Shown here: positions 1 through 41,694 of the stretch, piece by piece | How positions within the stretch are numbered: position 1 is the stretch's first letter | Layout: each line of letters opens with the position of its first letter | Assembly: GCA_964368835.1 (NCBI GenBank) | Contig: CAYJCZ010000005.1 | Location: forward strand, 1 to 41,694 | Length of the DNA: 41,694 nucleotides | From: an uncultured Candidatus Saccharibacteria bacterium | GTDB lineage: Bacteria > Patescibacteriota > Minisyncoccia > Phycocordibacterales > UBA6065 | Direction: 5' to 3' | Notes under the pieces: generated by a model | What the model saw: the letters and a program-made list of their open reading frames with translations, nothing else | Database searches by the model: none | What the model was told of the DNA's origin: nothing | Program-made: the position numbers and the translations under genes

Positions 1-360
1 CTTGAATCCCAAGTGACACAGGAGATTGAGTACAAAGTCGCCATAATTAAACGTCAGCGTTCAGTGACCATAAGCCAAGTTCGTACTGTCGCAAATTTTT
101 GCCCATGGACACCACCACCAGTTGAGATGGCTTGTCTCATTCGAGAAAAGTTTTCGGACTGGGAGATAAATGCAATGGGTCTATCCCTGATCAATATCAT
201 GCACAAACCCATTGTGTCCGGCGGCATTCCTTTGACTCTCTCCGTTTACAGCAATAACGAGTATGAAAACTATATCTGGACCCAACCAGAACTGAATGAT
301 GCGGACCCCGTGGAACAAGGCGTGGGATACGCATATCTGGTTTCAGCAACCCCTGTTTGA
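1..360 (+). CDS. Hypothetical protein, C-terminal part (frame open from the window edge)
   Basis: Frame 1 is open from base 1 to the stop at 358-360 and is followed by a terminator hairpin; no recognisable motif. Confidence 0.55.
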   Translation, partial: LESQVTQEIEYKVAIIKRQRSVTISQVRTVANFCPWTPPPVEMACLIREKFSDWEINAMGLSLINIMHKPIVSGGIPLTLSVYSNNEYENYIWTQPELNDADPVEQGVGYAYLVSATPV

Positions 361-379
361 GTAAGCTCGGTAAAAATTC

Positions 380-410
380 CTGCCCCTTGTGCAAACAAGA
401 GGCAGTTTTT
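380..410 (+). terminator. Intrinsic terminator
   Basis: CTGCCCCTTG/CAAGAGGCAG stem followed by T5. Confidence 0.65.
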
Positions 411-475
411 CATTTGTGAAATAAAAAAACCGCCTGCGAATTACTTCACTAAGCGGCTCGCAATATTATTGCAAT

Positions 476-1114
476 CTATCTACTATCAGATCTCACGGGA
501 TTTTCGATTATCTCTCCATCAATGCTCACCGTAACAACCTGCCAATAATAGAGATCCCCTTGCTTTAAGCCGGTGATGTCGACATGGTCAACATCACCCT
601 TTACAACGAGAGGTTTTTCCATAAGTGCCCTCGTAGAACCGTGGAACACGACCACTGCATCGGGTATTTCCCCACTATCGTCCTCCTTATAGTCCAAGTA
701 CACTCGTATGGTCTTATTGACCGGAGTGTTTTTGCTTGGCGGACCTGTTTTAATGTACGGGTAATTCGACACCTCGTTCCACTCCGTATCGAAAGCTCTG
801 CATGCGAAGTAGTATGTGGTGTTTGGCTGAAGACCAGCCACTGTAAACGTAACGGAAGCAAACGTAACCCCAGGATTATTCACCACTTGAACTATCGTGG
901 CTTGATCATAATTCTTCGCCGTTATTGGAGCGTCGTCGATACGAAGCTCGATCTTTGTTACCGGTGCAGTCCCACTTTTTACCTTGGGCACTGTGCATGT
1001 AAGTACAACCCTCGTGTCAGTCGCTTGTTGCACTGCCAGGTTAACGATTCGATACGTCATCGCATGTGCAGACGTAGCGATAAAAAAGAAGACGGATAAA
1101 TAGACTTTTCTCAT
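476..1114 (-). CDS. Secreted fibronectin type III domain protein
   Basis: Signal peptide ending ATSAHA; two Fn3-like signatures, VAGLQPNTTYYFACRAFD and ITGLKQGDLYYWQVVTV; GGAGG upstream. Confidence 0.75.
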   Translation of the reverse strand: MRKVYLSVFFFIATSAHAMTYRIVNLAVQQATDTRVVLTCTVPKVKSGTAPVTKIELRIDDAPITAKNYDQATIVQVVNNPGVTFASVTFTVAGLQPNTTYYFACRAFDTEWNEVSNYPYIKTGPPSKNTPVNKTIRVYLDYKEDDSGEIPDAVVVFHGSTRALMEKPLVVKGDVDHVDITGLKQGDLYYWQVVTVSIDGEIIENPVRSDSR

Positions 1115-1539
1115 ATCCGCCCTCCTTGTGTTTTACCTATGATCGGGCGTCTCGGAAGACTTGCCAATGCAAAATCCCTCCTTAACTCAAGCCAGGTAAG
1201 CAGCACCTCGTAGGTATCCACTGCTTTCTTGGGCAAGATGATCATTCGGCAAACTACTGTCGCAGACATGGCCGAACCAACGAAATTACTGGCCTTTACC
1301 GAGTACGTGCCGGCGTCTTGAGCCGTCACGTAGCTGACCACACACTCTGCGGTTGTAACACCCGTCTCTACCCCGTCTTTGTACCAGACGAAAGTAATTG
1401 GCGGTGTTCCATCTGATTTTGCGACAAGCTCTAACCTCTCGCCAACCCTGAGTTTGAAGACTTCTTGACCAAAAACTGTCTGCGCGAACGCACACAGGAA
1501 GAAAAATACTGAAAACAATCTAACAATGTGTTGTTTCAT
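1111..1539 (-). CDS. Secreted immunoglobulin (I-set-like) domain protein
   Basis: Signal peptide; GTPPITFVWYKDG and DAGTYSVKASNFVGS match the Ig I-set pattern; ATGA overlap with the Fn3 gene. Confidence 0.75.
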   Translation of the reverse strand: MKQHIVRLFSVFFFLCAFAQTVFGQEVFKLRVGERLELVAKSDGTPPITFVWYKDGVETGVTTAECVVSYVTAQDAGTYSVKASNFVGSAMSATVVCRMIILPKKAVDTYEVLLTWLELRRDFALASLPRRPIIGKTQGGRI

Positions 1540-1679
1540 TTCTACCGTTATTGTTGTTTCTGTACGTTATTACGAAATACCTCTGTTCGTGTAATACCAC
1601 AAATTTATGAATAAAACAAGAGGAATACGTCCGCAAACGCTTCATATTTCTAGCCTCTAATGCTATCCTATCTTCTATT

Positions 1680-1761
1680 GGGCACGTGGCGGAATTGGTA
1701 TACGCGCCAGTCTTAGGAACTGGTTCCTCACGGATTAAGAGTTCGAGTCTCTTCGTGCCCA
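1680..1761 (+). tRNA. tRNA-Leu(TAG)
   Basis: Acceptor GGGCACG/CGTGCCC; anticodon arm CCAGT-CTTAGGA-ACTGG; variable arm; GTTCGAGT T-loop; CCA not encoded. Confidence 0.95.
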
Positions 1762-1815
1762 CATCATCCTACATTTAAAGGCTCTACAGAGCGCTTTTAT
1801 TTTGGTTGGCTCTAC

Positions 1816-1843
1816 TTGACTTTTACTACAAATGTAGTATAAT
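1816..1843 (+). promoter_or_regulatory. Sigma70-type promoter with an internal palindrome
   Basis: TTGACT-16 nt-TATAAT; TACTACA-AA-TGTAGTA at 1824-1839. Confidence 0.65.
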
Positions 1844-1917
1844 TGATTACAGAACGGTAGAAGGAAGAACCCTGTTCTTCCCCGTACTTTGAAACTCAAC
1901 ATTCAACCACAGAAAAT

Positions 1918-3096
1918 ATGATACTCGTAATATTAATTGCATTGTGCCTAGTCGCAACCATATGGTTCTGGATCGGCATTGTCTATCAGCTTGCAAAGTC
2001 TGATAGATGGCTGACATTCAACAACACCGGCGAAGTAAAATTCGTGGTGGAAGGCGGAAAGATCATCAAGGTCATAATGGATGTTCCCGGAATGACTTAC
2101 GATGCCGCTAACGACCTTATTGTTGAAAAGAAGGCGTCGACTAAGGAGTCCACAAACTGGCTCTTTAGAAAGATAGCTGCTAGATACCAAATCAAGGATG
2201 GTTCACAGTCTGGTATTGCTTGGGTGAGCATCTGGTATCCCATAGTTAAAATTCTGACATGGGATTTCCATTGGCTTAAACTTGAACCGACAGATAAGGC
2301 AGAGGCTGGCAAAGACAACATCTTTGACAAGTACAGCATCATCGACAAGCACGATCCCAAGACAAGTTCCCTCTTTTATGAGTACAGCTATCCTGTATTC
2401 ATCAAGGATGTGGAACTCAAGGGAAACTTCACGATTAGCATACTTGTTGTTGTGACACTGACCGTGAGAAAACCGGTGTACCTCATCGGTAATCTCAAGG
2501 GTAAGTTCATGGCTCAACTAACGTCGGAGATTTCGGGTTTAGTGGATAACGGCCTACGGAAGGAAAGTATTGAAACCTGGAGAAAAATGGACAAGGAAGA
2601 CAAAATTGATTCACTACTTCCTCCGAAAAAGCTGATTCTCAATGAGGCTTTTGAAATCCGGCATGCTTCGTATACTGCGTTTGACTACTCAGGCAACACG
2701 GCAAATGTGATCGATGCAATTACTCTTACACAGATCGAATCTGAAAAGGGTGATGCAAAGATCGTTGCAGCAGACAAGGATGCTATAGCTGCAGTAAAGG
2801 ACAAAGAGGCACGGATTACACGCGGGCAAGGTGAAGCGGAAGCGCTTCGTCTCAAGCTCAAAGCAATCCAGGCTTCAGATAATGGTGTTCAACTCTATAT
2901 GGCTGAGCAGCAAGCAAAAGCCATTGAAGAGTTTGGTGGCAGCACATTGGTATTGGGCAGCAGCAACTCAATGGTCTCGGTAGGAAGTGATAATTCGAGA
3001 TCGAGGGGCAAAAGAAACAAACCAGAAACTACAACCAAGGAACCAGAGAAGCCCTCAAAAGCTCCTTCGGATCCCAAAGAATCCAAAAAGCCTTAA
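1918..3096 (+). CDS. Membrane-anchored SPFH/band-7-like protein
   Basis: N-terminal TM helix, central alpha/beta domain, Ala/Glu-rich coiled coil (ARITRGQGEAEALRLKLKAI) and an LVLG motif typical of SPFH proteins; charged tail. Confidence 0.6.
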   Translation: MILVILIALCLVATIWFWIGIVYQLAKSDRWLTFNNTGEVKFVVEGGKIIKVIMDVPGMTYDAANDLIVEKKASTKESTNWLFRKIAARYQIKDGSQSGIAWVSIWYPIVKILTWDFHWLKLEPTDKAEAGKDNIFDKYSIIDKHDPKTSSLFYEYSYPVFIKDVELKGNFTISILVVVTLTVRKPVYLIGNLKGKFMAQLTSEISGLVDNGLRKESIETWRKMDKEDKIDSLLPPKKLILNEAFEIRHASYTAFDYSGNTANVIDAITLTQIESEKGDAKIVAADKDAIAAVKDKEARITRGQGEAEALRLKLKAIQASDNGVQLYMAEQQAKAIEEFGGSTLVLGSSNSMVSVGSDNSRSRGKRNKPETTTKEPEKPSKAPSDPKESKKP

Positions 3097-3108
3097 ACAG
3101 GCACTACT

Positions 3109-3765
3109 ATGGAGACAAATATCCCGGAGACAAGTATTGTGATGCAAGTGCTACTGCCTATCCTGCTTACCTTGGTCGGTATCATGGTAATCTCGGCCGC
3201 AGCATACTTCCTGGCACGTCCCAGGGAAGGCTCATTCGATTGGGAAAAACACCGCGACAAGGTAATTGCCCTCTTGCTCGTCATCGTCGCACTGGCACTC
3301 ATCAATTGGCTGTGCTACACGATCGGCTGGGGTTGGTGGAAAACTGTCTGGACCTCTCACAAGACGCTCTTCTGGTTAACCCAGTGTGCACTTGTAGTTA
3401 ATGTCGGCATCCACCTCTTCAGTGAAAACGGTTTCGCGAAAGGATTTGCGAAACTGCTTATCGTCATCAGTATCCTTGGTTGGTTTACGGTCAACAGCTT
3501 TAGTGTTAGTGACCTGATACCCGACCCGACGCCGAAAGTCGTTGTAAACAAGGTATTGTTGCTTAAGGGTGATGTCAAAGAGTTCCGCCTGGATGATATC
3601 GTGACGATGGATGATTTGCCGACAATCCTTTACAGGGTGAATCGGCAAGGACAGTTCAAAGAACGCAAGTTCGGCGAACCGTGGAATCTTCCACGCCATA
3701 CCAACACGATTGAGTTTCAGGCAGCTCAAGACATTGTGGTTAGAGTACGTGAGTTAAGACGGTAG
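3109..3765 (+). CDS. Hypothetical membrane protein (about 4 TM)
   Basis: Several hydrophobic segments; 12 nt after the SPFH stop; followed by a terminator. Confidence 0.7.
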   Translation: METNIPETSIVMQVLLPILLTLVGIMVISAAAYFLARPREGSFDWEKHRDKVIALLLVIVALALINWLCYTIGWGWWKTVWTSHKTLFWLTQCALVVNVGIHLFSENGFAKGFAKLLIVISILGWFTVNSFSVSDLIPDPTPKVVVNKVLLLKGDVKEFRLDDIVTMDDLPTILYRVNRQGQFKERKFGEPWNLPRHTNTIEFQAAQDIVVRVRELRR

Positions 3766-3772
3766 CACCTTC

Positions 3773-3806
3773 ATAGGGCAGAAACGAAAGTTTCTGCCCT
3801 ATTTTT
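3773..3806 (+). terminator. Intrinsic terminator
   Basis: Perfect 13-bp stem ATAGGGCAGAAAC/GTTTCTGCCCTAT, GAAA loop, T tract. Confidence 0.85.
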
Positions 3807-3827
3807 ATTTCTCTTAATCCCCAAAGC

Positions 3828-3856
3828 AAAAGCCCCGAGAGAGCTCGGGGCTTTTT
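3828..3856. terminator. Bidirectional terminator ending the pilin operon
   Basis: AAAAGCCCCGAG/CTCGGGGCTTTT, 3 nt from the stop at 3859. Confidence 0.8.
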
Positions 3857-3858
3857 AC

Positions 3859-4107
3859 TTAGTTTACCGGGACACCGATTGTGCTTGCTAGCACACGTAT
3901 GATTCCCCACACCGACACCATAATGAATATGCCCACCGTTGACCACAGAATATGATTGCCCCCTGTTTGCCTCTCTCCCGGATCATCAGATTTACGTATA
4001 TACGTAAACACTCCATAGACGAAGTAGACGATCGCAAGAGCAAACAGAAGCTGGACAATCGGATCAACTACAAGTTCAAAGAATTTTTGTACTTGCGGGG
4101 TATTCAT
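3859..4107 (-). CDS. TrbC/VirB2-like pilin (CPR type)
   Basis: Two hydrophobic helices around a charged loop; GIFIMVSVWGII motif shared with neighbours. Confidence 0.7.
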   Translation of the reverse strand: MNTPQVQKFFELVVDPIVQLLFALAIVYFVYGVFTYIRKSDDPGERQTGGNHILWSTVGIFIMVSVWGIIRVLASTIGVPVN

Positions 4108-4114
4108 GCGTCAA

Positions 4115-4480
4115 TTAAAGGTCAACAGTAACGTCTGGAATCTGATTCTCAACGCCTGATGGAACTCCCTGTACAGTACCTCCGAAGAAGGTATTTGTAA
4201 GGATGTTTACAAGTCCCCATACTGAGACCATAACAAAGAGACCGATAACACCGTAGATAATCTTGTCCTTTGCTGCGCTCTTTGCGTCCTCATCACCTGC
4301 CATAACATATCGAGCGATGCCGTAAATGAAGTATACGACTGCAGCCGCGATAATAAGTGGAAGGAGTGTATTTATGAGGTTGTTAATAAACTGAAATACA
4401 TCCTCAAGATTTGAGACCTGTGCAGCCGCCGTAAGTGGAAGCGCGAGCGACAAAGCTCCAATAAAGACTGATTTTTTCAT
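4115..4480 (-). CDS. TrbC/VirB2-like pilin (CPR type)
   Basis: Signal peptide; YVMAGDEDAKSAAKDKIIYGVIGLFVMVSVWGLV. Confidence 0.75.
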   Translation of the reverse strand: MKKSVFIGALSLALPLTAAAQVSNLEDVFQFINNLINTLLPLIIAAAVVYFIYGIARYVMAGDEDAKSAAKDKIIYGVIGLFVMVSVWGLVNILTNTFFGGTVQGVPSGVENQIPDVTVDL

Positions 4481-4607
4481 ACGTAAATGCTAAAACTCTT
4501 AAAATAATACTGCTAAATGCGTTTGCTTCCCTATTATACCAGAAATATAACGATAGATATAGGGTGTGGGGATAATTTCTTCACAGACCTCAACCACAAA
4601 AGATTAC

Positions 4608-5042
4608 CTACGGAGATGTTGGTGGAGTAAATGAAGGTGGGGCAATCGGGGTGTTGGTCAAACTAAACGTCGACTGAATTATTCTCACAAGTCCCCATAC
4701 TGACACCATTACAAAAAGTCCAATAATTCCGTGGTAGATTTTTTGTTTTCCCTCATCGCGCTTTTCCTCACTCTGAATCATCTGGAATGCACCGTACAGG
4801 ACAAATACAACAGCGCCGGCGATAAGAAGTCCAACAACCGCTGAAAGTACCTCAACTATACAATTCACTACACCTTTCAAGCCATTGTTAGAAAGATTGC
4901 TACATTGACCCGTTCCAGTATTCGTAACCATGCCAGTCGGCGGGTTTTGAGCACTCACAACAGAAGGCACAACAAGTGCAAGCAAAAGGCAAAGCATTGC
5001 CCCAAAAACCACCGCTTTACCCAAAACTGATTTAATTTTCAT
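4608..5042 (-). CDS. TrbC/VirB2-like pilin (CPR type)
   Basis: Signal peptide; Cys pair; two TM helices; GLFVMVSVWGLV. Confidence 0.75.
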   Translation of the reverse strand: MKIKSVLGKAVVFGAMLCLLLALVVPSVVSAQNPPTGMVTNTGTGQCSNLSNNGLKGVVNCIVEVLSAVVGLLIAGAVVFVLYGAFQMIQSEEKRDEGKQKIYHGIIGLFVMVSVWGLVRIIQSTFSLTNTPIAPPSFTPPTSP

Positions 5043-5189
5043 ATTATTAATTAATTCTTAATAGCACCTCTGATCAGAGCCTCAAAAGTAGCTTTGTATA
5101 CAGTATATAACAAAAGCCGACTTAACAGCTCGTCTGTTTTCCACGGATTTCATGGCTCAACCAGGCTCTGGTTTAGGTATTTATCACTA

Positions 5190-5218
5190 TTGACAAAATG
5201 CATATTTTGTGCGATACT
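5190..5218 (+). promoter_or_regulatory. Sigma70-type promoter with an internal palindrome
   Basis: TTGACA-17 nt-GATACT with extended -10 TG; ACAAAAT-GCAT-ATTTTGT at 5193-5210. Confidence 0.6.
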
Positions 5219-5287
5219 TAACGTAGTCCTCTTTGAGATACAATTTCTTTTGAAATTGAAATAATAAACCCAAACTGAAAGGTAATC

Positions 5288-6334
5288 ATGAACGCAAAAA
5301 AGCCAGCTAAGTCAGCCACCGCCCCTAAGGCAACGCCCGTTACCCCACCAACACAGACAACGTCGCTCGAACCCCAAGGAAAGCTTGCTCGAGTCTTCAT
5401 CTGGATTCAGACCGGAGTCCACAAGCAAGTCCGCAAGGTTCAAGGCAGCATCACGGCTGCAAAGGAAAGGAGAAAGGCAAAGAAGAATGCTGCGGCAACG
5501 GCGCCGATCGATCTGGTACAGCCCTCACGAGGAATTCATTGGTTTCGGTTCTTTCTTAGTTTTGTCGGCGCCCTTCTTCTCACCCTACTTCTGTGCGAAT
5601 GGATGGGAATGGAGCCTATCAACAGAACGGTCAGTTGGTTCCGTGGCCAAAGCAGTCAAAATCAGGAGAACCTGACGGAACTGCAAAAGCACTTTGTTGA
5701 ACTTGCCCGCGAAGTCGACGTGCTCAAGGGTCTGATCGTAACCCACAGAGACGAAGTCGAGAAAACTCAAAAAGCTATCTCCCTTCGTCAGGACGACATC
5801 GACATTGGTGTCGATTCCGTTATTGGAGAGATCCGTGTGGCACTCAAGAAAGATTCCGACGGAGGCAAAGTGGTAAAAGAGCTCTCTGATCAAGTGGCAA
5901 TGCAAACCGAGGAAATCAAGCAACTGAAGGAGAAAATTTCCGAGAGGAAAGAATACCCTGTAGTTGCTGTGATACCGGCCCCAATACCTGCACTCGTCCC
6001 TGCCCCGACCGCTACACCTCCTGTCCGCATATCTGGACCAAAAGAACAGATTCGCGAACAGGATACAGGCGGCCGAGGACTCTGGGTCGGATATATGTAT
6101 GACCCAGGTGAGACCTCCATGAGATACTCTGTAAAAGAGTTTCTCATGAACCAGGTTGCATGGGATAAGATTCCCGGGGTTGAAGTACAGGCAGTGGAAG
6201 GTGACAAAATCACCGTCATCCACCCGCCCATAACAAACTTCGGTAAAGCGACCCATGTTCAGTTCGTATCGAGAAACCAACCCATGAGAGTTCTCAAGTT
6301 GGAACCACGATACAAGTTGGGTGCAAATCTCTAA
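5288..6334 (+). CDS. Hypothetical single-TM coiled-coil protein
   Basis: One TM helix (about aa 84-105), long heptad-like region, Pro-rich linker; has its own promoter, GAAAGG RBS and terminator. Confidence 0.75.
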   Translation: MNAKKPAKSATAPKATPVTPPTQTTSLEPQGKLARVFIWIQTGVHKQVRKVQGSITAAKERRKAKKNAAATAPIDLVQPSRGIHWFRFFLSFVGALLLTLLLCEWMGMEPINRTVSWFRGQSSQNQENLTELQKHFVELAREVDVLKGLIVTHRDEVEKTQKAISLRQDDIDIGVDSVIGEIRVALKKDSDGGKVVKELSDQVAMQTEEIKQLKEKISERKEYPVVAVIPAPIPALVPAPTATPPVRISGPKEQIREQDTGGRGLWVGYMYDPGETSMRYSVKEFLMNQVAWDKIPGVEVQAVEGDKITVIHPPITNFGKATHVQFVSRNQPMRVLKLEPRYKLGANL

Positions 6335-6365
6335 GTTCTTGTTCTTTGTTTCTTCGGAAGCAAGC

Positions 6366-6396
6366 AAAAGTCCGGCCTCACAGCCGGACTTTTTTT
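6366..6396. terminator. Bidirectional terminator
   Basis: AAAAGTCCGGC/GCCGGACTTTT between convergent genes. Confidence 0.8.
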
Positions 6397-6402
6397 ATTC
6401 AC

Positions 6403-6804
6403 CTATGCTGCTATCTGGGTAATGATTCCCCTTACTACATCTACTATCACCTGAGCGCCAATGATAAGGATTGCTCCAATTACTGTATATTTAAATGTAT
6501 TTTTAGCATCCGTTAATTTGTCTTCACTTCCCTGTGCGGTTACGAATTTGAAGCCCGCAAGAAGGAGGAAAAACGCTATGACAACATAGCTGAGGCTTAC
6601 AACAAAATTAACTATTTTATAGAAAAGATCACTAAGGCTATTTATACTTCCCACAGGATTAGGAATTGAGATTGGAATTTTGGTTGGAACGGTCTGAGCA
6701 GGATTACCAACGGTTGTAGGCAGGGTTTGTGGAGGGTTTTGTGCCAAAACAATCAAAGGACTGATAGCGAGCGTGAGTAAAAATACAAACAAAGCTTTTT
6801 TCAT
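6403..6804 (-). CDS. TrbC/VirB2-like pilin (CPR type)
   Basis: Signal peptide; ISIPNPVG; GFKFVTAQGSEDKLTDAKNTFKYTVIG. Confidence 0.8.
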   Translation of the reverse strand: MKKALFVFLLTLAISPLIVLAQNPPQTLPTTVGNPAQTVPTKIPISIPNPVGSINSLSDLFYKIVNFVVSLSYVVIAFFLLLAGFKFVTAQGSEDKLTDAKNTFKYTVIGAILIIGAQVIVDVVRGIITQIAA

Positions 6805-6811
6805 ATATTTA

Positions 6812-7270
6812 TTATCTTATTGTTGTGGGAACTATGTCTGTCTTTGGAATATCTCCGATCATAGGGCCGAGTAATTTATCGAGCACAGTGTAGACAGTTA
6901 CCCATGCGGCAAAAATCATTATGACTCCAATTATGATTGGCTTGAACATTCTTTTTGCATCTTCGATCAAGTGAGCATCTCCTCCTGCTGTCATGTATTT
7001 AAAGCCCGTGTAGAGAATCATACCTATTACAATAGGTGTAATTAAATAGAGCGCAAACTGAATTATTCGTCGTGCCAAAACCAAAAGATCTGCAAAATCA
7101 CATTCTTTGCCAGTCCGGTTTCCGTTTGCATCAGTCTTTACAACTCCTGTGCATGGTACAAGCTGAAAATCAGGGCTAGCTGGATTTTCCGTCTGAGCAT
7201 ATGAAAAGTTTGGAATTCCGAAAGAAGCTGCGAGAATGATAGCTATTGATGCAAAAAAAACTTTCTTCAT
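6812..7270 (-). CDS. TrbC/VirB2-like pilin (CPR type)
   Basis: Signal peptide; LVPC...ECDF Cys pair; GFKYMTAGGD...AK...IIIG. Confidence 0.8.
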   Translation of the reverse strand: MKKVFFASIAIILAASFGIPNFSYAQTENPASPDFQLVPCTGVVKTDANGNRTGKECDFADLLVLARRIIQFALYLITPIVIGMILYTGFKYMTAGGDAHLIEDAKRMFKPIIIGVIMIFAAWVTVYTVLDKLLGPMIGDIPKTDIVPTTIR

Positions 7271-7271
7271 A

Positions 7272-8567
7272 TTATTTAAGTAGTGAGCCTAATTCAACAC
7301 TTGCTGTAGTCACCGCCTCGCTCACTCTCTGGCGACCAGAGGTGATATTTTCAACGAGTCGCATGAACACAGAGTTAGTCTCTTCTTTGTTTGGATCAAG
7401 CCACGCATTTGAAATAAGCGAGCTTCGATAGAACACTGCCTTATACGCATCCCCCGGAAGCTTGGTCAAAAGATCACGGCGCACAGGTGGATATCCAGAA
7501 GTTTCTACCCACATGGTCTGCGCTTCGGTATTGGTCATGTTTATTGCGGCTGTAAATGCGGCTCCAATATTTCTTGACGACTTGAGGAGTGCTATTGCAT
7601 TCATGCGACCAAACGTCATCTTGCGAATGCTTCCTGAAATGGCAGCTGATGTTTGTGGTACTAACGCAACATCGAAATTAAGATTTGGGTTTGCGTTTCG
7701 AAGCGATGAGAGTTCGCTTGCGTAGCCAAAGTAAAGTGCGAGCTTCCCTGCTATAAACGAATTTTTATCTACAGTTAACGCACGATTCCATGAGTATGAA
7801 CCTTTGACCGGGTTTGAAAATTCAGTAAAGAAAGAGAGAGCCTGCTCTGCAGGAACAAGTCCCGATGCTCTGCTATTGAGCGCGCTTGTATAATACCCCT
7901 GCTCATTCTTTGAAATAATTGGAGTACCAGCTTGGAGTGCAAGAAGTGAAATAAGATCCTTTGAGTGCGTCACGTTGCGCATTTCACCAAACGCTACAAA
8001 GCTTTGAGAAATATTTCCGTTGTCATCCTTCTTTGTAAGCTTTGGAGCAAGAGAGAAGAATTCCGTCCATGATGTTGGCGGTAGTGCGACATCAACAGAA
8101 GCAAGCAAATCTCTGTTCCAATACATAACCATTGGATCGATTGCGAAAGGAAAACCTACAATACCTGTTGGAGACAAGAAGAGTTCACCTTCTTGAATAA
8201 ACGAATCCTTAAACGTCCTCTCTGAGTAATTTTCGTATGGAGTTATATAGTACTTATCAAATTGCTTTACGATAAGATCCTGTGGCAAAAGAATCATATC
8301 AGGACCCGCTCCTCGAGCCAATGCTGCAATCAAGTCATCTTCAAAAGATTCTGATTTCTTTTCTACGTAGCGAACATTAATAACATCTTTCTTTTTAAGA
8401 GAAATATCTGCGAGAAACTTTGAAACATAGTCCGATCGTACTGTTCCCCACATTACAACGACTGGTGCAGTCTGGTCGCCTTTATTTTTAGACATTGCAA
8501 AGACAATAACTCCCGCAATACCAAGCGTAACGAGCAATCCTGTAAATATTAGTTGAAAACGAGTCAT
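7272..8567 (-). CDS. Extracellular solute-binding protein (sugar ABC SBP family 1-like)
   Basis: N-terminal anchor; GAGPDMILL, MYWNRDL, PPTSWTEF and FIAGKLALYFG motifs. Confidence 0.85.
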   Translation of the reverse strand: MTRFQLIFTGLLVTLGIAGVIVFAMSKNKGDQTAPVVVMWGTVRSDYVSKFLADISLKKKDVINVRYVEKKSESFEDDLIAALARGAGPDMILLPQDLIVKQFDKYYITPYENYSERTFKDSFIQEGELFLSPTGIVGFPFAIDPMVMYWNRDLLASVDVALPPTSWTEFFSLAPKLTKKDDNGNISQSFVAFGEMRNVTHSKDLISLLALQAGTPIISKNEQGYYTSALNSRASGLVPAEQALSFFTEFSNPVKGSYSWNRALTVDKNSFIAGKLALYFGYASELSSLRNANPNLNFDVALVPQTSAAISGSIRKMTFGRMNAIALLKSSRNIGAAFTAAINMTNTEAQTMWVETSGYPPVRRDLLTKLPGDAYKAVFYRSSLISNAWLDPNKEETNSVFMRLVENITSGRQRVSEAVTTASVELGSLLK

Positions 8568-8571
8568 ATAC

Positions 8572-9099
8572 TTAGGGCTTGCGGAAAATTATACCATAGT
8601 GATGTTCCCCTGCATGAATCTCTTCCTCAAGTTCAAATCCCGCCGCTTTAACGAGCTTTACGCAGTCATCTTTATACATAACATTGCTTGAGTGTGGCCC
8701 CATGCTAGAAAAAGAACCGGACCAGTCGATTACAAGCAGTCTGCCGCGGGATTTGATAATTCTCTTTGCTTCAGCAAGAAAAGTCTTTTTATCAGTAATC
8801 ATAAAAAGAATGTTTGAAGCGATTGCGAGGTCGCAGAAAGAATCACGAAGCTTTGTGCCTCCCATGGTTTCAAGGTCACCTGAAATGACCTCCATATTAT
8901 GAACATGGTTTTTCTGAGCCTCTTTTTGTAGCCTACCAAGAAGTTCTCTCTGAACATCGATTGCAATAACACGGCCCTTTGGAGCTACAGATTTCGCAGC
9001 CCACATCGCATGGTGACCAGAACCGGTTCCCAAATCAACAACAATCTGTCCATCAACAAGATGGAGCTGCTCAATATTATGACGGGGATCTGAAAACAT
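8572..9099 (-). CDS. Class I SAM-dependent methyltransferase
   Basis: VVDLGTGSG motif I; VIAIDVQ; IIKSRGRLLVIDW. Confidence 0.9.
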   Translation of the reverse strand: MFSDPRHNIEQLHLVDGQIVVDLGTGSGHHAMWAAKSVAPKGRVIAIDVQRELLGRLQKEAQKNHVHNMEVISGDLETMGGTKLRDSFCDLAIASNILFMITDKKTFLAEAKRIIKSRGRLLVIDWSGSFSSMGPHSSNVMYKDDCVKLVKAAGFELEEEIHAGEHHYGIIFRKP

Positions 9100-9128
9100 A
9101 TCCTTATTATAGTGCTTTTAGAGGTTGA

Positions 9129-9156
9129 TTGACAATCGTACTTTGGAAGGTAGGAT
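9129..9156 (+). promoter_or_regulatory. Sigma70-type promoter of cmk
   Basis: TTGACA-16 nt-TAGGAT. Confidence 0.55.
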
Positions 9157-9200
9157 TAGAAGACGGAACAGCCACTCGCAATCAGACCCAGGAGTTTTAC

Positions 9201-9905
9201 ATGAATCAAATCACCCCCGCTCGCGTAATCGCCATCGATGGCGGCGAAGGATCAGGCAAGACGTCCACTGCAAAGACGCTTGCTCGCAGCCTTGTGTATT
9301 CTCGGCTTGATTCAGGCTCACTGTATCGCACAGTAGCCCATCAATGCATGTTACAGGGCATACCTGTAACCAACATAAACAAAGTCATCGAGGCAGCGGA
9401 AAAGATCTGCCCTCGGATTTCAATCCGAAATGGCGTAACCCATTTCGATGATTCACCGGTGGGCGAAGAAATCCGCACACCTGATGTGAGCACGGCAACC
9501 TCAAAGGTTTCAGAGATTCCCGAGGTGCGGGAGCTTCTCTGCAAAATCCAACGCAGCTGCATCAATGATGTTGGACTCGTGGCCGAAGGTCGCGACATGA
9601 CATCAGTCGTGTTCAAGGACGCGATTCTCAAGATCTACCTCACGGCAGCTCCAGAGGTTCGTGCCCAACGCCGCTACGAAGAGCGTTTGCGCAATGGTGA
9701 AAATATCACCTACAAGCAAACACTCGAGAAACTTATCGATCGCGATAAGCGGGACAGTGAGCGGGCGTGCTGCCCTCTTATCCGCGTGCCCGATGCGTTC
9801 CTCATCGAAAGCGACAACATGTCGCTCGAAGGTGTGGTTCAACTCATCGAAGGCATCTGGCTCTCGAGATTGTCGATTGTCGACCGTCACCGCGCCGTTG
9901 CCTGA
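9201..9905 (+). CDS. cmk: Cytidylate kinase
   Basis: IAIDGGEGSGKT P-loop, LDSGSLYR, EGRDM, RDKRDSER; start moved to ATG 9201 behind AGGAG. Confidence 0.9.
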   Translation: MNQITPARVIAIDGGEGSGKTSTAKTLARSLVYSRLDSGSLYRTVAHQCMLQGIPVTNINKVIEAAEKICPRISIRNGVTHFDDSPVGEEIRTPDVSTATSKVSEIPEVRELLCKIQRSCINDVGLVAEGRDMTSVVFKDAILKIYLTAAPEVRAQRRYEERLRNGENITYKQTLEKLIDRDKRDSERACCPLIRVPDAFLIESDNMSLEGVVQLIEGIWLSRLSIVDRHRAVA

Positions 9906-9910
9906 AATTC

Positions 9911-9939
9911 AAATCGCCCGTCAGACGGGCGATTTTTTT
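9911..9939. terminator. Terminator between cmk and gyrA
   Basis: AAATCGCCCGT/ACGGGCGATTT plus T tract. Confidence 0.8.
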
Positions 9940-9959
9940 ATTTGAATATGTTTTTAAGT

Positions 9960-12428
9960 CTAGAGACAAACAACTGATGCGAGCGAATCTCCTTCTCGAA
10001 GTTTCATCACACGTACGCCTTGAGTAGATCGGCCGAGTAGAGGAATCTCCTTGAGATCCACACGCACTACCTGTGATTTTTTCGACATTGCCACAAGTTC
10101 ACTATCTTCTTCGGTGATAACTTTTGCAGCAATTACCTGTCCTGTCTTATCAGTAACATTCATTGTAAGAATTCCTGATCCGCCTCGATTCTGAGTTTTA
10201 TATTCGTCAGCGTTGGTTGTCTTTCCGTATCCATTTTTTGAGATAACCATGATGCGCGGATTCTTGTGCTCTTTCTTGATTACATCGGCTGAAATTACGT
10301 AATCCCCTTTTGTCAAAAGAATTCCTCGAACACCAATAGCAGATCGCCCCATTTCACGAACATCAGCTTCTTCAAATCGAATAGACTGACCTTCTGCCGT
10401 AATAATAGACATATCATCTCCCTTTGAGACAAATGATACAGACATAAGTGCATCGCCCGTTTCAAGGGTAATTGCAATAAGTCCAGATCGTCGCACATCA
10501 TGGAAGCTTTCTGCCTTAACCTTCTTGGTTGTTCCGAGACGCGTCACCATCATAAGTGAAAGCGCTGCTGCCTGCTTTGATTCCTTTGGCATAGGAAGAA
10601 TCGAGGTCACCTTTTCGTTGTCAGCAAGTGAAAGGAAATTCACAAGCGCCTTTCCTTTTGTTGCTCGCTTACCTTCTGGCAATTCATACATCTTTATCTG
10701 ATATGCCTTTCCTTTGTCTGTAAAGAAAAGAATATCTGAGTGTGTATTTGCCGTAACAAGATTTGTGACAAAATCTTCTTCTTTTGTATCAAGATCAATC
10801 ACACCCACACCACCTCGCTTTTGCTTGCGGTATTCATCTGGCATGGTTCGCTTTACATATCCACCCTGCGTCAAAACAAGAACGTTTTCGACATCCGGGA
10901 TGAGATCCTCGTCAGAGAGAACCTTTGCACCGTGCTTGATAACCTTTGTCTTTCGATCATCGCCATACTTTTCTCGAATTTCGGCAATTTCTTTCTTGAT
11001 AACGCCAAGAATTTTCTTTGGGCTCGCAAGGAGGGCTTTGAGCTCTTCGATAAGTGCCTGAACTTCTTTGAGTTCATCTTCAATCTTTTGTCGTTCAAGT
11101 GCAGCAAGCTTCTGAAGTCGCATATCAAGAATTGCCTGCGCCTGAAGAGCTGAGAATTTGAAAATCTTCATGAGGCCACTTTTCGCATCTTCTACGCTCG
11201 AAGATTTCCTAATGAGTTTGATGATTTCATCAATATGATCGAGAGCTTTCTTAAGACCAACCAAAATATGCTCACGAGCTTCTGCGATTCGGAGATCGTA
11301 TGCTGTTCGGCGCTTTATGACTTCTACTCGGTGCTCGATAAAGTGCTCAAGAATTGATTTAAGCGAAAGAGTTTCAGGTCGTCCATGAACAAGTGCAACA
11401 ATGTTGAGATGGAACGTATCCTCGAGCTGAGTGTGTTTATAAAGAAAGTTAAGAACTTTTTGTGGGTGAGCACCCTGTTTGAGATCGATTACAACGCGAA
11501 TGTCCTTTGCAGATTCATCTCGAAGACCTTTGATACCTTCAATCTTTTTGTCGCGAACCAAGTCAGCAATAGCGACAATGAGATCAGCTTTAACAACTCG
11601 ATATGGAATCGAGGTAATAATAATCTGGAATTGCCCTGCTTTGTTTTCAACAATTTCTGCTTCACCACGACAAAGAATTCCTCCTCGTCCTGTTGAGTAC
11701 GCATGCTGAATATCCTTTTCACTGTAAATTGTTCCGCCAGTTGGAAAATCAGGACCTTTAATAAATTGGAGAAGGTCTTCGGTAGTAGCGTCACCATTTT
11801 CAATCAAATGAGATGTCGCATCCAACACTTCGGTGAGGTTATGAGGCGGAATGTTCGTCGCCATACCCACAGCAATACCCAATGTTCCGTTCAAAAGGAG
11901 GTTTGGAACAGCAGTTGGAAGAACTGAAGGTTCCTTACGGGTGTTGTCGTAGTTTGGTCTGAAATCAACAGTCTCCTTTTCGAGATCTCGAAGGAGTTCA
12001 CCTGCAACACGAGACATTTTTGCCTCGGTGTATCGGTATGCCGCAGCACCGTCGCCGTCGATTGAGCCAAAGTTTCCTTGACCAATGATAAGCGGATATC
12101 GCATCGAGAAATCCTGCGCCATCTTTACCATCGCATCATACACAGACGCGTCACCGTGAGGATGATATTTACCGAGCACGTCTCCCACGATCGTTGCAGA
12201 CTTCTTTGTTTTTGCAGAAGCTGTAAGTCCGATGTCATGCATCGCAAAAAGAATTCGTCGGTGCACAGGTTTGAGACCATCTCGCACATCAGGCAAGGCT
12301 CTTGCTGTAATAACTGACATCGCGTAGTCGAGATATGAATCTCGCATTTCTGTCACGATCGATCGAGGCACAACGCCTTTCTCTTGGAACGGCAATTTAG
12401 CGTCAGGCGGAGGTGTTTTTGGGCTCAT
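9960..12428 (-). CDS. gyrA: DNA gyrase subunit A
   Basis: [34 protein letters not shown]; C-terminal beta-pinwheel repeats with a GyrA-box-like QKRGGVG. Confidence 0.96.
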
Positions 12429-12537
12429 GGGTAAAGATAAAAATAATGCTCAGTGACGAGCTTCTTATGGCTTAATACTACCATTTTTTGACCTTTTCAA
12501 GTAGTTGACCAAGGTTAAATTTAGTAGCCTTATTTCG

Positions 12538-12840
12538 TTATTCTGTCGTCGTTGCGCTGCCATAATAAGGTGCTTCCTCTACAGGAGTTTCATTACTATA
12601 TGTTTCAGTATTCTTAAATATTTTACCTACCTGATCGCCAAAAGAAGCAAAGGTTTCCTTAAGACTTGGCATATTAGCCAAAGCACCTTCTTTAACCTCT
12701 GGCATTCCCTTTTTATATATAAAGAGAGAGACGCCCCAAATCACAGCGATTACAAGTGTAATACTGAGAGAAATAGTAAAAACCTTTTTTCGCCTTTCAG
12801 CTTCTGGCTTTTTTCGGAGGTTTTCGATGTAGTTAAGCAT
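12538..12840 (-). CDS. Hypothetical single-TM protein
   Basis: Charged N-terminus followed by one TM helix; operon position. Confidence 0.7.
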   Translation of the reverse strand: MLNYIENLRKKPEAERRKKVFTISLSITLVIAVIWGVSLFIYKKGMPEVKEGALANMPSLKETFASFGDQVGKIFKNTETYSNETPVEEAPYYGSATTTE

Positions 12841-12861
12841 TACAGATGCTTATTATTAAAC

Positions 12862-13491
12862 TTATGCCTGTGGCTCGAGCACAACAACGTCAGCGTCCTT
12901 TCCTTCGAGATCCTTTTTCTTGAGAGTAAGCTTTGCTTCTGGTTTCTGATCTTCTTCTCCAGCTTCCTTGAGGAACGTTTTAAGCGCTGCGTTATTTCCA
13001 AAATAAAGTGGAATTATGAGTTTTGGCTCCATTTTAACCGCGAGCTTTGCTGCATCTGCTGGTGAAAGTACTCCATCAGCACCAAGTGGAACAAAAAGGA
13101 TATCAATATCATCGATGGCTTCTGAAACTTCACTTGGCAATTCTTTAGCAGAGTTGGCACCAAGGAAACACAAATTCATATTCTCGAGGTTGATTGTATA
13201 GATCGTGTTAAGTCTATCCTCACCGCCATATCGTGATTCGGATTTGAAACCCTTGATAAAAACATCCTTGATTTCATATTCACCTGGACCCGTGATTGCA
13301 AACGCAGTTTTTTCACCAAAAGAAACCTGATCAGTACCACAAAAATCCACATGATTAAGTGAAACAAGCGCAATATCTGCCCCAAACTTGCTTGTATTGA
13401 GCTTTGAATCCTTTGAAATAGGATTTACTGCGATTGTAATATCGCCGAACTGTAACTTAACGAATGCCCCGCCTTGATATGTGATAACCAT
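12862..13491 (-). CDS. MBL-fold hydrolase-like protein
   Basis: ITGPGEYEIKDVFIKG, DILFVPLG, EPKLIIP typical of the beta-lactamase_B_3 family; metal motif degenerate (SLNHVDF). Confidence 0.8.
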   Translation of the reverse strand: MVITYQGGAFVKLQFGDITIAVNPISKDSKLNTSKFGADIALVSLNHVDFCGTDQVSFGEKTAFAITGPGEYEIKDVFIKGFKSESRYGGEDRLNTIYTINLENMNLCFLGANSAKELPSEVSEAIDDIDILFVPLGADGVLSPADAAKLAVKMEPKLIIPLYFGNNAALKTFLKEAGEEDQKPEAKLTLKKKDLEGKDADVVVLEPQA

Positions 13492-13725
13492 AAGTGAAAC
13501 CAGTATAGGGTATTTTGCAAATTCTATCTAGAGATGCATCAGTCTCGTCGCCTCAAATCCTTTACTTTCCCTCGAGAAAATGCTAACTTTCCATCTACCG
13601 ACAAACCTTACGGAATATCGGTATTTATCAAAAAATCCCCTCGAAATTAACCCTTTTTGCAGGCGCTCTTGATTGAGCTGGCTTAGAGAAACTGCGCAAA
13701 AAGAAATTTCAGGCTTTTTTATTAC

Positions 13726-14844
13726 ATGGCTATTACAAAAGAGACAAAAAAGAAGGTAGTGATCGAAGATCCAAAGCTTGATACCCACATGGGCAAGTTG
13801 CTCGCGGATTCTGTCACTCCTCCTAACGCCGGCGACCTTATTGAAGGCTCGGTTATCGCTATCGACAAGAAGGGTGTCTTCGTTGACCTCCCTCCATTCG
13901 GTACCGGTATTATTTACGGACGAGAATACATTCTTGCTCGAGATGTTATCAAGAAGATAAACATCGGCGACAAGGTTTCAGCAAAAATCGTTGATCCATC
14001 AAACAAAGATGGTTATATCGAACTCTCCCTCAAGGAGGCTCGACAGGCTTTGATTTGGACTGAAGCTGAACAAGCTATTGCTACAAAGGCTATCCTTGAA
14101 CTCCCTATTAAGGAAGCAAATAAAGGTGGTCTTATTATTGAATGGCAGGGCATCCAGGGCTTCCTCCCTGCTTCTCAGCTTAAACCTGAGCACTACCCAC
14201 GCGTTCAGGATGGCGATAAGGATCGAATCCTCGAAGAACTCAAGAAACTCGTTGGCACAAAGCTTGCGGTTTCTATCATCGGAGCATTTCCAAAGGAAGG
14301 AAAGCTTATCTTCTCTGAAAAGAACTCTGTTGCAGGTGCAGACAAAGCTGTTGCTGTTGCAAAGTTTAAAGTTGGAGATGAAGTTGAAGGAAAGGTTACA
14401 GGCATGGTGGACTTCGGAGTCTTTGTCAAAATTGATGAAGGTCTTGAAGGTTTGGTTCACATCTCTGAAATCGACTGGGCTCTTGTTGAAGATCCTAAGA
14501 CTCGATTTAAGGTTGGCGACAAGGTTCGAGTTCGCGTAATCGAAGTTAAAGAAGGAAAAGTATCTCTTTCAATCAAGGCTCTCAAACCAAATCCATGGGT
14601 TGAAGCTGGAAAGAAGTACAAGAAGGACATGGTTGTTAAGGGTGTTGTTATCAAATTCAACCGCCATGGTGCCCTCGCATCAATCGAAGAAGGTATTGCT
14701 GGACTTGTCCACGTATCTGAATTCGGTTCAGATGAGAAGCTTCGCGCAAATCTTGAGCTCGGAAAGGTATATCCATTCAAGATAACTCTCTTTGATGCGA
14801 ATAATCAGAAAATGACCCTCGCATTCGGTGGAGACAAGAAATAA
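13726..14844 (+). CDS. rpsA: 30S ribosomal protein S1 (short, about 4 S1 domains)
   Basis: Repeated S1 motifs (GFLPASQL, DFGVFV...EGLVHISEI, AGLVHVSEF). Confidence 0.9.
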   Translation: MAITKETKKKVVIEDPKLDTHMGKLLADSVTPPNAGDLIEGSVIAIDKKGVFVDLPPFGTGIIYGREYILARDVIKKINIGDKVSAKIVDPSNKDGYIELSLKEARQALIWTEAEQAIATKAILELPIKEANKGGLIIEWQGIQGFLPASQLKPEHYPRVQDGDKDRILEELKKLVGTKLAVSIIGAFPKEGKLIFSEKNSVAGADKAVAVAKFKVGDEVEGKVTGMVDFGVFVKIDEGLEGLVHISEIDWALVEDPKTRFKVGDKVRVRVIEVKEGKVSLSIKALKPNPWVEAGKKYKKDMVVKGVVIKFNRHGALASIEEGIAGLVHVSEFGSDEKLRANLELGKVYPFKITLFDANNQKMTLAFGGDKK

Positions 14845-14866
14845 GTAAGACTCATTCTTGCTACTC

Positions 14867-14892
14867 AAAAAACTCCCAACCGGGAGTTTTTT
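14867..14892. terminator. Bidirectional terminator after rpsA
   Basis: AAAAAACTCCC/GGGAGTTTTTT. Confidence 0.85.
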
Positions 14893-14931
14893 GTTTGACA
14901 TTTATATTAAAAAATGATAAATAATGTAGGC

Positions 14932-15051
14932 GTGTGTTCGCTCACGAACGACGCGACAGTGTGAATAACTGACTAATGCGTAATGGTAAGGATTATTAGC
15001 GTAATCCCTACCCGGCAGGTGGTCCTTTGCCGGCGCCACCTGCCGACACAC
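14932..15051. ncRNA. Candidate multi-helix structured RNA 1 (unassigned)
   Basis: Closing GTGTGT/ACACAC helix around several hairpins, including perfect CGGCAGGTGG/CCACCTGCCG (15013-15045). Confidence 0.45.
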
Positions 15052-15073
15052 TTTTGTTCTTTAGATTCCTTAC

Positions 15074-15105
15074 AGACGCCTCTCAATTCGAGAGCGTCTT
15101 TTTTT
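15074..15105 (+). terminator. Intrinsic terminator
   Basis: AGACG-C-CTCTC/GAGAG-CGTCT plus T tract. Confidence 0.7.
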
Positions 15106-15106
15106 A

Positions 15107-15134
15107 TTGACAAAATAGAGATAAAAGTTAGTAT
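15107..15134 (+). promoter_or_regulatory. Sigma70-type promoter
   Basis: TTGACA-16 nt-TAGTAT. Confidence 0.5.
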
Positions 15135-15140
15135 TGTCAC

Positions 15141-15396
15141 TGGCCGGTTTGTAACACGGTCCCCTGCACAACAAGCAGGGCGGTGTACGCAAGTATGCCG
15201 CCCTGCCCTAGCAGAATCAACGTTCTTTTCATCTTACTTCCCCCTACGCCCAAACGTAACGGGGTAACGCCGACCGAGCCCGCGTCACAACTGGCGGGAG
15301 CGACCTTCCTGTCTCCATGGTCGCTCCCGCCACCGCCGCGCTTCGACTTCGCGCAACCAACAATAACCGCACTCATAATGAGAGCGGTTTTCTTTT
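15141..15396 (+). ncRNA. Candidate sRNA 2 with its own promoter and terminator
   Basis: 14-bp stem with GCAA tetraloop (15175-15206); perfect 14-bp stem (15292-15332); terminator 15365-15396; no convincing + strand ORF. Confidence 0.5.
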
Positions 15397-15455
15397 GTAA
15401 TTGACTCGATTATCTTCAAGGTATACAGTATTAAAAGACCCCTTTGTTGGGGAAT

Positions 15456-15532
15456 AAAAAGAAGGGCGGCGCGCGTCCACTCACCCGATAGCAGGACGAC
15501 ACACCTGCCAAGATGACGCCCGCGCGCCGCCC
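15456..15532 (-). ncRNA. Candidate structured element 3 (terminator-like or sRNA 3' end)
   Basis: Perfect 12-bp GGGCGGCGCGCG/CGCGCGCCGCCC around an inner GCAGG/CCTGC hairpin; TTCTTTTT follows on the minus strand. Confidence 0.4.
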
Positions 15533-15618
15533 GACTTAACCAGTTCTTTCCTTTTTTCCAATTGACGTCCTGACTGCTTCTTTTTTTGAAGCTCATCTAG
15601 GGCGTCTTTTTTTTATAC

Positions 15619-15644
15619 AAAAAGGCCGCACGTACTCGTGCGGC
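15619..15644 (-). terminator. Intrinsic terminator
   Basis: GCCGCACG/CGTGCGGC plus T5 on the minus strand, just after the stop at 15650. Confidence 0.75.
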
Positions 15645-15649
15645 AATTT

Positions 15650-15859
15650 CTACAAAGGAATTTGCATATCCCCAATAGGCTTATAGTGAGACAAATCATA
15701 TGCAACTTGTATGCACGTGATGAAAAACAGCACCGCCAGAAAAACAGCCATGTACCCGATGGTTTTGTATCCTCGATTCGAACCTCGAAGCGCAAGATAC
15801 CATCCCAGGGCAAGCATGCAAAAAGCCCCAACAACCATTACCAAAAAGAGCAGGTTCAT
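15650..15859 (-). CDS. Small 2-TM membrane protein
   Basis: Two hydrophobic helices; downstream terminator. Confidence 0.6.
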   Translation of the reverse strand: MNLLFLVMVVGAFCMLALGWYLALRGSNRGYKTIGYMAVFLAVLFFITCIQVAYDLSHYKPIGDMQIPL

Positions 15860-15927
15860 TCCAAAAACCTATCACGACTAGTAGATAAATACAAAAAACA
15901 GACCCTCTGGTCTGTTTTCCACCTTCT

Positions 15928-16560
15928 CTACTTATTAAACAAAGCGTTATATTCACTCATCGCTCTCTCAGGTGAATCACTTGTCGCCATTTCAAGACAA
16001 TCCACAACTTTCTTTAATACAGATTTAAGCTCTTCTGCCTCTTTATCTTTAAACTCACCAACAATAAAGCTGTCAGTAATAGCGTCATGATCAGGCTTTT
16101 TTAGCACACCCTTTGCTGTCGCTGGAGTAATACCTATGCGAATTCTAAAGAATGCTTGTGTACCCAATGCCTTAATTACCGAATCCACACCCTTGTGACC
16201 ACCGGCGCTTTTATCCCAAGACATCTTTGCCTTACCAAGCGGGATATCAAGGTCGTCATGAACAACAACAATATTTTGATACGCTTTTACTGATTTGCCT
16301 AGAGAATTTTTTATCTTCTTTGCTCCTTTTGCAAACTTTCCTACTGCGGCACCAGATTTATTCATGAAAGTTTCAGGCAAAATAAGTGTCGCTGTATTTT
16401 TCCCTACTTTTCCAGAAGTGACGAGTGCAGCTTTTTTCTTATCAAATTCAAAGTCATCAAACTCGAATTTCTTTGCAAACTTCATGAGAGCCTCTCGACC
16501 TGCATTATGTCGAGTGCCTTCATATTCCTGACCCGGGTTTCCTAATCCAATTAATATCAT
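15928..16560 (-). CDS. pth: Peptidyl-tRNA hydrolase
   Basis: GLGNPG, TRHNAG, TFMNKSG, HDDLD, GGHKG; start moved to ATG 16560. Confidence 0.93.
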   Translation of the reverse strand: MILIGLGNPGQEYEGTRHNAGREALMKFAKKFEFDDFEFDKKKAALVTSGKVGKNTATLILPETFMNKSGAAVGKFAKGAKKIKNSLGKSVKAYQNIVVVHDDLDIPLGKAKMSWDKSAGGHKGVDSVIKALGTQAFFRIRIGITPATAKGVLKKPDHDAITDSFIVGEFKDKEAEELKSVLKKVVDCLEMATSDSPERAMSEYNALFNK

Positions 16561-16698
16561 GGGGTGATTATAGGACAACAATTAATTTTTTGCGAAAGAG
16601 AAAATACCAAAATTTCACAGGAACATCGAAAATACTATTGCGTCAACAGCACATTCGGGAATATACTTTGCTTACCTTTACATTTTTATAGCCTATTC

Positions 16699-17295
16699 AT
16701 GGAGACACCATCTGCCGCGCAACCGACCCCAGCTCAAAAGAGTTCTTTCTTTAAGGAGCTCATTACGTACGCGGTCATTGCACTTGTTATTGTCGTTCCG
16801 GTCCGCATGTGGATCGCCCAGCCTTTTGTTGTAAGCGGTTCATCGATGGATACAACATTTAAAGACGGAGAGTACCTCATTGTTGATGAAATCACCTACC
16901 GATTCAAAGAACCTGCACGTGGCGATGTGCTTATCTTTAAGTACCCTCAAAATCCTTCGAAGTACTTTATTAAGAGACTTATTGGTCTTCCGGGAGAAAC
17001 TGTGACTGTAAAAAATGATGTTGTGACAATTATCAACACCGATCACCCTCAAGGTATCGCTCTCAACGAACCGTACATCCACTCAAAAACATTTGGTGAT
17101 GTGAATATCACCCTTAGTGACGATGAGTATTTTGTCATGGGTGACAATCGTCTTGTGAGCTCTGACTCTCGCGTATGGGGTCCACTACCAAAGGAAGATC
17201 TTATTGGTAGACCAATCATACGTCTCCTACCGTTTAGCAGAATCGACCTTGTGCCAGGAGCATATGCGAGCTCAACCCTCACCGCGACACCGTAG
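16699..17295 (+). CDS. lepB: Signal peptidase I
   Basis: SGSSM catalytic Ser, FIKRLIGLPGE catalytic Lys, GDNR..S.DSR; start moved to ATG 16699. Confidence 0.93.
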   Translation: METPSAAQPTPAQKSSFFKELITYAVIALVIVVPVRMWIAQPFVVSGSSMDTTFKDGEYLIVDEITYRFKEPARGDVLIFKYPQNPSKYFIKRLIGLPGETVTVKNDVVTIINTDHPQGIALNEPYIHSKTFGDVNITLSDDEYFVMGDNRLVSSDSRVWGPLPKEDLIGRPIIRLLPFSRIDLVPGAYASSTLTATP

Positions 17296-17345
17296 TGAGT
17301 TTCAAGGAAAATCGGAAATAACATTAATCTATTCACACAAAAGAT

Positions 17346-18617
17346 ATGAGCCAGGTTACGAATACGACAAAGCCTCAAAAAGCTCCGACTTCACGAAAAA
17401 AGACAGCAAAAATTGAGCATCCAAAGTATGTCTCGTATGAAAATCTCGACCCGGTTCTTGAAGCAGGCCTCTTTTATGGATTCACACCCCTTGCTACTCC
17501 CCACATCCATCCTGAAGACAGCAATGAAGCAAAAAAGATTTCTGAAGGTGAAATAGTTGTCGATCATGATAATCACGAAGAAGGTGCAACTGTTCGTCTT
17601 GAAGAAAAAATCGCTCTTCTGCACCTCTACGATAAAGAAAAGATGGGAAGCCTTTCACAGCCTCTTATGTTTTCATATCGAAAGCCTTTTGTAGGTGATA
17701 GACGAAAGCCAAACAATAAGGAATCTCACTACGGATTTGAAATCCTTGGTACCAACAAATCAATTGCTGAAGCTATTCTTATTCAGGCAGCTGTATCTAT
17801 CTTGAAAGAAGCAGGTGAAGAAGATCTCCATGTAGAAATTAACTCAATCGGAGACAAAGAGTCCCTCGCTCGCTTCACTCGTGAAGTAACTGCATACTAT
17901 CGTAAGCACCTCCATAATCTTCCGGCTAAATGTCGCGATACATTTAAAAAAGATGTCTTCTCACTTCTTGGATGTGATCACCAGGAATGCATAAAGCTCG
18001 CAGAAGATTGCCCAAAAGCGATTAATTTCCTATCCGAAAAATCTCGCCAGCATTTCAAAGAAGTACTCGAATTCCTTGAAACTCTTGAGATTCAATACTC
18101 AATCAATAACGCCCTCGTCGCAAACCGCGATTATTGTGATGAAACTGTATTTGAAATCCGAAAATCAGATCCAAAAGCACATCCACTCGCTATTGGAATC
18201 CGCTACGATACGCTCGCAAAAAGACTTGGTCACAAAAAGGAGCTTGCTGCTGTAGGTGTCTCGATCGCTATTCCTACCAAAGCCGTAAAAGGTTCTCCGG
18301 TAAAAGCATCAACTGTTGCAAAAATATTGGATCCTCAGATTTGCTTTATGCAGCTTGGATTTGAAGCAAAACTCAAGAGCCTCAAGCTTGTTGAGATACT
18401 TCGTCAGGCGCGAGTGCCGATAATCCAGTCTCTCGCAAAAGATAAGATGGCCGGCCAAGTCGGAATGGCTGAAAAATATCAGTCACCGGTCGTCATCATT
18501 ATGGGAAAGAAAGAGGCGATGGAAGATTCTGTAATCATCCGAGAAACTTCGACAAGGTCGCAGGATTCGGTACTCCTTACAGATGCGGCAGCGAGACTCA
18601 AAAAATACAAAGTATAA
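17346..18617 (+). CDS. Degenerate histidyl-tRNA synthetase / HisZ-like paralog
   Basis: HisRS fold cues (EINSIGD, HFKEVLEFL, VFEI, GIRYD, C-terminal anticodon-binding domain), but motifs 2 and 3 are eroded. Confidence 0.75.
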   Translation: MSQVTNTTKPQKAPTSRKKTAKIEHPKYVSYENLDPVLEAGLFYGFTPLATPHIHPEDSNEAKKISEGEIVVDHDNHEEGATVRLEEKIALLHLYDKEKMGSLSQPLMFSYRKPFVGDRRKPNNKESHYGFEILGTNKSIAEAILIQAAVSILKEAGEEDLHVEINSIGDKESLARFTREVTAYYRKHLHNLPAKCRDTFKKDVFSLLGCDHQECIKLAEDCPKAINFLSEKSRQHFKEVLEFLETLEIQYSINNALVANRDYCDETVFEIRKSDPKAHPLAIGIRYDTLAKRLGHKKELAAVGVSIAIPTKAVKGSPVKASTVAKILDPQICFMQLGFEAKLKSLKLVEILRQARVPIIQSLAKDKMAGQVGMAEKYQSPVVIIMGKKEAMEDSVIIRETSTRSQDSVLLTDAAARLKKYKV

Positions 18618-18621
18618 ATAC

Positions 18622-18651
18622 AAAAAAGCCGAAGGATTACCTTCGGCTTTT
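18622..18651. terminator. Bidirectional terminator
   Basis: AAAAGCCGAAGG/CCTTCGGCTTTT. Confidence 0.85.
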
Positions 18652-18653
18652 GA

Positions 18654-19064
18654 TTAGTCGCCCCCTGGCCCCGATTCATACTGATGACCCAATTCGACAT
18701 GGATACTTGCCAAAAGGTACTCACACGAATTGCGATCATGCCCACGAAAACACAGTTTCCATTCAAGAGATTCATTAAATTCAAGATGGACAATATGTAT
18801 CGTTGGATAACCGAACGAAGAGGTAAAGGGCGGAACATCAAACGATGGCGGAGAGATGAAGTGAAACCTCATGACCCCAGAGTGGCTGAAATCCACAGCA
18901 CACACCCGCAGATGCAAACATATACCCTTTCCAGTTTCGTCAAAAAAGACATAAAGGGTCAGTCCACGAAGAAGGATCTTTTCGATCGATGTGTTGAGTT
19001 TCTCTAAATGCCCTATTTCCTGTAACTTCAAAAGGGCAACAGCTGCTTTGTAGTTGGTATTCAT
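18654..19064 (-). CDS. Hypothetical protein (ORFan)
   Basis: Stop abuts the bidirectional terminator; TTGACA-16-TAATGT upstream (19133-19106); preferred over the overlapping + strand ORF. Confidence 0.5.
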   Translation of the reverse strand: MNTNYKAAVALLKLQEIGHLEKLNTSIEKILLRGLTLYVFFDETGKGICLHLRVCAVDFSHSGVMRFHFISPPSFDVPPFTSSFGYPTIHIVHLEFNESLEWKLCFRGHDRNSCEYLLASIHVELGHQYESGPGGD

Positions 19065-19275
19065 TACAAATCAATTTGAGGAACATTGTTTCGATACTGT
19101 CCGTTACATTACCTCACATTTCTACCCTGTCAAATGGGCTCATTTGAGCTTTTTGGGGCCTTATGGTAATGTATCGGTCTACAAGTCTCGTCAGTCTTAT
19201 TACAAAAGGCCCCTCATTGGTGCCTCGCGGGACCCGGAAAATAAGCTTTATTTACTTAGTTAATTTAGATTTTAG

Positions 19276-19530
19276 ATGGCAACAAACGTAGAAGTATCAC
19301 GAAACGGCACAGAGAACCCATTGGGTCTTTTGCGACGATTTACAAAACGAGTTCAGGGATCAGGTATTCTTTCTCGCGTACGAGGCGAAAGGTATTATGA
19401 ACGAACTCTTTCTCACTACAAGAACAAGATGAAGACTCTTGCATCTTTGGAGAAACGAGCTGAAATCGCACAGGACATCAAACTAGGCAAAATCAATCCA
19501 GACGCTCCACGAGGTAAAGGAAAGCGATAA
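19276..19530 (+). CDS. rpsU: 30S ribosomal protein S21
   Basis: V.V...EN...LLRRFTKRVQ.SG.L...R...YYER pattern; basic; sits before ybeY. Confidence 0.75.
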   Translation: MATNVEVSRNGTENPLGLLRRFTKRVQGSGILSRVRGERYYERTLSHYKNKMKTLASLEKRAEIAQDIKLGKINPDAPRGKGKR

Positions 19531-19538
19531 AACTCATA

Positions 19539-19928
19539 ATGTCCTCTTCAGAGAACTACTCTTTGATAAACAAAACAAAAGGCAGGCTCCCAAGCTTGCC
19601 TTTTGAGCTTATGAAAAATGAAATCCTTGGCGAAGAATACGATCTCTCGCTCGTATTTCTCACTGATGAAGAGTCAAAAGCACTTAACATCGAATCTCGA
19701 GGTAAAGACTACATCCCAAATGTGCTCTCATTCCCTCTCGATGAAATATCAGGAGAGATCTTTATAAATCCTGAAGAAGCAAAGCGCCAGGCAAAGGATT
19801 TTGACCGAACTCCCGAAAATATGATCGGTTTCCTTTACATACACGGATTATGTCATTTGAAAGGAATGACTCATGGTAGTAAGATGGAGAGTAAAGAAGC
19901 GTCATTCCGCAAGCAATTCGGGATTTAA
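19539..19928 (+). CDS. ybeY: rRNA maturation RNase YbeY
   Basis: RGKDYIPNVLSFP, GEIFI, HGLCHLKGMTH. Confidence 0.9.
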   Translation: MSSSENYSLINKTKGRLPSLPFELMKNEILGEEYDLSLVFLTDEESKALNIESRGKDYIPNVLSFPLDEISGEIFINPEEAKRQAKDFDRTPENMIGFLYIHGLCHLKGMTHGSKMESKEASFRKQFGI

Positions 19929-19961
19929 AGAAGCATCGTGCTTCCTTCTTTGCATCTTTTC

Positions 19962-21137
19962 ATGCGCAAACACATTGCCGCAGGCATAGACATAGGTACA
20001 CATCAGGTTAAAGTCGTTATCTCGGAATCAGATCCAGGTAGTGATAAACTTTTGCCAAGGATTTTAGGTACTGGAACCGCTGAATCGCGTGGTTTGCGTC
20101 ATGGCTATATCGTCAACGGACGAGATACTGCAAAGAGCGTTATGCAAGCAGTGGCACAAGCAGAGCGTGCGTCTGGTGCAAAAGTTAAGAAGGCATATCT
20201 ATCTATGGGCGGAGTAAGTCTGCAGAGCACAATTTCTTTGGGCTCGGTAGCTATCTCTCGTGCCGATGCAGAAGTAACCCAACTTGATCTCGACAAGGCA
20301 ACAGCGCTTGCCGAGCGAAATATTCCGAACGCGCAAACAATCAATCGAAAAATTCTTCATACAGTTCCTCTTTCCTATCGTATTGATGGAAAACTCGTCA
20401 TGGGACGCCCTCTTGGGATGAAAGGAAATAAGCTCGAAGCAAAGGTTCTCTTTATTACCTGCCTTTCCCAACATCTCGAAGATTTGATCGACGCATTGTC
20501 TGATGCAGGTATTGAGGTTGTTGATGTTGTGGCGTCTCCCCTTGCCGCTTCGCTCGTTACTCTTACAAAAAATCAAAAAGTTGCTGGATGCCTTCTTGCA
20601 AATATAGGGTCTGAAACCGTTTCTATTGTCGTATTTGAAAACAATCTTCCTATCTCACTTGAAGTATTTCCTATTGGCTCAAACGATATCACAAACGACA
20701 TCGCGCTTGGACTCAAAGTTCCTATTGAAGATGCAGAGACAATAAAGCGAGGCGGTCTCACTACTGCTCAGATCTCAAAAAAGAAGCTTGATGAAATTGT
20801 AAGCGCACGACTTTCCGATATTTTTGATCTCATTGAAGCTCACTTGAAAAAAATTGATCGAAATGGACTCTTGCCCGCTGGAATTATCATCACAGGTGGA
20901 GGTGCAGGACTTGCTGGCATCGAGGAGCTTGCAAAAGCATCACTCAAACTTCCTTCACGTGTTGCACAATTTGGACAAGGAGGAAAAGAGAGCTCAAAAG
21001 ATTCTTCATGGTCAGTTGCGTACGGACTTACGATTCTCGGCATAGGAACAGAAGATGTAAGCGACTCCGGAATTACCAAAAACGGAAAAACTTTTGCACT
21101 CAAGATCGGCGGATGGTTCAAACAATTTTTACCTTAG
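19962..21137 (+). CDS. ftsA: Cell division protein FtsA
   Basis: GIDIGTHQVKV, GLRHGYIV, NIGSETVS, IIITGGGAGL; directly upstream of ftsZ. Confidence 0.93.
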   Translation: MRKHIAAGIDIGTHQVKVVISESDPGSDKLLPRILGTGTAESRGLRHGYIVNGRDTAKSVMQAVAQAERASGAKVKKAYLSMGGVSLQSTISLGSVAISRADAEVTQLDLDKATALAERNIPNAQTINRKILHTVPLSYRIDGKLVMGRPLGMKGNKLEAKVLFITCLSQHLEDLIDALSDAGIEVVDVVASPLAASLVTLTKNQKVAGCLLANIGSETVSIVVFENNLPISLEVFPIGSNDITNDIALGLKVPIEDAETIKRGGLTTAQISKKKLDEIVSARLSDIFDLIEAHLKKIDRNGLLPAGIIITGGGAGLAGIEELAKASLKLPSRVAQFGQGGKESSKDSSWSVAYGLTILGIGTEDVSDSGITKNGKTFALKIGGWFKQFLP

Positions 21138-21204
21138 TGTTTTTTGAATCAATCTCTATATTTTAAGCCATATTTCGACAGGAAATAATGGATAGTCAAG
21201 GTTA

Positions 21205-21232
21205 TTGCCTTTTAAAAGTACCTTGCTATGAT
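21205..21232 (+). promoter_or_regulatory. Promoter of ftsZ
   Basis: TTGCCT-16 nt-TATGAT with extended -10 TG. Confidence 0.5.
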
Positions 21233-21293
21233 GTACCCACCTTACCAAACCCGAAAGAGATGAACTCTGATCGGCCAATAACGACTTATTATC

Positions 21294-22478
21294 ATGCCAA
21301 ACATCGTTCCAGAAGTAGAGACGTTCGCCCGAATTAAGGTTTTAGGTGTCGGTGGATCAGGAAAAAACGCCGTAAATCACATGATTAACTCCAAAGTACG
21401 TGGGGTTGAATTTATCGCGGTTAATACAGACGCACAGGATCTTCATCATTCATTAGCTAAAAAGAAGATACATATAGGCAAAAACCTCACCAAGGGCCTC
21501 GGTGCAGGTATGAACCCTGACTTGGGTCGTAGAGCTATAGAAGAGACCAAGGAGGAGCTCCAGGAGGCTATAAAGGGTGCAGATATGGTGTTCGTGGCAG
21601 GAGGACTTGGTGGTGGAACGGCCTCTGGCGCAACCCCTGTCGTAGCAAAGACAGCAAAAGAACTCGGTGCTCTCACCGTTGCTGTAGTTACCAAGCCCTT
21701 CTTCTTTGAAGGTGCACAGCGAGGCAAGATCGCTGATATAGCTTTGGAAAACCTCCGCAAGGAAGTAGACGCAATTATCGTTATTCCAAACGACCGCCTT
21801 TTGGCAAACATTGATCGCAACACAACTGCAAAGGCAGCGTTTGCAATGTCCGACGAAGTGCTAAAGCAGGCCGTCGAAGGAATCTCTGACCTCATTACAA
21901 CTCCAGGTATCATCAACATCGACTTTGCTGATATTCGAGCAGTCATGGAAAATGCTGGACCAGCACTCATGGGTATTGGTATCGGTACAGGTGAAAAGCG
22001 AGCTGAAGAAGCTGCAAAGATGGCAATCTCATCTCCACTCCTAGATATCTCTATCGCAGGTGCGAAGGGCGTACTCTTCTCTATCGCCGGAAACGATGAC
22101 CTTACCATGTTCGAAATCCAGGACGCTGCAAAGCTCATCACTGAATCAATCGACCCAGGTGCAAAAGTTATCTTTGGTACTGTTCGAGATGAAAAGATTA
22201 AGAAGGGTGAAGTTAAAGTAACTGTTATCGCTTCTGGATTCGGTGAAAATACTCTTGCTGCTGCAACCACAAAGAGCAAATCCCTCTTCTCTGCTCCTGA
22301 ACCAAAAGAAGATACGAAAGGAAAGATTCATAACTCAGTTTCAATGCCTCCAAAGGAAGAAAAGCCTGAGCCAAAAGTAATTCCTGCTGTTGAAGAGAAA
22401 AAATCAACTATCCCAACTATTAGCAACGATGACGATGATTGGGGTGCAGTGCCAGCTTTCTTACGAAGGAAGAAATAA
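21294..22478 (+). CDS. ftsZ: Cell division protein FtsZ
   Basis: GVGGSGKNAVN, GGGTASGA tubulin signature, NIDFAD, C-terminal VPAFLRR. Confidence 0.97.
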   Translation: MPNIVPEVETFARIKVLGVGGSGKNAVNHMINSKVRGVEFIAVNTDAQDLHHSLAKKKIHIGKNLTKGLGAGMNPDLGRRAIEETKEELQEAIKGADMVFVAGGLGGGTASGATPVVAKTAKELGALTVAVVTKPFFFEGAQRGKIADIALENLRKEVDAIIVIPNDRLLANIDRNTTAKAAFAMSDEVLKQAVEGISDLITTPGIINIDFADIRAVMENAGPALMGIGIGTGEKRAEEAAKMAISSPLLDISIAGAKGVLFSIAGNDDLTMFEIQDAAKLITESIDPGAKVIFGTVRDEKIKKGEVKVTVIASGFGENTLAAATTKSKSLFSAPEPKEDTKGKIHNSVSMPPKEEKPEPKVIPAVEEKKSTIPTISNDDDDWGAVPAFLRRKK

Positions 22479-22484
22479 TTACAT

Positions 22485-22513
22485 AAAAATCGCGGCACAG
22501 GTCGCGGTTTTTT
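22485..22513 (+). terminator. Intrinsic terminator
   Basis: AAAAATCGCGGC/GTCGCGGTTTTT. Confidence 0.7.
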
Positions 22514-22528
22514 ATTCTGATATAATAC

Positions 22529-23458
22529 ATGTCACATATGTACGATCTTGCAATCATTGGAGGTGGACCGGCCGGTGTCGCAGCGGGTGTTTATGCTTCA
22601 CGCAAAAGACTTAAAACCGTCTTTATTACCAAGGACTGGGAAAGCCAATCTGTTGTGTCAGAAGGCATCGAAAACTGGATTGGAACAGTAAAGATTGCTG
22701 GATCTGATTTTGCTAAGAGCCTCGAAGGACACCTTAAGGCATACTCTGGCGATATAGTAGATATCAAAACGGGTGAATACTGCAAAAAAATAACTCAAAT
22801 AGCGGGAGGGTTCGAAATTGCTACAGAAACACAGACTTTTAAAGCGAAAACGATTCTTATCGCGACAGGAAGTCACCGTCGAAAACTCGATATTCCAGGC
22901 GCTGACACTTTTGAGCACAAAGGTATTACCTACTGTGCATCATGCGATGGACCAGTGTTTGCTGGCCAGGATGTTGCGGTTATAGGCGGAGGAAATGCTG
23001 CATTTGAGTCCGCATCTCAACTTTTGGCATATTGTAGGTCTGTCACCCTTCTTAATCGTAGCGATGAGTTCCGGGCTGATCCTGTAACCGTAAAGAAAGT
23101 GCTTACCAACCCAAAGATGCATGCACTCACAAATGCTGCACCAGCCGAAGTCAGAGGTAATAAGTTTGTAAAATCACTGCTTTACACAGACAAAGAATCA
23201 GGAGAAACAAAGGAACTCGCTGTCTCGGGAATATTTGTTGAAATAGGCTCTATCCCATCTACGGAGTTTGCAAAAGGACTTGTCGACACTGACCCGACCG
23301 GTAAAATCAAAGTTGACCCTCGAACCCAGAGCACGACAATCACGGGTATCTGGGCCGCTGGAGACTGCACGGATGGCTTATATCACCAGAACAACATTGC
23401 TGCCGGTGATGCTGTGAAGGCGCTTGAGGATATCTATATCCACCTCCACGCAAAATAA
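22529..23458 (+). CDS. trxB: Thioredoxin reductase-like FAD oxidoreductase
   Basis: IIGGGPAG, CASCDG redox motif, VIGGGNAA, GIWAAGD. Confidence 0.88.
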   Translation: MSHMYDLAIIGGGPAGVAAGVYASRKRLKTVFITKDWESQSVVSEGIENWIGTVKIAGSDFAKSLEGHLKAYSGDIVDIKTGEYCKKITQIAGGFEIATETQTFKAKTILIATGSHRRKLDIPGADTFEHKGITYCASCDGPVFAGQDVAVIGGGNAAFESASQLLAYCRSVTLLNRSDEFRADPVTVKKVLTNPKMHALTNAAPAEVRGNKFVKSLLYTDKESGETKELAVSGIFVEIGSIPSTEFAKGLVDTDPTGKIKVDPRTQSTTITGIWAAGDCTDGLYHQNNIAAGDAVKALEDIYIHLHAK

Positions 23459-23476
23459 ACGTGATACGATAGAGCC

Positions 23477-23911
23477 ATGCAAAAGAAAGAACACACAGCA
23501 TTCGTATTCGCGCACGTCGCGTTATTTATCGTATTCGTATGGTTCGGGACCCTAAAATTACTTGGTCTCTCCCCAGCAGGACCACTTGTTACCGAACTCT
23601 TTAATCAAACCCTAGGAGTTGTACTGCCTTTCCTAACCGCAGATGCATTCATTGTCCTCTTTGGTGGTTTTGAAGTACTTATTGGCGTTCTATTCGTGAT
23701 TCCTCGTATGGAAAAGGTTGCAACACTCTTATTGCTTCCCCATATGCTTACAACTCTCCTTCCGCTCTTCTTCCTTCCTGAAATTACCTGGGATGGCTTT
23801 TTGACTCCATCTCTCGAAGGTCAGTACATTATTAAAAACGTTATCATCCTTGCCCTAGTAGCAATGGTGTTTGTTGACCTCAAACGCGCTCGCGGAGGTC
23901 TTGTAAGCTAG
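23477..23911 (+). CDS. DoxX-like membrane protein
   Basis: FVWFGTLKL, EVLIGVLF, EGQYIIKN. Confidence 0.7.
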   Translation: MQKKEHTAFVFAHVALFIVFVWFGTLKLLGLSPAGPLVTELFNQTLGVVLPFLTADAFIVLFGGFEVLIGVLFVIPRMEKVATLLLLPHMLTTLLPLFFLPEITWDGFLTPSLEGQYIIKNVIILALVAMVFVDLKRARGGLVS

Positions 23912-24603
23912 AGAGACGCAGACTTTCCTTTTGCGTCTTCGATAATAAGCCCGTCATTAAGACGCACCACTCGAGTTGCGAGTTTTGCGTATTCTTCTTC
24001 GTGAGTAACCATAATAATGGTCTGCCCTTGCTTATGAACTTCCTGGAAAAGCTTCATGATCGCAACCGACGACTCATTATCAAGATTAGCAGTAGGCTCG
24101 TCAGCAAAAAGCACACGCGGCTTGTGAGCAAGCGCTCGTGCAATCGAAGTTCTCTGCTGCTCACCTCCAGACAGCTGTGAAGGAAGGTTATCGAGTCTGT
24201 GGCCAAGTCCTACTCGTTCCAATGACACACGTGCATATACATACGCATCCGTCTTTGATTTTCCTTGCATCATAAGTGGAACTGCAACGTTTTCAATTGC
24301 CGTAAGATCAGGCAACAGCGCATAATCCTGAAATACATATCCAAGCTCATTGAGTCTGAATCGCGTCTTCTCTTCATGAGACATGTCATGAGTGTTCTTA
24401 TTAAAAATGATGATCTCCCCTGCTGTTGGTTCATCCAAAAGAGAAATTTGATACATGAAGGTCGACTTACCAGCACCGGAACGACCCATGATCGCAATAA
24501 ACTCTCCCTCATCTGCGCTAAAGGTAATGCCTTTGAGCACCTGAGTTTCTTTGTCTCCGTTCTTGAAAGTCTTTACGAGGTTATTTGTCTGTATTAAAGC
24601 CAT
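23908..24603 (-). CDS. ABC transporter ATP-binding protein (MacB/LolD-like)
   Basis: GRSGAGKS Walker A, LSGGEQQR, ADEPT, VTHE. Confidence 0.93.
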   Translation of the reverse strand: MALIQTNNLVKTFKNGDKETQVLKGITFSADEGEFIAIMGRSGAGKSTFMYQISLLDEPTAGEIIIFNKNTHDMSHEEKTRFRLNELGYVFQDYALLPDLTAIENVAVPLMMQGKSKTDAYVYARVSLERVGLGHRLDNLPSQLSGGEQQRTSIARALAHKPRVLFADEPTANLDNESSVAIMKLFQEVHKQGQTIIMVTHEEEYAKLATRVVRLNDGLIIEDAKGKSASL

Positions 24604-24607
24604 AAAT

Positions 24608-25855
24608 TTAATTTCTACCTAAAATAGAATCGAGCGTGTTTTTACGAACAATCATACGAGCTGGAATGTAGCCTGCGATGATTGTAGTCGTTACAAGAAT
24701 CGCGAGCTTTATACCAGTACCCAGTGCCGGTGCTACAAGAATTCCGTCAGAGAATGGGAAGTTAATCGGATGCGCTGTGATATATGGCTGTAGGAATCCA
24801 TAGAGAAGCGCCAAACCAATTCCTGAACCACAGACTGCGTAGAAAAACGACTGGAAGATATATGATGCTTCGATAGTGCGTCCGCTTATACCAATACCCT
24901 TTAGAATTCCAATGAATTTTCGGCGGGTGATCGCATTCACGAAGATCACAATAAATATTGTGATCGATGCTACAGCAAGACCGATCGAACTAATCATATT
25001 TCCAAGGAGTGCAAATGTCGCCTTGATATCCTTGAGGAATTTTGGCTGGGCATCCTCGAATGTTTGCACTCGAGCAAATTCTGAAACCCCTGCCCTGATG
25101 AGGGCCTCCTTTACAACAACAGGATCTATGCCCGGCTTTAACTTGATTGAGATTTCATCTACGTTGTAATCAGTTCTACCAATGAGATCTCGAAGCTGTC
25201 GATCAACGAAAAAGATTCGATATGAAAGCTCATCCACCTTTGAAAGAATGATTCCTTTAATGGTTACCTCTCGAGTCACCTCACCAATAGTTATACGCAC
25301 CCGATCACCCACGTTCACATTTTTAAGTGTTGGAAAAGCCGGAGTTTCAACAGGGAAATATTTTTGGAGAAGATAACCTCCGATAAGAATCTGGTCATAA
25401 TCATCAGGCTCAAGATACTTACCCTCAACAACGAATCGAGAAATATCGGTAAGCTCGTCTTCCTTTACAGGATCAATACCCGCAAGCGTTCCACCTGCTG
25501 AATCAATTTCTTCTGGCTTTGCTGCGCTCTTGTAGTTTGCTTCAATCCTGCCTGACTCAAGATATCGAGCTGATGATGTTTCAACTTCTGGAAGGCTGTT
25601 TATGATGTTGAGAACGCGTGGCGTTTGTTCAATATAATTCTTCTTATCAAGCTTTGTGATGAGAATATCGCTTGTATAGAAAGCTTTGTTTGCCTCGACA
25701 GCTCCCTCAATGAGACCGACAAGAATACCCGAAACCACAACGAGGTTGAGAAAGGTCAAAGTCATCACAAAGATAATGAGTCCTGTGGTCCATTTGTTCG
25801 CTCGCCTTACTTGCCTGAACGCGAGAAACCAACCTATACGAATAAATTGCGGCAT
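24608..25855 (-). CDS. ABC transporter permease (MacB/FtsX family)
   Basis: One TM, large extracytoplasmic domain, then 3 TM; RRKFIGILKGIG. Confidence 0.88.
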   Translation of the reverse strand: MPQFIRIGWFLAFRQVRRANKWTTGLIIFVMTLTFLNLVVVSGILVGLIEGAVEANKAFYTSDILITKLDKKNYIEQTPRVLNIINSLPEVETSSARYLESGRIEANYKSAAKPEEIDSAGGTLAGIDPVKEDELTDISRFVVEGKYLEPDDYDQILIGGYLLQKYFPVETPAFPTLKNVNVGDRVRITIGEVTREVTIKGIILSKVDELSYRIFFVDRQLRDLIGRTDYNVDEISIKLKPGIDPVVVKEALIRAGVSEFARVQTFEDAQPKFLKDIKATFALLGNMISSIGLAVASITIFIVIFVNAITRRKFIGILKGIGISGRTIEASYIFQSFFYAVCGSGIGLALLYGFLQPYITAHPINFPFSDGILVAPALGTGIKLAILVTTTIIAGYIPARMIVRKNTLDSILGRN

Positions 25856-25863
25856 CTAGTTTA

Positions 25864-27309
25864 TTACTTTGGATTTACGAGAACAGAGTCAGTTGCAGAA
25901 AGACCAGAGACAACCTCCACATTGCCGTTGGTATCAGTTATACCCGTTACAATTTCTCGATCAGCAGATTCCTTTTCAGATATTTTTACCTTAACCATCT
26001 TTTTGCCATTTTCTGATACCACTGCTCGTGAAGGAATATAAAGTACCTGACCCGTGCGGAGTGTTTCAATCGAAATGTTAGATGTAAGACCCGAGAGAAT
26101 TCGTGCATCAGCCGCTGCAAATGCCAATTCTATTTTGTATGTAGAAACTCCATCACGAATTGTTTCTCGAGGGTCTACGTGCACTATCGTTGCTTCAAAC
26201 ACAGTCTCCTTTCCATAAGCATCGAGGGTTACTTTTGCTTTTGCACCAACAACAATACCCGCAACACTTACTTCTGGTACATACGCCTCAAGCATGTAAT
26301 CAGCACTGATGATTGATACGAGATTTGCACCTGCAGTAACAGATTCACCCGTCTTTGCATCCTGCTTTGATATCACACCTGAAATTGGAGACCGAAGCGT
26401 CATCTTGCCAAGACGTGCCTGATAATTTGCCACATTTGCTTCTGCTGCTGCTACGCGAGCGGCCTGTACTGGTACATCTGAAAGAGTAGCCGAATAGCTT
26501 TCTTCACCTGTAATAAGTGTCGCTGCGGCACCGTTTACATTCTGGCGAGCAGCTGCTACGTCTGTCTTGTACTTATCAATAAGTGTCTGAGTGACCGATG
26601 AGCTTGGTTTAAATGAGTTTACCGCTCGAGCAACATCGTCGAGGAAAAGTGAAATCTCTCGGAGATTAAGCTTTGCATCTTCAAGATCCGCCTCTGTGTA
26701 GTTACCGAGTGTAAGTGCTGATACACGCACATTCCACTTTGAAAGCACATCCCCTACTTTTACTCGCGATTCATTGATCTTATTTCGCAAGAGGTAATCA
26801 TCGAAAGAGAAGACAATTTTTGGATTAGCGGTACGAGCATCCTCAAAGAACTGATCAATCTTGTTTGATATCGCATCGTCAGCATCTGTGTAGGCATCAA
26901 TAATATTTTGAGTGACGCTTGTCTTTGAGTTATCTATCTTTGCCTGAAGTTCGCTGCCTCCCGAAAGCTTTGCGAGCTCTGCTCGTGCAGCTGCCAAATC
27001 AGCCTGAGCCTTCATGAGATCAGCTCGGGTGCTTGATTGATCAAGCTCAACCACAACTGCACCTGCTGTGACCTTATCACCCACGTCCATATACGCCTTG
27101 GCAACAGTGCCAGATACTTCAAAACCAAGGTCGGCATCCTCTGATGGCACAACCTTTCCTGCAAGCTCTACTGTTCGAACAAGCTCACCTGAGGAAACCG
27201 TGATCGCCTCACCGCCTCCATTTCCCCGAGTGCTGAAGCCGATAACTGCTATTACGACAACAATAATGGCAATAACAAGGGCTATCTTGTGGCGTTTTAC
27301 AAATGTCAT
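25864..27309 (-). CDS. Efflux membrane fusion protein (MacA/HlyD-like)
   Basis: N-terminal anchor; lipoyl halves (GFEVSGTV, LRSPISGV); long alpha-hairpin; VEVVSGL. Confidence 0.88.
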   Translation of the reverse strand: MTFVKRHKIALVIAIIVVVIAVIGFSTRGNGGGEAITVSSGELVRTVELAGKVVPSEDADLGFEVSGTVAKAYMDVGDKVTAGAVVVELDQSSTRADLMKAQADLAAARAELAKLSGGSELQAKIDNSKTSVTQNIIDAYTDADDAISNKIDQFFEDARTANPKIVFSFDDYLLRNKINESRVKVGDVLSKWNVRVSALTLGNYTEADLEDAKLNLREISLFLDDVARAVNSFKPSSSVTQTLIDKYKTDVAAARQNVNGAAATLITGEESYSATLSDVPVQAARVAAAEANVANYQARLGKMTLRSPISGVISKQDAKTGESVTAGANLVSIISADYMLEAYVPEVSVAGIVVGAKAKVTLDAYGKETVFEATIVHVDPRETIRDGVSTYKIELAFAAADARILSGLTSNISIETLRTGQVLYIPSRAVVSENGKKMVKVKISEKESADREIVTGITDTNGNVEVVSGLSATDSVLVNPK

Positions 27310-27375
27310 GATGTGATTTTATGCTAGATACTCATTCTATCATACGAAGAATTTACCCTTAAGCGGTTCGTATGT

Positions 27376-27807
27376 TTAAAAGTATGCCTTTATGAAAGGT
27401 ACTGCTTGTTTGATGGCGAGCGTCCGATGATCATCTATTGATACCTTCTTATCTTTCTTTGGAAGAGCGCCCTCAAAGAGGTGGGGCTCAGAAATCATGC
27501 CATCGGGCGCCACATGTATGACTGCAATGATTGTTTTATGCACCACATGTGATGAATCTTCAGATAAGACAATAAACTGCAGGTCTGGTTTAACGCATTC
27601 GGACAGCTCGCGTGCATATGCAAATGAAGTAAGGATCGCATATTCACCCAAAGCTTCTCCGCAGTCTTCTATTTCAAGATCTACAGGCACAAAATCGCGC
27701 AAAGTTGAGAGCGAGATACCGTGTGGATCGAAGTGCTTGCCGATATCACGGATTTTTTTCTTATCAGAAGCAGCATATACGACGTGGGTTTTGATTTTTT
27801 TCTTCAT
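27376..27807 (-). CDS. Degenerate Ham1/RdgB (ITPase)-like protein
   Basis: N-terminal pattern YAASDKKKIRDI...EIEDCGE...VLSEDS and C-terminal DHRTLAI resemble Ham1; catalytic segments are missing. Confidence 0.45.
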   Translation of the reverse strand: MKKKIKTHVVYAASDKKKIRDIGKHFDPHGISLSTLRDFVPVDLEIEDCGEALGEYAILTSFAYARELSECVKPDLQFIVLSEDSSHVVHKTIIAVIHVAPDGMISEPHLFEGALPKKDKKVSIDDHRTLAIKQAVPFIKAYF

Positions 27808-27832
27808 GGCTACCTAGTATAACCGAGAACAT

Positions 27833-28675
27833 TTATTTTTTGAAAAAATCGAGGAATTTTATTGGATCAATCGATGTATCTTGCAGACGAACTGTGAGAT
27901 GGAGATGTGGCTGTTCGGCATATCCTGTCATTCCTGAGAGCCCAATGGTCTGTCCAGGCAAAACGAGCTCTCCAACATTTACGTATATTTTTGAAAGATG
28001 CATATAAAAGGTTTGAAGACCGAGACCGTGGTCAACAACGATTGTTTTTCCATAATTTCTTCCCTCTTTCGCAATACGCACGACTCCTCGGTTCATGGCA
28101 AAGACTTTTGTTCCCTCTTTAGCCCGAAAATCTGTTCCTTTGTGCGCAATTGAATATGTACCGGTCTGTCTTTGATAGCCATAATCATCAGTAACCACTG
28201 GATCAGCGACTGGATACCTAAATGGAAGTGTCCAAAAGGCATGTGTGCCCGTACGCAGATTAAGCAAGCTCGCATTTTCCTGCGCCAGCGTGCTTACAAG
28301 CTGTGTGGCGCTCGTCTGAGTGTTTCCTCCTAGCTTTTCTGGAATTCCAAGGGGTGCTTCGATCTTTTTTCTTTCGCTGATTTGAAAAGTTTTCTCGATG
28401 AGGATGCCATCAGAGAGCGTCGCGACAATTTTATATGTCCCCGACTTTTTATAGAGATCAATACCGTAAAATACGGTGGGAATATTCTTGTATGTAAAAA
28501 CGGGAAGTTTTTTGCCGTCTAGAAATATGCTCGATACCGTTGATGTAGCGATAACTTCGATTTTAAGCGGCTCCCCTTGAATCGGATTTTCTGGAGTAAT
28601 AGAAATCGACGCAGCAAAAACACCTGATGGGAGGACAAAAGAAAGAGCAATGAGTGATTTTAGAAATATACTCAT
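27833..28675 (-). CDS. Secreted M23 family metallopeptidase
   Basis: Signal peptide; HKGTDF, YGKTIVVDHG, YMHLS, PHLH. Confidence 0.9.
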   Translation of the reverse strand: MSIFLKSLIALSFVLPSGVFAASISITPENPIQGEPLKIEVIATSTVSSIFLDGKKLPVFTYKNIPTVFYGIDLYKKSGTYKIVATLSDGILIEKTFQISERKKIEAPLGIPEKLGGNTQTSATQLVSTLAQENASLLNLRTGTHAFWTLPFRYPVADPVVTDDYGYQRQTGTYSIAHKGTDFRAKEGTKVFAMNRGVVRIAKEGRNYGKTIVVDHGLGLQTFYMHLSKIYVNVGELVLPGQTIGLSGMTGYAEQPHLHLTVRLQDTSIDPIKFLDFFKK

Positions 28676-28777
28676 ACCTATAAGTATACTCCTCTGGGGA
28701 TTGAGGGCAGTGTCTCGCAGATTACATGTTCACGGATTTGAAACTATAGGTAGGCGTCCTAGCTGGTTTCGACATGA

Positions 28778-29653
28778 TTAATTTAAAGTGCTTGTATTGA
28801 GGGTTACTATTGGTTTTTTTATATTTTTTTCGTCATACATTACTTGAGCAATATTTGTCCACAAAGGGTTTTGTTTGATCTGCTCGTTTGTATGTTTTTT
28901 ATAATAGACACGATTTAAAGTGTTACATCGATATACCTTGTCTATCTTTGATCTTATGAAAGCAGAATCAGCTTCTTCTATCTTTATTACATAACCTAGT
29001 TGCTGTGGGGCACTAATACTGCCGCGTAGCTGCGTATCTGTGGTACGAAGGTTTAACTTTATTGGAAACGGATAGATGTTTTTAACTTTCAAGTCAATTA
29101 GGTTGAAAAATACTGTAGCCCCGGATGCAAATGGTACCGTTCTACCATTATCAGGAAATACATCCTTTGAATGATGCTTTCTTTCTACGAAAAGACATTC
29201 AGTGCAGGCAAACATATAAGCTATTAAGTTAGACAACTGGCATAAACCACCACCTACATCCTCCTTCAATTGTCCTCCCGAGAGAACTAATCCCTTTTTA
29301 AAACCTTTCTTTAAGGTAGGTCTACCTACATGTTTCCAAAATGAAAAAACTTTACCCGGAGGGATAACTATTCCGTTTAAATGTTTTATCGCTATGTTTA
29401 TATTTTCAATCTTTCCTTCATCTAATTCTCTTTTATTGAATTTTCGAAAAAGTGGAGATGAGTGCTCGACGAGATTAAATTGAGTAGATTTAGTTTCTTT
29501 TTGAAACCTAAAACTCAAATTAAAATTATAGCGTAGAGATTTTAGCAGTCTTTTTGTTTCCAAAACTAGAGGGAGCAAGATAGGATACTGTCTTGTTATT
29601 GCCATCCTAGTATTTCTTTCATTTTCTTTGATTTGTTCAGTATATACGTCCAT
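28778..29653 (-). CDS. VanW-like protein
   Basis: NGIVIPPGKVFSFW, GGGLCQLS, ATV..NLIDLKVKN; start moved to ATG 29653 because the longer ORF overlaps tRNA-Ser. Confidence 0.8.
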   Translation of the reverse strand: MDVYTEQIKENERNTRMAITRQYPILLPLVLETKRLLKSLRYNFNLSFRFQKETKSTQFNLVEHSSPLFRKFNKRELDEGKIENINIAIKHLNGIVIPPGKVFSFWKHVGRPTLKKGFKKGLVLSGGQLKEDVGGGLCQLSNLIAYMFACTECLFVERKHHSKDVFPDNGRTVPFASGATVFFNLIDLKVKNIYPFPIKLNLRTTDTQLRGSISAPQQLGYVIKIEEADSAFIRSKIDKVYRCNTLNRVYYKKHTNEQIKQNPLWTNIAQVMYDEKNIKKPIVTLNTSTLN

Positions 29654-29673
29654 ATTATAAAAAGAGACTAGTG

Positions 29674-29760
29674 CGGAGAGGGGGAGATTCGAACTCCCGA
29701 GGAGCTTTCGCCCCTGGCGGTTTTCGAAACCGCTGCATTCGACCACTCTGCCACCTCTCC
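29674..29760 (-). tRNA. tRNA-Ser(CGA)
   Basis: Acceptor GGAGAGG/CCTCTCC; anticodon arm GCGGT-TTCGAAA-ACCGC; long variable arm; GTTCGAAT. Confidence 0.95.
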
Positions 29761-29781
29761 TTGATCTAAGCGGCTAAATCC

Positions 29782-29818
29782 TAACATTTTTTGCCTTTTT
29801 GGCAAAAAATGTTATATT
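29782..29818. promoter_or_regulatory. Symmetric bidirectional promoter for the divergent tRNAs
   Basis: Perfect 14-bp inverted repeat; TTGCCT-16-TATATT on +, TTGCCA-16-TAGGAT on -. Confidence 0.6.
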
Positions 29819-29843
29819 TGGGGCCTGTTTGCGGACATATAAC

Positions 29844-29915
29844 GGCCCTATCGTCTAATGGTTAGGACAGAAGCTTTTCAAGCTTTAAATCGGAGTTCGA
29901 TTCTCCGTAGGGTCA
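29844..29915 (+). tRNA. tRNA-Glu(TTC)
   Basis: Acceptor GGCCCTA/TAGGGTC; anticodon arm GAAGC-TTTTCAA-GCTTT; GTTCGATT. Confidence 0.92.
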
Positions 29916-29920
29916 CATTT

Positions 29921-29969
29921 GACAGCTAGCACGAGTAGCTAGGTCTACTCGTGCGCACGATAAGCTGTC
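29921..29969 (+). other. Two-tier hairpin upstream of the DUF3800 gene
   Basis: GACAGCT/AGCTGTC outer stem around perfect GCACGAGTAG/CTACTCGTGC; no U tract. Confidence 0.55.
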
Positions 29970-29983
29970 TAAGACTAAATAAA

Positions 29984-30748
29984 TTGGACGATCGAATACA
30001 TATATACATAGACGAATCAGGAGACATCACACCTGTGATAAATGGAGGCGGGCCCTTGTTTCTGATTGGTTGTGTAATAACAGACAACCCAACACTATTA
30101 AATAAAAAAATAAACGATCTCAAGGAAGAGATAAAGAACAGCGCGTATTACTTTAGAAATAAAGAGAATTTCGACAAAGATGGTTTTCACGCATCGACCA
30201 ACCATCCTGATATATACGGTAGGTTTATAGCATTACTCAATACTTTAAATTTCAGGTCGTATGCCGTATTTGCCGATAAAACAAACGAAAATTACCAGGA
30301 TACGCTAAAGCGCCACCCGGAATTTTACAGTTTTCTTCTCAAGATTCTTTTAAAGGATAGGATACTCAAGCGGAGGGACGAAAAGATTCATATAGTGCTC
30401 GAACAAGGTTCAACTAAACGAACGATAGAAAAAACGACGGTAGCAACAGTCTTAGACGAAATCAATAAATCACTAATTGAGGAAGGTTTCATAACAAAAC
30501 CAATCGACATTACCTTCAGTATTCAGGGTAAAAACGAGGACAATGGTTTAAGCGTGGTGGATTATATAAATCACATAATCTATACTGCTAAAGTCGGTGA
30601 TAGTGAGGGTAAAAAATTCCCTCGCGCCGAACAAAATCTTGCTCTCGTCGAGCCAAAAATCGCTGTCGTTTATGACTTGCTAAATAAGCGATATTTTGAA
30701 GGCCGCAAAGAAACATCTAAGCTTTTTGATTTCCTTAAAGGTGTTTAG
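29984..30748 (+). CDS. DUF3800 family protein (putative retron effector)
   Basis: N-terminal IYIDESGD signature, FHAS, VVDYINH; probable TTG start at 29984 (the ORF is open from 29951). Confidence 0.8.
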   Translation: MDDRIHIYIDESGDITPVINGGGPLFLIGCVITDNPTLLNKKINDLKEEIKNSAYYFRNKENFDKDGFHASTNHPDIYGRFIALLNTLNFRSYAVFADKTNENYQDTLKRHPEFYSFLLKILLKDRILKRRDEKIHIVLEQGSTKRTIEKTTVATVLDEINKSLIEEGFITKPIDITFSIQGKNEDNGLSVVDYINHIIYTAKVGDSEGKKFPRAEQNLALVEPKIAVVYDLLNKRYFEGRKETSKLFDFLKGV

Positions 30749-30841
30749 CTATCAGCCCTCGGTAATCCTATTTTTTTGGATGAGTATGAGTTCGTACTCG
30801 TAGTGAAGTCAACACAAGTTATTCCTACCAAGGGCTGATAG
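30749..30841 (+). ncRNA. Putative retron msr-msd ncRNA
   Basis: 11-bp terminal inverted repeat CTATCAGCCCT/AGGGCTGATAG enclosing a U-rich-loop hairpin and GAGTATG/CGTACTC; fills the gap between DUF3800 and the RT. Confidence 0.65.
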
Positions 30842-30849
30842 GTGAACAT

Positions 30850-31869
30850 ATGGATTTCAAGGATATACAAAACGTCCAAATGCTGTCTGAGTTCCTCGGT
30901 ATCGACCGAGAGTTTTTGGAGATGTTTTTAATTACCAAACCCCTTGTTTCTGAAACAACTGACAGCAAAGAGATAAGGGATAATAGCTGGTACGCCCGAA
31001 TACGGCTTCAAAAAAGAAATAGAAATTTTGGACATCGGGTGGTATACGATGTTAGGAAAAAAGACATACTCGATGCACATAAAAATCTACAGAGCCGTCT
31101 AAATAAGTTATATAAAGTACCGGATTGCGTTCACGGCTTTGTTCATGGCAAAAGCATTAGTTCAAACGCCTCATTTCACCTTGCCAAAAAGATTGTCCTC
31201 AAGCTAGACATCAAAAATTTCTTTGAAAGCATTACAGCAAATCAAGTCGCCGTTGTGTTTCAGAGACTTGGCTGCAATAAAGATATAAGCGAAGCGATTG
31301 CAAGACTCGTAACCATAGACGGGAAACTCGCCCAAGGCTTAGTAACTAGTCCCGTAATCGCAAACATGGCCGTTTCATCGCTCGATGAGAAGCTGAATGC
31401 CTTCTGCCTTGAGAGAGTGTTTGATTACACACGATATGCAGATGACATAACAATATCTTCAAATACAACAACCCCTGAAATTGAGGCGATTGAATCGATT
31501 ATTTCACCGTACGGATTCAGGCTGAATCACAATAAGACGCAGATTATGCTCCGCGGAAAACGACAATACGTTACCGGACTCACCGTCTTTGATGAAAGGT
31601 GTCCCCGCATCTCTAAACGAACCAAAAGAAATCTGAGGCTTGAAGTATACTATCAAAAATTATATGGCATGAGAGATGTCGCGCTTCACAAAATGGGGAT
31701 TTCTCGCAAAATATATGAGAACGACAACGACACCAGATCTTTGGTAGATGCAATTGCGGCGGGCGCTTTTAGAAACCTTAAGGGGAGAATAGACTTTGTG
31801 AACGCTGTCGAACCGCTGTTTGCGAGGGAGTTATATAATGATTTATTTGAGGGCCAAAAATCAGACTGA
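30850..31869 (+). CDS. Retron-type reverse transcriptase
   Basis: LKLDIKNFF, QGLVTSP, YTRYADD; retron hallmarks NASFH (NAxxH) and VTG. Confidence 0.92.
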   Translation: MDFKDIQNVQMLSEFLGIDREFLEMFLITKPLVSETTDSKEIRDNSWYARIRLQKRNRNFGHRVVYDVRKKDILDAHKNLQSRLNKLYKVPDCVHGFVHGKSISSNASFHLAKKIVLKLDIKNFFESITANQVAVVFQRLGCNKDISEAIARLVTIDGKLAQGLVTSPVIANMAVSSLDEKLNAFCLERVFDYTRYADDITISSNTTTPEIEAIESIISPYGFRLNHNKTQIMLRGKRQYVTGLTVFDERCPRISKRTKRNLRLEVYYQKLYGMRDVALHKMGISRKIYENDNDTRSLVDAIAAGAFRNLKGRIDFVNAVEPLFARELYNDLFEGQKSD

Positions 31870-31875
31870 TTTATT

Positions 31876-32979
31876 TTAGCTTGACGCCACTCTCATGCGG
31901 GAGAGCAAGAGTGAAAAGGCTACGGTGTTTTCTCTCAAGATTGAAAACACATCTTTTTCCTTATCGTAAGGAAGTTTAACCAGATCACCCAACAGTTCGC
32001 TATAAACGAAACATGTTTTCATGCACGCCGAATAAGATGCCGCAGAGTGAGCTATGATGACGTTCTTGTATTTTTTTAGGATGCTTTTGACCCAGTTCTT
32101 ACGCGGCCCTTGGAGGATTATCTTTACTTCAGTTTTGACGTTTTCTGAGATATAAGCAATCGTCTTTAGGACTTCCTCAAAATCATTATCGCTTTTTTGG
32201 AGCTGGCAATTGATCGTGATTACCTTTACCTTTGTGTTGTTATTCAGCCATTCCCCGATTCTTTTTCGGTGATGATCGTTAACCGCATAGAAGTGCGGAA
32301 TGGTAGGAAGTCCAAAGGATTCAGCGATTTCAAGGCTTTTGATGCTCTTCTTTAGACTCAAGGCATGGAACCACGGACATTCACCAAGAAAAACTGAAAA
32401 GTTTATACCAGTGACGGCAATGGCCCCCAATCTTTTGATGTTTTCAAAGAGTTTTAACTTATCCCTTTCCCTCCAGACTTTTTCGATAAGCTTATCTTGG
32501 CCGAACATGAATAGGACAACTTTTTTCGATTTGACCAGAGGTGATTTTAGGAGCCTTTCATCAAACACGAGGTCGTCTATATCCGTAAGTTCACCGAAAC
32601 GGTCTTTCGGTCTTGAACGAAATATATCTCCGAGAGCAATGCCGGTCACGTTTTGAGGTACGTCCCCGGGGAGCGCTTTCAGGAGGTGCTCTTTTTGCAT
32701 GAGAGGAATGAATCCTGGAAGTTCGCCTTGAAATGGTATTTTCAACTTTACGGTATTGAAATCGAGGCCGTCCACCTCATCAAGGAAAGCTTTTTTATTA
32801 CAATACTTACACGATATAACGTTCTCATTTCCTGGCAGACAATCATATTTGATGGCTTGTTTCTCATCCTCATTAATAAAGTGGCAAAAGTCGCCCTCTG
32901 TGGCAGAGCACAACAGGGAGCCGAAACCTAAATTATTTCTATCCCCGAGTAAACTCCGCGAACGGCTCATCTCCATCAA
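31876..32979 (-). CDS. DUF4417-like protein with a Cys-rich N-terminus
   Basis: LFMFGQDKLIEKVW, TGINFSVF, GLPTIPHF parallel my recollection of the DUF4417 pattern; true start uncertain (overlaps the upstream gene). Confidence 0.5.
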   Translation of the reverse strand: MMEMSRSRSLLGDRNNLGFGSLLCSATEGDFCHFINEDEKQAIKYDCLPGNENVISCKYCNKKAFLDEVDGLDFNTVKLKIPFQGELPGFIPLMQKEHLLKALPGDVPQNVTGIALGDIFRSRPKDRFGELTDIDDLVFDERLLKSPLVKSKKVVLFMFGQDKLIEKVWRERDKLKLFENIKRLGAIAVTGINFSVFLGECPWFHALSLKKSIKSLEIAESFGLPTIPHFYAVNDHHRKRIGEWLNNNTKVKVITINCQLQKSDNDFEEVLKTIAYISENVKTEVKIILQGPRKNWVKSILKKYKNVIIAHSAASYSACMKTCFVYSELLGDLVKLPYDKEKDVFSILRENTVAFSLLLSRMRVASS

Positions 32980-33289
32980 GCTTTGCCAATCCAGTGTATC
33001 GGAAGCCCTGACCGAGACAGTCTTCGATTTCTTCGCTTCTGTTCTTGGAAAGCTTAGTTATTGTTTTGCTGTTAAAACTGATTGTGAGAAGACCATTCTC
33101 CTTTTTCAAATCGAGCCGTGCGCCTGTAGGAACTCTTGCTTCCTTGGGCAATTTGACCCTAAAATAAAGAGGGCATGTCGGCGCCTCGGATTCTGAGCCT
33201 CCTTGCGCACCTCCACCGCCTGAGCCCTTTGCTATAGGCTCTTGAATACTGACTCTGTCATTTCTTTTACGTTCTGATCCAGATCCCAT
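32939..33289 (-). CDS. Small hypothetical protein with a Gly/Ser-rich N-terminus
   Basis: 116-aa ORF behind a strong promoter; C-terminal CLGQGFRYTG. Confidence 0.65.
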   Translation of the reverse strand: MGSGSERKRNDRVSIQEPIAKGSGGGGAQGGSESEAPTCPLYFRVKLPKEARVPTGARLDLKKENGLLTISFNSKTITKLSKNRSEEIEDCLGQGFRYTGLAKLDGDEPFAEFTRG

Positions 33290-33354
33290 GTTGTTTTAAA
33301 TGGTTAGATCTAATAAGTAATGCTGAAGCACCGCTTGTCACGAGGCCGCGTCTT

Positions 33355-33370
33355 TAAGCCGAGCGGCTTA
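33355..33370. promoter_or_regulatory. Palindromic operator candidate
   Basis: TAAGCCG-AG-CGGCTTA just downstream of the leftward promoter. Confidence 0.4.
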
Positions 33371-33399
33371 CTTACAGGAGGTTCATTCAACTATAGTGT

Positions 33400-33428
33400 A
33401 TTGTAGCATGAGATTTTGTATAGTCCAA
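33400..33428 (-). promoter_or_regulatory. Sigma70-type promoter of the two-gene operon
   Basis: TTGGAC-17 nt-TACAAT with extended -10 TG. Confidence 0.65.
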
Positions 33429-33512
33429 GCCCAAAAAGCTTATAAAACGTGGATAATGTGTGGATAACAACTATACAAACAGACGATTACCTGCTAGAAT
33501 GACTCTATCATT

Positions 33513-33815
33513 ATGATAGAGCTTAAAAAGGTGTTGGGTAAAAGGATAAGGGAGGCGAGGGACGAAAAAGGCATAACACAAAAGGATCTAGCGGAGTTTT
33601 TGGGATATTCCCCTATGGGAATCTCACATTTCGAAAACGGCATCAGAAATCTAAAGATTTCTGATGTTCAAAAACTATCGCAATTTTTCAATAAAGATCT
33701 GTCTTACTTTTTGCAACCCGATACTACCCTATTTAGGGCATCATCGAATCAGGTGGTGGATGTCGAAACTGCCATGAGCGACTTTGATAATTTTTTGAAT
33801 GAAAAAGGTTTTTAA
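33513..33815 (+). CDS. XRE-family HTH regulator
   Basis: GKRIREARDEKGITQKDLAEFLG...ISHFENG. Confidence 0.93.
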   Translation: MIELKKVLGKRIREARDEKGITQKDLAEFLGYSPMGISHFENGIRNLKISDVQKLSQFFNKDLSYFLQPDTTLFRASSNQVVDVETAMSDFDNFLNEKGF

Positions 33816-33818
33816 ATC

Positions 33819-34298
33819 ATGAACTCACATATTAAATATATTCAGGAAATCGCCGAGAAAGCTCTTTTTGGAACAGATCTTGCGAGCATACCAACCCCCA
33901 TTGAAGACGTGGCCCAGAGGTTCGGCTTGAAAGTCGTCGAATTTGATTTTCCCGATTCTATTTCCGGTGTACTGAAAAAAGAAAGAAATGTTATCGGTGT
34001 GAATAAAAAACATCATCCAGTAAGACAGAGATTTACGATCGCTCACGAGCTTGGTCATTTTTTACTCGGACACGACATAGGTAATGAGAATGATGTTGTT
34101 GACGACGACTTCGACAAACCAATCCCGAAAGAAAAAGAAGCGAACCTATTTGCGTCTTATATTCTTATGCCTGAAGATTCGGTAAAAGCCGAGGTAAAAA
34201 AAATAAATTCCATTGACCTAAAGCACCTCGCAAAAACCTTTAATGTTAGTGAGCAGGCAATGACTATCAGACTTCTAAATCTCAACCTCATCAAGTAA
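33819..34298 (+). CDS. ImmA/IrrE family zinc metallopeptidase
   Basis: RQRFTIAHELGH (HExxH), EKEANLFASYILMP, FNVSEQAM. Confidence 0.92.
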   Translation: MNSHIKYIQEIAEKALFGTDLASIPTPIEDVAQRFGLKVVEFDFPDSISGVLKKERNVIGVNKKHHPVRQRFTIAHELGHFLLGHDIGNENDVVDDDFDKPIPKEKEANLFASYILMPEDSVKAEVKKINSIDLKHLAKTFNVSEQAMTIRLLNLNLIK

Positions 34299-34308
34299 GG
34301 AGTCAAAA

Positions 34309-35637
34309 TTAGACTAGTTTGTTTAGGCACACTTTTCTACCATTTAGGACTATTTCTGTTTTTAAACAGCTTAAGAATTCTCGTCTCTCCTGCACGGATC
34401 CCTCTTGTAGGATGAACATTGCGTAGTTGCGTATATCGATATCCTTGATAGTAATTTGTGATTTTTCGCCCAAGAGCATCTGCTGAAACTTTTTGATCCT
34501 CCTTACCTCCATCGCGATTTTGTCTTTCATCGGCACGGTCTGTATATCGATGTCACTCATAAGCCCCTTCAACTGTTCAATTAAATCGTCCTCATTGATA
34601 GCTTCGCACCTACAGCTCGGGTCCTTTGCCTTGGTGCAACGGTAATAGACGTATCGATGAACATTACCGTTCTCCTGATGTTTGAACTTTTCGTCGGCTG
34701 TAATGCCTGACCCGCAGATTCCACACGTCATGATTTTGGTGAAAGCAAATTCCTTTTGAGAGGCGCGGGATTCCATGGTCTTACTTTTGATACGCTCCTG
34801 CACCTGATCAAACAGGTCTTTTGAGATGATCGGCTCATGTGCTCCGTTGTACCACTGCCCTGAACCCTTAGGAAATTCGAATCTGCCGTAATAAAAATGG
34901 TTATCGAGCGTGCGGTACAGGTTGCCGAGGCTGAGCGGCTTGTTGAATTCGGTCTTGAACTTAATCTCATATCGAAGCCAGCTATAGAGCTTCCGCCCGC
35001 TCCAGTTATCATATGCGATTTTCTCGTACATCTGCCTGACTATTGGCGCACGTTCTGGATCGATGATACTTTCACACTTTTTATCCGTACGCTTGGTCTT
35101 GAAATATCCCGTCGGAGGCCTGCATGGCCACAAGCCCATTTCAACCCTGGCTCTCAGTCCGCGCTTCACGTTTATGCTCTTGTTATCGTTCTCGAGCTTC
35201 GCCTGACTACAGAGAATCATCAGAAGGAACTTCTCGTTTGGCGAGTTGGTGAAAGTCTGCCCATACGTTTGGATATGGATGAGCTTTTTCTGGTCCATCA
35301 AATCTACGAGCGACCCGAGGTCGCCTGCATTTCTGCTTAACCTGTCGGGTGCCCATGTCAGGATTCCATTATATGTTCCTCTTCCGATCTCTTCGATTAT
35401 CTCCTTGAAGACTGGTCGTTGTCCTGAATCTTTAGCAGAATGTGCCTCCTTCTTTACGGCGATAACATGAAGCTTCAGCATGTCGGCGATAGCCGACATT
35501 TCCTTGATCTGCGAATCGATAGAGAGCGCCTGCTTCTCGTCCTGTTCGGTCGATTTTCTGGCATAAAGGCAATATTTGATACGGGTTGGTGATACCAATA
35601 CCGTGTTATGAATCTTACCGATAGCATTCGTTTCCAT
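34309..35637 (-). CDS. Large serine recombinase
   Basis: YCLYARKST catalytic Ser, DRLSRN, recombinase domain, Zn ribbon CGICG...YYRC. Confidence 0.93.
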   Translation of the reverse strand: METNAIGKIHNTVLVSPTRIKYCLYARKSTEQDEKQALSIDSQIKEMSAIADMLKLHVIAVKKEAHSAKDSGQRPVFKEIIEEIGRGTYNGILTWAPDRLSRNAGDLGSLVDLMDQKKLIHIQTYGQTFTNSPNEKFLLMILCSQAKLENDNKSINVKRGLRARVEMGLWPCRPPTGYFKTKRTDKKCESIIDPERAPIVRQMYEKIAYDNWSGRKLYSWLRYEIKFKTEFNKPLSLGNLYRTLDNHFYYGRFEFPKGSGQWYNGAHEPIISKDLFDQVQERIKSKTMESRASQKEFAFTKIMTCGICGSGITADEKFKHQENGNVHRYVYYRCTKAKDPSCRCEAINEDDLIEQLKGLMSDIDIQTVPMKDKIAMEVRRIKKFQQMLLGEKSQITIKDIDIRNYAMFILQEGSVQERREFLSCLKTEIVLNGRKVCLNKLV

Positions 35638-35741
35638 GTATCAATTAATGACAGAGAACAGGATTTTGCTAAGGCACGCTTGTTGACAACTCCAAGCTAA
35701 AATTCCTTTATTTATGGCCCTTTATGTGATAATATATGAAA

Positions 35742-35875
35742 GTACCCATAACGAATTGTAGCTTGGCATCCGTGTGCCTGCCGTCGATCCCGCTCTAAAA
35801 GGGCATCATCAGCGGGCAGGATCGATGGCTTCGGCTACTCGTGAATGGGTACACCGTCTGGTGGTGCCCTTTTTT
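35742..35875 (+). promoter_or_regulatory. Structured leader with mutually exclusive antiterminator and terminator, upstream of mod
   Basis: GTACCCAT (35742-49) pairs ATGGGTAC (35845-52), which overlaps the 5' arm of terminator 35847-35869 + T6. Confidence 0.55.
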
Positions 35876-35909
35876 AGTATCTGCACATCAGACAGCATAG
35901 CCGTACCCT

Positions 35910-37625
35910 ATGCCTATCAATACACACGAACAAGAGCTTTCTGCTCGCATAAAAGATCTTGAAAAACAGATCAAAGTTTTAAAAGACCGAAAAAAATTTG
36001 GGCTTGTTTGGGAGGATAAACCCGAGGAAGTTGTTTTACAATGCGATACAAATATTCCTGTACTCAAGGAGGTCAAGGGTAAGAAGTTGTTTTCTGATAA
36101 CGACTTGCCGGTAAATATTCTCATCGAGGGTGATAATTATCATTCGCTCTCCGTTTTAAATTACACACACGGCAACAAAGCTGATGTTGTTTACGCAGAT
36201 CCTCCTTATAATACGGGAAACAAGAGCTGGCGATACAATAACGATTATATCGAAAAGGAGGACGAATTTCGTCACAGCAAGTGGATTTCGTATATTCACA
36301 AAAGAATTAATCTTGCGAAAAAACTTTTAAAAAATACAGGGGTACTTATTTTTGCAATCGATGATTATGAAGTTCATACCCTCCGGCTCTTATTGGATGA
36401 GATCATGGGTGAAGATAATCGACTTGGCACAATAACAGTTGTTCATAATCCTGGGGGTCGCCAAGACGAGCAGTTTTTTGCAACGGCTCATGAGTACATG
36501 CTCATCTACGCAAAGGATCGAAATCAGGCTGTAATCAAACACCTTGATCAGTCAGAAGAAAAGATAAAGGACTATCAATACTCTGATAATCTTGGTACCT
36601 ATAAGCTTCGAGAGTACCGACGAGCAGGAGCTAATTCAAGAAGGCAGGATCGTCCTAATCTTTGGTATCCAATCTACGTAAATCCAAAGACCCTTGAAAT
36701 TGGTATCTCTAAACAGAAGGGATGGACCGAAATTTGGCCAATAGATAAATCAGGCATAGAACGTGTCTGGCGATGGAATGCAAAAACTTTTAACGAAAAG
36801 AAGTCTGATTACATTCAAGTAAAAAAATCTATCGAGGGCTATAAGTTTTACGTTAAGGAGAGGTCTATCAACTACAAAGGTGAGAAGCCAAAGACGTTTT
36901 GGTTTAAACCAGAATACAGTGCAGTTAATGGTACGAGTGTTCTAAAGGAAATTTTCGCTGAAAAATCAGATAAGATTTTTGATTTTCCAAAATCTCCTTT
37001 CTTGATGAGAGATATTCTATCAATTGCGTCCGATACGGATTCTACGGTTGTTGATTTCTTCGCTGGTTCTGGTACGACAGGTCATGCTGTTCTTGAATTG
37101 AATAAACAGGATGGCGGTAATCGTAAATTTATCCTCTGCACAAATAACGAAAATAAGATTGCCGAAGAGGTCACCTATGAACGCCTAAAGCGAGCAATTA
37201 ATGGGTATAAAAATAAAAAAGGAGAAGCCGTTGAGGGTCTTGGAAGTAATTTGTCGTACTACAAAACTGATCTCGTTAATATCGATAAACTTCAACGGAT
37301 ATCAGACGAATCAAAAATAAAGGTTACCCACCAAGCTGGTGAAATGATCGCCTTGAGAGAGGGTACTCTAAACGAAGTTGATAAGAACGATTGGTGGCAG
37401 ATATTTGACGGTAAGGAAAAGAGGACGGTCATCTATTTCAAAGAGGATAAATCAAGACTTCCCGAACTGATTAAATTCCTTGATAAGGAGGACAAGTCTA
37501 CTGTTCTCTATATTTTCGGTTGGGGTAAAAACGAATATAAAAACGAATACTCGAATAAGAATATCAGGGTCGAGGATATTCCAGAGCCGATTATCGAGGT
37601 ATACAAGGAGATTAACCGAATCTAA
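35910..37625 (+). CDS. mod: Type III R-M methyltransferase (Mod)
   Basis: LIEGDNY, DPPYN, FDFPKS, DFFAGSGTTGHAV, RKFILC; upstream of a Res gene. Confidence 0.92.
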   Translation: MPINTHEQELSARIKDLEKQIKVLKDRKKFGLVWEDKPEEVVLQCDTNIPVLKEVKGKKLFSDNDLPVNILIEGDNYHSLSVLNYTHGNKADVVYADPPYNTGNKSWRYNNDYIEKEDEFRHSKWISYIHKRINLAKKLLKNTGVLIFAIDDYEVHTLRLLLDEIMGEDNRLGTITVVHNPGGRQDEQFFATAHEYMLIYAKDRNQAVIKHLDQSEEKIKDYQYSDNLGTYKLREYRRAGANSRRQDRPNLWYPIYVNPKTLEIGISKQKGWTEIWPIDKSGIERVWRWNAKTFNEKKSDYIQVKKSIEGYKFYVKERSINYKGEKPKTFWFKPEYSAVNGTSVLKEIFAEKSDKIFDFPKSPFLMRDILSIASDTDSTVVDFFAGSGTTGHAVLELNKQDGGNRKFILCTNNENKIAEEVTYERLKRAINGYKNKKGEAVEGLGSNLSYYKTDLVNIDKLQRISDESKIKVTHQAGEMIALREGTLNEVDKNDWWQIFDGKEKRTVIYFKEDKSRLPELIKFLDKEDKSTVLYIFGWGKNEYKNEYSNKNIRVEDIPEPIIEVYKEINRI

Positions 37626-37630
37626 AGATT

Positions 37631-39961
37631 ATGTTTGCACTTAAACCATTTCAAGAGATAGCTATAGCGAAACTGAAAAATCAGTTCCTTTCCCTTTGGA
37701 AATCTCCTCACGATAATATACCCCTCGTTTTTAAATCTCCTACTGGCTCGGGAAAAACGATAATGTTGGCGCAGTTTCTGCGCGATCTTGTCGGCGACCC
37801 TCGATTCTATGGTAACGATGTTGCCTTTGTGTGGTTCACGTTCAGCGAGGATTCATATGTCCAGAGCAAAAACAAACTATTTGAATACTATGGTGGCGCA
37901 TCTGAACTCGATCTCCTCGATTTAAATGATCTTGCACGTGGCAAGATGGCAAAAAACTCGGTTTTCTTCATTAACTGGCAGAAGATTAAGGGTCGTTCAA
38001 AAGAAAGCAGAAAGCTTCGCAAGGATAACGAATGGGGCCATACCTTTGATAGCTTTATCGAAAAGACGAAGAACGACGGTCGCAAGCTCGTTGTGATTAT
38101 CGATGAGGAGCACATTGGATCTGATACCGAATTGGCGCTTGAAATCATAGACGGACTTATCAAGCCGAAAATAACTCTACGCATTTCCGCTACGCCTAAA
38201 TACATACCGAATGCCGAGGACATTGCCGAGCAAAAGGGTGGGTTCACGCAGGTAAAGCGGGAAGAAGTTGTGGAAGCTGGCCTTATAAAGGAAAAGGTTA
38301 TTTTCCAAACCGAGGAAGACTTAAATAGAAAGGACTTTAGAGGAATAGACCAAGACGAAATTCTGCTCGAACTCGCATATCAGAAAAGACAGGATATTGT
38401 AAAACTCTATAAGAAAGTGGGTGCAGAAATCAATCCTCTCGTGCTCATTCAGCTACCCAACGACGATCAGGCGGGTAAGGATACGGTCACAATCAACAAG
38501 CAGAATATCGTGCTTGATTTTCTCAAGAAGAAAGGCGTCCTTGAGGATGAAATCGCTATCTGGCTTTCGCAGGATAAGGTAAATCTCGATGATATCGAAA
38601 ATAATAATTCGCCGATATCATTTCTTTTGTTCAAACAAGCGGCCGCTACGGGTTGGGATTGCCCTCGAGCGGGAGTGCTTGTTATGTTCAGGGAAATCAA
38701 GAACCCTACATTCGCGATACAGACCGTGGGACGAATCCTCCGAATGCCGTTCGGTGCCCATTTTCCCATACCAGAACTAAATCTCGGCTATCTCTACACC
38801 AATTACAAGAGAAACGAGGTCCTTGCCGAATACGGCAAATCGAAAACCGATAATCGTCCCGCAATCTACGCAAGTCACCGAAAGGAGGACGTCAAACCGA
38901 TAGTTGTTGATTCGGTATTCATGAGCCGTACCGACTACAACGATCTTGGCGATACATTCCAAAATACTTTCAACGATATTGCTGATTCATATTTCGGTGT
39001 CACAGCCAAGGACATCATGGGTCAGGCGCTTAAAAAACTTGAGGTCAAGAAGCTCGAAACCAATCCAAGTGTCACGAACGGTCTCATCGTGGGCGTGGAG
39101 ATTGATGATTACGATAATTTCACCAAGGAACTTATCGCCGAGGGTGGAAGCCATGATCAAGAGATATCACAGCACGACCTAGAGCGCCTCTACAATCTTC
39201 GCTGTTTCAATTGTATCGCTCGCCAAATCGACGAGAACAAGAAATTTGCACCTGAGCGATCATGGGGAAAGCTGAAAACTGCCCTCAACGTCTGGCTCCT
39301 GAAAACTACTGGCCAGAACAGACAAGTGATCTACAAGATAGCCGTACATGATCTATTAAGTCAGACGAGCGTACTCGCCCCTCTTATTGGAATCGCTCTT
39401 GAGAAGTATCGTCCGATTCGAGAAAAAGAGGTCAATAAGAAATCTGAGCGTTCCAAACGAACCGAGACCCTTGAGATTCCGCGTGAACTGCTTTCGTTCA
39501 CGGATCAGTATGAGGAAATGAAGGTAAAAAAGTGTGCGATGGAGCCTTTCTACATCGAGAGGGACTACAAGGGTGAGGACAACGAAAAAGAGTTCATAAA
39601 ATTCCTTGAATCGAATAAAGAAGTCACTTGGTGGTACAAAAACGGCGACACGGGAAGTGAGTTCTTTTCGATTTCCTACTATAACCCCGACGAAAACAAA
39701 GAGAAGCTCTTCTACCCTGACTGGATCATACAGACAAAGAAATCTGTCTGGATTATCGACACGAAGAAAGGCTCTACAGCCGAGATACCTGACACAAAAT
39801 ATAAAGCTGAGGCCTTGCAGGAATGGCTCAGGGGAAAGAAAGGCTTTACCGGAGGCATTGCCGTTCAAGATGGCCCTAACGGGTGGAAGATCAATTCCGA
39901 TAAGAAATATTCCTACTCGCCAGCATTCAAGGGTTGGGATAACCTAAATGATGCGTTTTAA
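37631..39961 (+). CDS. res: Type III R-M restriction helicase-endonuclease (Res)
   Basis: SPTGSGKT, DEEH, GWDCPRA, QTVGRILR, C-terminal YPDW...IDTK PD-(D/E)xK. Confidence 0.9.
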   Translation: MFALKPFQEIAIAKLKNQFLSLWKSPHDNIPLVFKSPTGSGKTIMLAQFLRDLVGDPRFYGNDVAFVWFTFSEDSYVQSKNKLFEYYGGASELDLLDLNDLARGKMAKNSVFFINWQKIKGRSKESRKLRKDNEWGHTFDSFIEKTKNDGRKLVVIIDEEHIGSDTELALEIIDGLIKPKITLRISATPKYIPNAEDIAEQKGGFTQVKREEVVEAGLIKEKVIFQTEEDLNRKDFRGIDQDEILLELAYQKRQDIVKLYKKVGAEINPLVLIQLPNDDQAGKDTVTINKQNIVLDFLKKKGVLEDEIAIWLSQDKVNLDDIENNNSPISFLLFKQAAATGWDCPRAGVLVMFREIKNPTFAIQTVGRILRMPFGAHFPIPELNLGYLYTNYKRNEVLAEYGKSKTDNRPAIYASHRKEDVKPIVVDSVFMSRTDYNDLGDTFQNTFNDIADSYFGVTAKDIMGQALKKLEVKKLETNPSVTNGLIVGVEIDDYDNFTKELIAEGGSHDQEISQHDLERLYNLRCFNCIARQIDENKKFAPERSWGKLKTALNVWLLKTTGQNRQVIYKIAVHDLLSQTSVLAPLIGIALEKYRPIREKEVNKKSERSKRTETLEIPRELLSFTDQYEEMKVKKCAMEPFYIERDYKGEDNEKEFIKFLESNKEVTWWYKNGDTGSEFFSISYYNPDENKEKLFYPDWIIQTKKSVWIIDTKKGSTAEIPDTKYKAEALQEWLRGKKGFTGGIAVQDGPNGWKINSDKKYSYSPAFKGWDNLNDAF

Positions 39962-39981
39962 ACAGGAGTAGCGGTAAGGTG

Positions 39982-40482
39982 TTATGAGCTATCATCTGGT
40001 CTTGGTTGATTGGCATCAGCGCTATAATCCCTGAATACCACCTCGTTTGTCTGAGGCGGCTTGTCCAAATCTATTGGCCCATACTTCTCTTCGTATGCTT
40101 CGAGCTTCTGCCACCTCTCGATTTCATCTTTACTATTCATGATTCGTATATCAACACCCTTTGGCTTTTTCTCATTGGGGTCTTTCCAAATATATGCGAG
40201 TCTCGGTCTTATATAGTTTGCTTTGTGGTTGTCGAGCCAATATTTTATAGACCACGGTTCGCCCTTTTGGATATGGTTAACAAGCTTACTCTCGGCAAGG
40301 TCGTTGATTGAGTCGGTGCCCATGTTCGTTGCTACCTGTAAGGCTTTCTTGAATTTAGGATCCTCTTTGCACCATCGGTATATGGTATTTCTCGATAGTC
40401 CAAGGTTTGCAGCCGCTACGGAGATGTTGGGCACTCTCTGTATTTCTTCGAGAAATTTACTCGCTTTGCGGTGCTTTTTCAT
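39982..40482 (-). CDS. Phage-type HTH protein (terminase small subunit-like)
   Basis: NISVAAANLGLSRNTIYRW...DPKF; overlaps the end of the ParB-methyltransferase. Confidence 0.6.
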   Translation of the reverse strand: MKKHRKASKFLEEIQRVPNISVAAANLGLSRNTIYRWCKEDPKFKKALQVATNMGTDSINDLAESKLVNHIQKGEPWSIKYWLDNHKANYIRPRLAYIWKDPNEKKPKGVDIRIMNSKDEIERWQKLEAYEEKYGPIDLDKPPQTNEVVFRDYSADANQPRPDDSS

Positions 40483-41694
40483 CTCTTATAATCTCGGCTT
40501 TTCGGCCAGTTAATTTCTCCCAACGCGCCACGACCAAGTCACAAAAGACTGGTTCAAGCTCCACAGCATAGACGCGCCTTTTTAGCTGCTCTCCTGCGAT
40601 TATGGTACTGCCTGAACCAGAGAAGCTGTCGAGGATGATGTCTCCAGGCCTTGTACAACGCAGGATCGGTTTCTGGTGAAGTTGTGGAGGCTTTGATGTG
40701 GCGTGTTTGTATTCCTTGCCTGAAAGCCTCTTGGCAGTCCATATATCACCAATCTGGTCGAGCATATCATTACCTCCTGTCACTTCTTTATTCAATACCT
40801 CGTTGAGGTTATTTATGCCGTCGGTGATATGCGGCTTGCCCAGAGTGCCATAGGTGCACGGCTCATAGCATTTGTTAAATGCGCTCGTAGGTGTAGGGTT
40901 GTGCCCGTTTTTTATCCAGAGACACACCCGCTTGTTGTTTATGCCGAGTTCTCTGTAGAGGGTCTGTACGAGCCAAATATATTTCTGATCAGACCAGTAG
41001 AAGACGTGGGTATCAGTAGAGGAAACGGAGAAGGCTGCCTCCATGGTCTTTTTCAAAAAGACTTTGTAGCCCTCATCGCTTCTTTCGTCGTTCACCGAGC
41101 CACCGTAATTTTGTGCGCCTCCCACGCCCTTGTCGTAATCGAGCTTAATGTTGTAGGGAGGGTCGGAATATATCATTGATGCGCGATCCTCTCCGAAAAG
41201 CTTTTGCAGAACATTACGATCAGTGGAGTCGCCGCAGATCAATCGGTGATTTCCCATGAGTATCAGGTCGCCGAGTTTTGTGGTCGGTTTCGCTATTTTT
41301 TTAAGCTCTTTTTCGACATCGAAATCATCATCTGCCACTTCGATGGTCTTGCCCCAATGACTATCAAGGTCAACTGCTTCAAAGCCTATGTCAATCAAAG
41401 TGCCGAGGTTAAATTCTTTGAGCTTCTCATAGTCCCAATCGCCGTCATTGTTATTACTCTCAAGCGCCACCTTGTCTTTCTCCTCTGGTGTAAGAGGACG
41501 ATCAGGAACAAGGACCGTAACCTCAAGTATTTCCAGATCTGTGAGAGCTTTCTTGCGTTGGTTCCCAGAAAGAACCACACCATCTGTGTCGATTTTGAGA
41601 ACATCGTGGAATCCGCGTTCACTTATTCTTTCTTTTAATTTAAGGAAGGCCTCGCTTGTAATCTTTCTCGGATTGTTTTTCCAGAGCTTAAGGT
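40457..41694 (-). CDS. ParB-like N-terminal domain fused to a DNA methyltransferase (5' end beyond the window)
   Basis: Frame open to the edge (…LKLWKNNPRKI…VLSGNQR); HRLICGDST, SDPPYN, HATSKP, LDSFSGSGST. Confidence 0.88.
   Translation of the reverse strand, partial: LKLWKNNPRKITSEAFLKLKERISERGFHDVLKIDTDGVVLSGNQRKKALTDLEILEVTVLVPDRPLTPEEKDKVALESNNNDGDWDYEKLKEFNLGTLIDIGFEAVDLDSHWGKTIEVADDDFDVEKELKKIAKPTTKLGDLILMGNHRLICGDSTDRNVLQKLFGEDRASMIYSDPPYNIKLDYDKGVGGAQNYGGSVNDERSDEGYKVFLKKTMEAAFSVSSTDTHVFYWSDQKYIWLVQTLYRELGINNKRVCLWIKNGHNPTPTSAFNKCYEPCTYGTLGKPHITDGINNLNEVLNKEVTGGNDMLDQIGDIWTAKRLSGKEYKHATSKPPQLHQKPILRCTRPGDIILDSFSGSGSTIIAGEQLKRRVYAVELEPVFCDLVVARWEKLTGRKAEIIRDEKAPQSE

Follow-up and report, generated by a model that had tools for sequence, protein, structure and literature searches.

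A predicted type VII-A2 retron of a Patescibacteria chromosome with a small, covarying candidate ncRNA between its DUF3800 and reverse transcriptase genes

A short gap between a DUF3800 gene and a reverse transcriptase (RT) gene raises the question of whether it encodes the ncRNA of a retron and, if so, which part of that RNA would be copied into DNA. Retrons defend against phages by means of an associated effector, and their RT makes multicopy single-stranded DNA joined 2'-5' to the RNA. The window analysed here is the whole stretch of 41,694 nt of contig CAYJCZ010000005.1. Its open reading frames place the DUF3800 gene at 29984-30748, followed by a 101-nt gap and a retron RT at 30850-31869, all on the + strand, and the three parts are probably co-transcribed. 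A first-pass annotation had read the locus as a compact retron of a CPR genome with the gene order effector-ncRNA-RT. The host assignment agrees with the GyrA encoded in the window, which is 86-92% identical to Candidatus Paceibacterota, Taylorbacteria and Parcubacteria proteins. The gene order is common to 22/22 VII-A2 loci examined, in every one of which DUF3800 is followed by a gap of 67-135 nt and then the RT, and each sequence feature that the annotation described was found where it had been placed. The locus comprises:

29984-30748, + strand: DUF3800, the VII-A2 effector, with a predicted RNase HII-like fold (Pfam DUF3800 6.8e-9; PADLOC DUF3800_VII 4.4e-54)
30749-30841, + strand: candidate retron ncRNA, 93 nt, conserved and covarying, filling the DUF3800-RT gap (fold z -5.1)
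30749-30764, + strand: a1, the 5' arm of the closing stem (CTATCAGCCCT-C-GGTA), which ends in the family-wide GGUAA
30761-30762, + strand: GG of GGUAA, candidate priming (branching) G; GGTAA or GGGTAA is present in 20/24 loci
30765-30781, + strand: SL1 (ATCC-TATTTTTTT-GGAT), a clade-specific hairpin seen only in close relatives of the window
30782-30799, + strand: SL2, a 7-bp hairpin (GAGUAUG-AGUU-CGUACUC) present in 24/24 clade-4 loci
30800-30825, + strand: unpaired 26-nt 3' segment (GUAGUGAAGUCAACACAAGUUAUUCC) at the msd-template position, with no stem-loop
30826-30841, + strand: a2, the 3' arm of the closing stem (TACC-A-AGGGCTGATAG), which pairs with a1
30850-31869, + strand: RT of clade 4, type VII-A2, 339 aa (Pfam RVT_1 1.4e-19; PADLOC RT_VII-A2 8.2e-110)

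Both proteins point to a retron of an already catalogued kind. Every top PADLOC match of the RT was a retron RT model: RT_VII-A2 led with 365 bits over its full length (8.2e-110; 1-332/329), followed by the VII-A1 fusion (229 bits, 2.6e-68) and then III-A (214 bits). This comparison, which the first-pass annotation had proposed as a check, also returned DUF3800_VII (4.4e-54) for the neighbouring protein. The annotation had assigned DUF3800-associated retrons to type VII, and both best models uphold it, as does the published definition of VII-A2 as a clade-4 RT with a separate DUF3800 gene of effector cluster 2165 (Mestre 2020). The ranking of HMMs, on which the class call rests, thus assigns the locus to type VII-A2: DUF3800, a structured RNA of ~93 nt and an RT. 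The RT starts at ATG 30850 and carries the motifs reported for it, namely YADD (residues 196-199, nt 31435-46), NAxxH (N106-A-S-F-H110) and VTG (residues 241-243), the last two of which define retron RTs in their regions X and Y (Mestre 2020). All three are invariant among its homologues (alignment A1); the databases searched hold 327 of these at E<=1e-20, the closest with 62% identity. Since the patterns QYVTGLT and RYADD are common to all retrons, generic retron RTs dominated the scans of genomes and metagenomes made with the RT alignment. About 15/160 of the loci obtained belonged to clade 4, and the remainder served as negative controls.

The DUF3800 gene ends at TAG 30746-48 and likely starts at TTG 29984. 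We prefer this start because GTG 30035, implied by the source's 237-aa gene call, would remove the invariant IYIDESGD motif, and because TTG fits the homologues; a further alternative start is GTG 29951. Aligned homologues share invariant D10, E11, G13, D14, H69, N73, H74, D76, E140, Q141 and D193. The protein is separate rather than fused, carries the N-terminal DE motif and is missing the Q of QxxD (S-V-V-D193), as the VII-A2 definition requires. In this it resembles the VII-A2 retrons Mestre-807 and -803, which also have a separate DUF3800 with the DE motif and a missing Q (SVVD in the window). Its AF2 model (pLDDT 90.8) has a predicted RNase H2-like fold: the five top Foldseek matches in the PDB are archaeal RNase HII structures (E 3.8e-5 to 4.6e-4, TM 0.33-0.51), the best being 1EKE (E 3.8e-5, TM 0.44-0.51), in agreement with Mestre 2020 and Altae-Tran 2023. 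At the sequence level, a profile of the family searched against PDB sequences gave only noise, with no similarity, and a search of viral contigs found no relative of the protein. In the literature searched there was no experimental report of defence by a type VII retron or of the toxicity of its DUF3800.

The gap itself is built around an exact 11-bp inverted repeat, CTATCAGCCCT at 30749-59 and AGGGCTGATAG at 30831-41, beyond which a C.A mismatch is followed by pairing of GGTA 30761-64 with TACC 30826-29. A repeat finder extends it to 30742-64 and 30826-48 (23 nt, 87% complementary), and the extended stem 30742-30848 takes in the stop codon of DUF3800 as well as AGGTGA, the Shine-Dalgarno-like sequence of the RT. 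SL1, with arms ATCC/GGAT at 30765-68 and 30778-81 and a U-rich loop, and SL2, with a U.G wobble beside its closing pair, both appear in the minimum free energy (MFE) fold of 30745-30849. The MFE of -39.8 kcal/mol compares with -21.2 +/- 3.6 for 200 dinucleotide shuffles, none of which was as stable (z = -5.1), so the inverted repeat with two internal hairpins seen in the first pass is present and folds beyond chance. The 3' segment holds a weakly conserved WCACWA motif. In Rfam, 30749-30841 had no family match at E<=10, DUF3800 and RT motifs included, and 20 related loci had no relevant match at the gathering score; one match to an msr family (19 bits, minus strand, within the DUF3800 ORF) was noise. 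Upstream of the DUF3800 gene, at 29921-29971, lies a second stable hairpin (z -3.4) that was considered as the ncRNA instead; eight relatives show no counterpart in that position, and for this reason it was excluded from the retron.

The layout of the locus and the architecture of its RNA are found in 24/24 distinct clade-4 retron loci examined, which span Patescibacteria, Bacteroidota, Proteobacteria and Actinomycetota and include a VII-A1 fusion RT (L007) and a type VIII RT (L086), with the element upstream of the RT in both. Among cultured strains, relatives are present in Flavobacterium frigoris PS1, F. gillisiae DSM 22376 and Chryseobacterium ureilyticum DSM 18017 (all VII-A2), in Brevundimonas diminuta ATCC 11568 (VII-A1) and in Plantibacter flavus VKM Ac-2504. 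The closing stem varies between 9 and 24 bp and differs in sequence by lineage, while the 3' segment measures 22-34 nt in all 24 loci, unpaired and with no conserved helix predicted. A long msd stem-loop, of 10-50 bp in retrons generally, is absent from the window element and from each of the 24 clade-4 loci. The first-pass annotation had taken the retron to be unusually minimal in a genome-reduced host. This puts the emphasis in the wrong place: an ncRNA of 74-99 nt is usual for types VII-A1, VII-A2 and VIII, also among free-living Bacteroidota, Proteobacteria and Actinomycetota, and small size is a property of the clade, not a consequence of the CPR host.

Selection on the RNA is visible at close range, where seven close loci share 76-86% nucleotide identity in the gap vs 62-67% in the flanking genes. 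Among the close relatives, 7 of 36 predicted pairs show compensatory changes, with SL1 compensated in L161-L173. SL1 is absent from the distant VII-A2 loci, which have a G-poor linker of 5-13 nt in its place. A covariance model (R1) built from the close clade only, with scores of 107-131 bits in the close loci, yet finds the distant elements: it gave the best + strand match in 13/15 distant loci and no match in ~150 other retron loci. The alignment derived from it (A5) contained reverse-strand and noise matches. For counting pairs we used a spliced alignment of fixed segments (A3), because a MAFFT alignment of full elements left the a1/a2 arms out of pairing register. In A3, which is partly hand-anchored and in which the arms of L086, L007 and L039 were placed by complementarity, 93.4% of cells are paired vs 73.1% after shuffling; none of the 500 shuffles reached the observed value, and slid pairing registers gave 37-51%. 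Across the 24 loci 15/17 pairs change on both sides. Within SL2, six of the seven pairs vary, five by changes on both sides and the U.G pair by UG to CG (15 UG, 8 CG). Pairing of a1 with its cognate a2 ranks first in stability in 21/24 loci and second in the other three. The RNA is read from the + strand, because the G-U pairs would be A.C on the other. Covariation in the DUF3800-RT gaps of homologues was another of the checks proposed in the first pass, which had also named loss of the inverted repeat in homologous loci as grounds for dropping the retron reading; the repeat is both conserved and covarying. A scan of viral contigs for GGTAA..TATGAGTTCGTA gave 69 matches, none adjoining an RT or DUF3800 gene, which we attribute to chance.

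What links this RNA to retrons in particular is SL2. In 50/176 retron-RT loci, the 500 nt preceding the RT contain a + strand hairpin with the G-AGU(U)-C loop, and these make up 50 of 78 hairpin matches overall. In type III-A loci this hairpin lies 0-7 nt after 'UUA-G'. Retrons such as Mestre-400 of Ochrobactrum anthropi (also L046, L033, L009, L115 and L136) carry the same hairpin soon after a1 and the branching G. Their RTs are related to that of the window, RT_III-A being among its next-best PADLOC models. SL2 and a hairpin in the type III-A msr are homologous. As it also occurs in this canonical msr, the gap RNA is very probably the ncRNA of the retron; it has the expected form of an a1/a2-closed RNA just upstream of the RT on the same strand, with msr-like hairpins (SL1 and SL2), where retrons generally have one to three short ones that the RT recognises. 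The III-A ncRNAs are nevertheless larger, at ~200-300 nt, and have long msd stem-loops and a clear UUA-G, whereas the window element has 93 nt and no msd stem-loop. Type III-A retrons yield abundant RT-DNA, at 0.95x Eco1 for the validated retron 400, in which the hairpin homologous to SL2 escapes reverse transcription (Khan et al. 2024).

Where would copying be primed? G30761 and G30762, which the first-pass annotation had proposed as the branch point, are the best candidates, because near the inner end of the stem no other G on its 5' side is conserved. The GG of GGUAA is paired with the CC of UUACC, whereas a canonical branching G is unpaired and faces another G. VII-A2 loci do not show the usual 'UUA-G' opposite a facing G, and in most of them the linker contains no G, leaving no unpaired G after a1; only L007 and L039, both GC-rich, have a G immediately 3' of a1. 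The first-pass annotation had likened CCCTCGG in the window to CCCTTAG in Ec86, and this parallel is not conserved, close relatives reading CTCTTGG. Ec86 (Eco1) does resemble the window in having an a1/a2 stem directly upstream of an RT with NAxxH and VTG. Its branching G, however, is unpaired after ...CCCUUA and faces a G, and its 86-nt msDNA has a long hairpin, while in the window the conserved G's are paired and the msd hairpin is missing.

The closest experimental precedents come from the census of Khan et al. (2024), which already gives this element as candidate ncRNA for five clade-4 retrons, so that the gap element is not new as such a candidate. Mestre 2020 and a 2026 preprint count types VII and VIII among those whose msr-msd RNA is 'not yet identified'. 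Four of the five retrons (783, 789, 796 and 807) gave no RT-DNA by PAGE in E. coli, and the sole visible clade-4 product, at 0.16x Eco1, was that of retron 803, a VII-A2 retron from Altibacter (Khan et al. 2024). Mestre-807 corresponds to our locus L001: its census ncRNA is the same gap element, with the same RT family and gene order, and its RT is 41% identical to that of the window. The window differs from 807 and 803 by the extra hairpin SL1 of its clade and by its Patescibacteria host. More informative is the type VIII retron 796 of Pseudomonas syringae, which has an a1/a2 stem, a small first hairpin, then GGGUACG-AGUC-CGUACUC and an unpaired 3' tail. Sequencing of its RT-DNA gave a 65-nt product templated by nt 12-76 of the 88-nt ncRNA and ending at the G at the inner end of a1 (Khan et al. 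2024). The segment homologous to 30800-30825 is part of that template. Retron 796 differs from the window in its effector, a DUF626 esterase and not DUF3800, and its RT-DNA was invisible on gels. The first-pass annotation had put the RT-DNA of the window at about 45 nt. By analogy, copying of the whole interior, as in 796, could give a product of ~65 nt, and a stop 3' of SL2, as in the III-A1 retron 400, one of ~26 nt.

Taken together, we give a probability of roughly 0.6 to the following reading of the whole locus, which sits in a small island of defence and mobility genes on a Patescibacteria chromosome. The gap RNA (30749-30841), closed by a long a1/a2 stem ending in GGUAA/UUACC and holding SL1, SL2 and ~26 unpaired nt, would be recognised by the RT through SL2 and the inner end of the stem. 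The RT would use as primer the 2'-OH of a G at a1's inner end, with G30762 or G30761 the most likely, and copy leftwards from the base beside a2 (~30825-30827). The product would be a very short RT-DNA, from ~26 nt, with a stop 3' of SL2, up to ~65 nt for the whole interior. The complex of RT, RNA and DNA may restrain the RNase-HII-like DUF3800, a putatively toxic nuclease, until a phage perturbs it, upon which the nuclease would act and the infection would abort.

A bolder generalisation of the same idea is possible, though we hold it to be doubtful. Clade-4 retrons (VII-A1, VII-A2 and VIII) might form a distinct 'mini-retron' class that has kept the msr hairpin and lost the msd stem-loop. 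Its RT-DNA would be ultra-short and hairpin-free, at ~22-34 nt, or at most ~65 nt, and would have been missed by the 2024 census; DUF3800 would read or process the RNA-DNA hybrid directly, acting as sensor and nuclease in one. The census miss would then reflect the size of the product, the absence of the effector or the need for an infection signal, which would explain the apparent 'non-producers' among the clade-4 types.

Alternatively, the gap RNA could be a regulatory or scaffold RNA that binds the RT and is not normally reverse-transcribed, serving as a translational operator or as a template only after a phage signal. We regard this as unlikely, even though several observations fit it. 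The four gel-negative retrons speak for it, and type VI retrons are reported to lack constitutive ssDNA and to make it on infection. An operator is suggested because a2 covers the ribosome-binding region of the RT: the stem 30742-30848 encloses the DUF3800 stop and AGGTGA, and the a2 of L243 contains the RT start codon. However, a2 abuts the RT start in canonical retrons too, so this overlap does not discriminate. The gel results were obtained with constructs that had neither the effector nor the native host, and the library clean-up may, from the method text, lose products below ~40 nt. Furthermore, the RT-DNA of retron 796 exactly spans the interior of the homologous element, and the window RT retains all catalytic and retron-specific motifs.

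Less probable still is that reverse transcription starts at SL2, crosses a1 in the upstream direction and enters the 3' end of the DUF3800 mRNA, giving a long cDNA antisense to the effector, with a1/a2 and the 3' tail used for recognition. This idea stems from retron 803, whose RT-DNA misfits initiation next to a2: the 181-nt product has its 5' end inside the conserved hairpin, templated by the U just 5' of the GAGUUCG loop, and extends upstream across a1, and the U.G wobble is conserved at exactly that position. The 803 construct, though, was a 286-nt segment with artificial ends, bounded by another inverted repeat, and may therefore not have taken up its native fold. In retron 796, by contrast, synthesis begins beside a2 and proceeds across the hairpin; in the III-A retron 400 the homologous hairpin does not serve as a start site; and retron 807, expressed as the minimal element alone, yielded nothing.

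That the RNA belongs to DUF3800 and not to the RT, for instance as substrate, guide or antitoxin of the nuclease, seems very improbable. Weinberg et al. (2017) described structured RNAs beside DUF3800 or RT genes (DUF3800-I to -XI, RT-1 to RT-19), some of them proposed as retron RNAs. The eleven unrelated motifs linked to DUF3800, the predicted RNase H fold and the constant contact of the element with the DUF3800 gene in VII-A2 loci would all suit such a role. Their Rfam models, however, do not match the window element even at E<=10, and its hallmark hairpin is shared with III-A retrons that have unrelated effectors. In addition, the element lies 5' of the RT half in the VII-A1 fusion and is also found upstream of the type VIII RT. 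Finally, a chance repeat or a plain terminator between two genes has only the intergenic position in its favour and is refuted by the comparative data, given the fold z of -5.1, the conservation with covariation across phyla, the lack of a U-tract after the repeat and a terminator scan that was empty there.

The presence of such a locus is in itself unsurprising, as PADLOC or DefenseFinder would call it at once. What the comparison adds is that a single-sequence guess listed in a supplement becomes an RNA family supported by covariation. In the one systematic survey of RT-DNA, types VII and VIII had looked inactive; the gap element is under strong structural selection in at least four phyla and has its key hairpin in common with the well-behaved III-A retrons. 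The reading of the locus put forward here makes concrete predictions as to which G primes and where an RT-DNA of 26-65 nt would map. If a very short RT-DNA is confirmed, its template would be the smallest retron template known, and this, if true, would be relevant to the mechanism of retrons and to compact editing tools.

tRNA-Glu, a DUF3800 ORF and a reverse transcriptase (RT) ORF lie consecutively on the + strand, with a 101-nt gap between the last two, and further genes follow:

29844-29916, + strand: tRNA-Glu
29984-30748, + strand: DUF3800 ORF, stop TAG at 30746-48 (Pfam DUF3800, 6.8e-9; PADLOC DUF3800_VII, 4.4e-54)
30749-59 / 30831-41: inverted repeat, exact over 11 bp, extending to 23 nt at 87% complementarity
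30765-81: hairpin SL1, ATCC/GGAT
30782-99: hairpin SL2, GAGTATG/CGTACTC
30850-31869, + strand: RT ORF, start ATG (Pfam RVT_1, 1.4e-19; PADLOC RT_VII-A2, 8.2e-110, full length)
31876-33289, - strand: two ORFs of 367 and 116 aa, converging on the RT, stop codons 7 nt apart
33513-33815: XRE HTH repressor
33819-34298: ImmA/IrrE M78 peptidase
34309-35637, - strand: large serine recombinase
35910-37625: type III restriction-modification Mod
37631-39961: type III restriction-modification Res
between Res and the next entry: HTH protein
40457-41578, - strand: second N6/N4 methylase

The two PADLOC matches uphold the type VII assignment of the first-pass annotation: the locus adds a divergent new member to a known retron type. 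Runner-up PADLOC models for the RT were the VII-A1 fusion (2.6e-68), III-A, XI and XII. The motifs reported earlier were all located in its translation, namely NAxxH (N106-H110), YADD (196-199) and VTG (241-243), which are retron hallmarks according to Mestre et al. Searching with the RT gave 327 homologues at E<=1e-20, the closest 62% identical. Contigs were obtained for seven close homologues, L161-L173, at 56-62% identity, and for L243 (from a Patescibacteria MAG), L244 and L245, all at 42-43%; further distant loci were drawn from genome and metagenome scans. The order effector-ncRNA-RT proposed for the window recurs in every VII-A2 locus examined, as DUF3800, a gap of 67-135 nt and the RT on a single strand. 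Three loci (L008, L085 and L039) seemed to be missing DUF3800, yet divergent copies there match DUF3800_VII (5e-18 to 1e-11). Accessory cargo near VII-A2 retrons is variable: one close relative carries another DUF3800 gene immediately 3' of the RT (L167, 5122-5820) and a PRTase-domain gene nearby, and in L243 an SNase-like gene directly follows the RT (3540-4295; PADLOC C3a212, 3e-19).

The window is chromosomal, with gyrA, rpsA, hisS, ftsA and ftsZ present, and the earlier placement in a CPR genome is right because GyrA shares 86-92% identity with proteins from Candidatus Paceibacterota, Taylorbacteria and Parcubacteria MAGs. The retron neighbourhood resembles a defence and mobility island adjoining tRNA genes; in a close relative (L164-166) the retron has an NgoPII restriction system beside it and a serine recombinase of the same kind. 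Pfam and PADLOC searches with the 367-aa and 116-aa ORFs gave no match; these ORFs, flanked by the retron and the XRE/ImmA pair, may belong to the island's cargo too. Directly after tRNA-Glu, at 29921-29971, a nested inverted repeat (GACAGCT...AGCTGTC) surrounds a perfect 10-bp hairpin (GCACGAGTAG/CTACTCGTGC). It folds at -24.7 kcal/mol (z -3.4) with no U-tract, and eight relatives have no counterpart 5' of DUF3800. Candidate explanations are a signal for tRNA 3' processing, a terminator-like element and an integration-site remnant.

The source gene call gives DUF3800 237 aa (P0241), implying a GTG start at 30035 that would cut off the invariant N-terminal IYIDESGD, which holds the catalytic DE motif. 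Homologues favour TTG 29984 instead (29984-30040), so the source's start codon is probably misannotated. Residues common to the homologues are D10-E11, G13-D14, GFHAS.NH.D, E140-Q141 and D193. The AlphaFold model built from the homologue alignment (pLDDT 90.8) has archaeal RNase HII as its five best PDB matches (top 1EKE, E 3.8e-5, TM 0.44-0.51), in agreement with the threading of DUF3800 by Mestre et al. and consistent with Altae-Tran et al., who describe an 'RNase H fold with catalytic rearrangement'. Because the fusion of a DUF3800 domain to the RT in type VII-A1 resembles the Toprim, protease and TIR effector fusions of other types, we infer that DUF3800 more likely acts as an effector than purely in maturation. 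Two divergent DUF3800_VII proteins (L008, 2109-2864; L085, 1485-2210) weakly match the C-terminal part of PADLOC DUF626_VIII (E about 4e-4), which hints that the type VIII effector contains a DUF3800-like module.

Structure in the gap RNA is conserved. In the window, where the inverted repeat and both hairpins are present as first described, it has a folding energy of -39.8 kcal/mol, compared with -21.2 +/- 3.6 for shuffles (z = -5.1). It folds alike in all seven close relatives, in which the gap is 76-86% identical to the window as against 62-67% for the flanking genes. RNAalifold predicted 36 pairs in this set, seven with compensatory changes, such as GAGUAUG/CGUACUC to GAGCGCG/CGCGCUC in SL2. 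Distant loci have an outer stem of 9-24 bp, wholly different in sequence between lineages and usually ending GGUAA / UUACC; a linker, 5-13 nt long and poor in G, where the window's clade carries the extra hairpin SL1; the 7-bp hairpin with its G-AGU(U)-C loop; and 22-34 unpaired nt bearing a weak WCACWA motif. Total element length is 74-99 nt; the small size, earlier tied to a genome-reduced host, is typical of the clade and does not stem from genome reduction.

Pairing of the outer arms, a1 (5') and a2 (3'), was assessed in two ways. With regions set solely by distance from the hairpin, the cognate flanks ranked first in duplex stability in 21 of 24 loci and second in the remaining three. In an alignment spliced from the hairpin and 10 nt of each arm, with the arms of 3 of 23 sequences placed by complementarity and the others anchored on the conserved TAA/TTA, 93.4% of cells were paired versus 73.1% when shuffled, a value reached by 0 of 500 shuffles; both sides had changed in 15 of 17 pairs, and slid registers paired 37-51% of cells. 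A covariance model built from the close clade only, R1, scored 107-131 bits there and, with filters off, gave the element as best + strand match in 13 of 15 distant loci; it found no match in about 150 loci of other retron types. L082 has three elements of roughly 105 nt 3' of the RT (1445-1549, 1926-2031 and 2083-2187) that R1 matches weakly on either strand (E 0.13-0.55); these resemble repeated palindromes and have no relation to the ncRNA site. Since the element's many G-U pairs (four in the L008 outer stem, and a conserved U.G in SL2) would be A.C on the opposite strand, the RNA lies on the genes' own + strand.

Judged by its distribution in sequence, the gap element belongs to the RT lineage. 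Identical architecture lies 5' of a VII-A1 RT-DUF3800 fusion (L007, Brevundimonas diminuta, 6e-268) and of a type VIII RT (L086, 6e-93). Of 176 retron-RT loci, 50 have a + strand hairpin with the same loop no more than 500 nt 5' of the RT, and these sites make up 50 of the 78 matches in about 1.9 Mb of strand sequence. In type III-A loci it stands 0-7 nt after 'UUA-G', the a1 end plus branching G, and 170-310 nt before the RT start, with long msd stem-loops 3' of it; in clade 4 (types VII-A1, VII-A2 and VIII) it is merely 20-113 nt from the RT start and the long msd stem-loop is missing. Because the hairpin recurs in III-A after a1 and the branching G, SL2 is best read as a homologue of an msr hairpin, and the clade-4 msd as reduced to a short unstructured tail. 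The G-AGU(U)-C hairpin is found in the msr of many III-A ncRNAs (L046, L033, L009, L101, L115, L136, L102, L092 and others), none of which is included in Rfam 15, and may serve RT recognition generally across much of the retron tree.

For clades 4-6, Mestre et al. could derive no consensus ncRNA and give VII-A1, VII-A2 and VIII as 'nd', and an April 2026 preprint still calls their msr-msd unidentified. The candidate is no new idea, because Khan et al. (2024, Supplement 3), choosing an ncRNA for each retron by single-sequence folding <=500 bp from the RT, tested the same element in clade 4. We put at about 0.6 the probability that the gap RNA serves this VII-A2 RT, which would prime from a G at a1's inner end and produce a very short RT-DNA. 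No G's other than G30761/62 are conserved at that end; these two are base-paired and lack the UUA-G context and facing G, and the Ec86 parallel once drawn for this arm we judge coincidental. In the type VIII retron 796 (88 nt) PAGE gave 0, yet a 65-nt RT-DNA was sequenced whose template, nt 12-76, is the entire interior: it starts at a2's inner end, takes in the hairpin and finishes at the G on a1's inner end. The III-A1 retron 400 (0.95x Eco1) has the homologous hairpin in its msr, and its RT-DNA template (nt 89-192) ends about 9 nt short of that hairpin on the 3' side.

It is unlikely, but a reading to reckon with, that the gap RNA is not constitutively reverse-transcribed: retron 807 (VII-A2, Deltaproteobacteria UBA6106; our L001) gave no RT-DNA with exactly the 92-nt gap element, nor did retrons 789 and 783 (VII-A1). 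These negative gels could also reflect a very short product, or census constructs from which effector and native host were absent. Less likely again is synthesis that begins at the hairpin and heads upstream, as in retron 803 (VII-A2, Altibacter; 0.16x Eco1 from a 286-nt segment including the DUF3800 ORF end); its 181-nt RT-DNA has its 5' end opposite the U that immediately precedes the GAGUUCG loop and extends upstream across a1 into the end of the DUF3800 coding sequence, a start unexplained by any standard retron priming model. That the gap RNA serves DUF3800, not the RT, is very improbable for an element that appears to follow the RT lineage. Chance or a terminator as the source of the inverted repeat is excluded by the comparative data. 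The experimental record for clade-4 RT-DNA is thin and internally inconsistent; what is added here is conservation, covariation, strand and the link to the III-A msr, so that the clade-4 retron RNA is now defined with covariation support.
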